Assembly (NCBI GenBank): GCA_053919585.1
Contig: CM132792.1
Reading direction: 5' to 3' (one strand)
DNA length: 64,000 nucleotides
Source of the DNA: Euprymna scolopes
Taxonomy: Eukaryota
Position 1 is the stretch's first letter; every line of letters begins with the position of its first letter. Below are positions 1 to 64,000 of the stretch, piece after piece. The notes beneath the pieces were generated by a model. That model was not told where the DNA came from. It searched no databases and saw nothing but the letters and a program-made list of their open reading frames with translations. Made by a program: the position numbers and the translations under genes.

Positions 1-483
1 ATATAGCATGTATATGAACAGTTTACGTATATATATAAACGAAGGCTTATGGTAACAAGCATTGATTATACCATTTTGCAAATAAATGCAAATAAATTTA
101 TTTTTTAGTGTATATAGATTTATGGACACCGTGTATTTTAATTTACATATTAACGAAATAATAACTACTATGTGTTTAAATTTCAGAGCCCTTTTACTTT
201 AAGTTCACCGAAACAGCTGATGATCCCGGTTTTCTATTTGATAATTTACGTTTATTTCTTATGCTTCATTTCTTTCGTTCTAATATTGCTCAATTCCGTT
301 TTAATATTCACGCAACTACTAAGTATGCATTATGTTTAACGTAGTGCCCATAGGAATTTAAATTGCACTTTTTATTTTATATTACTTCCATTTTTATTTT
401 TAATAAAATGAACGAAGCTTCTTTAGAACTGTCGACTGTCAACACGACGGTCCTAGGTTCAATCCTTGGCTTGGGAGAGATGC

Positions 484-542
484 TAGTCTAGCGGCACTGA
501 TGAGTTGTGATACAACGAAACAGGACTGTATGTCGATGACTA
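484..542 (+). ncRNA. Type I hammerhead ribozyme, copy 1
   Basis: Core CTGATGA (497-503); stem II GTTGT/ACAAC; GAAA (517-520); stem III ACAG/CTGT; GUA triplet (cut after 530); stem I CGGCA/TGTCG plus distal TAGTC/GACTA. Confidence 0.9.
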
Positions 543-810
543 CAAATATATTTTAAGCCCCCCCCACCTCTTTGGGTAGAGCACTGTCGTAAATAATCTC
601 ACCCGCTACTTAATTGACTGAAAAATGCGAAGCTCGTTGTTTGTTGGTTTCCAAACAGGCGTTTTGAGCACTATAAAAGCAGTGGCGGATGTCTATTTAA
701 ATAGACATTCCGACGAGTTATTTGCGGGCGTCGCTTCTGTGGTCGAGTGGGAGAACTGCCGACTGTCAACACGACGGTTCAAGGTTCAATCGTTGGCTTT
801 GGCGAGATGT

Positions 811-868
811 TAGTCTAGCGGCACTGATGAGTTGTGATACAACGAAACAGGACTGTATGTCGATGACT

Positions 869-869
<1 letters not shown>
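811..869 (+). ncRNA. Type I hammerhead ribozyme, copy 2
   Basis: Identical to copy 1: CTGATGA 824-830, predicted cut after A857. Confidence 0.9.
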
Positions 870-924
<55 letters not shown>

Positions 925-1039
925 CTACTTCATTTAATCACATCAAATAATATACGAATGTATAATTTATGCGTAAACTAAGTATTTACTTCATCAGTGC
1001 TCAATAGATAGGTAGAGCTAGGTAGTAAGTTAGAAGAAT

Positions 1040-1368
1040 ATATATGGCAATTAAGCTACATAGAATATTCCGCGTTTCATGCACACTAGGATTCCTCAGG
1101 TTTATGCGAAGAGTTATTGTAATCTCGCGGTTTTATATACGCATATTCTATTGGATTTTTAGTTAGCCAATCAGTTTCCTAGTTTCCACCGCTCCCTTCC
1201 TAATCAGCCAATGGGCAGGCACTTACAGAAAAAAGGTAAAGTTGACTTTATGTTTCACCCTTCCTTTGTGTGTGCTTTTTTAGCAGGGAGTGTAGATATC
1301 TAGTGAGTTGACCTATTTTAAACCTATATGTAGTTAAATGTGTTTTTTGGTTTTTTTTAGTATTATGT

Positions 1369-1447
<79 letters not shown>

Positions 1448-1615
1448 CATAAGATAATTTATGCATATGTATGTTTATTTTATTTATTTAGTTTCTATTG
1501 TTATTGTTAATTTAAAAATTATTTTGTATCGCTATCCTAGAGTAAAGTTTTTCCTGTGAACACAGTTATTCGCTATTTCTCTCCTACAGTTTAATAGCTG
1601 TTGTGGTTCTTTAAT
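1040..1615 (-). mobile_element. Penelope-like element 3' end with degenerate hammerhead (1052-1104)
   Basis: Homologous to 48900-49395. Minus strand reads LLNCRREIANNCVH, resembling the PLE C-terminal LLNxRxE..C.H motif, then CTGAGGA...GAAA...GTA with mismatched stems. Confidence 0.65.
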
Positions 1616-1639
1616 GTATAGGATAACAATTTTTTTTAC

Positions 1640-2295
1640 TCAGTGAAGACTAGAAAGAAAGACGTTGTCATGACAACAGGGAGATGGTGGAGTTATTCAA
1701 TTCAAATCCCGCAGTTCTTGATGATCTGGTGACCTGCGATGAAAGCTGGATCTACTGCCACGCCTTAGAAACCAAGAAACCGGGTTCCCAGAAGGCCAGA
1801 CAGAGCGAATCTACCCAGAAATTTATGATGAACTTTTTGACAGCACCGGCATTCACTGGGTTTCCACTGGACAAATAGTCAACAAGGAATATTGTTATGT
1901 TGAGAAGAAGTTCCGTCGGAAGAGGCAAGCACTCTTCAAATTTGGTTAGTGGCATTTCCACCAGGACAATGCACCACTCCACCTCTATATCCTTGTCACA
2001 GACTATTTGACCAAGGTGAGCAACAAGACAGTTCCACAATCTCCCTATATCCTAGACCTTGTTCCTTGTGAATTCTGGTTATTCTCTAAGCTCAAAGAAA
2101 ACCTTAGAGGTTGTTGTTATGAGAGAACTTGGGAAATGAAACAGGCTGTGACGAGGGCCATTGACCCGCTCAAACAAGAGGATTTCTACGCGGCCTTCTA
2201 GAAGTTGTATGAACGCTAACATTGCATTGCAGCTGGAAGAGATTACTTCGAAGTTTCATGTGTGTACTATCAATAAAAGTGTCCATACGAAAAAA
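1640..2295 (+). mobile_element. Decayed mariner (DD34D-type) transposase fragment
   Basis: Frameshifted motifs LVTCDESWIY, FHQDNAPLH and PQSPYILDLVPCEFWLF. Confidence 0.85.
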
Positions 2296-2729
2296 CATCA
2301 TTAATAGTATTTGACATTTATTTCCTGGTACTTCCGCCACGGTATATAAGTATTCTTCAAACTACGTTTATCTTCTATATTTTTATCCTTTCGCCCGCTT
2401 CTTTTATGTCATCCTTTATTCTTTATTTTACTTGTATAGATTGACACAAGTAACTCTCATTAGACCCTAATTAGTTAATTCATTAATTACTCAATGAGAT
2501 CCCATAACATATAGTAACTACTCCCTAAAGCGTATTCCATTCTCTATCACCTAATATTACTAAAGCCCCTTTCTAACATATTTAAACTACCACAATTATC
2601 TAATAATCACCTTGATAATCCCCTAAACAATCTTCTCTCCCCATCCATTGTACAAAACCTATACAAGATCCTTTAACATGCCTATTGCTAGACGTCGGAT
2701 CTTTATTTTGTTACCTAGCGCCTCTCTTT

Positions 2730-2776
2730 CTCTTCTGATGAGAAGCATTAAGCTTCGAAAGGCCTAGCATTAAGAG
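2730..2776 (+). ncRNA. Minimal type I hammerhead-like motif (degenerate stem III)
   Basis: CTCTT-CTGATGA-GAAGC(ATTAA)GCTTC-GAAA-GGCCTAGCATT-AAGAG. Stems I and II are perfect; stem III is imperfect. Confidence 0.6.
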
Positions 2777-3009
2777 TATTCATAACCTTTACACACTCTA
2801 TTATACTTTTTTGTTTCAAATTGATTAATCAGTCTATATACAACAGTGTATATTTTTCTATTATCAATATATTTTCTTACNNNNNNNNNNNNNNNNNNNN
2901 NNNNNNNNNNNNNNNNNNNNNNNNNNNNNNNNNNNNNNNNNNNNNNNNNNNNNNNNNNNNNNNNNNNNNNNNNNNNNNNNNNNNNNNNNNNNNNNNNNNN
3001 NNNNNNNNN

Positions 3010-3235
3010 CGGCACTCACCTTTAGTGATTTGAACCGTCTTCCTCTGTCACATGTATATCCACATCAGAGGAGATGACCCTACGTTTTTGCAGGTCTTCA
3101 AAGAAACTAACGATGTCTTATTACATATAGCGCCTCTTATTCCAAATTGGTCACTCATCTGCTATTAATTAGCTCAACGTTGCTTAACTTCATTTATCCA
3201 AAGAGAACAGGTGTGTCAACGTGATTATGCTGCGC
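3010..3235 (-). mobile_element. 5S rRNA-derived SINE (SINE3), decayed
   Basis: Reverse complement of 3130-3235 matches the 5S-like head GCATAATCACGTTGACACACC...GAAGTTAAGCAACG. Confidence 0.75.
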
Positions 3236-3470
3236 GTCTACGTGTGTGTATTCTATGATTTATAATGGCACTAAAAGAAAGTGTTTACAATTGATTTCAC
3301 GCATATTTTACGTGCGTTTCAAATGAAATTTTTAACAAATTTCCAACGTGAAGCAAAGAGTCCACTAAATTTTTCCTCTCAGAAAAAAAACACGTTGAGT
3401 CAATTTGCTATGTAATAAAAAACAGAAAAATTATTTTAGCTTCAACGAAATAAACCGAATTAGAACACCA

Positions 3471-3744
3471 TATTATAACAGAGCGCGGAGGCGCGGAGGC
3501 GAATGCATAAGAGATGCGAAATGACGTCACTGTAAAGAAAAAAACTATTAAAAGAAGAGAGAACCCGATAGATGTCAGTCACGTAAGACATCACAGACTT
3601 AAAGGGGTGTCAAGCGTGGCGGAAGTACCAGGAAATAAATGTCGTTGCTACAAAAGAAAAGTGAGTCGGGTTATTTCTTGTCTTCTGTTCCTTGCGGCTT
3701 ACTCTGCTACAACGTGTGGGTCCCGTGTGTACTTCGTTAGAACA
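3471..3744 (+). mobile_element. Probable solo LTR
   Basis: TATTATAAC...GTTAGAACA imperfect inverted ends, internal AATAAA; 3631-3677 is homologous in inverted orientation to 15900-15946. No TSD seen. Confidence 0.45.
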
Positions 3745-3940
3745 TAAATAATTCATTTGAGAAGAAAATATCATATATTAGAAGAACAAATTTATGGTAT
3801 TCCATTGTTTTGAAAAACTCCGCTATAAACATTTATTACGTAATATTAAGTGCTTTTATTTGGCTTGATTGGTAGAGTTAATCCTTAAGAGAATTTTATT
3901 ATTAGGATTTCACTGTTATTAGATAAACTTCGTAATATAA

Positions 3941-3941
3941 C

Positions 3942-4033
<92 letters not shown>

Positions 4034-4756
4034 GCTGAATGTGTGTGTGTGTCTGGTCACGAATAGGCTCCTATATTGTTGACTATTTAAAGAAACTGAT
4101 TGCATATAATGATAGAAGATGTATCGAGACACATGAATGGGTATGTTTGATCTGGCAGAACGGTAGTTCATTAAAATTGTGGGGCCTGCGTTCGCGCCTG
4201 GTGCCCCAAGTGTGGAAATGAAAAAAATTTTAAATTAAAAAAAGAAAACGTTTACAAGTTTTTTTTTTATATCGATATACATAAGAATATTTTGATAAGT
4301 ATGTTTTAACTTAAATAGGGATGGTATAATAAAATTGTGGGGTCTGCGTTCGCGCCTGGCCTTCATAGAATGGAAATAGGCATCAACATTAATAAAGATT
4401 TTTCATATCTATCTTCGTAAGTATACTTTGATAATTATGTTTCAGTTTGAAGAAATATGGTATAATAAAATTATGGGGTGTTCGTTCGCACCTGACCTCC
4501 ATAGAATGGAAATATGTCACAAAGTTTAACAAGGTGTTTTAATATAGATCCACAGAATATTGTGATAGGTGTTTCAGTGTGAACAGGTATGGTATAATAA
4601 ATTATGGGGTTTATCTATTTTATGCTTACTTTCATCATATTTTGCTTTGGTTTTGATACCCCCAAATTTACAACCCTTCCTTTTCATAACCTATGAATCA
4701 GAGTCCATTTTCTGTTGTGTGTTTTTGAACCCAGTCAACGACGGGTACTTTTGCTA

Positions 4757-4757
<1 letters not shown>
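3941..4757 (+). mobile_element. Non-autonomous Helitron with ~120-bp internal repeats
   Basis: 3' hairpin ACCCAGTCAACGACGGGT followed by CTAG|T (4754-4757); same family as 28316-30262. Confidence 0.75.
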
Positions 4758-4823
<66 letters not shown>

Positions 4824-4828
<5 letters not shown>

Positions 4829-5110
4829 GGCATAATCACGTTGAAACACCGGTTCTCGTCAGATCACCGAAGTTAAGCAACGTTGATCCCGGTTAGTATC
4901 AGATGGGTTACCATTTGGGAATGCTAGGCGCTGTATGTACTCTCCGCTTATCTCGGACTTTGTTTTCAGTCGTCCTTTTCTTCACTGGTATTTAACAATG
5001 TCGTCTCAGGAGACGTGTGGTTGGAGATTGCGCACCTCCTGCCACAAAAAATTCACGCGCAAGTAACCCTTCCTGGGTATCCATAGTCTATCCAAGACTA
5101 AAGGAGCCTG
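4824..5110 (+). mobile_element. 5S rRNA-derived SINE (SINE3), head plus body
   Basis: 5S-like ~110-nt head (GATCACCGAAGTTAAGCAACG...) followed by a body homologous to 25670-25835; flanked by (TA)n. Confidence 0.85.
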
Positions 5111-5187
<77 letters not shown>

Positions 5188-5190
<3 letters not shown>

Positions 5191-6569
5191 GATGTCCAAT
5201 AGAAGCTGAGGGATTTTAAATTTGAGTAACTTCCTTAATATTTAAGTTATGCTTACCAATTTTCATATGTAGGTAGATGAGCCTCTCCGTTAATTTTTAA
5301 GATATACTATTATAATTTTATTTACACAACTTAATCTAGAGTATGTTTTTCACAAAGTCTAATTTTAGTTATGAAAAATGATGTCACTCAAATGTCCACC
5401 ATTTTCATTTTCATTTTCATTTTCATTTTCACACTCTTGTGCTCTCTGCAGGGTATTGCCCAGCACATCACTTAATATTTCAGGGCTTATGACCCTAATT
5501 TCCTCCTTTATATTGTTTTTAAGGGCATTTATTGTGGCTGCTTTGTTTGCGAATACGCCCTCTTTAAGGTAACCCCAAAGGAAGAAATCTGCACATGTGA
5601 GATCTGACGAGCGGGGTGGCAAATTTATCTCACAGCCACGAGAAATTATTCGGTTGCTGAATATGTCCTGGAGCAGATTTAATGTTTCTCGTGCCGTATG
5701 CGCCATTGCACCGTCCTGCTGGAACGACATTGGTGGTTGTTTTATACCCAATGTCGAACAAAATGTTCAAGCATCTGGCGGTACCGAGCTCCTGTCAGTT
5801 ACATTCTCTCATTCTTCATTTCCAAAAAAGAAAGATCCGATTACTTCATTCGCCGTTACTCCACACCATACTGTACATTTTTTAGGGTGTAATTGCCGTT
5901 GTGCTGTTGTGTGGGGATTTCCCCAGCCCTCAAATCCTGCAATTTTGCTTATTTATGAACCCATTCAGATGAAAATAGGCCTCATCGGACATAATGAGGT
6001 TTTTGAGAAAGTTTGGATCCCCATTGGCCAAATCTTTGAATTGCATGGCGTTATCCAGCCTTTTTCCCGGATCGTTTGGCTGAAGCTCTTGCCCCAATTG
6101 AATTTTATATAGAAATTTGCCCTCTCCATGAAGCATTCTGTGAAGAGATGATCGAGAGACCCCAATCTGACTTGATCTCCTTCTTTACTGATGTGAATGG
6201 ATCTTCGGCCACACTCTCTGCTAATCTCTGACAATTCTCATCACTTCTTACCCTACGGGGTCTACCAGGTTTAGGGAGGTCACATACAGAGCCTTGCTCA
6301 TGAAATCGAGCCACCATAGCTTTTATTGCATTGCGAGTAGGGGAATTTCTTGTGCTGAAGTTTCGTCGAAATTCTCTTTGAGTTTCTGACATTGACTCAT
6401 TCAACCGAAAATACGACTCTACGATAAATATCCGCTCCTCGGTAGTGTAACGACTCCTGATGACTTGGGAAGGATTATTCTAGTTGATCTGAACAAATAA
6501 AAGAAAAATATAAAAAATTTTAAAAGGTTATGAATTTTTTTAACCATCAGCTTCTTTTGGGACAGTCTG
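5188..6569 (-). mobile_element. Full-length but defective Tc1/mariner DD41D (rosa/Visitor-type) transposon
   Basis: TIRs CAGGATGTCCAATAGAAGCTGA / TCAGCTTCTTTTGGGACAGTCTG with TA TSDs. Frameshifted transposase (MSDEAYF, QQDGAMAH, PPRSSDLTCAD) has 41 residues between the 2nd and 3rd catalytic D. Confidence 0.9.
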
Positions 6570-7208
6570 TATATAGTTCACGTATCAGAACAAAACAAAT
6601 GTAAGATGCGGCGATATTGTAAGATTTTTTAACCAAAACATTCGAGTAATCGTCAAAAAAAAATTCAAATACTTTAGTAAAATAGAGTTACCTCCCATAG
6701 AACATGAGTTAAGATTCCGAATTGCCGAAACCTGTAAATATTAGACTAATTCAACATCAAAAGAAAACAACTAATTACTCATTTTCTGTTTTATGTAGTA
6801 GAAAAGGTAATCGTGTCAGTACAAATAACCATTAGAAGAAACGTTATGCATAACGACTTTTGTAATTATAAAACATTCAGAAGAAGAAAGGTTAGGAAAG
6901 TTACTCATCATCATCATCATCATCATCAAGATTTATAGTAGCAGAATTAATAGCACTATAATAAGAAAATAGACAGAGAAGGTAACGGTAGTAATAATAT
7001 TATTAAAAATAATAATAAAAAGAGAAAGAAAGAAGAAAAACTAATAATAGAAAATGAATAGGAACAAAAAGAGAAAAACGAAATAAAATAAGAAAAAGAA
7101 AAGGCAACAACAAAATGTAGTACTCGTAGTTTTACTACTACTACTACTACTACTCATAGTAGTAGCAATAGTAATATTACTAAGAGTAGTAGTAGTGATA
7201 AGTGGAGA

Positions 7209-7498
7209 TTGATTGATTGATTGATTGATTGTTTTTTGTTTTACGGCATATCAACCCTTTCTAGGTCATTTAATGCCGAATCCAGTGATTTTGAAGAAAA
7301 AGTTTTTAATAGAATATTTGATTTTTTTTTTTTTCAAAAAAGTTTCTATTTAACCCATAGTTGGGACCCTAACAGGTACTACCTCTCTGGGTCAGAATGG
7401 ACCTGGGAGCAATGGCAATTAAGGGGTGGCTCCACATTCCCCAAAGCCCACAAGCTGGGGCCTCACCATCGGATATAGTTTAAGGTCATATCCAGGAC
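7209..7498. repeat. Dispersed SINE-like repeat
   Basis: TTTACGGCATATCAACCC...TTTAATGCCGAATC also occurs inverted at ~10660-10720. The GGACCCTAACAGGTACTACC...TCATATCCAGGAC segment resembles an abundant octopus repeat (from memory, unverified). Confidence 0.5.
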
Positions 7499-7566
7499 GG
7501 ATAAGTGGAGAAGGAGTACGAAAGAACTGAAGACGAACGAAATAAAGAATAAGAAGAATTAGAAGG

Positions 7567-7627
<61 letters not shown>

Positions 7628-9203
7628 GATGATAATAATTATAATAATAATAATAACTAGCAGGACCCGTGGAAATTCCACGGTAGTTAAAATCTTTTAA
7701 AACACATCAGTAAGAAATTCCTTATAAAAATGAACGTATGGAAGCAAGTAGAACAAACAAAGAATTTTAGTTTAAACTTTTATTGAAGGTCAATGCAATC
7801 GTAACTGATGCTGTTGATATTGTCAGTAAGTGCTGGTGATGATTGAGGCGGTGACAGGGACGTCGATCAGCTGCTTGGCGTGAGAATAGTGGTCACTCAG
7901 CAGGTTCTTGGGAGTCAGATTGTGAATTTAAAAAACTGTGTGACATTGTTGACATCGATTTTGTGCAAGTTCTGATGACCCCAAGTTATTTAATATTTCA
8001 GGACATTTTGGATTACATGTGTAAGTAATGAATAGGTCACAGAAAACTGCCATTGCATCTTGATAAAGCTGTTGTAGATTCCTAGGACTTCCTGTAAGTG
8101 TAGATGGTAGAATAACTGGTACACCAGGATAACCATCTTCATTCCTTGCTAAATGATCCATTAAGCCAGAATATTGAGCAGCTCTTAGTTGACTTTGATG
8201 GCTTTTAATGAAGTTAAATAAGCAACTGTCAACTTTTACATATCCGATAGACTTTTCTATTTATTTTGAATTTTATTCAATGAAGATTTGGAAATTCACA
8301 AATATTTTTAAGTCGAATTATTGATATAGATTTCAATTAATGCATCACAACTTCCTGATAATATAAATAGAACACTTTGAATTTTCTGTACAAAAGTTGT
8401 TTTTTTTCCATAAAAACATTGTAATCTGTTATAATATTCAGATTCTTGTGTATTACATGCATAGAAAATGAAGTGTTTCTGTAAATCTTACGAAGTACAG
8501 TTAACTTTTGATTTTTCGATAATCAAAATGATGTGAGGTAGGTTATACCTATCAAATTTATTGTCAATGTTATATAGTTAAGTAAGCTGGCTAATTGGCT
8601 ATAAAGTAAGTTATTCCGAACTTTGATCTAACATTTTAATTAAAAAAAAAAGCTTAACATTTTCTTGTATCTTTTTTTTATATTAAGAAAAATGTAAGCA
8701 TCATGCTGAAATAATAAAATGCCATTCTTAATAAGGGGAGAGGGTTTGACTATTCTAAACCTTCACCTAAATAACGATTTAACGAAAAACATGTTTAAAA
8801 TGTTCTTGTATCTTTTTATAATTTTTGTTAAATAAGAAAAATCAATAAACTTTGATAACACTATTGTAAGAATCATGCTGAAAGCCATTCTTAATATGAG
8901 GAGGGGGGTTAACTATTCTGAAACTTCACCTAACAATGTAAAAAAAATAAGGGAAAATATATGTATGAACAATAAATATTTCTTCAGTTAAATAAAATAT
9001 ACTGTAAATCTTTAAATAAGGAATAAATATTTATTTAAACCATAATTATTGAAACAAAGTATTTTACTGCATGAAAAAACGGTTATGGGGAGAAGAGTTA
9101 ACTATTTTGAACCTTCACCTAAATAGCGATTTAATGAAAAAAAAAATTAATGGTCTTGTATCTTTTTTGTATAATTTGTTTTAAAATAAGAAAAAAAATA
9201 AAG

Positions 9204-10328
9204 GGTAAATATCCAGATACGCTACTACAGAACACCGACCACGCTAATTTGTTGTTTTTTTTTTTTATAGGTAATTGAGGTCGCTGACAACGAATCTGAT
9301 AGTCAAACTTAGGGCAAATTTACCGTTTGCATGGGATTTACCCCTGAACCCACGAACTACTTTCCACCATTTTGCAGCTTCTGTTTATGCTACGCGCATG
9401 CACGTTGTAGCATAAATGACGGCTTCACCAAGCAAACTACGTTGGGGGTAGGGGATTTTTTTTTCCAGGACATAGAATTTTCTAATTTTCAAAAATACAT
9501 TATAGCACTTTTTTGGTGGAAAATTTAAAATTAACTGAAAAAGAAATAAAACAAGAAAAGGGAAGCACTCCAAGTTGGAGTAGGGGGGGTAATTTATCTG
9601 TTTTTGTTTTTTTTTACCTAGAACATAGAATTTTCAAATTTACAAAAAGTAACGCACCGACACTTACCAATTAGAACACCATTTAACATTTTCCGAAGAT
9701 TTTACTGTGTACATTGGCACGCGCGCCCCAAAATCACATCCGCCCCCACTCGCTCGCGCCCCCAATGTACACAGTAAAATCTTCGGAAAATATTAAATGG
9801 TGTTCTAATTGGTAAATGTCGATGCGTTACTTACGGAAAAACGTTTAACTAAACTGCAAAAGCACCTATTAAGCCACATAAGTTCTATAATTGAATCCCC
9901 CTCCCCCCCCCGCAAAAAAAAAAGAATGAAAAACATAAAGATGTTTGGTGCTCATGTTTTTGTAAACCACATTAAAAACTACGCGAGACAAAAAAAAAAA
10001 AAAAAAAAGTCCCTCAATTTGTTGTACTTTTCTATAACTGTAAGTCATTAAAAAAATGTCAGTCCGTAATTTTTTGATTGGTACGCCATGTGAGAAGGCA
10101 GTTTGCTAGGTGAAGCAAGCCGTCGTTCATGCTGCAGCGCACGCGCGTAGCGTAAACGGAAGCTGCAAAATGGTGGAAAGTTATTCGTGGGTTCGGGGGT
10201 TAATACCATGCAAACGGTAAATTTGCCCCAAGTTTGACTATCAGATTCGTTGTCAGCGACCTCAATTACCCATAAAAAAACAAATTAGAGTGGTCGGTGT
10301 TCTGTAGTAGCGTATCTGGATATTTACC
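9204..10328. mobile_element. Non-autonomous DNA transposon with ~240-bp TIRs
   Basis: GGTAAATATCCAGATACGCTACTACAG... (9204-9440) is the reverse complement of ~10100-10328; superfamily undetermined. Confidence 0.85.
9647..9832. mobile_element. Hairpin MITE nested in the TIR element
   Basis: ~70-bp near-perfect inverted arms AAGTAACGCACCGAC...GTCGATGCGTTACTT around a GC-rich loop. Confidence 0.8.
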
Positions 10329-11485
10329 AAAAACTTTGATACCGCTATTGTAAGAATCATGCTGAAAGCCATTCTTAATATGGGGAGGGGGTTAACTATT
10401 CTGAAACTTCACCTAACAATGTAATAAAAATAATGGAAAAATTCTTCAGTTAAATAAAATATACTGAAAATCTTTAAATAGGAAATAAATATTTCTTTAA
10501 ATAAATTAAATCGTAAGTAATGAAACACTGTTTTATTTCATATTAAAAAAAAAATTGTTGTGCCGGTGGGCATTAGAAGATGAATGCCTGTAAAAGAAGC
10601 AAAATAAAATGAACAAATAACTATGTAAACAACGTGAAGCTGTATAAATGTTACAAAATTACTCGATTCGGCATTAAATAACACGAAAAGGGATTGATAT
10701 GCCGTAAAACAAAAACAAAACAGAACAAGACGTAAAATATGTTTTGACTCTGTATTTGCGAATGGTGACTTTGGTGATTTATTTAATAAAGTCATTCTTG
10801 ACTTTTGTAACATGTATTTCTAAACATATTTTTTGTTGTGTAAATAAAAAGTAAATAAAAAAAACATAAAGTGGCACAGCAAAAAAAAAACGAACTCGTA
10901 ACGTTAAATATAAAAAATATATTTATTACTGAATAAAATAGAATAAACGTTCCTACAATAATAAACAGAAGACATCGTTAAAAATGTAAGTAAAATACTA
11001 TACTATTTAAACTGTGGAACGATACCTTCTATGCATAATTGCCTTTAAAATAATCCGGAACCATAAATAGACAGTTATTATTATTTTTTTTTTTTTTGTT
11101 CGGGAACTTTTGGGAAATAAAAGGGGTTACTTATTTTAAACTGATAAAGATTGAACAATAAAGGGAGATAATTCACATTAATTAATGTTTGCGATGATGA
11201 TGATGACGCGTTTCATTAATTAATGTTTGCGATGATGATGACGTGACACCGTACGTACANNNNNNNNNNNNNNNNNNNNNNNNNNNNNNNNNNNNNNNNN
11301 NNNNNNNNNNNNNNNNNNNNNNNNNNNNNNNNNNNNNNNNNNNNNNNNNNNNNNNNNNNNNNNNNNNNNNNNNNNNNNNNNNNNNNNNNAAAACAGGAAA
11401 AAGTTATAGCCCGTTGCTTTAAGACGAGTGCTTTATGTTAAATTAATGGTTGAATATGGTTAAATTTGGGCTCATTTTGATATTG

Positions 11486-11522
<37 letters not shown>

Positions 11523-11726
11523 TAATAATGAATTCCTATTCATCTCAGATTGTGTGTCAAAACGAAACCATAATACTTAGTTAGCTGTACATTACCACAC
11601 AAAAGATCCATACAAAATTTCAACCACAACACCTCAGTAGTTTCCGAAAAAGTGGGAAGGACAGTCAGAGTAAAATAAATATACTACTACTACTACTACT
11701 ACTACTATTAATAATAATAATAATAA

Positions 11727-11757
<31 letters not shown>

Positions 11758-13089
11758 AAGAGAAAGAATTTTTAAAAAATAACACCGACGAGGACAAAGA
11801 ATAAGAAGAATGAACGGAAGTTACGAAGGAAGAACGAATTAAAAAAAAGAAAAGAAAGAAAACGAAAAAAATAAGAAAGGGGGAAAAGAAAAAGGAAAAG
11901 AAGAAGAACGGATGTGGTTTTTAGCTATTGTAAATCATGTGCTCGTTTTGTATCGCGCATCTTATCTCTGTGAAGCTGGACAGGGTGGGAAGAGAATTCT
12001 CGGACTTGCTAAATGGCAGCGGTCGGGTCAAGCGCTAACAAGACAAACAACTAAAATAAAACAAATAAAATAAGAATAAAATCAAAATCACGCAAATAAA
12101 AAGACAAGAAGCTTTAAAACATCGAAACGGGAGACGAAGGGCCGAGGGGGGGCGTAACAAGAGAAAGACACGGCGATACTGAGACAACTCATTTCTCAAG
12201 GGACGAGGAGCCTTTCGATGTTTCCTTTCCAACATGGCGGTTTAGCGAAGCAGAACAAAGTATCTTATTGAAGTTCATGCCATTCTTCGAGTTGTTGACT
12301 GCTTTACGAACCAACTGGCAGCAACATTTGCACAGAGGTTATCAGTGCTGGTCTTTTAATATTTCATTATCGCTTACATTAGGACGCAATTAAATGGCAT
12401 AATGTGCCTTCATGCTTCATGGACTAAATGCTGCTTAGCTCCATATTTCACTTCGTAAAATATCATTGACAATAATGGTTTCGCCATAAAATAAAAAAAA
12501 ATAAGTCAGTACCAGGTGCTCATCAATTCGCAATACAACTTTGCAAAGCATTTTGCCGTCTTAATTGTATAGATCTTCTATCTATATAACAATACACTAA
12601 AATAATTACATGGTCCTGCGTATGTTATAACCCTACGCCCATATTTTAAGCGGGATCGTCCGGTCATTAGGTATGATAAAGAGAATTTTAAAAACTTGTG
12701 CCGTTTTAGTTTTGACCGTGACACTCAAAGTATTCTGCGTAATAAGATCAAAGTGTAGTCCCTGTAAATATTTAGATTTCAATAATACATTAATCTTAAG
12801 TAGAAAAGGCCCTGGAGCGAATGTGGTATTGTGGTGACTGAGATATTTTTAGTCAAGAGTAGGATAGACAATTTAAGTATTTGTGAGCAAGAATTATAAA
12901 CGAGACCTATTATTCCCGCACTTTTGGTTTGTCTTGTGTCTAATTTGTTCATTATGTAATATTTTTATATTTTGTGCAAATAAACATTTCAAAGCGTAGT
13001 ATCTGTTTATCTAAAGATAGCGCAATAATATCGTGGAAATTACGCTCGTGCCTATCCTCCGTAAAACAATGAATTTTACTACAAATGAT

Positions 13090-13409
13090 AAATCTCTCTG
13101 ACGAACTGAAAACACTTGTGCCCCCACGACATAAACCCGACAGGCAGCTAAATCCCACCCCCACACAGTAGAGATCTATATATGTAAAAGAGCTTTCTAC
13201 TCCAGTAGTTTCTTCCCCAGAACCGCTAGACTTTGGAATTCCATTCCAGGTCCCTGCTTCCCCAACTGTACTAACATGCAGAAGTTCAAGTGTAACGTGA
13301 ACCGACATGTTGCTGCCCAACTCCATACATAGTACCTCAGTAGCTGTTGCCCCTGATAGTAGCCCCCTTTACACCAAAGTGGCAATGTGCCTTGTTGAAA
13401 AAAAAAAAA
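13090..13409 (+). mobile_element. CR1/L2-group LINE (family B) 3' fragment with poly(A)
   Basis: Homologous to 22625-22850 and to the reverse complement of 61663-62000; ends GCCTTGTTG(A)n. Confidence 0.85.
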
Positions 13410-13989
13410 GAAAACATTGATAAAAAAAACAACTTTTTACTTTAAATTTATCTATTAAATTTGATTTTCATTATGAATTTATTAACAACATTTTTTTTCT
13501 ACGGATTTTTTCAAGAAAACTTGAATTTACAAGTAACGGGAAATCATTTTTAGTGAGCATTTTTATTGCAAATATATCCACTACTACTACTACTAATACT
13601 ACTAATACTAATAATACTAATAATAATACTACTACTAATAATAATAATACTAATAATACTAATAATAATAATAATAATTTACTCGTTGTTGTTATATTAT
13701 GCGATTCAGTGCTCTTGGATCATTACGGTGCATTTTTTTCTCGAAAGAAATATAAAAACTACGAATTAAAGAATATTGCAGAAAGTTCTCCTGAACTTGA
13801 TATTTATGAGCTTTTTTCGGAAACATACTCATGAATATGTAGCGACATAGAAATGCTTATGTAAAACAAATAAAAGGTATATATTACCCTATTTGGCATT
13901 GAGCACTCGTTCATTAACCCCCCTCCCTAACCTTTATTGGTTACTTCGCCTCTGGAAAATATTAACCTACACGGCGCAATAGTTCAACT

Positions 13990-14450
13990 GGACACAGTAC
14001 AGCAGTTGGTCTAACAAGGACGCCATAAGGCACAGAGGCTACGCCTGTCAGCTTTAGCGCTGTGTTACTCAAGTGCAGATTACTGTGTACCAGTAATGGA
14101 CTCGTTCTGCTCATGCTGCAAATATTGACGATTACCGACAATATGAAATCGACGAACATGCTATTTTTCTGCAGGTTGTCTGGAATCGCTCCGACACAGA
14201 TTCCTTGAAAGGCGATAGCGAAAGTAGAGCGTGACAAACAGAACGACAATCACCATCCCCTATTTGCACATCAAGAGGTACTTCAGCGACTACCACCCTG
14301 CAAGAGCATTGCCACCGTCATAAGCCTCGGACGAGCAACACCAACTTTCTTTCTGCCTGCGTCAGTGGAATGTCAATCAAAGACGACAACAATAAGGCGC
14401 TTACAACACTGAAAAAAGCATTCCTCAACGTAATGACAGGCGCTACCAGA
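13990..14450 (+). mobile_element. Vingi/Ingi-like LINE remnant
   Basis: Decayed translation ALALCYSSADYCVPV.TRSAHA and LSGIAP resembles the post-RT motifs of Vingi elements. Confidence 0.55.
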
Positions 14451-14544
14451 TGAGACTGTCTTAGAATTGCGAATTTCTAACCTAAAATGCATTAAAAAAA
14501 TCTCTAAATCATCATCGTTAGAATGAGATGTCGGACATTCATCT

Positions 14545-15454
14545 TACTTCCTAACTTCCGGTGTGTCTGCTACCGGAAGCGATGACAAGGCAAATAAGTT
14601 CCTTTACTTTTATTGTTCTTCAGTATTTCTATTGTGAAACAGTCTGTTGAAATAAAATATAAGGAAAAGACATTATTGAAAAATACAGTAAAAACACAAT
14701 AAAACGATTACACAGATAAAAATAATACAATTACTCGTTTATTAACAAAATTTTAAACTTAAGCTTTTATTTTATTTGAAATTTTATTAAAAAAATATAT
14801 GTATGGATATATCTATAATGCACTACATAACTGTGCTGTATTAAACCACATATATAACTGTATTGATCAAAATAACTCTACTATTCACATAAATCGTGTG
14901 GAAGATAGCTGTAGTCTATGCTAAATTAAATGTAAGGGACTAACGATGAAAACTTCGGCAGCCATCTGCAAGCATTCTTCTGGCAGAGGGGAATCAAAAT
15001 CAACTATTTTAGGAATATTATGTATTTTAATACGTTTTTTTTTATGATGTTTGAATTTTTTACATTTTTATTTCAATAATTTCATCTGTTATTTTGATTA
15101 CGATAATTTTATTTTTCATACTTTCATAAATATATTTATTATATTAATTAAAACATTTATTTTTATGATTCCATAAACCTATATTTCTTATAAAATTTCA
15201 AATAAATAAAAACATAATTTTTAGCTTTTTTTATAAGTGCAAATAAAGACCAACTGTGTTATTTTTATCGGTGTAGTTTAGTTAATTTTTATTGTATATT
15301 TTTCAATAATGTCCTTTTCTTTATTTTATTTCAATATTTTTTTTTCAATAAATCACTTCACAATAGAAATACTAAAGAACGATGAAAATGAAAAAAAAAA
15401 CTGATTTGCCTTTTCATCGCTTCCGGTAGCAGACACACCAGAAGTTAGGAAGTA
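14545..15454. mobile_element. Non-autonomous TIR/foldback element
   Basis: TACTTCCTAACTTCCGGTGTGTCTGCTACCGGAAGC... (14545-14692) is inverted relative to 15287-15454. Confidence 0.75.
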
Positions 15455-15825
15455 CATTAGTTGACTATCACCATTAGGTGTTAAATAAAGCAAGGAGGTT
15501 CATTCGTTCAATTTGTAATCATATAGAATACCAGTTAAAAACAACGACCGTTTCTATCACTTAGTAATCATTGTTAGAATGAAATGTCGAACATTCAAAC
15601 ACTCTTAGATGACTTTAGATAAGAATGGCTGTTCAAGAATGCGTAATGCATCCCGAGCAGTTAATCCTATATACATTAAGTGATACATTTTAATTACCTG
15701 ATATCACTTTCGAAATCGTGTCTACAATAAAATACATTTATTTACTTAGATAAGTTACTTTCAAAGTCAAGCAAAAATCTTGCGTTTGAAACCATTGGTT
15801 ACTGCCTGGTTTGATCCTTCTCGTC

Positions 15826-16083
15826 TTGTAATGTTCTCTGGAAAGCAACGCACGTTGTATTCAGTTTCAGTCGCAAAGGAGATTAAGACAAAAAAATAGG
15901 AAATAACTCCAACTCGCTTTTTGTTTTGTACAACGACATTTATTTTCTCGTCGTTACGGCCGTGACGTCACCCACGAGATCTCGAACGTTATCTCGTCTC
16001 TCACGAGATGTTTGTGTTTTTCTTTTCATAGTCCTTTTCCCTGCACCGATGACGCCACTTCTCACACGTTTACACGTTATAGT
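15826..16083 (-). mobile_element. Probable solo LTR related to 3471-3744
   Basis: Inverted homology over the AATAAATGTCGTTG...GTTATTTC block. Confidence 0.4.
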
Positions 16084-16740
16084 AGTGCATAATTAGGCAT
16101 AACATATTTAAATAGGAAGTGATAGAAACGGTCGATATTCTTAACTGATATTCTAAATGATTACAAATTGAACGAAGGAACCTCCTTGCTGGATTCTTGT
16201 GACGCAAGAAATTATTTTGTCGGATTAGAGTATTACATGCTTGAGTGGCGATGCGAAATATGACTTGGATGAAAAATAGAAAACCAGCGTTTATAGCGAA
16301 TTACAAACGTCTTATCTTATCTAAATGTTGAGCGCAGTCAAGTAGGAATCGCGATTCGTCTTACACACACAGCATCAGTGATGTAGATGCGGAATTTCGA
16401 TTGATGAATTTGGCCTGCATCCAATCACCTCTTTTAATTCCGGTTGATTTTTAAAAGAAATATGCTGAAATTACGTACACCACCAGAAAAATCTATGAAT
16501 ACATCTGGGTTCCCTTCCAAAATGGATGCGGTAATCATCGACTGTGGTTATGGAATTACAAGTTTTCTTTTGAAACGAACAAAAATAGTTGAGACAATTT
16601 TGTAACAGTAATTGAGCTATTAATCAAACTTTTATGTGAAAATTTTATGTGAATTTAGAAAAATATCCGAGAGTCTGAAGCCTCTATTATGTATTTCATG
16701 TTTTTACGCAAACGCAATTCCATGCATGGAATTGATGTTA

Positions 16741-16779
<39 letters not shown>

Positions 16780-16781
<2 letters not shown>

Positions 16782-17293
16782 GAACAAATGATTAATAAAA
16801 CATGTTAAAAGACATCTTGAAAAAGAGTTAAAAACATATTTAATTTTAAAAAAGGAAGCACAAGATAAGTGGATAGTCCTTAATCCGCGGAGTTTCGAAG
16901 AAATACTCTCCTTCTCCTCAGAGGGCAGGAATTAGCAAAATGCGGGATCGGATTTGGCATATAAAAGTATTTAATGAAACTACAAGTAAGTCACAGATCT
17001 TACTTGGTTAAAAAGAAGGGTGAGGTAAGGGGAATAGGAGGTAAAAGAAAAATGATAAAAAGATTTCACATGAATGGATAGTCCAGTGAAGGGTAAAAAA
17101 TCCAAGAATGGTAAAATCCAAAACGGTCGAATTAAAAATTTCCAATCCAATGGGTGAATTCCAAATGGTCCAAAATGATCCAAAAGGCAGAGTTCCTTGG
17201 AAAAAAATCGCAGATGGAATAAATTCCAAATCATTAAAAGAAAAAGCACTGGAGAGAATATTTAAAACACGTCTGTCAAGGCTGGAGGAATCA
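16780..17293 (-). mobile_element. Probable PLE 3' end with minimal hammerhead (16878-16924)
   Basis: Minus strand CCT-CTGAGGA-GAAGG..TCTTC-GAAA-CTCCGCGGAT-TA-AGG with near-palindromic stem III; the tail is repeated at 18420-18492. Confidence 0.65.
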
Positions 17294-17432
17294 NNNNNNN
17301 NNNNNNNNNNNNNNNNNNNNNNNNNNNNNNNNNNNNNNNNNNNNNNNNNNNNNNNNNNNNNNNNNNNNNNNNNNNNNNNNNNNNNNNNNNNNNNNNNNNN
17401 NNNNNNNNNNNNNNNNNNNNNNNNNNNNNNNN

Positions 17433-17620
17433 ATATAATTATTTCCACAGCCAGACAACGTCGTAGCTCACAACAGCCAAGAAAGCCAACAAACCGGAAG
17501 CCCAAGATTCGAGTTTCGCCCTCATTTGGGCTCATGAGTTAAACACATTCGAACACGGGATTTGAAGCCCGAGCCTCATGTATGCTAGGCGAGCACTCAA
17601 TCAAAAGAACAAACACGCCA
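17433..17620 (-). mobile_element. tRNA-Ala(AGC)-like head fused to a degenerate hammerhead (17501-17543)
   Basis: Minus strand GAGTGCTCGCCTAGCATACATGAGGCTCGGGCTTCAAATCCCG, then CTCATGA-GCCC(AAATGA)GGGC-GAAA-CTCGAATC-TTGGG. Confidence 0.6.
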
Positions 17621-18360
17621 CACACACAAGAATGCCTATTAACTTACACATATGAAGCAACCCGCGACATATATCCCACAGTGGAATGAACCTACATCAT
17701 ACCGAACAAGAGACGTTTGCATATTCTTTAAACATTCACTTTAATTAATTCCCTATTAGTTTTTTTTTCGGTTTTCTTATGGGATGATCATCTTTAGTAA
17801 TTATATTCATGCAGATATTCTATATGATTTATACTTGCGTATTATTTGCGTAAAACCGTTATAGTAAACACTAAACTCTTTCTATATATATTTATATGCG
17901 TATTTATATTTGTTTAAAATATTTTGTCCTGCCAAAATCCTCTTCCACTTTTTGGTCTACATGCATGAAACTTAATATATAGGATATTCGAACCCATACG
18001 AAACTTTATACCTAGGTTTTAGTCAGGAGAAAATCGGTGCAAAAGTGTGAAAATTTAAAAAAAAATGAATTTGTCATGTGAAGGTCGAACGACGGCATTA
18101 CGAATATGCATGCGTAACGTAATAGCACATGCTTTAATTTTTAGCCCTGCAGCAAACATATTTTCATAGCTCAGCATTAATGTAAAAAAAAAAAAAAAAG
18201 GAAATTGTAAGCTAAATGTTTTGGTTTCGATTTTCGGTGGTGGCGCACGAGTATATTTTTTTTTAAATCAATACTATATATTGGTTCCAATATATTATAG
18301 TAATAAATGCAAAATTTGCATTTATCAAAATATCATATTTAAGCGTATTTTATGACCGGG

Positions 18361-18421
<61 letters not shown>

Positions 18422-18914
18422 AGCAAATAGTTAATAAAACATGTTAAAAACACTTTGAAAAAGAGTTAAAACATATTTAATCTTAAAAGGAANNNNNNNN
18501 NNNNNNNNNNNNNNNNNNNNNNNNNNNNNNNNNNNNNNNNNNNNNNNNNNNNNNNNNNNNNNNNNNNNNNNNNNNNNNNNNNNNNNNNNNNNNNNNNNNN
18601 NNNNNNNNNNNNNNNNNNNNNNNNNNNATTATAAGATTTGTCAATGTTACCGTTTGTTTCTTGCAGCATTTCAAAATGTAAGATTTTTGACAGCATCTGT
18701 TTCGTAGCGTAGAACCATTCATATAATTATTATGATAATGTTTTATTTTTTCTGCTCTGATTTATTAGAAGAATGAGAACTCATTAATTTTAAAGAAAAA
18801 TAAAATGGAATATTCCCATGATTACATGAATGCGGAAAATGTCGGAAGAATGATGGCAATTATTGTGTTTTGTTATATTTACGACGTCTTTGATTTTAAT
18901 GTACAGTCATTAAC

Positions 18915-18964
<50 letters not shown>

Positions 18965-19013
18965 TATATACTTTTTATTTGTTTTACATAAGCATAAATA
19001 TGTAGCTATACAT

Positions 19014-19068
19014 TCATGAGCATGTTTCGGTCAGAGAGTTACCAGTAACTAAAAACCTCCTCAAGTGA
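19014..19068 (-). ncRNA. Degenerate hammerhead-like relic
   Basis: Minus strand TCAC-TTGAGGA-GGT..AGTTAC/GTAACT..ACC-GAAA-CATGCTC-ATGA; several mismatches. Confidence 0.4.
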
Positions 19069-19438
19069 TACAGCTTATATGAAAGCGTCATAAGAAATTA
19101 TAATCAAGGGGTTCTATCACCTGTTTTTAAAAATACAAGTAGATAATAAAATAAAATTATAAATAAAAATTTAAAAAGTGCAATGTTTTTTTTTAATATA
19201 TTAATAATGATAATGGTGTGAATTAAGGTTTGTATTGAAATATAGAAATAAAGGCAAAGACGAGGCAGTTAAGAAACTAAAAATAAAAATTAGATAATAA
19301 AAAAAATATATAAACCTATCAAAGAGGATATATGTATGTGTGTGACAGCCGCTAACAACGGTATAACCATTCATATATTAACCTCGTTTAAACTTCATTA
19401 GTTTCTTTGCCTTTGGGAAATATAACCCTTGGATTATA

Positions 19439-19501
<63 letters not shown>

Positions 19502-19550
19502 CGCCATACCAACGTATTAATATAATGTGGACATACTTTTATAATTAATA

Positions 19551-19633
<83 letters not shown>

Positions 19634-19636
<3 letters not shown>

Positions 19637-19839
19637 GGTGTCCCAAAAGTCGCACAGCATCTAGGTTTTTATAAAAATAAATATAATATCTATTTTCTTG
19701 TTCATTAGCTCAACAGATGGGCAATTCTAGTACACATTTGAGATGTTCCCGAAGACAAAAATGCCAAGAGGGACAGATCTGGTGAGCGGAGTAGCCACTC
19801 CATGAAGATCAGTATATGGTGTGCAACTTCTGAGACACC

Positions 19840-19842
<3 letters not shown>
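19634..19842 (-). mobile_element. Internally deleted Tc1/mariner derivative (MITE)
   Basis: TA|CAGGGTGTC...GACACCCTG|TA TIRs; internal remnant WLLRSPDLS. Confidence 0.8.
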
Positions 19843-19902
<60 letters not shown>

Positions 19903-19914
19903 CACGTGGTATTA

Positions 19915-20313
19915 ATTGATTGAGATTGTCGGACTGACTTCCTCACCTTGGTTGTTATTGTCACAACGTTTCGTCAGGTGTTTTGTATCGAACTGGGGAA
20001 CAGTTTGTTAGAAGTCTCGAACCCAACCCTTTATTGTTATTACGGGGGTACCGTGTTCGGACTCCAGCTAGGCTTTGGGGCATAGTTGCTGATTCTCTGT
20101 TTTGAATGTTACTTTTTTACTGCCTTCGTTCAATAATAATAAAGGGTTGGGTTTGAGACTCCTAACAAACGGTTCCCCAGTTCGATACAAAACACCTGAC
20201 GAAGGCCGGAGGGCGAAACGGCCGAAACGTTGTGACAATAACAACCAAGATGAGGAAGTTAGTCCGACAATCTCAATCAATGAAAACACCTCATATCAAA
20301 AATACAGACAATA
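19915..20313 (+). mobile_element. Non-autonomous PLE-type insertion: inverted partial repeat plus hammerhead (20193-20234), 11-bp TSD
   Basis: TSD ACGTGGTATTA at 19904-19914 and 20314-20324; 19915-20042 is inverted versus 20133-20281; CAC-CTGACGA-A-GGCCG/CGGCC-GAAA-CGTT-GTG. Confidence 0.8.
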
Positions 20314-20479
20314 ACGTGGTATTAGTTAACCAATCATATTCCTTGGTATTTCTGATATCGTTTTTGAAAGCAAATAGCCAAGCTTTTATTAGACACATGT
20401 TCAATTGACTTGTAATTCACCTCTCTCTATTTATTTATTTTTGGAGAGAAGCGAACAATCTTTCTTTGAGTATTTCTTT

Positions 20480-21560
20480 ATAAAAGACTTTTGAGTGTCG
20501 CGCAGTGATCCGGGTTTTGTATTTGAAAAGATGCAGAACACGTGAGACGTTTAATGAAATAGAAAGAAATATATATTGATGATGTCCCATCATATGATCT
20601 TGTAAAACGATGGTATCACGAATTCAAGCCGACAACCTATTGAAACAGCTCCTAATCATTCCGTTCACCTTCTACCATTGATGAGGCATCAATTTGAAAA
20701 ACCGACTATTCGCCAAATAACTCAAGAGGCCATGTTTAGTACAGGGTCTTTGGAAACTATCATTCATAACTGGTTGACTATGCATGTGTCTCTCAGCTGG
20801 ATTCCCAGGTTGCTGACATCTTTCAAGAAGCAGGAACGCATCATGTTCTTGAAAATAAATTTGGAGGTGTATCAAGAAGATGAGTTGACGTTTTTCAAAA
20901 GACCGATTGCACAGGATGAAACCTAGATGTATGTCTATGATCCAGAGACCAAAGCTCAGTCAATGCAGTGGAAGCACTATGACCCACCAACTCCAAACAA
21001 GATGCTTACAGTCTTCTTCGATCAGGGCGAGGTAGTGATGATAGATTTCGTCACAAAGGGTACCACAATTGCAGGAGCCTATTATGTTTCACTTTTGAGG
21101 AAATTAAGAGAAGCTATCAGAATCAAACGGCGCGGAAAGATCAACAGACGCACCTCATCCTGCATCACAACACACCAGTCAACAACGCGCGTGTCGCGAG
21201 ATCAGAAGCACGACGGGCGTGTGGCGATGAAATTCTCCCACCCACACCCTATTTTACTGACTTTGAATCTTCTGACTTTCACGTCTTTCCAGCCGTAGTA
21301 TTGTTTTTGAAAAGAAAGGCGTTTTCTATATTCTGCTACCTTAATTTCCGAAATCACATCGTGGTTGTAGAACCAATCTGAAGTGTTCTGCGATAATGAT
21401 ATCTAGAGCTGCATTAAACGATGGTAAAAATACATAATTCTGAGTTGTTTTTATGCAAAAAAAAAGACTAATGACTTTGTCAAATTTCTTTGCTGGGTTC
21501 TACTGGTAAATTCCATTTCATTGCAAGAATGAGAGAAATCTGCACATACTCATTATTTTA
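20480..21560 (+). mobile_element. Decayed mariner (DD34D-type) transposon
   Basis: WIPRLLT, AQDET*MYVYDPETKAQSMQWKH and a PHPPY..D...SDFH remnant. Confidence 0.85.
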
Positions 21561-21700
21561 TTCCGACAATTGCACACATTTTTTCTCATGTTACGCCTCA
21601 TTTCGTGGCCAATAACGAAAAATATTTTTTGTTTTTTTAATCTTTACTTTAAGAGATGTTCAAAAATTAAAAAAAAAACTAGATAATGTAGAGGAGGGTA

Positions 21701-21809
21701 AAGTAAACACTTCATCAAATCTCCACACTAACGTAATCTACTTGCAATAACCCTTATCCCTGAGTGGCTTCCGGGCCTTGATAAGTGGTGATCACTATGT
21801 AAAAAAAAA
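21701..21809 (+). mobile_element. LINE family A 3' UTR tail
   Basis: Near-identical to 32949-33055; poly(A). Confidence 0.9.
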
Positions 21810-22850
21810 GCGGTAGCCCTAGATATATCTAAAGCTTTTGACAGGGTATCTCAGGAAACTCAGATCATATGGCATCACTGGGCGGATACATAAGATAATT
21901 AAATCCTTCTTAAGTAAGAGAAGAACCCAGGTTGTTCTCGGCGGTCGTACATCTAAATAATATTATATCAATCCGGGTACACCCAAGGGGTCTATCCTTA
22001 CATCTTTATTAATCCTAATATTCATAAATGACCTCCCTGATAAAATTGTCTCTGAGATGACACCACGCTCTATAATAGGCACGAGGGGAAAACAAATGGA
22101 TAAATATCTAAGGAAATGGCAGAAACACTAGGGGAAGACCTCCAATCTGTAGTGAAACGGGGAGAAAAATGGATGGTCACATTCAATGTTGCCAATCCTA
22201 AGCTTGTTTCCTTCAATAATTGCAAGAAGCTTTCTCTATCATCAATAGCAATGACCAAAAAACACACTACCTGAAAGTACTTCTCTTAAACTCCTCAGCC
22301 TAACGTTCACATAACATAAGTTGGAACAAATACATTGAGAGCATTGCCAAGGCTGCTGCGAAGAAGGTGGGCTCTCTCTACCGTGCTAGAAAGCTACTTA
22401 CATTTGAAAGTGTCTTGTACCTTTATAAGGCTACAATTCGTCCATGTATGGAGTATTGTCGTCACATATTGGCTGGTGCAGCTCCTACTAGTCTCTCCCT
22501 CCTGGACAGGGTTAAAAAAGAGTCGCCAACCTGATAGGTCATGAACTGTCATCTAAGCTTCAACCTCTGTCCCATCGACGAAATGTTGCATCCCTTTGCC
22601 TGTTCTACAAGTATTCTACTGGTAAATGCTCTGACGAACTACGAGCACTTGTACCCCCTCGACGTAAATACCCCTGACAAACCCGACAGGCTGCTAAATT
22701 CCACCCCTACACAGTAGAGATTCCTAGGTGTAAGAAAGCCTTCGACCCCAATAGTTTCTTCCCCAGAACTGCTAGCCTTTGGAATTCCGGGATTCTGCTT
22801 TCATCAAAGTGGCACTGTGCCTTTTTTGGGGTGAAAATTGAAAAAAAAAA
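21810..22850 (+). mobile_element. CR1/L2-group LINE (family B), decayed RT C-terminus plus 3' end
   Basis: LDISKAFDRV, GTPKGS, INDLPDKI and IRPCMEYC remnants; homologous to 61663-62810. Confidence 0.9.
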
Positions 22851-23422
22851 CACGTTGTTCAAACCAAGCAAAATAGAAAAAGTACTTTGCCATTCTGTTG
22901 GATTTTTTAACACTTTTTAAAATCTTTGTTACGTTTCTGAATAAACATGGGACATGTTTGCAAAAATTGCAAAATTCAATCAATCTTCATTTATGAAAAA
23001 TAATGTCTTTAAGTGTTGCACATTGTCAGTTTCGTATATTTGTGTTCTTCCTTAAACATTATTCATAACAGATTGCAGAATCACTTGATTGCAATTTAAC
23101 TCCCTTATTTCGTTTCTGATGTTTTCCTCCAATTCTTACAAGGTTTGGGTTGTTTTTACTCTTGGTCTCTTACTTTAAGATGTTCCCACAAGAAAAACTC
23201 AGGGCTAGCCAAGTCTGGGAAACGTGGTGACCATTTCACATTGACATAGAGAGAGATAATATTGTCGCCAAAGCATTGCCTGATTTCGATAAAAAAAAAT
23301 GCCACAACTGCGTATATTGCCTAATGCATTACTTATCCATAATTGATTTCCATAATATTATCTGTAAAATATCCGAAATAGAAAAAAAATCATTATTTAA
23401 AAATGACAAAGTCCTGTATATA

Positions 23423-23832
23423 TCTATTATATATATAAAAGTGAACGTGTCTGTGTCCGTGTACATTTTCCTACGCAATAACAATTGTCAGTCTACAGAT
23501 TCGAAATTTGATATACAGGGTACTGAGATTTAGGAAAAATCTTTGTAATCCGTTTTCGGCCAAACATTTCATTGTTAAGGAGTCAAAGTTCAACGAATTG
23601 ACCTTTGAGAGCTCTGCCAAATTCCTCCGACAATTTTGGGTCTAAACACTTGAAATTTTAGATATAGGTTCCTTGGACATGGATCTAACTTAATAACCTT
23701 ATTCGAGCCCAAAACAATAAATGTTAAGAGGTCATAATAGGGGTCAAATTTTTAAAAACTTGACCGGTTTGTTTTTTTTTTTTGCTCAACATATACTTCA
23801 AAACATCCGGGCAACGCCGGGCTGAAATTCTA

Positions 23833-23833
<1 letters not shown>
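23423..23833 (+). mobile_element. Short non-autonomous Helitron
   Basis: A|TCTATTATATATAT 5' end; 3' hairpin CCGGGCAACGCCGG plus CTAG|T. Confidence 0.8.
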
Positions 23834-23905
<72 letters not shown>

Positions 23906-24099
23906 TGTGGGGACGATTATCGGAATCGGAATCGGGGATCGAGAAAATTGGAACTTTTGAAACTACCGGAATCGTTATCAGAATCGGAAAAAAAAAATGT
24001 GCCTACTTTCCGATGCCAACAGCGATTCTTGTAATTGTTTATTATTTGGTTTATTTTTGTTTTAAACTTCATTTTCCATTATTTCTACTAAAGATAAAA

Positions 24100-24695
24100 T
24101 GGTAAATGTTTTTGTACAGATACTAGTGTTTCGTGATTATGCAATCATCAGTGTAGGAAGTGATGATTATTTCGGGTCTATTTTCAAAGTCACCTTAGGT
24201 TCCCCCATTTTAGTACTCAACGCTTCGCTCAACCAGAATTATCACGTAAAAAGGAAGGGAATTATGTTCTATTTATAATGTCGAGAAAAGCGTCAAATAC
24301 AGAATACGAGTCTATAGTTTTCAGCTACAGACAGAGGAATATTACATTACGCTAAGGTAGACATCTTCTTAATACGCTCTTAAAGAGGCTCAATTCTAGT
24401 TGAAAGGGCTTTATAAGTATTTTATAAAATAATATTAATTATTTTACCAACAGCAGCTAGTGTCCTATGATTATGTAATTATCAGTGTAGGAAGTGATAA
24501 TTACTGCCGGTCGACGGATTCGTATCCAGTCACAAAGTAACCTTTGAGTCTCCCGTTCGGTATTAAACTTATTGGCCAACAAGAATTACCTGTGAAAGGA
24601 AAAAGAATTAAGTTTTCTATTTAATATTGAGACCAATGAACGAATACAGAAAGCTAGGAAAATTCAAGAAGTGTTTAACTGCAGACGATAAATAG
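24100..24695 (-). mobile_element. Old tRNA-headed hammerhead tandem element, ~1.75 units, 334-bp period
   Basis: Core ATCAG ends at 24151 and 24485. Minus strand TACA-CTGATGA..GAAA-CACTAGTA-TC-TGTA. Head end CGAATCCGTCGACCGGCAGTAATTATCAC is homologous to 33826-33855. Confidence 0.7.
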
Positions 24696-25556
24696 AAATA
24701 TGTGTGTAGTAATATATGGAAATTTGCGCATGCGTATGACTCTTTAAATACCTTCCTTTTTTTGTTGTTTTGCTTCCCGATCAAATTTAATAATATTTTG
24801 CAAACCTTTATCGTTTATAACATTTCACAAGAAAATAGGTTGTTAAGAATACATTCTTGCTTACAGGCGAAAGCAATTCGTTTTAGTCATTTATTCTTCG
24901 ATTTCTTTTGCAATAAAATAATAAACAAAGAATCGAGACAAAGGTAAAGATTAGAAAACGATTAAAGCAAATTATAGCTTCTTTCTCAAAAAAGGAGGAC
25001 AAATTCCAATTCAAGAAAATATCTATAACCATATTTCACAAACGCTTGACTATGAGCGGTCTTTATTTATTTATTTATTTATTTTGTTTTTGTTTTTTCT
25101 TTTTGTTCGTTTTTCAAAATAAATGAAACCGTGGCATTTTTGCCAAAATCGCTATTTTATTGGCTTAGGAAATTATTTGCGTCATTATCTCCTTAGAGCT
25201 TAGAGGGATACGAACATTTTAATCGGGAAATTATAGAGAGAATAAATCTAAATACAGAAAATGAAGAAAGAATTTGTTTTGAAATTAGTTTGCTGCCAAC
25301 CGTTTCTTGTTTGTGTCAGTTTGGGAAGACGACGTTTTTTGGCAAAATTGTTGTGCAATTATTCTTAAATTCAGCATTCTTCTATAAATCATCAGACACA
25401 GAAAATTGAACAAAATGTTCTGTAAGAAATACACGTAAAAGCCAACATATACATATATGTATATATTTTAACTTCCTTTAAATTAGACTAATAACTCAAT
25501 ACAGTTAACACACATTATCAAATATTATTACTATAATATTAATTATTATTATCGGA

Positions 25557-25845
25557 TACGGCATAATCACGTTGACACACCGGTTCCCGCTGGATCACCG
25601 AAGTTAAGCAACGTTGAGACTGGTAGTACTAAATGAGTAACAATTTGGGACTTCCAGGTGCTGTATGTGCTCTCGGTATTGTTTCCAGTCGTCCTGGTCT
25701 TCTCCTTGCCACTGGACCCAAACAGTGTCGATTCAGGAGAGGTGTGGTTGAGGATTGCGCAACCCTTGCCTCACAATTACACGCACAACTACCCCTACAG
25801 GGGTATCCTTTGTCTTTCGACACTGAACGGAGGCATCGATCGGTT
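25557..25845 (+). mobile_element. 5S rRNA-derived SINE (SINE3) with structured body
   Basis: 5S-like head 25557-25665; body homologous to 4930-5110; (TTA)n-like tail. Confidence 0.85.
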
Positions 25846-26527
25846 AATTATTATTATATTATTTTGTTATTTTTATTTTATTATTATATCGTTATCGTGA
25901 TATTATTATAAGTATTATTATATTTTAGTGGTATTATAATATTATGTTTTACTGATATTAAATTACTATCAATATGAATTACTAATGTACAAAATATAAT
26001 ATAATTATTTAAGAAATGTTCTTTGTTTTAAAGCCATTTTTATTCATACAATTGTTTCTTTCCACTTTCAAAACATACATAATAAATATAATTTAATATA
26101 AAATTTAATAATAATTGCAAGATGTTTATAACAAATTCAGCGTTTTCATCTAAGTAGAGTATAGAAACAACAAATAATTTCCATTGTTGAAAGACGTGTA
26201 GATTTAATTGTATATGTTTTTTTCTTTTTTCCTTTTTATGTTTTTTATAAAAAAATTTTTTATATAAAATAATCATTTTTTGTTAAAAAAAACTTTACTT
26301 TCTCAAGCAAGTAAAGTACTGAAACAAAAATAATTTTAACTTTTTTATATATATTTTTTTTTAATTAAATGATGTTAAAAAATGAGATGGAACTGATTAA
26401 ATAAAATCTTTTTTTTTAATAAACTTACAAGATTTAATTTGAAATTCATCAAATTTTCAAAGTGGATTTTATAAATTTTACTAAGTAAAATATAAAAATT
26501 GAATTTCAATTTAATCTAAAATTTGTA

Positions 26528-26720
26528 CAGCACACGCACCGGTTCTCGTTAAATCATCGACGTTAAGCAATGTTGCGTCAGGCCAGTACCAGATGGGCAA
26601 CCATTTGGGAAGGCGAGGCGCTGTAAGTACCTTCTTGGAACTCCTCGCTACAAAAGCATCTACAAACGTTGTGGGTCGGCTATGCTCTTCCAGGGGCTCA
26701 AGGCTATGACGGTGGTAATC
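26528..26720 (+). mobile_element. 5S-derived SINE with a different body
   Basis: CACCGGTTCTCGTTAAATCATCGACGTTAAGCAATG...CCATTTGGGAAGGCGAGGCGCTGTA. Confidence 0.7.
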
Positions 26721-26961
26721 TATTTATTTTGGATTTATTTTATCGTGTGTACATTTTGTTGCACCTTTTCAAGGTTTTGAGTGAAAATTATACATCTATA
26801 TCATTAATTACTAAATAATAGAATAATTAAAATTTTTAATGTGAAATCGGATTTTCGACTGTTTCATATTAAAAAGAGAGAGAAAGAGAGAGAGAGACAC
26901 ACACACACTCTCTCTCTCTCTCTCTCACACACACATATATTATTTATTAAAATATAATTAT

Positions 26962-27001
26962 CCACTGACACATGTTTCGTCGTCGACGACTCATCAGATG
27001 G
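26962..27001 (-). ncRNA. Minimal type I hammerhead motif
   Basis: Minus strand CCAT-CTGATGA-GTCGTCGACGAC-GAAA-CATGTG-TC-AGTGG; intact core, GUC triplet, bulged stem I. Confidence 0.65.
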
Positions 27002-27059
27002 CTGAATCTAGCGAGATTCGAAATCGAGATATATATGCTTGTTTAACAATCATTTTAAT

Positions 27060-28183
27060 ACAATGTGTTCTGATGACCTTATAGTACTTATGCCCTATCG
27101 AGGCGCATACTCTCCACCTAGCTTAACAAGCAGCAAAATCCCTCCTCTTCACTGTCGAAATCCTAGATGCAAAAGAAAGGCTTCTAATCTAATAGTTTCT
27201 TCCCTAGCACTGCGAGGATTTTGAAGTCCTTTTCATATTTCCTGCTTTTTTAATTGTATTGACATGCAGAAGTATAAATGTAAAAGGAAAAGACATATCG
27301 CTGCCCAACTCCCCACAGCATTCGGTTAGGCATAATCTTATATAGTAGCCCCTTACTTACAAGTGACAGTACGCCTTGTAATCAACGCTCTGATCCCCAT
27401 CTGGCATCAATTGAAATGAATATCTCTCGTCTTGGGGAGGCCTCATATTTTGACAAGCTTCTGGGCTTGATCTTTACTCCTGATCTGAAATGGAACACGT
27501 ACATCAAATCTGTTGCCACAGCCGCTGAAAAAATGGTGGGATCCTCCTATCGATCCAGTAGATATCTCACTGATGATGCAACTCTCTATCTTCATAAGAA
27601 CCAAGTACGTCCAAGGATGGAGTACTGTTGCCGCATCTGGGCAGGAGCTGCTAGAACGGACTTATCCTGTCTTGATAGAGTTCAAAATAGACTTCGTAGC
27701 CTTGTAGGGGATGTCCTTTTTCTTCCCTTCAACTCTATCTCACAGAAAAGATATAGCGAGTTTGTCTTTGCTTTATCGTTATTTTACTGGCAAGTGCTTG
27801 ATTGAGCTTCAATCTATGGTTCCCCCTCGCCAAACTTTCACAAGAAACACTCGTCTAGCTGAAAACACTATCAATAATTAACCCCCCCCCACTCTTTATC
27901 TGTGCCTAAACCTAAACGTAGATTCCATGAACAAAGCTTCTTTCTTAGAACTGCACGCCTGTGGAACTGTCTTCCGTTTTCCTGCTTTCCAGCTGACTAC
28001 AATATGGTTGTCTTCAAGTCCAATGTAAACAAGTTCTTGATAAGCTGTTCCCTTTAAGTTAATAAATTTACTGAATTTCCATGACTTACAATTACTATAT
28101 TGTCCAAATGACTACTGTACACTATGTAACTCTTATCCTCGAGTGGCCCCTGGACCTTGATAATCGGTGATTCCTATGTAAAT
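27060..28183 (+). mobile_element. Adjacent LINE family B 3' fragment (~27060-27380) and family A 3' fragment (~27383-28183)
   Basis: ORF 27416-27805 (LLGLIFTPDLKWNTYI...RPRMEYCC) is closely similar to 32310-32954. Confidence 0.9.
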
Positions 28184-28310
28184 AAAGAATTATACAAACA
28201 CCGATTAATTTCCAAGGGTTAGTTTGAGTAAATGAGGTTATGCCTATTTCTGTTACACGTCTACATAGTAGGGTCAACAAGATGTCAGATGTCATATTAA
28301 TTCAAAACAC

Positions 28311-28315
<5 letters not shown>

Positions 28316-28348
<33 letters not shown>

Positions 28349-30262
28349 CTGAGCATCTGTGTGTGTGTTTGTGTGTGTTTGTGTGTGGTCAGAATAGGCT
28401 CCTATATGGTTGACTATTAAAAAAAGACTGATTACATATAATGATAGAAGATGTATCGAGGATCAGGAATGGGCATGTTTGATCTGGCAGAACGATGTTC
28501 ATAAAAATTGTGGGGTCTGCGTTCGCGCCTGGCCCCTTAAGTATGGAAATAAAAAAATGAAAAAAAAAACATTTACAAGGGTTTTTGATATAGATGTACA
28601 TAAGAATACTTTGATAAGTATGTTTCAACTTAAATAAGGATGGTATAATAAAATTGTGGGGTCTGCGTTCGTGTCTTTACTCCATGGAAATATGGCACAA
28701 ACTTTAGCAAAGGCTTTTCATATCTATTTGCGTAAGTATACTTTGTTTTTCGCGCCTGACCTCCATAGAATGTAAATATGTCACAAAGTTTAACAAGGTT
28801 TTTTTTAAAGGTGTGAGGGTCACAATAACACCTTAACTTTAATCTTAATTCACGTTGGCTTTTATTTATTTTTTTTTAGTTGAATCATATTATGTCGAAT
28901 AAATTCACCTCATAAATTCACGTTCTTATTAAAGTGAAAGCCAAAAATAAAAGTCGGAACTTTAGACAATTCTCGACACAAATTTTGCATAACTCTATTT
29001 TTTTCTTCTCCACTTGCACGTGGCACGCTTTCTAAAATAGATAAATAGATAAATAATAAAAACAAGAACGTTACTTGTTATCGTGTCAAAAGAAGGAAAA
29101 TATCCTGCTTATGTGAGTACGTGTCTTTTTAAAAACATTTACATAAACTTTTTATTTTTATTTATATATATGTTCAAGCTTTTTTTGTCTGAGTACTAGA
29201 AGGAATTCAGTTGCTTAAAACCCTTTCTGCATGTTCTTTAGATTACAATAGTACAACCCTGAATCCGACCGCACAATACTACACTGTTCAATACTGTAAA
29301 ACTGAAACGAATCTGTTCTGTTTGAAACGGGCGCCATTTTCTTCTTATTCATATTTATATCGATTTTTTATCTTTAAAAAACTAAAGTAATTACGTGTTT
29401 AAATTTTTAATATCCCATTTTGCTGTTTCGGATTAATTTATAAAGTAAGTAAAGCTTTATTATTTTTCAAAACTGTTTTTTTTCTTTGTTTTTCGATATT
29501 TCGTCGATATTATTTCGTAAGAGTGTTTAGCAGAAAAGCCAACAAACGACTACCCGAAAAACTAAATATACAAGAAATAAATGTTACCATAGTCAATAAA
29601 AGTTCAGTTCATGATTTGTTTTGTTTTGAAATAATTTTCAATGCTCTTTACTTGAAATAATTTAAGCGAACCGAAATTAAAACGAAATTTGAGGCGATAA
29701 CAATTTAAATGAATTTTTATATAAACTACACATGCCATAATCGAATATTCCTCAAGCAGAAAATAACGGAAAACATTAAAATATGTTTATAAATATTCCT
29801 TACGTTGACGGAACTCTCTTAAATTGTTAACACAGAATACTCAGGTGCCCCTCCTTCAAATTGAAAACGGGGCTCTCGATTTCAAAGTTGCTGCCATTTT
29901 GATTTTTTAACGGGTTCGTGAATTAAAAAAAAACAACATTTTTTTACAAACTACTTAAAAATACAAACCAATGAACATTTCTACCATAAAAGTAACTTTT
30001 ATTGACTATGGTAACATTTATTGTATATTTATATTATTATATATAACATTTTCTCTTTGTAAGGAAACATCATTTTGTTGGTCACTCTTAGCTACGAATG
30101 GAAACAAAGTTGATATAAAAAAATATATATTGGCGAAAATTATCTTTACTTTCATCATATTTCGCTTAAGGTAAATTTTTTGAGCATCAAAACTTATCTC
30201 TTTACAACCCCCTCCTTTTCATAACCTATCATACTTTCATCAATCGCAGTCCATTTTGGTAG
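28316..30262 (+). mobile_element. Non-autonomous Helitron (family of 3941-4757) with a ~1.4-kb unrelated insert
   Basis: 28345-28800 and 30200-30255 align to 4030-4710; the 3' hairpin is lost. Confidence 0.65.
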
Positions 30263-30350
30263 TATATATATATATATCATATTAATTCCAAACACAATTA
30301 TAAATATAAATATATATATATATATATATCATATTAATTCAAAACACAAT

Positions 30351-30385
<35 letters not shown>

Positions 30386-30389
<4 letters not shown>

Positions 30390-31405
30390 CCACATACGAA
30401 TAAGGGTTAATGCATACCTTAAAAAAGTTTGATCATTTATTTAGATGGCGGCTCTTCAAGAACCTGTAAATGTTGAACGAAAGCGACAATGTTATAGTGA
30501 GCTGGGAAGTAGCACCATAGTATTGTGTTACACAGACAAACAGTTCTGAGAATGAAACTCGTTGAATTTTCGGTTACATTGAGGCACAGATAGAGAGTAA
30601 GGGACATTGCTGATAGTCGTAGCTAGGGAGAATCCCTAGAGTAAAGTTCAGTCCAGCACCTGCCACGAAAATAATGATAGAGCAGAGAGAGGTTGCAACA
30701 TGTCTTCTATGAAAAACCAGCAGAAAAGTGAAAATGACACCACCCACCAGATTTTAAAATCAGTTTTGTACCCTATCGAGTTAGGAGAGGATGCATTGAG
30801 CAACTCTCGTCCAGGTATGGCAACAATTCCAGATCATTAGTAAAGGTCATTCCAAGAAGATTGGCAAAAGATGGTGCTTCCTCAAGATGAGCGCCATCTA
30901 TTGGGGCCAGTTGAGGATCAGAGCGTTGATGATGGAAAGAGAGAAGCTTGGTTTAGATGCATTAAAATTAACCATCCACCTTTTTTCCCATTACACCACC
31001 TGTTCAAGGTCAGAAGAGGGAGAATCAGAAAGATCTTGGTATATATGGTAGTATCGTCTGCATAGATATCTTCGAATGATCTAAGAATGTGATTTGGGAG
31101 ATCATTGATGAAGATCAGGAAGAGAGTTGGGTCCAGGAGGGAACCATGGGTTATGTCAGCGTTGATATTAACATTATGATTTCTGACTCTTGATGACTAC
31201 TTTTATAAAACTATCAGCGAGAAATGTATTTAATAATTGAGAGGACACTTCGAGCTACTCCATAGCTGGAGATCTTGTGCAGTAGACGTTTACCATGGCT
31301 TATCAAAAGCCGTCGATATGTCAAGAGAAATTGCTGTAGAAATGAAGCGCCAGCCGAATAATTCAGTAACCCTGTGTGATATTACAATTAGGACATCAGC
31401 AGTAA
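30386..31405 (-). mobile_element. Old CR1/L2-group LINE (family C) RT fragment
   Basis: Minus-strand remnants ISLDISTAFDKPW, THGSLLDPTLFLIFINDLP and YADDTT. Confidence 0.8.
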
Positions 31406-31411
31406 CATACA

Positions 31412-33060
31412 AATATCCGTGCATGAGGTCGCCAAGCTAATCAAGAACCTAGATTCCAGTAAAGCAACTGGCCCTGATGGCATCCCAATTATAGTGTTAA
31501 AAAAGCTTCAACCAGAACTTGCTCCCATACTTACGAAACTATTTAAGCGCTGCCTTAAGGAGAAGTGCTTTCCGACTCCCTGAAAGACCTCATCAGTTTG
31601 CCCTGTATTTAAGAATTCAGGTGATAAGTCATCTCCCCCTCAGTACAGACCAATAAGTCTCCTGTGTGTTATGAGTAAGTTGCTGGAATCCATATTAAAT
31701 AGAGAAATAGTCAACCACCTCAGCAGAAATAACCTTCTTAGTGACACACAATATGGTTTCCGCTCTGCAAGATCTACCGCAGATGTGCTGACGGTTATAT
31801 CCCACGGGATTAGTGAATCTCTTGACAAAGGCTTCCTTTCTAGGGCAATTGCTCTTGACATATCAAAGGCCTTCGACAGGGTATGGCATAAGGGTCTACT
31901 TCACAAGATTTCCAGCTACGGTATAACTGGAAATGTTTTCTCAATCATTAAATCATTTCTCTCCGATAGGCTCATAAGAGTAGTGGTAGATGGACAAAAA
32001 TCGGAGGCCTGCAATATAAATACTGGAGTCCCTCAGGGATCAATCCTGGGCCCAACTCTCTTCCTGATCTACATCAATGATCTCCCTAAACACATACTTA
32101 AATCATTCGTTGACATCTATGCTGATGACACGACCATCTACGGCAACACATCAAAGGCTGTAAATGACAAAGTTCTCTCTGAGTCTCTCTCCTCTGATCT
32201 CGAGCGTATGGTTCAGTGGGGGAAGATGTGGCTGGTTACCTTTAATGCATCCTAAACCAAACTCCTATCCTTACATCATCAACGCTCTGATCCCCATCTG
32301 GCATCAATTGTGATGGATGGCTCTCGTCTGGGTGAGGCCCCGTGTTTTTACAAGCTTCTGGGTTTGTCCTTTACTCCTGATCTGAAATGGAACATGTACA
32401 TCAAGTCTGTTGCCAAGGTCGCTGGAAAGATGGTGGGATACTTCTACCGCTCCAGAAGATATCTCACTACTGATGCAATTCTCTATCTATATAAAAGCCA
32501 AGTACGTCCAAGGATGGAATACTGTTGCCATATCTGGGCAGGAACTGCTAAAAACAGCCTTTCCTGCCTTGACAGAGTACAAAATAGACTTCGTGGCTTA
32601 GTGGGGGATGCCCTTTTCTCTACCCTGCAACCTCTCTTCCACAGAAGAGACGTTGCGAGCCTATCCTTGTTTTATCGTTATTTCCATGGCAGGTGCTCGT
32701 CTGAACTCAAATTTCTGGTCCCCCCTCGCCAATCGTTCACGAAAAACACCCGTCTAGCTGAATCCACTGTGAAAAACTTCCTCCACTCTATATCTGTGCC
32801 TAAATCAAAACGCGGATTCCATGAACAAAGCTTCTTTCTTAGAACTGCACGCCTGTGGAACTCTGTTCCGTCTGCCTGCTTCCCACTGGACTACAACTTG
32901 GATGTCTTCAAGTCCAATGTTAACAAATTCCTAATGAACTGCCCCCTTAAGTAAACACTTCATCAAATCTCCACACTAACGTAATGTACTTGCAATAACC
33001 CTTATCCCTGAGTGGCTTCCGGGCCTTGATATGTGGTGATCACTGTGTAAAAAAATAAAA
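31412..33060 (+). mobile_element. 5'-truncated young CR1/L2-group LINE (family A), RT domain to poly(A)
   Basis: KATGPDGIP, YRPISLL, QYGFRSARST, LDISKAFDRVWH, GVPQGSILGP and YADD in one frame broken by only two stops (31581, 32253). Confidence 0.95.
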
Positions 33061-33284
33061 TCTAGCAGGACGAAAGCCACCTTGCATGTCATCAAGTAGG
33101 TTATTTTTGCTAAGCTGTTCTCTATCTTCTTCTTTATTTATCACAGATTTCAGCAACTCACTCGTGATAAACACACGACTGATTGGTCTGTATTGAAACG
33201 CAGCTGACCGATGGTCAGAGTTTTAAATACAGAGCAGACTGATGAAGTTTTAAGACCACGTTTAACGGCTTTGTAAATATGAGA

Positions 33285-33327
<43 letters not shown>

Positions 33328-33498
33328 AGTGTGTGTGTGCGCGCGTACGTGCGTGTGTTTTAACTAGCAAAAAGAACATAAGCCTAAAATATATATATAT
33401 ACATATATATTAACTAGCAAAAAGAACATAAGCCTAATATATATATATATATATATACAGAGATGTCTCGTGTCGCGGGGTTCGAATCGTTCGACTGG

Positions 33499-33572
33499 TA
33501 GTAATTGTGACACCCTGCACTGAAGAATCCCGAAGGGATGAAACACTAGTGTCTGTAGGTATTTAATTATTA
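33499..33572 (+). ncRNA. Type I hammerhead ribozyme
   Basis: Stem I CCTGCA/TGTAGG; CTGAAGA (33520-33526); stem II ATCCC/GGGAT; GAAA; palindromic stem III ACACTAGTGT; GUC (cut after 33553); distal stem I TAGTAATTG/TAATTATTA. Confidence 0.92.
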
Positions 33573-33841
33573 TAGTAAAAAAATAATTATGACAGCCCCT
33601 TTAAGAAATACGTTTCTTATAGTTGAGCACTTTCTGTTGAATAAAAGTCGGTCAATTTAGCTCTTATGCGTAGATCGTCGTATAACGACTTGATCACTGT
33701 CTGTCTGACGTAATGAACATTTAAATTAAAATGTTTAAAATTCAACGCTATTTCACACGATTAATGGTAGCCGAATGGATACGGTCTCCGCTAATCGAGC
33801 CAGAGATGTCTCGTGTCGCGGGGTTCGAATCGTTTGACTGG

Positions 33842-33915
33842 TAGTAATTGTGACACCCTGCACTGAAGAATCCCGAAAGGATGAAACACTAGTGTCTGTA
33901 GGTATTTAATTATTA
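33842..33915 (+). ncRNA. Type I hammerhead ribozyme
   Basis: As above; CTGAAGA 33863-33869, stem II ATCC/GGAT, cut after 33896. Confidence 0.92.
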
Positions 33916-35516
33916 TAGTAAAAAAAAATAATTATATATATATACATATATATATATATAATATATATATTATACATAATATAATATATATATATATATA
34001 TATATATACTAAACTAATCTTGACTCGGTAGGTCAGTATATACTAACGCTATCTATGGAATAGTGAGTATATGGAATTAATGTATAGGCGTGATACTCGT
34101 TATGGAATAAAAATATTTGAAAAAAATTACGTGAATGAACCAAGAATATATATATTTGTTACATAGTAGAAACACTTTAGCGAAAGTATATTAAAATGAT
34201 AAAATAGATAGATAAATTTCTATGTGTCGTTGCAACAGTAAAACAGAAAAATTATTAATTGGCGAATGTTTTATCGTTTTAAGGTGCAGCGAACTACGTA
34301 TTATGGTATCCGTTCGATACATAGTAAGGAATTAAAACAGATTGGTCAGCACAATACCACATTATTCTATAAGTATGGCATAAAACACTTATCATAAGTA
34401 AATGGTTATAACTATTGCTTGTTTTTAACATGACAAAGAGTCTAATGTTTCTATGATATTCAAAGTATTGAAAATATTTTCAAGTAATTGCAATGTTTTT
34501 AAACTGCTAATTACAGAATAAAAATAAAATATATTTTAAAATAGTCTAAGTCGTACAAAACCTAAAGTAAATACGTATGGAAATAACGGCTAGTGCGTTT
34601 GGTCACAGTTACTATGAGAAATTCACTCTAAATTATAAACGAGACTGAAAATAGAATTTACCAACTTAATGGTTTTAATTTCTTCCTTTTTTTCTCAAAA
34701 ATGCGATGAGATGTCACTGTATTGTTTATAATAGCAATCAATTATTGCACTATTTTTTGTTGTGTTCCATTTATTAAACAAGATAGAAGTTATTGTGTGT
34801 TGATAGTTAAGCAATGTTTTTTTTTATATTGGAAAAGAATACAAAACCTTTCTGAATAATTATAATTGTCATAAATTACAAAACGTTGTCAGCAAAACAT
34901 ATTATTAACATAATAAAAGATGTCGAAAGGACAAGAAAAAAACAATTTTATCATATTCGTCATTTTAATGAAAAATAAACCTAAAAATAAAAAGGAGATT
35001 TTCATATTCAGTTGAAACAATAGATGAAATATTCGTGTTATCATTACAAAAAAATATTTTTTATCACGTACATCAATATGTTGGATAAATAAATTAAAAA
35101 GGAAAACATGTAAATTGATGAAGTCGTTTTATTTTGCTTTTGCACATGAGAAAAACATATTTGTTTTCTTTGCAAACGATTCAAATTTGCAATGAAAATA
35201 CGAATAAAAATCTTTTTAAACAATTTGGAACGCCAAAAACGTACAATGTTTGTTTTTTTATTGTATTCGGTTTTATTTATATATGTATATTCGTTTTAGA
35301 AATCTTTACAAATATAATGTAGAAATGTAAAGAAAAGGTGATATACGAAAAGCAATGATTCGAAAAATGGCGATGTAAAAAAAAGAAAATTGCAATTATG
35401 GTTTGGGTTTATTTTTTGGGGGACGAGAAATATTAGAAATATTTGCATACGCAAATGTCTGAAAGCGGGAGTTTGAAATCGGAAACACGGTTTCATCGAC
35501 CGGACAAATTTATCTA

Positions 35517-35577
<61 letters not shown>

Positions 35578-35579
<2 letters not shown>

Positions 35580-36900
35580 ACGGTATAATATCCACGACCA
35601 CCGCCCAAACCAGGCATATCACCCTACCAAAGCGATACATAAATGCATTATCACACATAGCTAACGACCATAATATTATCGTCTCAACTGCTGACAAAGG
35701 TGGGGGGATTGTAATAATGGCAACAACTGAATACAAAGATAAAATATTTCAACTATTACAAGATAAAAACACATATGAAAAAACTACCTCCGAAATAATA
35801 CATAAAGAAATTGACAAATTTAACAAATCTTACAAGAAATTAATACATAATGATAAAATATGGACTACCTATATAGAATATCATCCTAAAATCCCGACCT
35901 TATATGGTTTACCCAAACACACATAAAAATAACAATCCAATACGCCCAATCATCTCTGGCATTGGCAGTGCCACCCATAAGATAGCAAGAGCCATCAAAA
36001 AACTCCTAACGCCATTATTGGGCACAATTAGCAATTCCGATATAAGAAACTCTGGCGACCTTCTTAATAAGATAAAAAAACATAGATATGAAAAATAAAA
36101 CCATGAATAGTCTCGATATAGAATTTTTATACACCAATATCCCTACCAAGAAATGCCTCAACCTTCTTTCAAAACACTTAAACAAAATAAAAATTACATT
36201 ACCTTTGCCGATAGATAATATAATTAAAATTATAAGTATATGCATTGACATGACATATTTCATATTCGATGGACTCTGCTACAAACGAAAATTTGGACTG
36301 CCCTCTAAGTGGGGTTTTGGCATGTCTATTTTTAGAATGATTACTATATTGTCCAATGTCTACTGTACACTCTTTAACCCTTATCCTTGAGTGGCCTCTT
36401 CGCCTTGATGAGTGGTGATGCCTATGTAAAAAAAAAAGAATTCATAGAAACCGGACCCATGAAATATAAATTGCCCAAGGGCACTTCCTACTATAGATAT
36501 ATTGATGATATTTTAATTTTTCTCCCTATATCTTCCAAAATAGAGAATATCACTGATAAATTAAACAAGATCGAACCCACTATTAACTATACGCATGAAA
36601 GAGAAAATAACAACTCCATACCTTTTCTGGACATCAATATCATAAATAACAATAATCATCTAAGTTTTAATGTCCATCGGAAAGTAACGAATAAAAATGA
36701 TTACATACACTTTTACTCTCATCACGATGATAAAGTAAAAAGAGGTATTCTAATAGGATTTTTCTTAAGGCCCTGAGAATATGCAGTGAAGAATACATCG
36801 TGGAAGAATTCGAGTATATCGAGCGTACATTCATGAACTTGCGATACCCTCAACATTTTTTGGCAAATACAAAAAGAAAAGCACTGAAAATTATATATTG
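35578..36900 (+). mobile_element. Penelope-like element RT region (frameshifted), interrupted by a LINE-A tail at ~36339-36437
   Basis: ADKGGGIVIM, PTLYGLPKTHK..PIRPIIS, SLDIEFLYTNIP, YYRYIDD, IPFLD and YIHFYSHH. Confidence 0.92.
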
Positions 36901-37361
36901 TAACATGACGTTTTATCTTAAAGTTTCGATATTGAAAATAGCAAAATGATTATATTAGATTTAATTTGGATTCACTCAAGTTTTTTTACATATTTCTTTG
37001 AATCAATTCATCATAGGTTGAAATATGATTTTCATCGCGAAACGAACAGATTGAAAAGATGTAAAGAATTTATCTGTTTATATTTTTCCTATTCTGTGCT
37101 TAATAGGTTCCCTTCTAAAATAACACCCATTTGCAATAAACGTTACAGATAGTGACGGAATTGATGCAGGCTACAAAATTACTCAATGTTTATTCCTACC
37201 GTAAATGTACTTACCGAATCGAATATATCCTACAGCATTTTGGGAAGTATTTTTTTACCGTCCGCGAATCAAGTTTAAAAAGTAAATGAAAGGGCAATGC
37301 ATGCAAAATAGAGAAACATCTTACGGTAAAGATTTTTTTTTATTTTTTAACGCCGTTCATC

Positions 37362-37642
37362 TTACTTCCGGTTCGACGATATATTGCAAGTAGGCAAGCA
37401 AAAACCGGAAGTAATTGAAAACAGTGAATTTTCATTGATGCAAGATGCCTACTACCGCCATTTTCAATAGAGGAAACGTTTCGGCGTGAGGGATGGGACG
37501 GAAGTAAGTGGATCGGAAGTGAATCCTTACTCTAAAAGCCAAAGGAGCAATGCAATAAAAATGACTATATTTAAGCAAAGCTAATGCAAAAGGAAGCCGG
37601 TCGCTAGAAATAAGAAAGAATTGACCCATAAGAAAGATGGCG
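37362..37642. promoter_or_regulatory. Cluster of ETS/GABP-like and YY1-like motifs (candidate promoter)
   Basis: CGGAAGT or its complement four times (37364, 37406, 37499, 37514); CCGCCATTTT (37455) and AAGATGGCG (37634). Confidence 0.35.
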
Positions 37643-37914
37643 TCGAATGGGAATTCAGCAATCAAATTCTAGTCATTATACAGAAAAGGGAAGGACACTA
37701 CTTTAGCCTTCAATAGTTCATTCAGAGAGATTATTTTTAGGTGTGTCTTCACGTTTCTAGTCAAAGATTTGTCCGTGATTCCGACGACTCTATTGTTAGC
37801 ATTGTTTTCACGATATTTTTCTAGTAAAATTCTTTCTAAAAAACCATGAGGTACTTATGAAAGTTACTAGCCTCATAAGTTAAAGTATTTTCGGATACGA
37901 ACTGGATTCAAATT

Positions 37915-38188
37915 TTTAAAGAATGGTTTTATTTTTAATGAAATATATTATAAAATATATATATTTCCTTTTTAGTTTTTAATGATTGTTTATATTTTTA
38001 ATGAAATGTATTATTATAAAATATATTTACTTTTATATGTTTTTTAAGATTGTTTTTTATGAAATAGATTATTAGAAATATATATTTACTTTTATAGTTT
38101 TTTAAAGAATGGTTTTATTTTTAATGAAATATTATGTAATAAAATATATTTACTTTAATATGTTTTTAAAGAATGAATTTACTTTTAA
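37915..38188. repeat. AT-rich minisatellite, ~60-bp unit, ~4.5 copies
   Basis: Recurrent GAATGGTTTTATTTTTAATGAAAT...ATATTTACTTT. Confidence 0.75.
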
Positions 38189-38466
38189 CTAGCGGTGCCC
38201 GGCCACACGTTGCTGTGGCTTAGTAGAAATGAAAAAGAAACGCCCCAAAATAGCAAAAATGTATGTTACTTATGTTTTTAATACTTGTGGATACCTTTGA
38301 TTGAGAGTGGTCTAAACATTGTTTTGAGAGGCACGCGCAGCTAGACACACGCACACAAACAGACGTACGTACGAATTACCAAATTGGGAAAATGATGTTG
38401 TTTTTTTTAATGTAATAAATATCTTTCTTTTCGCCATAATGCACGCACGCAAAGAAATTTAAACAT

Positions 38467-38536
<70 letters not shown>

Positions 38537-39452
38537 TGTATATATGTGTGTGTGTATTTTTCGCCTGAATAGTTTAATGGTGCAATGTTTATTTAAGATT
38601 AGTTTTTGTTATTTAGCAATTTACTTAACAACAAAATTTTTGTTTTCGTTTAGAAAGGCACGCGCAAACAAAGACACGCACACAGACAAACGTACGGACG
38701 CATAAGTCTTGTTTTTGTTTTGTAACGCATGCGCAGTCGAACACACGCACACGAACATACGTATATACGAATGTACAAATAAAAGAAAAACGGAAAGACA
38801 CTGCAAATACAATAAATATGAAATGTACATATGAATTTTTTTTCACCAGAGATGTAGCATCTTACTTTAATAACAGAAGTTGTGTACAGAGACAGCATAT
38901 TTAAATTGTAGTAACCGTTCGTTAATGTAAGGAAGAACTGGAATCAAGAATATGAGGATTATCAGAGCTCAACTTCAAAAAAAGACTTAAGAATTTCGCT
39001 TAAGTTTCTGAGTGTCCGTTTGTGTCTGGTCCAAATTTCTTGGAGCTGATGCTATGCCCTCTCGATAGTTGTTTCTTTAAAACTGTCAATCGACTCTTGG
39101 TGTGCACTGTTGTTATTACATATTGCTTTTTTTTGATGTTGTAGGCGACTGAAAATACAATTGTGAATTACTTAGGGCCTCAAAAGCAACTGCGGGGCGT
39201 TATTTTTTTTCTTGTTAAGCGACCAAACCCTACAACATACAACCATACGTAATTCAGGTAACGATTTTCCCTAAATTTCCTCCAAATCTCATAATCACAA
39301 CAAGGACACGAGGGTAGTACTCGTCTTTTCTTCGAAAAAGATCCACGCACACTCTCGCCTGACATCTGAGTTTTAATAGGCACTCTATCAGCCTGAGGGG
39401 GGGGGGCTACATACATCTGAATCACTGTCCAGTGGATTTGAATTCAGATAGA
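38189..39452 (-). mobile_element. Non-autonomous Helitron (right boundary uncertain)
   Basis: ACTAG followed by hairpin GCCACA(CGTTGC)TGTGGC marks a minus-strand 3' end. Confidence 0.55.
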
Positions 39453-39599
39453 TTAAGCACACTATACTCAGAATCGTTTTCTTCGCTGATGATAATGGCG
39501 TTTCTATTACTAGTCGGAGGTTTAATGTGACGAGTAACCCCATCAGTTTTCATGGACTGCAGTCTGATCACTTCAATAACACAACCAGTCCTATATTTT

Positions 39600-40560
39600 G
39601 TCGTTAATTTGCCGCCTGGGTTTTAAAACACAAACGACTATTTTTATACTTCTCTCCAGTCACCTCTGGTTCAGGCAGCGAGTTAGCCTCAACACCGCTT
39701 TTTCGAGCATGGTATCTATAGTGTCTCAGTCGGCTTAGTGAAGGTGAAGTGTTATCTTTCAGAATGAGGCTGTGCCAGTAGATCGCATCCAATATTGAAC
39801 AATTCTTTTTGGTCGCGATGACCTTAACTGTCCTATGCCATCATTCTACAATTCTGTTTCCACTCGCCGAGTAAGGACAGCGAAACTGCAAATGCACATC
39901 ACAATTCTTCGTAAATTCACAAAGTTTTTACTAATAAATGCAGTAACGTTGTAGGTCGGTATTTCCATCGGTGGGTCTCGCTCGAGGAAAATAGTCTCCA
40001 ACTAACGGATAATAGTGGTCCAATCTTGTCGGCGCAGTGGTCGCCATATTGCAAATTAAGATGAACCACAGTCGATGATACTTAGAAAATTCTCACCATT
40101 GTGGTGAGTTATGTCCAGAGACAAATGTGTATATTAAGCAACATTCGGTCAACGGCCCCCCGAACCAACCGAGCTAGGCACCGCAGCTCAGCAAAAACTC
40201 CTCTACCCTGTCATTCGGGAGTTGTCGAGTAACGAACTGGTAATATGTAATAAATGCATCAGTAGTATATGCAGTTATGATGGCCTGCTTCATCTGTTCT
40301 GCGTCTGCTTTCTGCTCCTTGCTAAGTTGTCTGTACATGGCCAAAGCTCTATCTCGCAATAGAAATGGCAGGACGCGCTCAACATTTTTCATGGCGCAAA
40401 GTTCACACACTAGTTCTACCTTTTCAATCCATTCGACAATGGGCATATCAGTTGCAGCACCATTAAACTCTGGAATCAACCGGACATAAAAAAAACGTTG
40501 CCCTTTCATTGTCTTCGCGTAATATACAGCCGAAATAGCTTATTTTTACAACTTTTCGCA
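39600..40560 (-). mobile_element. Deleted Gypsy-type LTR retrotransposon (gag and integrase fragments)
   Basis: ORF 40174-40509 LIPEFNG...VEWIEKVELVC (gag-like); integrase-like FRCPYSASGNRIVE*WHRTVK near 39820-39890. Confidence 0.7.
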
Positions 40561-40577
40561 CGATAGCATGCGCTCGT

Positions 40578-40725
40578 TCCATCAGCCACGACTGGATGGA
40601 AGTCCTAAATAATTCGAAATTTTATTTTGCGTGTCGCTCGCACTGAGAATTGAACTTTCAACCTCCATAAATAATAACTGATACAATTAAGTTTTCCAAG
40701 TAATTTATCCACTACGCCACGGGTT
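40578..40725 (-). mobile_element. tRNA-derived SINE
   Basis: Minus strand GTGGCGTAGTGG...AGTTCAATTC; inverted homolog at 41747-41897. Confidence 0.6.
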
Positions 40726-41746
40726 CTTTCACTGTGAAAATAACACTCAAAATTAGAACAGTACAAAAACTCAAAATATTACGAATAATCATTCCTCATC
40801 TATTAAATTTAGACGTGTTTTTTTTTTCACCTGTACCTGTATATATTTGTGATCAAATTTCACCTGTACCTGTATATATTTGTGATCAAATTTCAATGCA
40901 GGAGAATCACTTGAAAAAAAATCTAAACAACAAATAAAACGAAATAAAAAAAACTTAGAAAACGTGAAAACAAAAATAAATACAGGATTGAAACCAAAAC
41001 AAACGAAAAACAGAAATAAGGATGAAACTCGAAATAAAAATATATTTTTAAGCGACGCCCACTCCGACATCGTCAAAACGCGTATCATTTGTATTTTTCT
41101 TTCTGTTATAAGTAAGCTGTGTAAATGCTCGTCTTATTATAATGTTTATGGCGCGTCCATTTATCTTGAAAGAAGCAAAAACACAGGAAAGAAAAAAATA
41201 TATATCTTTAGTGAAAATCAAACTCAGAGATCGTAAGTCATCGAATTACTGTTGTATAATAACGTTGAAAACCTGGTTTCAGTCTCTTTGAATTTGTACT
41301 CCATCTTTGCTTCAGACACTTGAATGCAACGCCCCGACCAATAAATTACTTGTCGTGTTCACCGCATACCATGATTATGGGGTAAAAGTGGATCTGCAAT
41401 TAGATTTCCAGAGCCCCAATCTGTCATTATTTTTTGTGTTTCAGGTTGAATTTATAGCGATTTCGCCATGAATAATTTTGCTTCGATATGTATCGCATAA
41501 TACCAACGCATGTGTCGAATAGAAGGTTCAGAACTACAAACTAACCAGCAACATTGTACTAAGATGGAACATGTAAAAACATTTTGTGCAAGAAATACGA
41601 AAACAAAATAAAATTGTTTCTGAATTTTTGACATGAGAATTGATACTTCGTATTATTTGGATTATTCGAACCATTTTCAGGCGTATCTTTTCTAACTCGG
41701 GAATCTTTCAGTAGAATTCGAAAATTCATACAAGAATTGTTCGCAA

Positions 41747-41897
41747 GGAGCCGTGAAGTAGTGGATAAAATATTTAGAAAAAAATCAATTGTAATTGATA
41801 CCGTTCTAGAGGTTGAAAGTTCAATCCTCAGTGTGTCCGATATTCAAAATACAATTGCGAATTGCTTGGAGCTTCTAGCTGACCATGGCTGATGGAT
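41747..41897 (+). mobile_element. tRNA-derived SINE (same family as 40578-40725)
   Basis: GTGAAGTAGTGGATAAA...AGTTCAATCC...CATGGCTGATGG. Confidence 0.6.
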
Positions 41898-41949
41898 GAA
41901 ATGAAAGGTTCTGTTCAAAATTCCGTGCAGATTCAGGAATTAAACAAAA

Positions 41950-42220
41950 GGATTCCAGAGTTCGATAAGCTTCTTTCTTAGAGCTGCACGCCTGTGTGAC
42001 TCTCTTCCGTTACCCTGCTTTCCAACTGACTAAAATACGGTCGTCTTCAAGTCCAACGTGAACAACTTTTTGACGAGGCAACCCCTTAAGTAATCCAATT
42101 CCCCAAATTTCCACTACTAACGAATACTACGATATTTTCCCATTGACTACTGTACACTCATTAACCCTTATCCTCGAGTGACCTCTGGGCCTTGATAAGT
42201 GGTGACTCCTTTTTAAAAAA
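41950..42220 (+). mobile_element. LINE family A 3' fragment
   Basis: Homologous to 32815-33055. Further copies at ~43200-43470, ~44125-44557, ~49398-49570 (-) and ~60476-60832. Confidence 0.85.
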
Positions 42221-42222
42221 TA

Positions 42223-42335
42223 CACCTGAAAAAGGTATAAGGTTACATCGATCGAAACGTTGTGAAAATAACACTTATTTGGATTAATCGGACTACTGTT
42301 TGAGAACAATAGTCCGATTATTGAAATAATCCGAA
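42223..42335 (+). mobile_element. Decayed copy of the 20193 PLE-type hammerhead end plus local hairpin
   Basis: CAC-CTGAAAA...GAAA-CGTT-GTG (G8 lost); TAATCGGACTA/TAGTCCGATTA hairpin. Confidence 0.55.
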
Positions 42336-42714
42336 GATGAGATTGATATGCATAAAGGGTACGAAAATGAGAATGTCGAGTACACGACGAACATGGGTGG
42401 AAATAAATCTAGCGGTGAGAGGATGCATACCTAAACACGAAAATAACATTAAAAGTTAGGAATATTTTCTTTTTGCAAAACAGTACGGGTACGTTTTTTT
42501 TTTTCCCTCTCGTATCCTCTGGGAAATCATCAAACCAAAAAGCACCTGTACAGAGCATCCCTTGCGAATGCGTCGCATCTGCGTTTCGGCAATAAATGAT
42601 GTTGTTCTGATGTCGCTGTCAAATATTTTCTAACTTCATTTGCCTGATAATTCTCATCGCCGTGTTAATGTTGTGATACGCCGTGGCCGAAATATTTTGC
42701 AATGATAAAATAAG

Positions 42715-42949
42715 CTAAGGGGTCGACTGTAACCGAGGGCGACCCGAAGGTTTCCGTTTCATTAGCTAATACACCCTGATTTAGGGAAGGGTGCCATTCT
42801 ATTATCAGGATTGCTCCACTTGCCCTTAATTCTTCCTTTATATAGCTGTGTGTTTAGCGAGGGGGCAAAAAGTGCCATTTTTAGCCTTACGTATGATCCT
42901 GATCAAGGAGAGAACTCCGAACTCCAATTTCCTAGTCCATTAGTGAACA
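42715..42949 (-). mobile_element. tRNA-derived SINE, MetaSINE-like
   Basis: Minus-strand tRNA-like head next to the gap, a TGGCACTTTTTGCCCCCTCGCTAAACACACAGC Meta-domain-like segment and a GAGGGCGACCCGAAGG tail. Confidence 0.55.
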
Positions 42950-44870
42950 NNNNNNNNNNNNNNNNNNNNNNNNNNNNNNNNNNNNNNNNNNNNNNNNNNN
43001 NNNNNNNNNNNNNNNNNNNNNNNNNNNNNNNNNNNNNNNNNNNNNNNNNNNNNNNNNNNNNNNNNNNNNNNNNNNNNNNNNNNNNNNNNNNNNNNNNNNN
43101 NTACAGTAAATAAATGGGGCTTTTGCATTAATAGATGTTGTGAGCTTGTTCCTATCCTATCTTCATTTTCATAGCAAGTGATCGAGTGAACTCCAATCCA
43201 CGGTTCCCCCCTTGGTAAACTTTCACAAAAACACTCGACTATCTTCAACCACTATATCTGATTTCCCACAATCTCTATCTGTGCCTTAATCTAAACGCAG
43301 ATTCCATGGACAATACTTCTTTCGCAGAACTGCCTCTCTGTGAAACACTGTTCCACTGGCCTGCTTCCCGGTTGAATATAACATAGTAGCCTTCAAATCC
43401 AATGTAAACAAGTTCTTGTTGAGCTGTCTCTTTAAATAATCAACTTCTACCCAATTTACACCATTAACGCTTACTAATATATATCCCGAATATGCTTGAT
43501 CGAACAGGGATTAGAGATTAGTAGATAATGCTGATATATTAGTAGCCATTAATCCTAATTTCTTCTCTTTCTAGGAGTCATTACATTTTAAGAAAGATAA
43601 ACCATTCTGAGTTAATCAAGGTAAAATATATGTATGGAAATTTAACGCGTTGATTCTTATCGGGCCCAAATCATCAACTAACCATGATAATCCATTACGG
43701 ATTATCATATAATTATCATTTATAACCACCAGAAAAGCTTCCCCCTTATCATCATAACCACATTAAACGACATTTTATTCATTTATTGTCGTTTCACTGG
43801 ATAGACCTATCTTTGGTTCGACTTGATTACACCTGTGGGTACATTTTTGTCGAAAATGACCTTTCAAGCATCCAACATTTAATTTAGTTTTTGACAATTG
43901 ATCAAATGTGTTGTTTATTCCCATGTAGGTTCATTATATTTATTCAAACAACTTTTTGATATACCTGTTAATCATGTGATGCTGTTGCTTGCATAGTGTT
44001 TCAAGTGCACCTCTTGTCAAAATCATTGTTCGATGCATACGGCCTGAGTATTTAACATGATGTTAGGTTCATGCTTTTAATAAAAATGATTTTTTGGTAC
44101 AACCAATAATTATTTTATCTATCTTCCCTGCAACCGCTTTCCTACAAAAGAGACGTTGCTAGACTATCTCTGCTCTATCGTTATTTTCATGGTAAGTGAT
44201 CGACTGAACTCCAATCTATAGTTCTCCCTTGCCAAACTTTTATTAAAAAACTCAACTAGCTACAATCACTATATACGACCTGTGCCTAAATCTAAACGCA
44301 AAATCCATGAACAAAGTTTTTTTCCCAGAACTGCATGCCTGTGGAACAGTCTTCTGCTGTCATGCTTCTCGGTTGAATGCAATATGGGAGCCTTCAAATC
44401 CAATGTAAACAAGTTCTTGTTGAGCTGTCCCCATAAATAATCAAATTTTACCCAGTTTACATTATAGGCATGACTACACCACCGCCTTACATTCATTAAC
44501 TCTTATCCTCAAGTGGCCTTCGGGCGTTGATAAGTGGTGACTCCTAACTAAAAAAAATGTTGTTTCTTGCATATTGTCGTCAGGGGCACCTATTGTCAAA
44601 ATGGTTCCTCGTTATATACATATAGGATGTTCAAATTATCCCATCTCCACAAGGTACCATTCTTTTCAAATATGATTTTTTTTTTTTTTTTTGCAAATTA
44701 TTGTTTAGTACATCTTGTTCTTTTTTAATTTTAGAAAGTAAAAACATACACAGGTGTTAATATATTAAAAATATAAAGAATAATTATTTTCTTCCAATTT
44801 TAAATTATTTCCTTTCTTTCTACGAATAACATTAATTTTACTTTCTCTCTTTCTCTTCTCTCAGATGATG

Positions 44871-44914
44871 AACCAGACTCTTCTGTGCCGTGAAGAGTTT
44901 CGTCTTCAGAGGTT
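44871..44914 (-). ncRNA. Hammerhead relic lacking stem II
   Basis: Minus strand AACCT-CTGAAGA-C-GAAA-CTCTTC(ACGGCACA)GAAGAG-TC-TGGTT. Confidence 0.5.
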
Positions 44915-45282
44915 TTAATACAGAGCTACAAAAACAGATCCTTCGAAGATCGTGATGATTGAAAGCTGAATCATGAATTACCTCCTCCATTATTTTACAA
45001 CCCACTCCTTGGCAATCATGTAACCGGAACTGGATTTAAATCTCTTAACGCTGTATAAAAATAATTAAATCACCACCAAAAAAATATCTCCAAAGACAAA
45101 TTATATTATTTTAAAAATGAATATGTGTATGTGTTCTCGAAACGTTCTCACAGTATAGTCTTAAACGATATTGGATAGCACATTGGTTAGGACTATGATC
45201 CTGGCTATATTCTTCTACTCTTATCAATCATAGAAGAAATATTTGTGCCAGTGCTTTCGTCTATCACCTTAACTGTTACGGT

Positions 45283-45410
45283 TTCGGTGACTAAGTAGTA
45301 AACAACACAGACTGAAAAGCCAAGTGCCAAGTTCGAATCCAGTTCGCTCTACAGAAACATTTTCATGAAACCCACACATGGCCTTGTGTCTAACTGCCTA
45401 GAAAGGAGAT
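45283..45410 (+). mobile_element. Decayed tRNA-derived SINE
   Basis: B box GTTCGAATCC; shares GTTCG(A/T)ATCCAGTTCG with ~53975-54085. Confidence 0.5.
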
Positions 45411-45954
45411 AAATGAAATAAAGAAAACATTTATATTGATAAAAAATTAAATAGACTTCTATAAGAAATTAGAAAAAATACAATCAATTTTATGTCATAA
45501 TTGGATATCAATTTGTTTTTTTTTTCGCATTACAATTTGATTAGACATCGAAAACATCGAAACTTTTGGCGGGTATCTAATTCAGTATTGGATTCGAGAA
45601 AAAAAAACTTAGTGCCTGTTTTGCGATGCAAAAAACAATTGTTTTAATTTTTTTTTTGTTTGTGTTTATTTAAAACTTGATTTTCAATTCTGATACTAAG
45701 AATAAAATGATAGACATTCATTGATTTAAACTACCAAAGAAACTAAAATACATAAATCAAGCCTCTCCTCACACGTGTATTCCTACGTGTTCTATATTAT
45801 CATCAGAAAGGAATCGGGAAGGAAAATTAAAAACAACAACGCTAAAAGTTGCAATATAATTGGAATACAAATCGGTGATTGTATCTGAATCTGAAATTTA
45901 GAATAAAATCGGAAATTGTATCTATTCTGGGAAAATATTAGAATCACCCCATCA

Positions 45955-46025
<71 letters not shown>

Positions 46026-46074
46026 GGACAAGCATAGATGTAGAATCAACAGATTTGAACTCGTACAAAATCTC

Positions 46075-47436
46075 ATGAATATCTTTGAAACAACCAAAAG
46101 ATATAGCATGATTTTTCCGTCCTTTTTATCCGATCACTTAAGCGTTCCTTCTTCGTCGTCTTTTATAGCCCAGATGGACTCCACGTTCAGCCAAGCGGAG
46201 TCTCTGTCGAGTATGCATGAAAAAAAACAGGCTCGTATGTCGACATCTGCCTCGACGCATATCTCGTTTGCCAGTACTTCAGCTCTCAAAATGAACACAG
46301 ATCCGCCAACAGCTGCTGCTGCTACAGCTATTACTACTCCAACAGCCATCGCCACAAGTTCGACGCACGAAGAAAAATCGAACCCGTTCTTGATAAAGAC
46401 TACCATCACTGGAACCTTCCCAACACAACGATTGCCAATTGGAGAAGATACTGATAATTGCAGCATCTCTAACAACGCAAAAACGATGCACGCTTCTTCT
46501 ATTGTGATCTCTAAATATTCGGATAATATGACTGAAACAATTGCAAATAGGCCGTTCTTTCCCGGAGACGCAACCTTAAATCAAACACACTTTGACATGT
46601 GGCCCCTAAGGATACTCGGTTCGCCAGTCATTTCTAGTCTTAAACCACATATGAACCCGGGCGGGGAACGTTGCCAGTCAACGTGGCTACAGTTCCAAAA
46701 ATCTGCGGAGTATTGGTTTGATTCTGGGGCTCCTGACATCACCGGTGCTAAACAGAACACCCAGCAACAAGTTATCGGCACTCGTCTTCATCACCACAGC
46801 CAGACAACCACAAACACTTCTCCGCGTGATTATCTCATTTGTCCGACCATGAAATCTTATTTCACTGAATCGAATGTTAGTCATCATTACATTTCCGGCA
46901 CTTACCAAACCGAAGCTTTAATGCAGATAAGACCCCGTTTCGATCAGCCTACTGCATTTGGCGCGTACATCAGCCAGGGTACAGTGTCTTCGTCTTCAAC
47001 AGAGCAGGTGAAATCCACCCAGCAGTACTCAAACCGTCGACGTTTAACCGGGCAGTTGTGTTGCGAGTGCCCTAATTGTCGGGATATCGAGAAGCTGGGA
47101 CCGGTTGGTGAACCACTTAAAAACCAACAAATGCATAATTGCCACGTGCCCGGCTGTGGCAAGGTGTACGCCAAGGTTTCGCATCTGAAGGCGCATCTGA
47201 GGTGGCACACGGGCGAGCGGCCATTCGTGTGCAATTGGCTCTTTTGTGGCATGCGTTTCACGCGGTCCGATGAACTACAGCGCCATTATCGGACTCACAT
47301 AAGCGATAAGAAATTCGCCTGCCCTGTGTGCGACAAGCGATTTGAGCGTAGTGATCACCTGAGCAAACATGTCGCGATCCACGGCACGGACGAAAGTGAG
47401 CGAGAGAAGGCCGGAGAAATGAGCAACACAGAGTGA
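46075..47436 (+). CDS. Sp6-9: Sp6-9 (Sp8/Sp9-like) C2H2 zinc-finger transcription factor, divergent; true start uncertain (ATG 46075, 46108 or 46174, or an upstream exon spliced to an acceptor at 46168)
   Basis: Buttonhead box CCECPNC (47059-47079) in the context [22 protein letters not shown], matching Sp6-9 GRATCDCPNCQEAERLGP. Three fingers 47140-47382 include [15 protein letters not shown] and FACPVC; S/T-rich N-terminus; AATAAA at 47718. Confidence 0.93.
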
Positions 47437-48823
47437 ACAGATTCTGATAGAGAAACCAAATAGCGCGTGACACATGCTTCTTATGAACGAGATAAGTTTA
47501 CTTCGCTCATCTGATATGTGGCGTATAGAGCTAATAACAGAACTGCGACATCACATTTGGTCAAAATGAACGTACAATTACTGCTGAAAACACATTAAAT
47601 GTGCCATTTCCCTGGCATTGCTATGAATAAACTAGCTAACTTTACAATGTATCATTTATAGTTTGCATTTTTTTAAGTATGAAATTATCTAAAAGGGTTG
47701 ATATACCGTAAACCAGAAATAAAACTCTTTTGACTTTAAAAGTCAAAAGAAGGCAAGCTATTCTCAATGTTTNNNNNNNNNNNNNNNNNNNNNNNNNNNN
47801 NNNNNNNNNNNNNNNNNNNNNNNNNNNNNNNNNNNNNNNNNNNNNNNNNNNNNNNNNNNNNNNNNNNNNNNNNNNNNNNNNNNNNNNNNNNNNNNNNNNN
47901 NNNNNNNNNNNNNNNNNNNNNNATAATACGTTCGGGAATTTTTAGATGTGATTTGATAACAGACTACTGCCGATTATTTATTATCAAAATGGCCTTCTGC
48001 CCGTGCGCCAAGACGAACTATGGAATCTTTGCTTGGAACTCAAGAATCTTCAAAATTTTTTGAATGNNNNNNNNNNNNNNNNNNNNNNNNNNNNNNNNNN
48101 NNNNNNNNNNNNNNNNNNNNNNNNNNNNNNNNNNNNNNNNNNNNNNNNNNNNNNNNNNNNNNNNNNNNNNNNNNNNNNNNNNNNNNNNNNNNNNNNNNNN
48201 NNNNNNNNNNNNNNNNNNNNNNNNNNNNNNNNNNNNNNNNNNNNNNNNNNNNNNNNNNNNNNNNNNNNNNNNNNNNNNNNNNNNNNNNNNNNNNNNNNNN
48301 NNNNNNNNNNNNNNNNNNNNNNNNNNNNNNNNNNNNNNNNNNNNNNNNNNNNNNNNNNNNNNNNNNNNTATACTTCTAACATGCATACACACACACACAC
48401 ACATGTATATATATATATCTATAAAGTTATGAAGTCTAAGAGTATATAAGAAAAGCGAATTATTTTTTAACATTGAAATTTAAGTGTTTTCTTTAAATAC
48501 TGAGTAATAAGTCTTATATCGGAAAATCTTTCTTTCTCCCTCTCTCTCTTTCTATAGGCAACAAGTCATTATTCAAAAAGATTTAGTTGAATACCCTGGA
48601 ATTTTCTCATTCATTAAATTTTCTTAGCTCAGGGTATTCATATTTCAGTCATTTCTTTAGCCTCTTGCCCCACAAAACATTCGATAAAATTATAACAATT
48701 ACAACTCCCACCCCCAAAAAAATCAATAAAAAATCAACTGTTTCATTTTTCTAAAAGGCAAGAAGCCAGATTATATAAACTGCCACAAGAAACCAGAAAA
48801 ACAAAAAGTTCGCCTCTAGAACA

Positions 48824-48885
<62 letters not shown>

Positions 48886-48899
48886 ATTTATAAAATATA

Positions 48900-49395
48900 T
48901 ATGGCGATTAAGCTACACTGAATATTCTGCGTTTCATCCACTATAGGATTCGTCAGGCTTATGCGCGAATTTTGTGGTTGCTTCTTGTTTTTATATATGT
49001 TGAGGATTTCTAGTGCGCCAATCAGCTTTCTAGTATCCACCGCGCCCCCTCCTATCAGCCAATGGGCATGCATTTTATCGAACAAAGGATCTGTTTTAGA
49101 ACTAGGTTAGTGGTTTACGGTAGATCTTTTCCTTCCTTTTTTATATATATATATAAATATACCTATGTGTACACACATATATGCACATATATATCCACAC
49201 ATATATATATATATATACATATATGTGTGATCGTTTATATGTATTTATGTTTATTTAATTTATTTATTTGTTTGTTTTCTATTGTTATTGTTAGTTTTAA
49301 AGCTATTTTGTATCGCTATCCTAGAGTAAGTTTTATTTTGTGAACACAGTTGTTTGCTATTTCTCGTCTACAGTTTAATAGATTTTGAGGTTCTT
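48900..49395 (-). mobile_element. Penelope-like element 3' end / pseudo-LTR
   Basis: Minus strand LLNCRREIANNCVHKIKLTLG*, then two ATTGG, a GC-rich box, TATATAAAAA and a hammerhead. Confidence 0.75.
48909..48961 (-). ncRNA. Type I hammerhead ribozyme (PLE-associated)
   Basis: TAAGC-CTGACGA-ATCC(TATAGT)GGAT-GAAA-CGCAGAATATTCAGTG-TA-GCTTA; perfect stems I and II, GUA triplet. Confidence 0.85.
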
Positions 49396-49584
49396 ATTAC
49401 GTTAGTGTGGAGATTTGATGAAGTTTTTACTTAAGGGGGCGGTTCATTAGGAATTTGTTAACGTTGAATTTGAAGACATCCAAGTTGTAGTCCGGTGGGA
49501 AGCAGGCAGCGGAACAGAGTTCCACAGGCGTGCAGTTCTAAGAAAGAAGCTTTGTTCATGGAATCCGCGTATGATTCGGAGCGG

Positions 49585-49692
49585 TACATACACCGACTAG
49601 CCTTCCCAAATGGTCACTCATCTGGTACTGAGCAGACTTATCGTTGCTTAACTTAGGTAATCTGGCGAGAACAGGTGTGTCAATGTGATATA
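49585..49692 (-). mobile_element. 5S-derived SINE head
   Basis: Reverse complement matches the 5S-like head; another very decayed head lies at ~52944-53040 (+). Confidence 0.7.
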
Positions 49693-49706
49693 TACAAACA
49701 CACACT

Positions 49707-49759
<53 letters not shown>

Positions 49760-50745
49760 CAACGGTTTCCCAAATTATATTGTTGATCAACACATAAACT
49801 CCATGCTCTTAAAGGTTAACAATACTCCCACTAACAGTAACAGCCCCCAACACCATAACACTAATACAATCAACCTATTCTATTGCAATCAAATGTATCC
49901 GGACTTTAAGCTAGAAGAAATCACTATAAAAAAACATCAACTATAGACACATCTCCCCTGTAGACAACAATAACATTAGATTCATCATTTACTAAAAACA
50001 TTTTAAAAGCTAAGACTTAGTTAATATAAACAGTGCCCCCCCCCTTCCCTTAAACCGCTAGAATAGGCAAAAGTCATCCCTTTAGAAGAATGTAACTCCT
50101 ATAACAACAATGCAACTAATAGTTACGTTGGACATACGACCATAACATTATTACGTCGCCTCACCTGTTATAATGTCGAATTTAGTGCCATCCTCCAACA
50201 TTTACATAAAAACACATCACTGCCCCCCTCAAATTTCAGAGAAATTCTAGTTAACAACAACAAAATACTACACCACGAAACGAACGTAAAAAAATTGAAG
50301 TTATTTATATCAAAACGCAAAAACCTAACCTTAATCAGGTCACATTTCAGAATAGTACAAATACGTTCAAATGCCTTGCACAGCACTTCTCTCCTCCCTC
50401 ACCACCCACTTGTTCCTACCACTCACCCTAAAACAGGAACGCTCTCCTCACTTTTCCCCTATCACATCAACGTCCCCACCGCTATCAGCAGTCACAATGA
50501 ACTTCACTCACACCTCAACTTCTATTTAAATAAATCTTTCCAAAATTCCTTACCGAGATTAACACACATTCTTGATGATCTGAAGACGAATTCACGAAAA
50601 GTGCAAACCGCGGACATTTCGAGAAGAAAAAATGCTTGGACCATACATCCATACGTTCGATGTATATACAAAAAAGATAATACGAAAATTGAAAGAATAA
50701 AATAGGTATTACTAAACAGAAGCCTTTTGTTATTTTTAACAATGG
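49760..50745 (+). mobile_element. Penelope-like element, GIY-YIG endonuclease region and 3' end
   Basis: YVGHTTITLLRRLTC...SAILQHL remnant near 50124-50205; bounded by (TA)n on both sides. Confidence 0.75.
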
Positions 50746-50822
<77 letters not shown>

Positions 50823-51099
50823 TCCTCACGCGAAAGAGCAGGACACAATGTTTTAAATAATAATAATAATAATAATAATAGAATAACAATAATAAAGACT
50901 TTCGCTGGCGAGGACTACTATTAACCGTAACCAGGTATACATTCCTTTTGAAATTTTCATATCTATTTTTGTTAATGAAACCTATATGAAATATGTTCCT
51001 TATTAAATTTTAAAGATTTTCTATTCTGAGAGAAGTTTTAAAAAATTTAATCTAAAAAAGTTATTTTAAAGTTTTTGTTAAAAAATTCAGATTTTCCCA

Positions 51100-51345
51100 T
51101 TATTCAGACCTGTATTACAAAGAGTGGGTTGCAAAAAATGAGTTGTGGTGTGAGGAGAAATACAAACTGAAACAGAGATAATATTTAGACCTGTAATAAT
51201 ACAAATAGAGGGTTGCAAAAATGTGTTGTGGTGTGAGGAGAAATATAAACTGAAACAGAAAGAATATTCAGACATGTAATAATACAAAGAGGGGGTTGCA
51301 AAAATGAGTTGTGGTGTGAGACGGAATACAAACTGAAATAGAGAG
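51100..51345. repeat. Minisatellite, ~72-80-bp unit, 3 copies
   Basis: TATT(C/T)AGAC(C/A)TGTA...GGTTGCAAAAATG.GTTGTGGTGTGAG...AAACTGAAA repeated. Confidence 0.85.
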
Positions 51346-51403
51346 AAGGATAAAAAAGATAAGATACAATTAAATTAAGATTAAAAAGATAAGATACAAG
51401 TTA

Positions 51404-51891
51404 GAAAAGCATTTCATCCAAGGCATGAAAATTGTTAAACAAAATGCTTTTACTATAGGCTTTAAAAATAAATGTACAAGCTTCAATTTGAAATTTATTT
51501 ATCTTCAAAGTGAACCTTTATAAATTTTACGAAGTAAGGAATAAAAATTTAATTTAAATTGAATTAAAAAATTACCTTGGATTTATTTCATGTAATGTAC
51601 ATTTTATTCCAATTTAAAAACAGTATCTTTCATCTAGCAATTAATGATATAGATATAAAATTTTCAATGATATTTTTTAAAGTGCAACAGAATGTACATT
51701 ACATAAAATAAAGCCAAGGTAATTTTTTTTATTCAATTTAAGTTAAATTTTTGTACCTTACTTTGTAAAATTTATAAAAGTGCACTTTGAAGGTAAATAA
51801 ATTTCAAATTGAATCTTGTACCTTTATTTTTAAAGCCGATAGTAAAAACATTTTGCTTAACAATTTTCATGCCTTGGATAAAATGCTTTTC
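51404..51891. mobile_element. AT-rich foldback MITE with ~200-bp arms
   Basis: GAAAAGCATTTCATCCAAGGCATG... (51404-51605) is inverted versus 51691-51891. Confidence 0.8.
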
Positions 51892-52492
51892 CACTGGCTT
51901 AAGCCGGATAAAAATAATAATTTAAAATTAAAAATAATAATTTAAACTAAACAGTGATAGGGGAAAAACTAACCAGGGTCGTATTATAATTCATAACAAT
52001 TAAGTAAAATATAAATAAATTATGGAAACCTAATTTAAATCCTAAACGAAGATACATTATGTTAAGTGGGAAAAAATCTAAAGATATAAGACAGTAAAAC
52101 CGTATATTAAACAGAGACATCAGGTTCAAGTAACATAATAGAATTGCATTAGTAAGTATCATAAACATATAGGACACTAATAACCATAATTTATTAATGA
52201 TAAATGATTCCATATATATACATATATATATAGCACTAACAAGACAGCAGCTGCGCCTGAAAATACCATTAAAACAATTAAAACAAATAGAATATTAGAA
52301 GAAAATTGAAATAGAAAATCTTTAAATAAAATAGAAATTTCAAGAAAACCAAATGTAAGGATTTCGCGACATTTTTTTTTTTTTTTTTTTTTGATACGCA
52401 TTAAGAACAGAAAAATATACGGATTATCAAATATGTTTTGCGTGATTAATGTCTTTTCACAAAACGAAGTGCACTTAACTATTTTAGTCCGT

Positions 52493-52541
<49 letters not shown>

Positions 52542-52853
52542 CAACGACATTTGTGAAACTATAAACGACAAGCGAAAACATCGAGGTTTTAAGTAATTTG
52601 TTAGAACAATCACTGTTTGACGACATTCTTTCCTTTCTGTTGATTAGCAATGTGAACCAAACATCCGTCTTCTAGGTAAAGAACCAAATTACACCAAAAC
52701 GGTCTAATCGCACCAAAGTTCTTCCTTTTCTTGCGTTTGTTTTGGAACCAAGATGAGCAGTAAACAATTTCAAGTCAAGGAACAGCATTAAAATACAATA
52801 CTTTATCAAATTAAAGACAGTTTTTACACTATATTTTGTTTCTTTGTTTGTTG

Positions 52854-52921
<68 letters not shown>

Positions 52922-53145
52922 ATTCGACAGTTAAATATTTGGATACGACATAATTATGTCGGCACATGGGTTATCGTAAGATCACCAAAGCTAAGTCACG
53001 TTTGTGCATGACCAATAATAGATGAACGATTATTTTGGAAAAAAAATATTCTTTTTACTCGATGATATCTGCAAGCTATAATCAAATTCATCCGTAATAA
53101 TCATTAGTGGTTGACACCTATGATAAATCGTTCAGTTAAAAAATG

Positions 53146-53520
53146 TACGAAGGTCGTTCCAAAAGCAGGGCCTCCTATTTTTTTTACTCTAAACCTAAAA
53201 CGATGAGTACGGGAGTAGTACCATTAAACCGAGCAGCTTTTCGTGTTCCAGAATTTATTGTTCTACATAGTCGCCATCATTGTAATTTTGCAAGCCTCTT
53301 TTGATGCCTTAGTTGTTAATATTTGGAGCGCGCTTTGTCACTCATATCTCTGTCGCCACTCCGAAATCTATGAACTCATATCCTAACAGTGCTGATATAA
53401 AATTCATCGGCTTCGTAAATGTTCAACAGGCGCCGATCAATATGGACTGTTGCTTTATATTTTCTTCATGGAGGAATTCAAGTACGCATTTCTGCTTTTG
53501 ACGCACATCCATGATAGGGG
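53146..53520 (-). mobile_element. Mariner-like deletion derivative
   Basis: TA|CGAAGGTCGTTCCAAAAG mariner-type terminus; interior heavily decayed. Confidence 0.45.
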
Positions 53521-54985
53521 TTGCTTTCTTAGAGTCTCACGCTGTCAATAATTCAGGACATGAATGCATAAGTTTAGTCATCATAACAATGCAATCGAAC
53601 GTCACTCGTACTATTTCATTCTATTTATCATGTATATAAAAAAAATCACTGGAAATGTCAACATTAATTAAACTCCATTGTCTACGCAACAATGTTTTAT
53701 ATTATTTAACAGTAAAATAATTTAGATGTCAAATCATTGTTATTTTATCTCCCCTGGCCGGAATAGACACGAAGCTGAAGATTGTATATCAGCTTAATAT
53801 AGAGACTTTTTCTCCCGATATAATACAGATTCATATTCAATAGAGTTACCTCTCTAGCTATTACCAAATTTATTTATTTCATTGTGTATTTGTAAGGATA
53901 ATCAGTTATTGTTACAACTTTTAGCTCTAATTACGGTTTAAACATTTCATCTGAGAAAATAGGAGATAATAGTTTTCTAGTGGTTAACGACACACACTGA
54001 TGACATGGGTCTCCTTAGTTCGTATCCAGTTCGATCCACAAGTAACTTCTACTCAGGATCTTAGCAACCTTCACATAGCCCTTCGTAAATCTCGGATGTA
54101 TTTCTAAAACAAATATATAAACTAGAAAATATCAGGAAAACCAATGCCAACAATAGAATCTTCGGATTCATACAATATGAACATGCTGATGATGATGGTC
54201 TGGAGAAATTTCGGATTATACGAACATTCCCAAATGAAACTTTCCTGAACAGATTTATATTGTTGATTACTAGACAAGAAACTTATGAGTCACTACTTAA
54301 CAAGGCCCAACGGCCGCTTTAGGATAAGTGTTAATGCGATTGTCAGTTGCATTGATGAACATTAATATAAGAGGATTGAATATATTGGGTGTAAAGTGCA
54401 TAATTTGTTTTATTTTTCAAGAAGGTGACTCGACAAGTGTTTTTTGACATTGAATTTGACGAGGACTATAATGAAATCAGCGTGGAAACAGCTTCGTGGT
54501 ATTGTGCTCTATACGTGGGAAGATGATGGAATGAAATTCTATTCATATAAGTTGTTTTTAGTTTTAAGAATTCCGAGGAAGAAAGGTCTGTTCTAGCTAG
54601 ATATGTTAGACATTGGCAGGCAACGCCTGGAAGAAAATCATTTAACGGCTGCACACACGAAAAATTCAGTATTTCCAATATTGCGTAACAAATTGCGTAA
54701 TTCGACCGAGAAATATTTTAGCGGATATCGGTCAAACGGTTGAGACAATAGACAAAAGAAATTGTTAATATGTTTTTGCTAATAATGAAGGGGATGACTC
54801 CCAGAATTTGGACGCGATTATTTATAACTATGTGTTAGGACAACCAACTAGTGAGAAGCCTCCGACCTCATTATAAAAATATCGAATTTTGTATTCCAGT
54901 CAGCTTGCTGTCAATTTTCGTCCGACTGAACCACTGCTGATCGGGACTACATTGATTGTTTGCCGACTAGATCTACTGCCGTCAT

Positions 54986-55320
54986 CTTTGTTGTACAGAA
55001 TCACTCAACACTCGAGATCGTAACTGTATTGATTCTTCGCTGACTGGATTTACTACCGCCATCTTTGTTCTACGGAATGGTTCAATACTTAACAGGTTAT
55101 GGGCCCAGTATTTTTCCACTGCGCTTTTAAACTAGTAACAGTAATCTACTGCATAGTCTTGTAATTTTTAAAAAAAATAAGGAAGTCTGAGAAGTGTGCT
55201 GAGCCCATAACCTGTTAAAATTCGAGCCATTCTGTAGAACAAAGATGGGGGCAGTAAATCCAGTCGGCGAAGAATCAATATAGTTACGATCTCGAGTGTT
55301 GAGTGATTCTGTACAACAAA
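54986..55320. repeat. Inverted duplication, ~120-bp arms
   Basis: 54986-55108 is the reverse complement of 55199-55320. Confidence 0.85.
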
Positions 55321-55329
55321 CATGAATCG

Positions 55330-58300
55330 TAGAGTTATTTGCTAATAATATACTACTCTGGTTGTCACAATGAATTGCTATTGGATTTTTTTTTTACTAA
55401 GATCTGGTTTTAAAATAGATTTTAGGAGGATGTTTAGAAAAATTGCTTCTTGCGCTGGGTGGAAAAGTGCAATAGACTCTACTTAAATTGTTGTTTTTTA
55501 AAGATCCAGTCTTTGACAGTCTAAAACAGTATCCTGTTGTACTTTTTCGATCCTCAGTTTCCTCAATCTGAATCTGAAAATGCCTCTAATTTTAGGGGAT
55601 ATATGGATTTTTAAATACTAAAAATTTTTCCTTGGTTCCTTTTATATAATGATAGGCTTGTTTTGCAATTGTTGGTTTTGATAAGTTCTGAGATAACTTT
55701 GTAACAATGTAACATACACTAGACCTAGTGGCGGTTATCAAATACGTAAGACTTCCACGAATCTTTCTGTATTATTACTTTATCTTACGTCTTACGTTAC
55801 TTTACGTCTATTACTTTATTGTAGGTCTCTGTATTTTTATTTATATCAATTTCAACGGGAGTTATTCGTAGTTTGTAATCTTGCATACCAAACTTTAGCA
55901 GGATTTTGTCAATATACCCTGATTGGTTACTTGTTATCCTTTCATTTTCACAAGTAAACTGTACACCAAGGAATTATAATAATTGGTGAAAATCGTCTAT
56001 TTTAATTTTTTCATTTAATCTATTCTTAACAGAATATATCGTCAACACAAAAATCCAAAATCAATAATTTATTACCGATATTTTTTGTATCCATGGTCGA
56101 GTTTACGGGACATTGCCTGAATTTTTGTTCTATTAAATAATTATGGAGTGTTAGATTCTAATTGTGATCGCTTTCTTTGCGACTATAAACCGACTTACTC
56201 AGTTTCCACACGAAATTTTTATTTTTAAATCTCTGGGTGGTGGAATATAAATATCACAGTCAATCGAAGCATTCAAATAAGCATTTTTTTACATCTATAG
56301 TAGTTTTAAATTGTATAGAGCGCCAAGTTGCAATAAAATTCTAATTGTCGTTGGTGAGAATGTGGCAAAATATTCGACCCCAGAAATTTGGGAAAACCCT
56401 TTTGCAGCAAATCTTGCTTTACTTACTTGCCAAAAGCCGTGATTTTTTTTTTAAACTCCCAGCGAGAAATTATATTCTTATCCTGTGGTTTTGATACAAT
56501 TTCATATGTATTATTTTTAGATAAAGCGTCCAATTCGCATTCCATAGCTGTTTCCATTCTTGGCGAGTTTCGGAATTAATCGCTTCATTATATCATTCAA
56601 CGAGTAACAGAAATCTACTGCGTAGTCTTATAATTTTTCAATTTTGAGAAAGTTTTTTTCGATCTTTGATCGGGTATCGGCGTGTTCGGTTAATATTGAC
56701 GTCAGTAGTTTTACTGCAATTGTCGGTATCTCTTCTCTTCTTCTCTTCTCTTCTATCTTGTTTCTATTCTATCTTCTATCTATATAAATAAAATGAACTC
56801 ATTTTTCCCCTGCGAATTTGACCTTAATAGGATTGAAAATCAAGACATTTCATGCAAATGAAATGTGCACGTACTGCAGCACATTACCTTTTGGTGTGTT
56901 ATAGGCCTATCACCTATCCACTTATTCGATAAACTTAGATCCCTATATATTTTCTGCTGAGAGTCCACGGCCAATCAATGGAAGTGGTAAAATCTTTTGC
57001 CTCTATTACATGCATACTCCTTCCTCGCCCACCTATCACCGGTGGGGATACGTCCACAAGGGACACTACGAGGAAGCACCGGTTTAAAAAAACGGATTGG
57101 CATTTTCCGTCGGTTGAAACGCAACTGTATTTATGCCACGTTCCTTTCTTTTTCGACATAGCCTCATCAATTAACACTCTCCAGCCAACATTCAGGTGAA
57201 TACAGTTCAGTTCTCTTACATAAATCCGTTCTCCGCCGCATTCTACACTTTACACAGAAACAACAATTATTAAATACACAAAAACACGAAACGAACTAAT
57301 ATTGGATTCCAGATTTTACATCTAACTCTATCCGTCTGCAAATATTAATTACGTATCCAATTATATTTATGTCACGTTCATTCCTTTATCGACCTAGCCT
57401 CATCGATTAACAATTCCCAGACAACATTCAGGTAAATATGCAGCCGAGTTCCAAGTATATGGACTTCTTCCCTTTCTTTGCTTTTTTCTTCCCCCCGATT
57501 TACCGTGATTTCCATTAAGCTTGGATCATGCAACACCGGCAATCATCGGTGTAAGCCGCAACCGTTCTTCAATTTTTCAACTGATTACTCGCCTATTAAT
57601 TCCTTTTATTATGTTTTTCTTATGTTATGTTTACTGTACTCTTTAAGGTGATATTACGGGGGAGAGGTGATTTCTTCTTTTCCAATTAGTTACTTATTCA
57701 TTATTTATTTTTACACATTGAATTTCTCAAAGTTTTAGCCCAATTAAATGTAAATTGATGCAGACGACATTGGATTTGGAAGAAAGCCACTATGACAGCG
57801 ATGCATATACACATGTTTAATTAACAGCAACAAATAAAAACATCAGTGTACGTCCACGAAACATTTATATTGTTAAAAAATCTATTATTGCAGACAAAAA
57901 AAAATACTTTATGTGGATAAATCTTTTGCATAAACAAAACAAAAGACAAATAAATAAATAAATACATTAAATACTAGCAAAAATAAACATATTTTCATTT
58001 CAGACGCTATCTTTCTTTCTGTTTGTCTTTATTCTTCTTTTTTTCTTCTTTTTTCCTTTTTACCTTCTTTTTCTTTTCTTCTTTTGTTTCTTCTTTTTTC
58101 TTCTTCTTTTTCTTCTTTTTTCCTTCTTTTTTATCTTTTTCTTCTTTTTCTTTTTTTTCTTATTCCTTTTCTTTTTTGGCCAATTGCATTTTTTAAACTT
58201 CCCCCCACCCCGAAAACAAACACCTGAGCAGCATTTTTATTATTCTTTTGTTTTGATTTACCCAAAACCACACACACCTCGAAATACCCGGGCAACGCCG

Positions 58301-59830
58301 GGTACCCCCGCTAGTTATTAATATTTTCGTTGCGATCAACGAAAATGTTAGGTTTTCGTCCATTGGTTCGTCATTTTGTAAATTAAATGTGTCGTTGAAT
58401 TTTATACATCTAACATTTTTATGCCATTTTGGTCGGAAAATAAATTGAATAAGCCGGGCTGCTTTTATCGTAGTCTATGGAAATATTTTTTTCGCTTTTA
58501 ATATTTAGATGACAGGTATTTTCTATGAATGCAAAGCAATTTGAACCGAATATATGCCTTCGCTTCGATTTGAGTTTTACCCCGCAAAACGCTTTATACG
58601 GGATTTTGCCTAATGTTTTATTGAACGATCTATTTCTGATATCCGCCGGCGCCATTAAAGTGTATGTCCATAAACTTTGGGCTAATTTAGATTCAATACG
58701 AAAAAAAAAAGAAGACTTCGCCATGCTCTTTCAATGGAGCTATTTTGAAATGGAGACTAAGGCGCTGACTTCTCGTCTTTACTACGAAGGTTAATTAACA
58801 GAAGTTCAAAGTCTTTACTAGTAAATTCAGTTCTATTGTCTGAACGAATACATTTTACCGAGCCGTACGGGGCAATGTAAGCTAAATATTTGTTAGTGGT
58901 TAGGATAGTGTAAGATTTTTTTTAAAGAAATAAACCATAATTAAACTTGAATAATCGTCAGCAAAATTTAATGCATACCTGAAGTTCTCTCTTCCCATCG
59001 GACTTATCGGACCTGCTATGCCACAGTACATAAGTAAGAAAATTATTGTGTCCTTTTGTCTGGTGTTTTGCTTATGTATTTTGCCATTTTCCCCTGAGTA
59101 CAAACATCACATTTGGGAGATCGTCTGAAGGTATTATTTTCATGCCATCGACTACATTTGATAACTTTTTAATATCAACATAATTGTAGTGTCTAGGAAT
59201 TTTATGCCAGGTTTCCAATTCGTGACAGGTGGCTTTTGAGGTAACCATACTTTTAAATAATATAGTTGGCCATTTTCTTTAATATCAAATACAGTTCCAT
59301 TTGGGTATATCAATTTTGACTTCTCTGGCCAAACTTTATATTCGCACCTTGTTTTATGGCTGTCTGTGCGGAAAATATATCTTGCTTAAATGTAGGTATT
59401 AAAAGAGCATTTTTAAGAATACAGTTTCGCCTTTATTATTTTTAGTTATATTTTAGTATCTCTTCAAGACTTAATCATTTATTTGACTACAGTCGGCCAG
59501 TTCGACAAAATGACTGTGGATTAAAGTTCTTATCAAAATGAATAAAATAAGATTATTTGGTGATAACGTGTGCTGTAGTGCCACAGTCTGCAAGAAGATT
59601 TTTTACCGAAATGTATGATTTTTATGAATGTTCTCAACATTTTTAAGAGTCCACGTTTGAGTTTTTATATCGACATTGGAAACTTGTGATTGGGTCGTCC
59701 ACAATTATAGCAGAGGATTTTATTCTTTTTCATGGGAAAATTATTTTGAGGAAAGCATGATATTGTTAGATTTATTGTCTACGAGCATCCGGTTCGTGCA
59801 ACCCTCCATATTCATCAAAAACACTTTAAC
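55330..59830 (-). mobile_element. Decayed Ty1/Copia retrotransposon (PR-IN-RT order), interrupted by a Helitron
   Basis: Protease LLADCGTTAHVI (~59560-59600); integrase FADDYSS and IRSDNRTEF (~58820-58970); RT GSLTYL.TATRS..CYIVTKLSQ (~55690-55770). A separate RNase H-end fragment MADIFTKP lies at ~60835-60900. Confidence 0.85.
56779..58314 (+). mobile_element. Non-autonomous Helitron nested in the Copia element
   Basis: A|TCTATATAAATAAAATG 5' end; 3' hairpin TACCCGGGCAACGCCGGGTA plus CTAG|T (58311-58314). Confidence 0.85.
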
Positions 59831-61193
59831 ACACTCCACCACTTTGTTATAATAAAAGAGTTTTTTTGGACTCAATTAGGTTAATATAGTGTAAAAATAA
59901 AAAATATATTAATATTCCCCCTTCTTTTGTTTTATTTATTTTTGTGATTTATCTTTATTTTCATTGCTCAGATAAAAATATATAAATATATTGGGATAAT
60001 ATGTGTGCACAAAGAAGCCATTTTTAATCTAATTGTTTAAGATTCCTTTTGTTTTTGTTTTTTTTTTTGTTTTTTATGTTTTGTTTTGTTTTCATAAAAA
60101 CATACAAATACATACAGATATACATAAACGCACAGTTCTTTACACAAACATATACAGGACGAGTACACATTAAGAGGAAGTCATGACACTTTAAATTCAA
60201 TTGTTTAAATACATAGACATACATATACATATGCATACCTATATACATACAATGTGTGTTTTTTTTTAAAGAATATGGTTTTCTGAAGAAGGAAGTATTT
60301 TCTGTTAGATATGTTTAGTTAATTAAGTTACGAAGACAAGAAAACATGGTGGTAATTTATTGTCATACCCGGGACAATTTACAATCTATTAGTATTTATT
60401 TATTTTTACTTTTGTGTGGTTTCGAATTCTCATTTTAGGTTTCTGAAAATAGATTTATTGAAGATTAAATTCCAAATGGTCCCCCCCGTCAATCTTTCAC
60501 AGGAAACACTCGTTTAGCTGAAAACACTATCAATAATTCCCCCCTCACTCTTTATCTGTGCCTAAACCTAAACGTAGATTCAATGAACAAAGCTTCTTTC
60601 TTAGAACTGCACGCCTGTGGAATTGTCTTCCGTTTTCCTGCTCTCCAACTGACTACAATATGGTTGTCTTCAAGTCTAACGTAAACAAGTTTTTGATGAG
60701 CCGTTCCATATAAGTAAACAAATTTACCGAATTGGTTACTATATTGTCCAATTTCTACTGTATACTCTTTAACCCTTATCCTCGAGTGACCTCTTGGCCT
60801 TGATAATGTGGTGATGCCTGTGTAAAAAAAAAGTTTAAATTTTATCTCTGTTGTCGGTTTAGTAAAAATGTCGGCCATATTATTTTCAGATTCTACATAA
60901 TTTATGATAATAGATTTTTTACTAATTTCATTTCTTATAAAATGATATTTGGTATCAATATGTTCCTACCTTTGTTTTCTTTTCAACCTTCAGAAAACCT
61001 TTCTTTNNNNNNNNNNNNNNNNNNNNNNNNNNNNNNNNNNNNNNNNNNNNNNNNNNNNNNNNNNNNNNNNNNNNNNNNNNNNNNNNNNNNNNNNNNNNNN
61101 NNNNNNNNNNNNNNNNNNNNNNNNNNNNNNNNNNNNNNNNNNNNNNNNNNNNNNNNNNNNNNNNNNNNNNNNNNNAAATAGTATTCCGACAAA

Positions 61194-61343
61194 ATAGAGA
61201 AAATAAAAAGAAACAAACCGTATTATGTGTTCATCAACGTTTCGTCTTTATTTCTTTTATTTCTTCATCCAGAGGAAGTCTCGAAATAAAGACGAAACGT
61301 TGATGAACACATAATACGGTTTGTTCCTTTTTATTTTCTCTAT
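61194..61343 (+). mobile_element. PLE-type end: hammerhead (61264-61307) with an inverted copy of its own 3' part
   Basis: 61194-61254 is the reverse complement of 61283-61343; TTCATC-CAGAGGA-A-GTCT/AGAC-GAAA-CGTT-GATGAA. Confidence 0.65.
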
Positions 61344-61662
61344 GTCTATGTATATGTATGTCTATGTATATGTATGTATATGTATATGTATGTATATGTA
61401 TGTATATGTATATGTATATGTATGTATATGTATTTAAACAATTGAATTTAAAGTGTAATGGCTTCCGCTTACAATGTACACGTTCTTTACATCTGTATAA
61501 AGTACTGTGCGTGTATGTATATCCGTATGTATTTCTATATATCCTTTTAAAAAATCTTAAACAATTGGATTTTTGACACGACTGAACCACTGCTGATCGG
61601 GATTACATTGATTATTTGCCGATTTGATCTACTGCCGCTATTTTTGTTCTCAACGACTGGAT

Positions 61663-62810
61663 TTTTTTTTTTTTTTACATTTTCACCCCAAACAAGGCAC
61701 ATTGCCATTTTGGTGTAGGGGGCTACTATCAGGGACAACAACTACTGGGGCACTATGTAGGGATTTGGGCAGCAAGATGTCTGTTCACGTTGCACTTGAA
61801 CTTCTGCACGTCAGTACAGTTGGGGAAGCAGAAACATGGAATGGAATTCCAAAATCTAGTTGTTCTGGGGAAGAAACTACTGGAGTAGAAAGATCTTTTA
61901 CATCTAGGGATCTCTACTGTGTGGAGTGGGATTTTGCAGCCTGTCGGGTCTGTAGAGGGTGTTCACATCGTGAGGGCACAAGTGCTTGCAGTTCGTGAGA
62001 GCATTCACCATTAAAATACGTGTAGAAAAGGCAGCGGGATGCAACGTTTCGTCGATGGGACAGAGGCTGAAGCTTAGATGCCAGTTCAGAGCCTATCAGA
62101 TTTGCGACTCTCTTTTGAACCTTGTCAAGGAGCGAGACACTAGTAGCCGATGCACCAGCCAAAATATGACAACCATACTCCATACATGGGCGAATGATTG
62201 CCTTATAGAGGTACAGGATACTTTCGGGTGTTAGTAGTTTTCTAGCACGGTAGAGAGAGCCTACCTTCCTCGCAGCGGCCCTGGCAATGCCCTCGATATA
62301 ATTATTCCAACTCATGTTTCCTGTGAACGTTAGGCCAAGGAGCTTGAAAGACGTACTCTTAGATAAAGAGTCGTTGGCCATTGCTATATGTGATAGAGAA
62401 GGTTTCTTGTAATTATTGAATGAAACTAGTTTAGTCTTGGCGGCATTGAACGTGACCATCCATTTTTGTCCCCATTCCACTATCGATTGGAGGTCATCCT
62501 CTAGTGTCTTTGCCATTTCTTTAGATATGTGTTCATTTGTTTTCCTGTCGTGCCTGTTATAGAGTGTGGTGTCATCAACATACATACCCATCTCACAGAC
62601 AATTTTGTCAGGGAGGTCATTTATGAATATCAGGAACAGTAGAGGTCCAAGGATAGACCGCTGGAGCACTCCCGCATTTATATCATATTGTGTAGATGTA
62701 CGACCGTCGAGGACAACCTGGATTTTTCTCTTATCTTAGAAGGATTTAATTATGTTAAGTATTCTACCAGTGATACCGTATGATCTAATTTTCCTGAGGA
62801 GACCCTAATG
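61663..62810 (-). mobile_element. CR1/L2-group LINE (family B), RT C-terminus to poly(A)
   Basis: ORF 61914-62669: SILGPLLFLIFINDLP, YVDD, IRPCMEYG; poly(T) on the plus strand at 61663-61676. Confidence 0.93.
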
Positions 62811-63199
62811 GCTTAACACTTAACAGAAGTATTGGAGATTCTAATGAAAAAATGTGATTATAAATAAAATCGTCACAGACAAAAAGTCAGAGAGAGAAGG
62901 GCTGCGACATATGTCACCATTTCTTCACTACCAGCCAACCGTCTTAATACACACCAGGCGCCTTTCAGTAAAGGTCAAAACAAGAATAACAATTTGTCAC
63001 AGAAAAAACTAATTGTCGGAGTGAAAAAAAAACAATATATTATTGTAGATGTCAGTGAGTTTTTGTTCTGCTGTCAGTGTTGTGTCAGCGACAAAAGTGC
63101 ATGTTAACATTATATAGACTGGACAAAGCATTTTAAACAACCGGACACAACGATTACTTAACAGATAGATGAGTGTTTGCTGTGAATGTTTTACAAGGC

Positions 63200-63550
63200 G
63201 AAACACCTATCATGAAAATATCAATAGAGAAAGATTAGCAATGTCTGTCCATGAGACATCACCCATTTGATTGTAAAGTCGATCAAGAACTTTGCCAAGG
63301 CAAAAATGATGCTTTGAACGTCACCAACTCAGATAAGGCGGTAGTACACCATCTTACGACATGTATGGTTCTTATACAGCTAGATAATTGCGTTAGGATT
63401 CAGGTACTTTCTGTATCGATGGAACGATCTAACTATTTTTCTAGCGACGTAGCAACAGATTTGATTACAATTTCAGGTATGACTTGCAAGTCAATCATAG
63501 GAGATTCTCAAGACGGAGGCTTTTCTCAAGTAGATAACTAGTCATTTCAA
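63200..63550 (-). mobile_element. Very old CR1/L2-group LINE remnant
   Basis: Minus-strand IKSVATS...LYKNHTCRKMVY aligns weakly to IKSVAK...LYKSQVRPRMEY. Confidence 0.5.
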
Positions 63551-63567
63551 CTGACCTAGAAGGAGTA

Positions 63568-63653
<86 letters not shown>

Positions 63654-64000
63654 GCGAAATGAAACGACCTCGATTTGACTCCTTATTGGTAAAATGCACG
63701 GATATCACATAAACCAAAAAAAATCAATATGATCATTCTGGTTATGTGTTCAATAAAAGGTTTATTGCGGGTTCCTAATAATTAATTTTATCTTATTATT
63801 TTCCATACACAAAATCCAAACCGAGTATAGAATATCCACTCACAAACGTGACTCGGACGAGTGTCTAAACCAATTAACACATCCTTCAATAAGTCGTAAA
63901 CTTAACTAATAAACTTGATTTCCATTTCAGGTTTTATTCTTTTCTTGGGACATCTATTTTGAATATAGCTTCGCATAGACAATTGTGAATATTATTGCAA

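What the first reader, a model, noticed from the sequence alone, without database searches (positions are those of the whole stretch)
425..872. tRNA-Asp-headed hammerhead element in partial tandem: candidate Pol III retrozyme with a 327-nt unit
Seen: truncated tRNA head + HHR + ~180-bp spacer + complete tRNA-like head (A/B boxes, GTC loop) + identical HHR. Both HHRs have an intact core, a GUA triplet and a bulged, extended stem I; the heads differ at several positions while the ribozymes do not. Cleavage after 530 and 857 would release a 327-nt monomer. Established: SM-alpha repeats of Schistosoma join Pol III boxes to an HHR, metazoan non-LTR retrozymes are tandem HHR-bounded units that form circular RNAs, and PLEs leave partial tandem repeats. 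Inference: this is a non-coding, self-processing retroelement copied from a circular or multimeric RNA, probably by a PLE reverse transcriptase. I do not know of one described in this lineage.
Basis: partly seen in the sequence, partly recalled or inferred. Interest (0 to 1): 0.92.

Follow-up and report, generated by a model that had tools for sequence, protein, structure and literature searches.

The report
tRNA-linked hammerhead retroelement in (TA)n
This is one copy of a short, non-coding mobile element that joins a tRNA-like piece to a self-cutting hammerhead RNA. It is a real example of a known kind, apparently not yet described in this mollusc (probably cephalopod) lineage, and it was probably copied by a Penelope-like reverse transcriptase.

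Summary
Positions 425-551 and 752-878 are a 127-nt direct repeat 327 nt apart, and each copy ends in an identical type I hammerhead with an intact core, a GUA site and a two-part stem I. The hammerhead fold is supported by covariation across sibling families.

The element belongs to a dispersed family with at least 2,533 first-look candidates. Of 30 copies examined, 27 have a 5'-truncated partial unit with a variable start, then a full unit with a precise junction. In 22 of 30 the 3' end is fixed 21 nt past the cleavage site and runs into (TA)n.

An abundant Penelope-like element in the same genome (806-808 aa, RT plus C-terminal GIY-YIG) also ends in (TA)n. It uses two alternative ends just downstream of a hammerhead-like motif.

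Three things are not shown: self-cleavage, circular RNA and Pol III transcription. PolyA RNA-seq shows no read ends at the cleavage sites. The tRNA-like head has A and B boxes and a GUC loop, but ARAGORN and Rfam do not recognise it.

The closest known relatives are Schistosoma Sm-alpha and the metazoan non-LTR retrozymes. This scan had already found the same kind of element elsewhere in this genome. Verdict: new member of a known kind, moderate interest.

The parts
425..483 (+). 5'-truncated tRNA-like segment of the upstream partial unit. The insertion starts at unit position 222.
   Evidence: Direct repeat with 752-810. The 5' junction was read. Start positions differ between copies.
484..543 (+). 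Hammerhead ribozyme 1, type I: stem I 5' strand 484-496, core 497-503, stem II 504-516, GAAA 517-520, stem III 520-529, A530 at the site, stem I 3' strand 531-542.
   Evidence: Model R1 scores 77.1 bits. Covariation is shown.
531..857 (+). Full 327-nt unit from cleavage site to cleavage site: 21-nt tail segment, body, tRNA-like segment and the hammerhead up to the site.
   Evidence: Used as the query: at least 2,533 first-look candidates, and the 40 scored copies are 87-100% identical over the full length.
552..726 (+). Body (spacer), non-coding. It contains TTGAGCACT at 664-672, a hairpin GTCTATTTAAATAGAC, and TTTT runs at 551-554 and 660-663.
   Evidence: The motif is shared with the bodies of two other hammerhead families in the window.
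727..803 (+). tRNA-like segment: A box 740-750, CTGTCAA loop 763-769 (GTC 765-767), B box 783-792 with a 5-bp T-arm-like stem. The acceptor and D stems are not preserved.
   Evidence: Sequence. No ARAGORN or Rfam tRNA hit. The B box lies 41 nt upstream of the core in both F1 and F2. A sibling family has an Rfam tRNA hit of 26.8 bits at the same place.
811..870 (+). Hammerhead ribozyme 2, identical to ribozyme 1. Core 824-830, cleavage after A857.
858..878 (+). Terminal 21-nt tail (TGTCGATGACTACAAATATAT). This is the fixed 3' end of the insertion and the inferred start site of reverse transcription.
   Evidence: The same end is present in 22 of 30 copies. Five others end at position 12-14.
873..922 (.). 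(TA)n microsatellite abutting the 3' end: either the target or the tail. On its other side lies a minus-strand copy of another hammerhead family (923-1110).

Best explanation
The locus is one old insertion (about 5.6% from the family majority) of a non-autonomous, non-coding retroelement of the non-LTR retrozyme / Sm-alpha kind. Its 327-nt unit consists of a short tail, a body, a degenerate tRNA-derived segment and a type I hammerhead.

Shown: it is a dispersed family. Copies share a fixed 3' end about 21 nt past the hammerhead site that runs into (TA)n. They run back through more than one unit with a precise unit junction and stop at variable 5' positions. The hammerhead fold is kept by compensatory changes across sibling families.

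Inferred: a Penelope-like reverse transcriptase/GIY-YIG endonuclease nicks (TA)n and starts cDNA synthesis at an internal site of an RNA that is continuous over more than one unit. That RNA could be an uncleaved multimer or a ligated circle. The enzyme falls off at variable points, which gives the partial tandem.

Inferred, weaker: the hammerhead acts mainly as a dimer, because its helix III is short and near-palindromic. It would cut multimeric RNA into unit-length pieces that a tRNA ligase could circularise. The tRNA-like A and B boxes would give Pol III-driven transcription.
For: 1. Family and anatomy. There are at least 2,533 first-look candidates, and the 40 scored copies lie on many chromosomes. 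In 27 of 30 copies an upstream partial unit starts anywhere from unit position 42 to 303. In 22 of 30 the 3' end lies at position 21 followed by (TA)n, and the 5' flank is also (TA)n in about half. Wherever an upstream hammerhead is intact, the junction across the cleavage site is exact.
2. The two units of one insertion are as alike as units of different insertions (0.934 against 0.929). This fits copying from one uniform template followed by neutral decay.
3. Hammerhead. The descriptor gives 5 hits against 0.02 expected. On 53 distinct sequences, 13 of 18 pairs change on both sides, 89.6% of cells are paired against 22-45% when slid, and 0 of 500 shuffles reach this. Sibling hammerheads match Rfam type I at 25.6 bits (E 5e-4) and 43.6 bits (above gathering score).
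4. Partner. GIY-YIG gives 15,395 first-look candidates, many with intact 806-808 aa frames carrying RVT_1 plus a C-terminal GIY-YIG. Forty-seven of its 3' regions were read. Where the element ends it runs into (TA)n, either directly after ...TTTCAT or 31 nt further after ...ATCAT, just downstream of a hammerhead-like ...GAAAC motif; a few of the 47 are internal junctions that continue into the element. Two internal RT start sites, an optional tail and AT-rich targets are the published Penelope signature (PMC11167929). A (TA)n bias is published for some PLE clades (PMC8557442).
5. Dimer mode. Helix III plus its loop is a perfect palindrome in F2 and F3, whose minimum-energy dimers are double hammerheads. 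For F1 the double hammerhead is -32.5 against a dimer minimum of -34.3 kcal/mol, while the monomer fold is 3.4 kcal/mol above the minimum.
6. tRNA link. Nearly all model hits in 0.31 Mb carry a T-arm/B-box-like piece just upstream and most end in (TA)n. F3 has an Rfam tRNA hit directly upstream of its hammerhead.
Against: No self-cleavage or circular RNA is shown. In polyA RNA-seq both strands are covered, reads cross the sites, and no read ends pile up at 530/531, 857/858 or at the F2 sites. No sequence similarity was found between F1 and the abundant Penelope-like element, so the partner is inferred from insertion style only. That element's copies are much younger than the F1 copies. A 5S-derived SINE-like copy without a hammerhead also sits between (TA)n runs, so (TA)n targeting is not unique to hammerhead elements here. 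The F1 head is not recognised as a tRNA. A TTTT run at 551-554 would end a Pol III transcript right after the tail. Ten of 27 copies start upstream of any possible Pol III start in the partial unit. The 327-nt unit does not fold better than shuffles (z = -1.15), unlike the rod-like retrozyme circles described in the literature.
Confidence: 0.75

Rival explanations
1. Same retroelement and same Penelope-style copying, but the hammerhead and circles play no part in mobility. The template is a linear, uncleaved read-through or multimer transcript, and the ribozyme is carried along passively or parasitically. The tRNA-like piece would be a relic of an ancestral SINE, not a working promoter.
For: PolyA reads cross the cleavage sites without pile-ups and cover both strands, as expected for passive read-through. 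In vitro, hammerhead mutants of a Penelope element did not affect insertion, and no reads ended at its site (PMC11167929). TTTT follows the F1 tail. The F1 monomer hammerhead fold is not the minimum-energy fold.
Against: The hammerhead helices are kept by compensatory changes across at least five sibling families, and the tRNA-like box keeps its place next to the ribozyme. This argues for selection on source copies. Copies longer than their likely parents need either long tandem masters or a circle. None of the 40 scored F1 loci exceeds about 2.1 units.
Confidence: 0.3
2. An ordinary tRNA-derived SINE moved by a LINE, followed by a local tandem duplication at this locus.
For: A and B boxes are present. 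The genome is rich in tRNA-like and 5S-like repeats.
Against: The partial tandem is not local: 27 of 30 copies on different chromosomes have it, each with its own breakpoint. Copies do not begin at the tRNA-like head. There is no poly(A) or LINE-like tail. Known Ceph-SINEs carry RTE-derived parts and no hammerhead (PMC5786205).
Confidence: 0.05
3. A satellite-like tandem repeat spread at the DNA level, by unequal crossing-over, segmental duplication or extrachromosomal circles, not by reverse transcription.
For: Real tandem arrays of other hammerhead families exist in this genome, with a period of about 410 bp.
Against: F1 loci hold only 1.0-2.1 units. They have one fixed end and one variable end and unrelated flanks on many chromosomes. 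This is the polarity expected from 3'-primed cDNA synthesis with 5' truncation.
Confidence: 0.04

Closest known systems
Sm-alpha / Sj-alpha SINE-like elements of Schistosoma
   Same: A tRNA-derived segment with Pol III-type boxes is joined to a type I hammerhead in a unit of about 330 bp. The elements are high-copy, and both dispersed and multimeric. Sources: PMC2770079, which reports a tRNA-Gln-derived element and more than 38,000 hammerhead hits; unit size and Pol III boxes are from my own knowledge of Ferbeyre et al. 1998, which I could not open.
   Different: The phylum differs (mollusc, probably a cephalopod, against flatworm) and there is no sequence relation. Here the head is GUC-loop (Asp-like) or Ala-like, insertion is tied to (TA)n, and copies are 5'-truncated partial tandems with a fixed internal 3' end. 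Cleavage has been shown for Sm-alpha but not here.
Metazoan non-LTR retrozymes (coral, mussel, axolotl; Cervera and de la Pena 2020, PMC7229834)
   Same: Non-coding repeats of 170-400 bp bounded by type I hammerheads. Helix III is weak and dimeric action is implied. They coexist with Penelope-like elements, which are thought to move them (also bioRxiv 10.64898/2026.07.22.740005).
   Different: Those are described as tandem arrays, from dimers up to 62-mers, that make abundant circular RNA and appear to lack promoters (PMC7761336). F1 loci hold about 1-2 units, carry a tRNA-like box pair, and no circular RNA has been shown.
Penelope-like elements (pLTR, tail, internal RT initiation; PMC11167929, PMC8557442)
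   Same: Partial tandem structure, variable 5' truncation, a fixed 3' end at an internal site just past a hammerhead, alternative 3' ends, and AT-rich or (TA)n targets. An abundant element of this type is in the same genome.
   Different: F1 has no ORF and no detectable sequence similarity to that element. The element's own motif has U in place of C3 (CUUGAAGA...GAAAC), so it is not a canonical hammerhead.
Ceph-SINEs (SepiaSINE, OegopSINE and others)
   Same: tRNA-related short repeats of squids and cuttlefish.
   Different: Ceph-SINEs have a CORE/RTE-derived body and an RTE-type tail, with no hammerhead reported (PMC5786205). F1 shares none of these features.

Membership tests
Hammerhead ribozyme, type I | Conserved core C3-A9 (CUGANGA), G12-A14 (GAA), the A15.1-U16.1 pair and an NUH cleavage triplet. 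| tested here: met
   CUGAUGA, GAAA and GUA are present in both copies.
Hammerhead ribozyme, type I | Three helices around the core, with stems II and III closed by loops and stem I open, supported by covariation. | tested here: met
   13 of 18 pairs change on both sides and 0 of 500 shuffles reach this; slid controls are far lower. Stem III itself never varies.
Hammerhead ribozyme, type I | Score at or above the Rfam gathering threshold. | tested here: not met
   F1 scores only 18.9 and 17.6 bits on Hammerhead_3 against a threshold of 48.5. Sibling F2 scores 25.6 bits on Hammerhead_1 against 34. Sibling F3 scores 43.6 bits, above threshold.
Hammerhead ribozyme, type I | Self-cleavage at the predicted site. 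| tested here: inconclusive
   PolyA RNA-seq shows no read ends at the sites. This library type is poorly suited to the question. A biochemical assay is not possible with these tools.
Non-LTR retrozyme | Non-coding unit of about 170-400 nt bounded by hammerheads, repeated head to tail. | tested here: met
   The unit is 327 nt, has no ORF over 71 aa, and loci hold 1.0-2.1 units. No long F1 arrays were seen.
Non-LTR retrozyme | Expressed as unit-length circular RNA. | tested here: inconclusive
   Only polyA raw reads and contigs were available. A genomic partial tandem hides the back-junction.
Non-LTR retrozyme | Coexists with, and is mobilised by, Penelope-like elements. | tested here: met
   Coexistence and a matching insertion style are shown. 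Mobilisation itself is inferred.
tRNA-derived SINE | A 5' head derived from a tRNA with A and B boxes, at the 5' end of full-length copies. | tested here: not met
   The boxes are present, but there is no tRNA call. Copies do not start at the head: starts are spread from unit position 42 to 303.
tRNA-derived SINE | A 3' tail shared with a partner LINE, or a poly(A) tail. | tested here: not met
   The 3' end is ...ACAAATAT followed by (TA)n. No LINE match was sought genome-wide.
Sm-alpha-like element | A tRNA-derived segment and a hammerhead in one unit of about 330 bp, high-copy, both dispersed and multimeric. | tested here: met
   The resemblance is one of architecture, not of sequence.

The most novel reading that the evidence does not exclude
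The tRNA-like box pair is a working internal Pol III promoter kept next to the hammerhead in at least five families. That would make these retrozymes carry their own promoter. Together they would number on the order of 100,000 copies and account for much of the 'unclassified' repeat fraction, and the supposedly missing SINEs, of decapodiform cephalopod genomes, with circular or multimeric RNA as the template for a (TA)n-specific Penelope-like enzyme.
Probability: 0.25. Interest if true: 0.7.

Novelty: new member of a known kind. Interest (0 to 1): 0.5.

Why it matters
Reviews state that retrozymes seem to lack promoters and depend on read-through transcription (PMC7761336). A family group that keeps tRNA-type boxes beside the ribozyme would give a direct way to test how such RNAs are made. 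It also lies in a lineage where short interspersed repeats are reported as nearly absent and most repeats are unclassified (PMC13218726).

The clean polarity of the copies offers a large natural data set on Penelope-type reverse transcription: a fixed internal 3' end, variable 5' ends beyond one unit, and (TA)n targets shared with an apparently intact Penelope-like element.

If the rough extrapolation to about 10^5 copies holds, hammerhead elements are a notable part of this 5.9-Gb genome. They are also a source of annotation errors, appearing as false tRNA, miRNA and 'cis-regulatory' hits.

Tried and rejected
- ARAGORN on the window and on 19 other copies found no tRNA.
- Rfam at gathering score found no hammerhead or tRNA at the locus. 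Rfam at E<=1 on six loci carrying sibling heads found no tRNA, only spurious miRNA hits on (TA)n.
- Folding the single hammerhead (z = -0.45) and the 327-nt unit (z = -1.15) gave no thermodynamic signal, so the rod-like circle idea gets no support for this copy.
- I looked for systematic differences between the upstream and downstream units, which would point to a heterodimeric master. None were found.
- I looked for sequence similarity between F1 and the abundant Penelope-like element. None was found.
- RNA evidence for cleavage was sought twice and was negative or uninformative.
- I tried to fetch real tRNA genes of this genome to name the head's origin.
- Ferbeyre et al. 1998 is not held.
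- The phage collection gave no match.
- Rejected readings: a Helitron or MITE (no terminal repeats, no fixed 5' end, no CTRR end) and a chance motif.

Full report
**What is in the sequence**

Positions 425-551 and 752-878 form a 127-nt direct repeat, 94% identical and 327 nt apart. Each repeat ends in the same hammerhead. For the second copy the parts are:
- stem I 5' strand 811-823 (TAGTC, a three-base bulge, CGGCA)
- core CUGAUGA 824-830
- stem II GUUGU/ACAAC with loop GAU
- GAAA 844-847
- a 3-bp stem III with loop GGAC
- A857 in a GUA triplet
- stem I 3' strand 858-869 (UGUCG, two bases, GACUA)

Upstream of the second ribozyme lie an A-box match (740-750), a CTGTCAA loop (763-769) and a B-box match inside a 5-bp T-arm-like stem (783-792). 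The first repeat begins inside this segment, at unit position 222. After the second ribozyme come 21 nt identical to the start of the unit, and then (TA)25.

**Is it more than chance?**

The window has 4 core patterns against 0.14 expected. It has 5 matches to a full descriptor (core, three helices, NUH) against 0.02 in 200 shuffles.

Rfam does not call the F1 ribozyme. It gives only 18.9 and 17.6 bits on the type III model and nothing at gathering score. Sibling families in the same window and in fetched loci do match the type I model: 25.6 bits (E 5e-4) at 33857-33902 and 43.6 bits, above the threshold, in L023.

I built a covariance model from seven ribozymes of five families. It found 72 matches in the 0.31 Mb held. 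On the 53 distinct sequences, 13 of 18 pairs show changes on both sides and 89.6% of cells pair. The figure is 22-45% when partners are slid, and no shuffle out of 500 reaches the observed values. That alignment is fitted to the model, which leans towards the structure. The slid controls and the plain compensatory swaps seen by eye (GUUGU/ACAAC, GCUGU/ACAGC, AUCCC/GGGAU, GCCC/GGGC) make the fold secure. Stem III never varies, so it is neither supported nor contradicted.

**The family**

The 327-nt unit finds at least 2,533 first-look candidates in the 5.9-Gb assembly. The 40 that were scored lie on many chromosomes at 87-100% identity. I re-aligned 30 loci:
- 27 have a partial unit upstream of the full one. 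Starts are scattered from unit position 42 to 303, denser close to the full unit, as expected if synthesis stops at random.
- One locus has two full units plus a stub.
- The 3' end is at unit position 21 (...ACAAATATAT) in 22 loci and at position 12-14 in five.
- The 3' end runs into (TA)n in nearly all copies (one, L025, has no TA tail). About half the loci also have (TA)n on the 5' side.
- Wherever the upstream ribozyme is intact, the junction across the cleavage site is exact.

The two units of one insertion are as similar to each other as to units elsewhere (0.934 against 0.929, p = 0.17). They were therefore alike when inserted and decayed afterwards. Copies are 1.6-10% from the majority (median 2.8%), and the window copy is 5.6% away. 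CpG columns take twice their share of changes. The ribozyme is only slightly better kept than the rest.

**How it was most likely copied**

One fixed end and one ragged end point to cDNA synthesis primed at the 3' end with 5' truncation. The fixed end lies inside the unit, and copies run on through the cleavage site for more than one unit. The template must therefore have been continuous over more than a unit and must have been entered at an internal site.

This is the published behaviour of Penelope-like elements: partial tandems, an optional short tail, two adjacent internal start sites and AT-rich targets (PMC11167929). A (TA)n bias is published for some clades (PMC8557442).

The genome holds a very abundant element of this class. 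GIY-YIG gives 15,395 first-look candidates, and many frames of 806-808 aa are open. The frame carries RVT_1 followed by a C-terminal GIY-YIG. I read 47 of its 3' regions. Where the element ends, it does so either at ...TTTCAT or 31 nt further at ...ATCAT, and both ends run into (TA)n. A few of the 47 are internal junctions that continue into the element. Both ends lie just downstream of a hammerhead-like motif ending in GAAAC. F1 ends in the same manner, 28 nt after its GAAAC.

I found no sequence similarity between the two, and the Penelope-like copies are much younger than F1. The pairing is therefore an inference from style, not from a shared tail. A 5S-derived repeat without a ribozyme also sits between (TA)n runs, so (TA)n alone is not diagnostic. 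The partial tandem is.

**Multimer or circle?**

I cannot tell. One argument favours a circle or a few long tandem masters. Each generation is 5'-truncated, so a family whose loci hold 1-2 units could not keep producing copies longer than one unit from such loci. No F1 array longer than about 2.1 units was among the scored loci, but only 40 were scored. Other hammerhead families do form arrays of about 410 bp period.

**Is the ribozyme likely to work?**

The core is intact. As a monomer, the F1 hammerhead fold (-9.8 kcal/mol) is less stable than an alternative fold (-13.2), and the stretch does not fold better than shuffles.

Helix III plus its loop is a perfect palindrome in F2 (ACACUAGUGU) and F3 (ACUCGAGU), and their minimum-energy dimers are the classical double hammerhead. 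In F1 the same stretch (ACAGGACUGU) gives two 4-bp arms around a tandem G-A pair. The double hammerhead is within 1.8 kcal/mol of the dimer minimum and 6 kcal/mol better than two monomers. This matches the weak helix III and dimeric action described for many animal type I hammerheads (PMC7229834, PMC7761336).

In vivo I found no support. In two or three polyA RNA-seq runs the element is covered on both strands, reads cross the sites, many run on into (TA)n, and no ends pile up at the sites of F1 or F2. PolyA libraries are a poor test, and the same negative result was reported for an active Penelope element (PMC11167929).

**The tRNA-like head**

For F1 it is a box-level resemblance. ARAGORN and Rfam see nothing, and the acceptor and D stems do not pair. 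Three things make a tRNA origin likely:
- The T arm and a seven-base loop with U33, GUC and a purine at position 37 are present in better-kept relatives.
- The B box sits 41 nt before the core in both F1 and F2.
- In F3 Rfam does report a tRNA (26.8 bits, E 0.0015, anticodon CGC) ending 10 nt before a hammerhead that passes the gathering score.

Nearly every hit of my model in the held sequence has such a piece just upstream. Whether it drives Pol III is open. Against a simple Pol III life cycle for F1, there is a TTTT at 551-554, directly after the tail, and another at 660-663. In addition, 10 of 27 copies start upstream of where a Pol III transcript of the partial unit could begin. F2, by contrast, has no TTTT in its 343-nt unit.

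**Abundance**

There are 15 non-target insertions in 0.31 Mb. The density ranges from 14 per Mb in Penelope-centred loci to 64 per Mb in the window, which puts the group at the order of 10^5 copies. This is a rough extrapolation from a small and biased sample. The genome-wide first-look counts (900,679 for Rfam type I hammerhead, 506,012 for tRNA) are stated by the tool to be rough.

**Comparison with what is known**

The architecture is that of Schistosoma Sm-alpha/Sj-alpha (PMC2770079) and of the metazoan non-LTR retrozymes (PMC7229834). A recent preprint derives the latter from Penelope pLTRs in vertebrates (10.64898/2026.07.22.740005).

The host is probably a decapodiform cephalopod. That is inferred from the 5.9-Gb size, the 40-odd chromosome-scale contigs and the mollusc-labelled runs that hold the element.

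For that group I found only a passing count of '235 hammerhead 1 ribozymes' in the giant squid (PMC6962438). I also found a statement that cuttlefish have almost no SINEs and mostly unclassified repeats (PMC13218726). The known Ceph-SINEs are of another type (PMC5786205). Repbase and Dfam could not be searched.

Earlier notes of this scan describe the same kind of element at other places of this genome, and their follow-ups reached the same reading. I used them as leads only.

**Verdict**

It is a new member of a known kind, of moderate interest.

Noticed in passing
window 33458-33935 (+): A second family (F2) with the same plan and a 343-nt unit. It reads (TA)n, truncated tRNA-like piece, hammerhead, body, tRNA-like piece (A box TAGCCGAATGG, B box GGTTCGAATCG), hammerhead, a 37-nt tail, then (TA)n. 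It scores 25 bits on Rfam Hammerhead_1. Helix III is a perfect palindrome, and the unit has no TTTT on the plus strand.
   Followed up: partly
window 17494-17551 (-), 26954-27010 (-), 24100-24695 (-): Three more tRNA-like plus hammerhead insertions: a decayed copy of the Ala-like F3 family (core CTCATGA), a copy truncated inside the T arm, and an older two-unit locus with a decayed upstream ribozyme.
   Followed up: partly
window 923-1110 (-) and 48901-48969 (-); L012:3223, L013:1192: Another hammerhead family with core CTGACGA, a long stem III and no obvious tRNA-like piece. Its diverged copy at 923-1110 meets the F1 copy tail to tail at the (TA)n 873-922. The same F1-(TA)n-reverse-copy arrangement recurs in L013, although that F1 insertion has different ends.
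   Followed up: partly
window 664-672, 996-1004 (-), 33623-33631, 13899-13907: The nonamer TTGAGCACT occurs 4 times against 0.31 expected. Three of these lie in the bodies of three different hammerhead families. It may be a shared functional motif or a mark of common descent.
   Followed up: partly
window 4823-5113 (+); also 25554-25669 (+), 49585-49701 (-): 5S rRNA-derived repeats (Rfam 76.6, 53.1 and 39.3 bits). The first is a SINE-like copy of about 290 nt that starts at the 5S 5' end and is flanked on both sides by long (TA)n. It has no hammerhead.
   Followed up: partly
L061 (G000:C3:22983000-22992999) and L032-L065: A very abundant, young Penelope-like element. [quoted passage not shown] It has two alternative 3' ends in (TA)n. 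Near the end is a hammerhead-like motif with U in place of C3 (CUUGAAGA-stem-GAAAC), for which no obvious stem I was found.
   Followed up: partly
G000:C8:10432194-10435515 and G000:C3:89840417-89842627: Tandem arrays of hammerheads that pass the Rfam type I threshold (48-53 bits), with a period of about 410 bp. The second array includes an inversion. These look like classical retrozyme arrays. The sequences could not be fetched.
   Followed up: no
The look-up of sequencing runs, runs X25 and X26: Ribo-depleted RNA runs of a second, coded organism hold 7-14% of the unit's 31-mers. The family, or a close relative of it, therefore exists and is transcribed in another species.
   Followed up: no

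What the first reader, a model, noticed from the sequence alone, without database searches (positions are those of the whole stretch)
33458..33935. Second tRNA-head + hammerhead family with the same architecture and a 343-nt unit
Seen: the same layout (5'-truncated head-HHR-spacer-full head-HHR) with a different head (long variable-arm hairpin GAGA-TG-TCTC) and a different HHR sequence: 6-bp stem I plus a ~9-bp distal helix, CTGAAGA core, GUC triplet, palindromic stem III ACACTAGTGT. Established: short palindromic stem III sequences allow double-hammerhead dimers in tandem transcripts. Inference: two dissimilar sequences with the same module order, about the same unit length and the same ~1.4x copy structure point to a shared replication mechanism rather than chance duplication.
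Basis: partly seen in the sequence, partly recalled or inferred. Interest (0 to 1): 0.9.

Follow-up and report, generated by a model that had tools for sequence, protein, structure and literature searches.

The report
Hammerhead retrozyme with tRNA-like head
This is a 478-bp non-coding mobile-element insertion, 1.39 copies of a 343-bp unit that joins a tRNA-like promoter-type segment to a self-cutting hammerhead RNA motif; it sits in a (TA)n microsatellite and is a new family of a known kind of element (animal retrozymes, schistosome Sm-alpha), not a new mechanism.

Summary
Window 33458-33935 is 1.39 tandem copies of a 343-bp unit. The repeated part (133/135 nt) differs by two substitutions and a 2-nt A-run indel.

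- **Hammerhead:** each copy has a complete type I core and three helices. Rfam scores it 25.1 and 25.6 bits, below the curated 34.
- **Stem III:** it is the palindrome ACACUAGUGU. A single motif does not fold into the catalytic shape, but the two copies together fold into the double hammerhead.
- **Head:** it carries the only A-box/B-box pair in the 64-kb window, with class-II tRNA spacing. ARAGORN at default settings and Rfam find no tRNA there.
- **Setting:** the insert lies between (TA)n tracts. Family 1 (425-878) has the same layout with unrelated spacer sequence.

Best reading: a 5'-truncated partial-tandem retrocopy of a non-autonomous hammerhead retroelement. It resembles an animal non-LTR retrozyme or Sm-alpha, copied from a circular or uncleaved multimeric RNA, probably by a Penelope-like element.

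This copy cannot transcribe a circle-competent RNA by itself, because its first head lacks the A box.

Not shown: Pol III use, cleavage, circles, other genomic copies.

The scan already noted and followed up many such tRNA-headed hammerhead families on other DNA of this genome. This one is a further family of a known kind.

The parts
33437..33457 (.). Upstream (TA)n tract abutting the 5' end of the insert
   Evidence: Read directly; listed among the (TA)>=6 tracts.
33458..33513 (+). 5'-truncated head: variable-arm-like hairpin GAGA-TG-TCTC, a B box at 33479-33489 and a linker. The A box is missing.
   Evidence: First copy of the direct repeat; B-box match at 33479.
33514..33559 (+). Type I hammerhead, copy 1. 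Stem II is 5 bp with a GAA loop. Predicted cleavage is after C33553.
   Evidence: Rfam RF00163, 25.1 bits over model positions 1-45; core pattern match.
33560..33590 (+). Tail after hammerhead 1: the 3' strand of the distal helix (33564-33573), an A7 run and AATAATTAT. This is the end of the repeated part.
33591..33759 (+). Single-copy spacer, non-coding, with several local hairpins. Its similarity to the spacer of the decayed family at 24119-24452 (-) is above shuffles.
   Evidence: No ORF longer than 42 aa; folds; spacer comparison z about 3 against family 3 and about 0 against family 1.
33760..33843 (+). Full tRNA-like head: A box 33768-33778 and B box 33822-33832, 54 nt apart start to start, with a long variable-arm-like hairpin. 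On its own it folds as a long imperfect hairpin.
   Evidence: Only A..B pair in the window, 0/200 shuffles. Degenerate 84-nt cloverleaf only at the relaxed ARAGORN threshold. No tRNA by default ARAGORN or Rfam. Hairpin fold -30.8 kcal/mol, z -2.1.
33857..33902 (+). Type I hammerhead, copy 2. One G-to-A change opens the closing pair of stem II. Predicted cleavage is after C33896.
   Evidence: Rfam RF00163, 25.6 bits.
33903..33935 (+). 3' tail of the insert (distal helix 3' strand 33907-33916, A9 run, AATAATTAT) merging into (TA)n.
33933..34008 (.). Downstream (TA)n-rich tract abutting the 3' end of the insert
33554..33896 (+). Predicted 343-nt monomer between the two cleavage sites, the candidate linear or circular RNA
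   Evidence: Coordinates from the hammerhead alignment. Circular MFE -75.3 kcal/mol, z -1.3, 63% of bases paired.
24113..24570 (-). Decayed relative of the same lineage (334-bp period) with the same ACACTAGT stem III. One hammerhead core is destroyed.
   Evidence: blastn 67-69% identity; read directly; repeat spacing 334; spacer similarity above shuffles.

Best explanation
The locus is one retrotransposed copy of a small non-coding, non-autonomous retroelement of the hammerhead class. Its closest relatives in kind are animal non-LTR retrozymes and the schistosome Sm-alpha element.

**Unit.** The 343-nt unit runs: about 40 nt of tail, an about 170-nt spacer, an 84-nt tRNA-like head with A and B boxes, a 13-nt linker, then a 46-nt type I hammerhead.

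**Inferred life cycle.**
1. A master array of at least two full units is transcribed. The tRNA-like head may act as an internal Pol III promoter; otherwise transcription reads in from outside.
2. Stem III is too short for one motif, so neighbouring hammerheads pair through the palindrome ACACUAGUGU into a double hammerhead. [quoted passage not shown]
3. A host RtcB-type ligase can close these monomers into circles.
4. A reverse transcriptase supplied in trans copies a circle or an uncleaved multimer, starting at a nick in a (TA)n tract. The most likely source is a Penelope-like element that targets (TA)n. Priming would be on the AU-rich tail about 30-40 nt past the cleavage site.
5. It runs 1.39 times round and stops. 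This leaves a 5'-truncated copy in front of a full one.

**Shown by the sequence.**
- The template crossed the cleavage site twice, and the insert ends beyond it. A cleaved linear monomer therefore cannot have been the template.
- This particular copy has a complete promoter-like head only upstream of its last hammerhead. On its own it could give only a one-cut transcript, not a circle.
- The two copies have since drifted apart by 2 substitutions (one CpG to TpG) and an indel.
For: - Repeat structure and coordinates.
- Hammerhead: full-length match to Rfam type I in both copies. The core pattern is enriched 20-fold in the window.
- Helices: in a 46-nt alignment with family 1 and an unrelated marine hammerhead, 96% of cells pair against 79% in shuffles and 25-52% in slid controls. 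Seven pairs change on both sides.
- Double hammerhead: it is the MFE of the two segments, -34.0 kcal/mol against -11.6 and -9.0 as monomers. Its 10-bp stem III also appears in the MFE of the whole 473-nt transcript, with one of the two stems I, so only one of the two active sites is complete there.
- Head: the only A..B box pair in 64 kb, 0/200 shuffles. A relaxed-threshold cloverleaf has a long variable arm.
- Non-coding, 38% GC.
- (TA)n on both sides. Only 2.9% of the window lies within 10 nt of such a tract, yet the 3' ends of families 1, 2 and 4 all abut one.
- Same architecture in family 1, whose spacer is unrelated.
- Literature: animal retrozymes of 170-400 nt, including about 350-390 bp in a mussel, with RtcB circularisation and dimeric hammerheads where helix III is short (PMC7229834). 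Penelope-like elements form partial tandems and prefer (TA)n (PMC8557442). Retrozymes as derivatives of Penelope-like element pLTRs (bioRxiv 10.64898/2026.07.22.740005). Sm-alpha, Pol III promoter plus hammerhead, where at least two tandem units are needed (PMC6765202).
Against: - Only this one locus and one decayed relative could be examined, so family status in the genome is untested by me.
- The hammerhead scores below Rfam's gathering threshold. It has A-U at the first pair of stem II, where the consensus has G-C.
- The circular monomer is not unusually stable (z -1.3), unlike the highly self-paired circles described for retrozymes.
- The head is not recognised as a tRNA at default thresholds.
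- Absence of TTTT in the unit is not significant: 10.7% of shuffles also lack it. Family 1 has TTTT 21 nt after its cleavage site. That argues against Pol III read-through as a general rule.
- No Penelope-like ORF is in the window. The reverse transcriptases seen are CR1-like LINEs.
- A target-site duplication cannot be read because both flanks are (TA)n.
Confidence: 0.72

Rival explanations
1. The locus is the 3' end (pseudo-LTR or tail) of a Penelope-like element itself: a severely 5'-truncated partial-tandem insertion of an autonomous element, not a separate non-autonomous retrozyme family. The 343-nt period would then be an accident of where the element's tail repeats.
For: Partial tandems, a hammerhead near the 3' end and (TA)n targeting are Penelope-like element traits (PMC8557442, PMC6765202). 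Unchecked earlier notes of this scan describe Penelope GIY-YIG remnants followed by a tRNA-type promoter and a hammerhead in this genome.
Against: The full unit between the two hammerheads is only 343 nt and has no coding remnant. Two other families in the window have the same short period, 327 and 334 nt. That is the size of a retrozyme, not of a 3-4 kb element. No Penelope-like ORF is in the window.
Confidence: 0.12
2. It is an ordinary tRNA-derived SINE whose hammerhead is a fossil without a present role. The 1.39-copy structure arose at the DNA level, by slippage or unequal exchange next to a microsatellite. No self-cleavage or circle takes part in its spread.
For: A and B boxes and an A-rich tail are SINE-like. 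Microsatellite flanks favour slippage. The monomer hammerhead does not fold on its own. A 5S-headed SINE without any hammerhead also sits in (TA)n, so (TA)n targeting does not need the ribozyme.
Against: A SINE copy starts at the head's first base. Here the insert starts inside a head and contains spacer upstream of the full head. The same permuted layout recurs in an unrelated family. The hammerhead core and all helices are intact in both copies, and pairing is kept across families by double changes.
Confidence: 0.1
3. It is a miniature LTR-type element with a Pol III promoter in its terminal repeats, like Cassandra, Helenus or Ajax: 133-nt terminal repeats around a 210-nt core.
For: Two terminal direct repeats of nearly equal size occur in families 1 (127 nt) and 2 (133-135 nt). 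Small-RNA-derived terminal-repeat elements exist (PMC10886601).
Against: Read directly: there are no TG...CA repeat ends, no primer-binding site after the first repeat and no polypurine tract before the second. The A box lies outside the repeat, so the repeats do not carry a whole promoter. Flanks are (TA)n, not a short duplication.
Confidence: 0.03

Closest known systems
Sm-alpha / Sj-alpha SINE-like elements of Schistosoma (Ferbeyre et al. 1998; Laha et al. 2000; summarised in PMC6765202)
   Same: A Pol III-type promoter segment is placed just upstream of a type I hammerhead in a short repeated unit. Tandem copies are needed because cleavage separates the promoter from the downstream RNA. 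The element is non-coding.
   Different: This head has class-II (long variable arm) spacing. Stem III is a 10-nt palindrome that calls for a double hammerhead. Insertion is in (TA)n. Pol III use is untested here.
Animal non-LTR retrozymes (Cervera and de la Pena 2020, PMC7229834), including the about 350-390-bp repeats of the mussel Mytilus galloprovincialis
   Same: A type I hammerhead in every unit; a unit of 170-400 nt; low GC; no LTR, PBS or PPT; non-coding. The predicted products would have the ends that RtcB ligates.
   Different: That paper mentions no tRNA-like or Pol III segment. It describes invertebrate hammerheads as efficient single motifs. This one has the short-helix-III, dimer-dependent design described there for amphibians. 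The circle here is not predicted to be unusually stable.
Penelope-like elements and their hammerhead-bearing pseudo-LTRs (PMC8557442; Cervera and de la Pena 2014; Lunse et al. 2017, via PMC6765202 and PMC7761336)
   Same: A full copy preceded by a 5'-truncated copy; a hammerhead close to the 3' end; a short tail; (TA)n insertion bias; hammerheads that act as dimers.
   Different: No RT or GIY-YIG coding sequence. The unit is 343 nt rather than 3-4 kb. The hammerhead keeps a real, if short, stem III, unlike the minimal Penelope-type motifs.
Newt and axolotl satellite 2 hammerheads (Forster et al. 1988; PMC7229834)
   Same: A weak helix III capped by a palindromic loop, about 330-350-nt tandem units, and efficient cleavage only as dimers.
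   Different: These are vertebrate, reported as Pol II transcripts (PMC6765202), and no tRNA-like head has been described.

Membership tests
Type I hammerhead ribozyme (Rfam RF00163) | Conserved core CUGANGA ... GAAA ... with a U-H cleavage triplet | tested here: met
   Both copies align to all 45 model positions with every core base present and a GUC triplet; pattern match.
Type I hammerhead ribozyme (Rfam RF00163) | Three helices around the core, with helix I open | tested here: met
   Stem I is 6 bp, stem II 4-5 bp, stem III 3 bp as a monomer or 10 bp as a dimer. 96% of cells pair across three hammerhead sequences, with 7 double changes.
Type I hammerhead ribozyme (Rfam RF00163) | Score at or above Rfam's gathering threshold (34 bits) | tested here: not met
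   25.1 and 25.6 bits. The shortfall comes from stem sequences unlike the consensus, including A-U at the first pair of stem II. No core base is missing.
Type I hammerhead ribozyme (Rfam RF00163) | Self-cleavage at the predicted site | not testable with these tools
   Needs in vitro transcription of the monomer and the 1.39-unit constructs.
Animal non-LTR retrozyme | Type I hammerhead in each unit of a 150-450-bp tandem repeat | tested here: met
   343-bp period with two hammerheads. There are only 1.39 units at this locus.
Animal non-LTR retrozyme | Non-coding, GC below 50%, no LTR, PBS or PPT | tested here: met
   Longest ORF is 42 aa within the unit; GC is 37.9%; no TG..CA ends, PBS or PPT on reading.
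Animal non-LTR retrozyme | Many dispersed genomic copies | not testable with these tools
   No tool reaches this genome. The window holds one locus plus a decayed relative. Exact protein look-ups of window ORFs found nothing. Metagenome and viral scans gave no relative.
Animal non-LTR retrozyme | Expressed as linear and circular RNA of unit length | not testable with these tools
   Needs RNA-seq back-junction reads, a northern blot or RNase R.
Sm-alpha-type SINE-like element | Internal Pol III promoter (A and B boxes) upstream of the hammerhead | tested here: met
   A box 33768-33778 and B box 33822-33832. It is the only such pair in the window, with 0/200 shuffles. The motifs are present; promoter function is untested.
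Sm-alpha-type SINE-like element | Head derived from a tRNA | tested here: inconclusive
   No tRNA by ARAGORN at default settings or by the Rfam tRNA model at E<=10. A degenerate 84-nt cloverleaf with a long variable arm appears at 80% threshold. Alone, the head folds as a hairpin.
Penelope-like element derivative | Partial tandem (truncated copy before a full copy) and microsatellite insertion | tested here: met
   the traits are as described in PMC8557442.
Penelope-like element derivative | Sequence homology of the unit to the tail or pLTR of an autonomous Penelope-like element of the same genome | not tested
   No Penelope-like ORF is in the window, and the genome cannot be searched.

The most novel reading that the evidence does not exclude
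In this invertebrate genome (a mollusc, according to unchecked earlier notes), hammerhead retrozymes would be self-transcribing Pol III units. They would have repeatedly swapped in different tRNA-derived heads at a fixed distance from a 46-nt hammerhead: 65 nt from B box to GAAA in two families whose spacers are unrelated. Spread would be through a (TA)n-specific Penelope-like enzyme that copies circles, with a preferred stop inside the head that gives N+0.39-unit arrays. That would be the first system in which promoter, ribozyme and integration preference of animal retrozymes could be dissected together.
Probability: 0.25. Interest if true: 0.6.

Novelty: new member of a known kind. Interest (0 to 1): 0.33.

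Why it matters
Animal retrozymes are known to be highly expressed as circles. How they are transcribed, and which enzyme copies them, is still open; the 2020 review (PMC7761336) says no conserved motif points to a partner.

A family whose unit carries a recognisable Pol III-type A/B-box segment, a dimer-dependent hammerhead, and clean junctions with (TA)n gives concrete, testable handles on both questions.

For genome annotation, loci like this one should be labelled as hammerhead retroelement insertions, not as tRNA pseudogenes or satellites.

As a single locus it adds little. The scan has already found many equivalent families in this genome.

Tried and rejected
- **Spacer homology between families 1 and 2.** A MAFFT alignment suggested shared blocks, but local and global scores are no better than dinucleotide shuffles (z 0.1-0.3). 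I rejected it. Only family 3 is related to family 2 (z about 3).
- **Depletion of Pol III terminators in the unit.** It has no TTTT, but 10.7% of shuffles lack it too, and families 1 and 3 do have TTTT. Not evidence.
- **Unusually stable circle.** z is -1.3. Not supported.
- **Finding other copies.**
  - A metagenome pattern scan gave 5 loci. Only one is a real hammerhead: L004, a single motif at a contig end, with no tandem, no head, and unknown origin.
  - Two viral-contig scans gave nothing.
  - Exact look-ups of ORFs of the window, including a 194-aa RT piece, found none in the protein collection. I therefore did not spend a large protein search on 30-60-aa ORFs.
- **The neighbouring reverse transcriptase as partner.** The RT at 31419-32954 is a CR1-like LINE with an APE-type relative set, and it ends near 33058 like its other copies. 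No link to the element was found.
- **LTR-type reading.** Rejected on the missing PBS, PPT and TG..CA ends.
- **Ferbeyre et al. 1998.** The paper could not be read. Sm-alpha facts are taken from a review (PMC6765202).
Full report
**What is there**

The window is repeat-rich, AT-rich eukaryotic DNA. It holds many (TA)n tracts, CR1-like LINE fragments and 5S-derived repeats.

At 33458-33935 lies a 478-bp insert made of 1.39 copies of a 343-bp unit. The repeated part is 33458-33590 and 33801-33935. These differ by two substitutions and a 2-nt difference in an A-run. One substitution is C33491 against T33834, a CpG-to-TpG change. The other is G33535 against A33878, in stem II.

The insert is bounded by (TA)n on both sides, at 33437-33457 and 33933-34008.

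**The hammerhead**

Both copies align over the whole Rfam type I hammerhead model, at 33514-33559 and 33857-33902. Scores are 25.1 and 25.6 bits, with E about 1e-3 in a 751-nt search. Rfam's curated threshold is 34 bits.

Every core base is present: CUGAAGA, GAAA and the GUC triplet. The shortfall comes from stem sequences unlike the consensus, including an A-U pair where stem II usually starts with G-C.

Predicted cleavage is after C33553 and C33896.

The simple core pattern occurs 11 times in the window against 0.54 expected.

I aligned the 46-nt motif with that of family 1 (491-536, 818-863) and with an unrelated hammerhead of the same format from a marine metagenome contig. The three helices pair in 96% of cells, against 79% in shuffles and 25-52% when partners are slid. 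Seven pairs change on both sides, including all five of stem II. This rests on only four distinct rows, and the structure was read from these same sequences.

**Dimer dependence**

Stem III is the 10-nt palindrome ACACUAGUGU. As a single motif this allows 3 bp and a tetraloop. The minimum-energy fold of one motif is not the catalytic fold, because the 5' strand of stem I and part of the core pair with the 3' half of stem III.

Two motifs together fold, as their minimum-energy structure, into the classical double hammerhead. It has a 10-bp shared stem III and stems I formed crosswise. The energy is -34.0 kcal/mol, against -11.6 and -9.0 for the separate monomers.

In the fold of the whole natural transcript 33458-33930, the same 10-bp stem III (33543-33552 with 33886-33895) and one crosswise stem I (33514-33519 with 33897-33902) are part of the minimum-energy structure.

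A 10-bp distal helix beyond an internal loop of stem I is also predicted (33841-33850 with 33907-33916). Its 5' strand overlaps the base of the head hairpin, so the two folds compete. Whether that matters is inference only.

**The head**

The full head (about 33760-33843) has an A box (33768-33778, 10 of 11 consensus positions) and a B box (33822-33832, 10 of 11). They are 54 nt apart, the spacing of tRNAs with a long variable arm. The box consensus sequences are from my own knowledge.

This is the only A..B pair in the 64-kb window, and none occurred in 200 shuffles.

The head does not test as a tRNA:
- ARAGORN at default settings finds none.
- The Rfam tRNA model gives nothing even at E<=10 in a 111-nt search.
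- Only ARAGORN at 80% threshold draws a degenerate 84-nt cloverleaf, with a good D arm, a long variable arm, and poor anticodon, T and acceptor stems.

Alone, the head prefers a long imperfect hairpin (-30.8 kcal/mol, z -2.1). The head of family 1 does not do this.

So "tRNA-like, probably tRNA-derived" is fair. "tRNA head" as a fact is not. The first, truncated head keeps the B box but lacks the A box.

**Comparison within the window**

Family 1 (425-878) has the same layout: a 127-nt repeated part, a 327-bp period, 454 bp in all (1.39 units), and a 3' end running into (TA)n.

Its spacer is no more similar to that of family 2 than shuffled sequence (z 0.1-0.3). Its head 5' half is unrelated (15 of 70 identities). 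Yet the span from B box to GAAA is 65 nt in both, and the hammerhead is 46 nt in both.

A decayed element at 24113-24570 (-), with a 334-bp period, is a true relative of family 2. Evidence: 67-69% identity around head and hammerhead, the same ACACTAGT stem III, and spacer similarity above shuffles with z about 3.

Other hammerhead-bearing pieces of other families also end next to microsatellites.

Only 2.9% of the window lies within 10 nt of a (TA)>=6 tract. The repeated abutment of element 3' ends to such tracts is therefore not chance. A 5S-derived SINE without a hammerhead sits between two long (TA)n tracts as well. (TA)n targeting thus belongs to the copying enzyme, not to the ribozyme.

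**How it most likely works**

The insert crosses the predicted cleavage site twice and ends 30-40 nt beyond it. A cleaved linear monomer therefore cannot have been the template. The template was a circle or an uncleaved multimer. This follows directly from the sequence.

The arrangement "5'-truncated copy in front of a full copy", a short tail and a (TA)n insertion bias are published features of Penelope-like elements (PMC8557442). A 2026 preprint argues that animal retrozymes derive from their pseudo-LTRs (10.64898/2026.07.22.740005).

The inferred cycle has four steps:
1. Transcription of a master array.
2. Double-hammerhead cleavage.
3. Ligation by an RtcB-type ligase (PMC7229834).
4. Target-primed reverse transcription at a nick in (TA)n by a Penelope-like enzyme, with 5' truncation.

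This copy has a full promoter-like head only before its last hammerhead. By itself it can give a singly cut transcript, not a circle. The first TTTT downstream is at 34269.

The Pol III role of the head is plausible by analogy with Sm-alpha (PMC6765202). I give it about 0.4, for three reasons:
- The lack of TTTT in the unit is not significant.
- Family 1 carries TTTT just after its hammerhead.
- No transcription data exist.

**What is known, and novelty**

All three ingredients are published: animal non-LTR retrozymes, Sm-alpha-type promoter-plus-hammerhead units, and Penelope-type partial tandems in (TA)n.

I found no paper that describes tRNA-like heads in retrozymes outside flatworms. The 2020 retrozyme paper mentions neither Pol III nor SINEs, and tRNA only in other contexts such as tRNA ligases.

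This scan, however, has already noted and followed up many tRNA-headed hammerhead families in (TA)n on other DNA of this same genome, which those notes call a 5.9-Gb mollusc. I could not check that taxon. The LINE protein only says metazoan.

The locus is therefore a new family of a known kind. Its particular features are a class-II-like head and a perfectly palindromic stem III.

**Unexplained**

Families 1 and 2 both have 1.39 units (478/343 and 454/327). With random 5' truncation, a match this close has a probability of roughly 0.02-0.05. The 5' and 3' offsets from the cleavage sites differ individually (96 and 39 nt against 106 and 21 nt), and family 3 does not share the truncation point. 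I lean towards coincidence. A preferred stop of reverse transcription inside the head is not excluded, and it can be tested genome-wide.

**Limits**

None of my tools can search this genome. Copy number, covariation within the family, and the partner element all remain untested here.

Noticed in passing
window 4823-5111 (+); also 25554-25818 (+), 26521-26630 (+), 3122-3237 (-), 49585-49701 (-): A dispersed family with a 5S rRNA-like head (Rfam 5S, 31-77 bits) and a shared about 150-nt body, that is, a 5S-derived SINE. The copy at 4823-5111 sits exactly between two long (TA)n tracts and has no hammerhead.
   Followed up: partly
window 425-878 (+): Family 1: a 327-bp unit, 1.39 copies, with a different tRNA-like head and hammerhead. 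A possible imperfect target-site duplication (about 408-425 and 922-937) would place the (TA)n at 873-922 inside the insertion, as a tail rather than as the target.
   Followed up: partly
window 1023-1611 and 48881-49395 (hammerhead on the - strand at 1074-1099 and 48931-48956): Two copies (76-79% identical) of a 515-590-bp non-coding element. It has a minimal, Penelope-type hammerhead about 50-75 nt from its 3' end. One copy ends in (TA)n (48827-48882).
   Followed up: partly
window 26961-27030 (-): A solo, 5'-truncated piece of another family: a T-arm-like GATTTCGAATC, then a hammerhead with a palindromic stem II 28 nt later, bounded by microsatellites.
   Followed up: no
window 19903-20290: An inverted-repeat (hairpin) insertion starting right after (TA)n. 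The right arm carries a hammerhead core with an inserted stem II that the left arm lacks. This matches the inverted 5'-truncated copies described for Penelope-like elements.
   Followed up: no
window 17500-17620 (-): A tRNA-Ala-like 3' half followed by a variant hammerhead-like motif, next to an N gap (17294-17432).
   Followed up: no
window 31419-33058 (+) and about 10 other places (e.g. 27381-28186, 60476-60830, 41967-42220, 44122-44556): CR1-like LINE fragments (RVT_1 domain) that all end at the same 3' point. One ends about 400 bp upstream of the retrozyme, followed by (TG)n.
   Followed up: partly
window 33363-33457: A 50-nt tandem duplication (28 nt of unique sequence plus (TA)n, twice) directly upstream of the insert. 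Its origin is unknown.
   Followed up: no
L004 3-48 (marine metagenome contig Ga0115011_10094104): A single type I hammerhead with the same 46-nt format and the identical ACACUAGUGU stem III, at the very end of a 2.1-kb contig of unknown origin. There is no tandem repeat and no head.
   Followed up: partly
window 46024-47436 (+): A 470-aa open frame with C2H2 zinc fingers at its C-terminal end.
   Followed up: no
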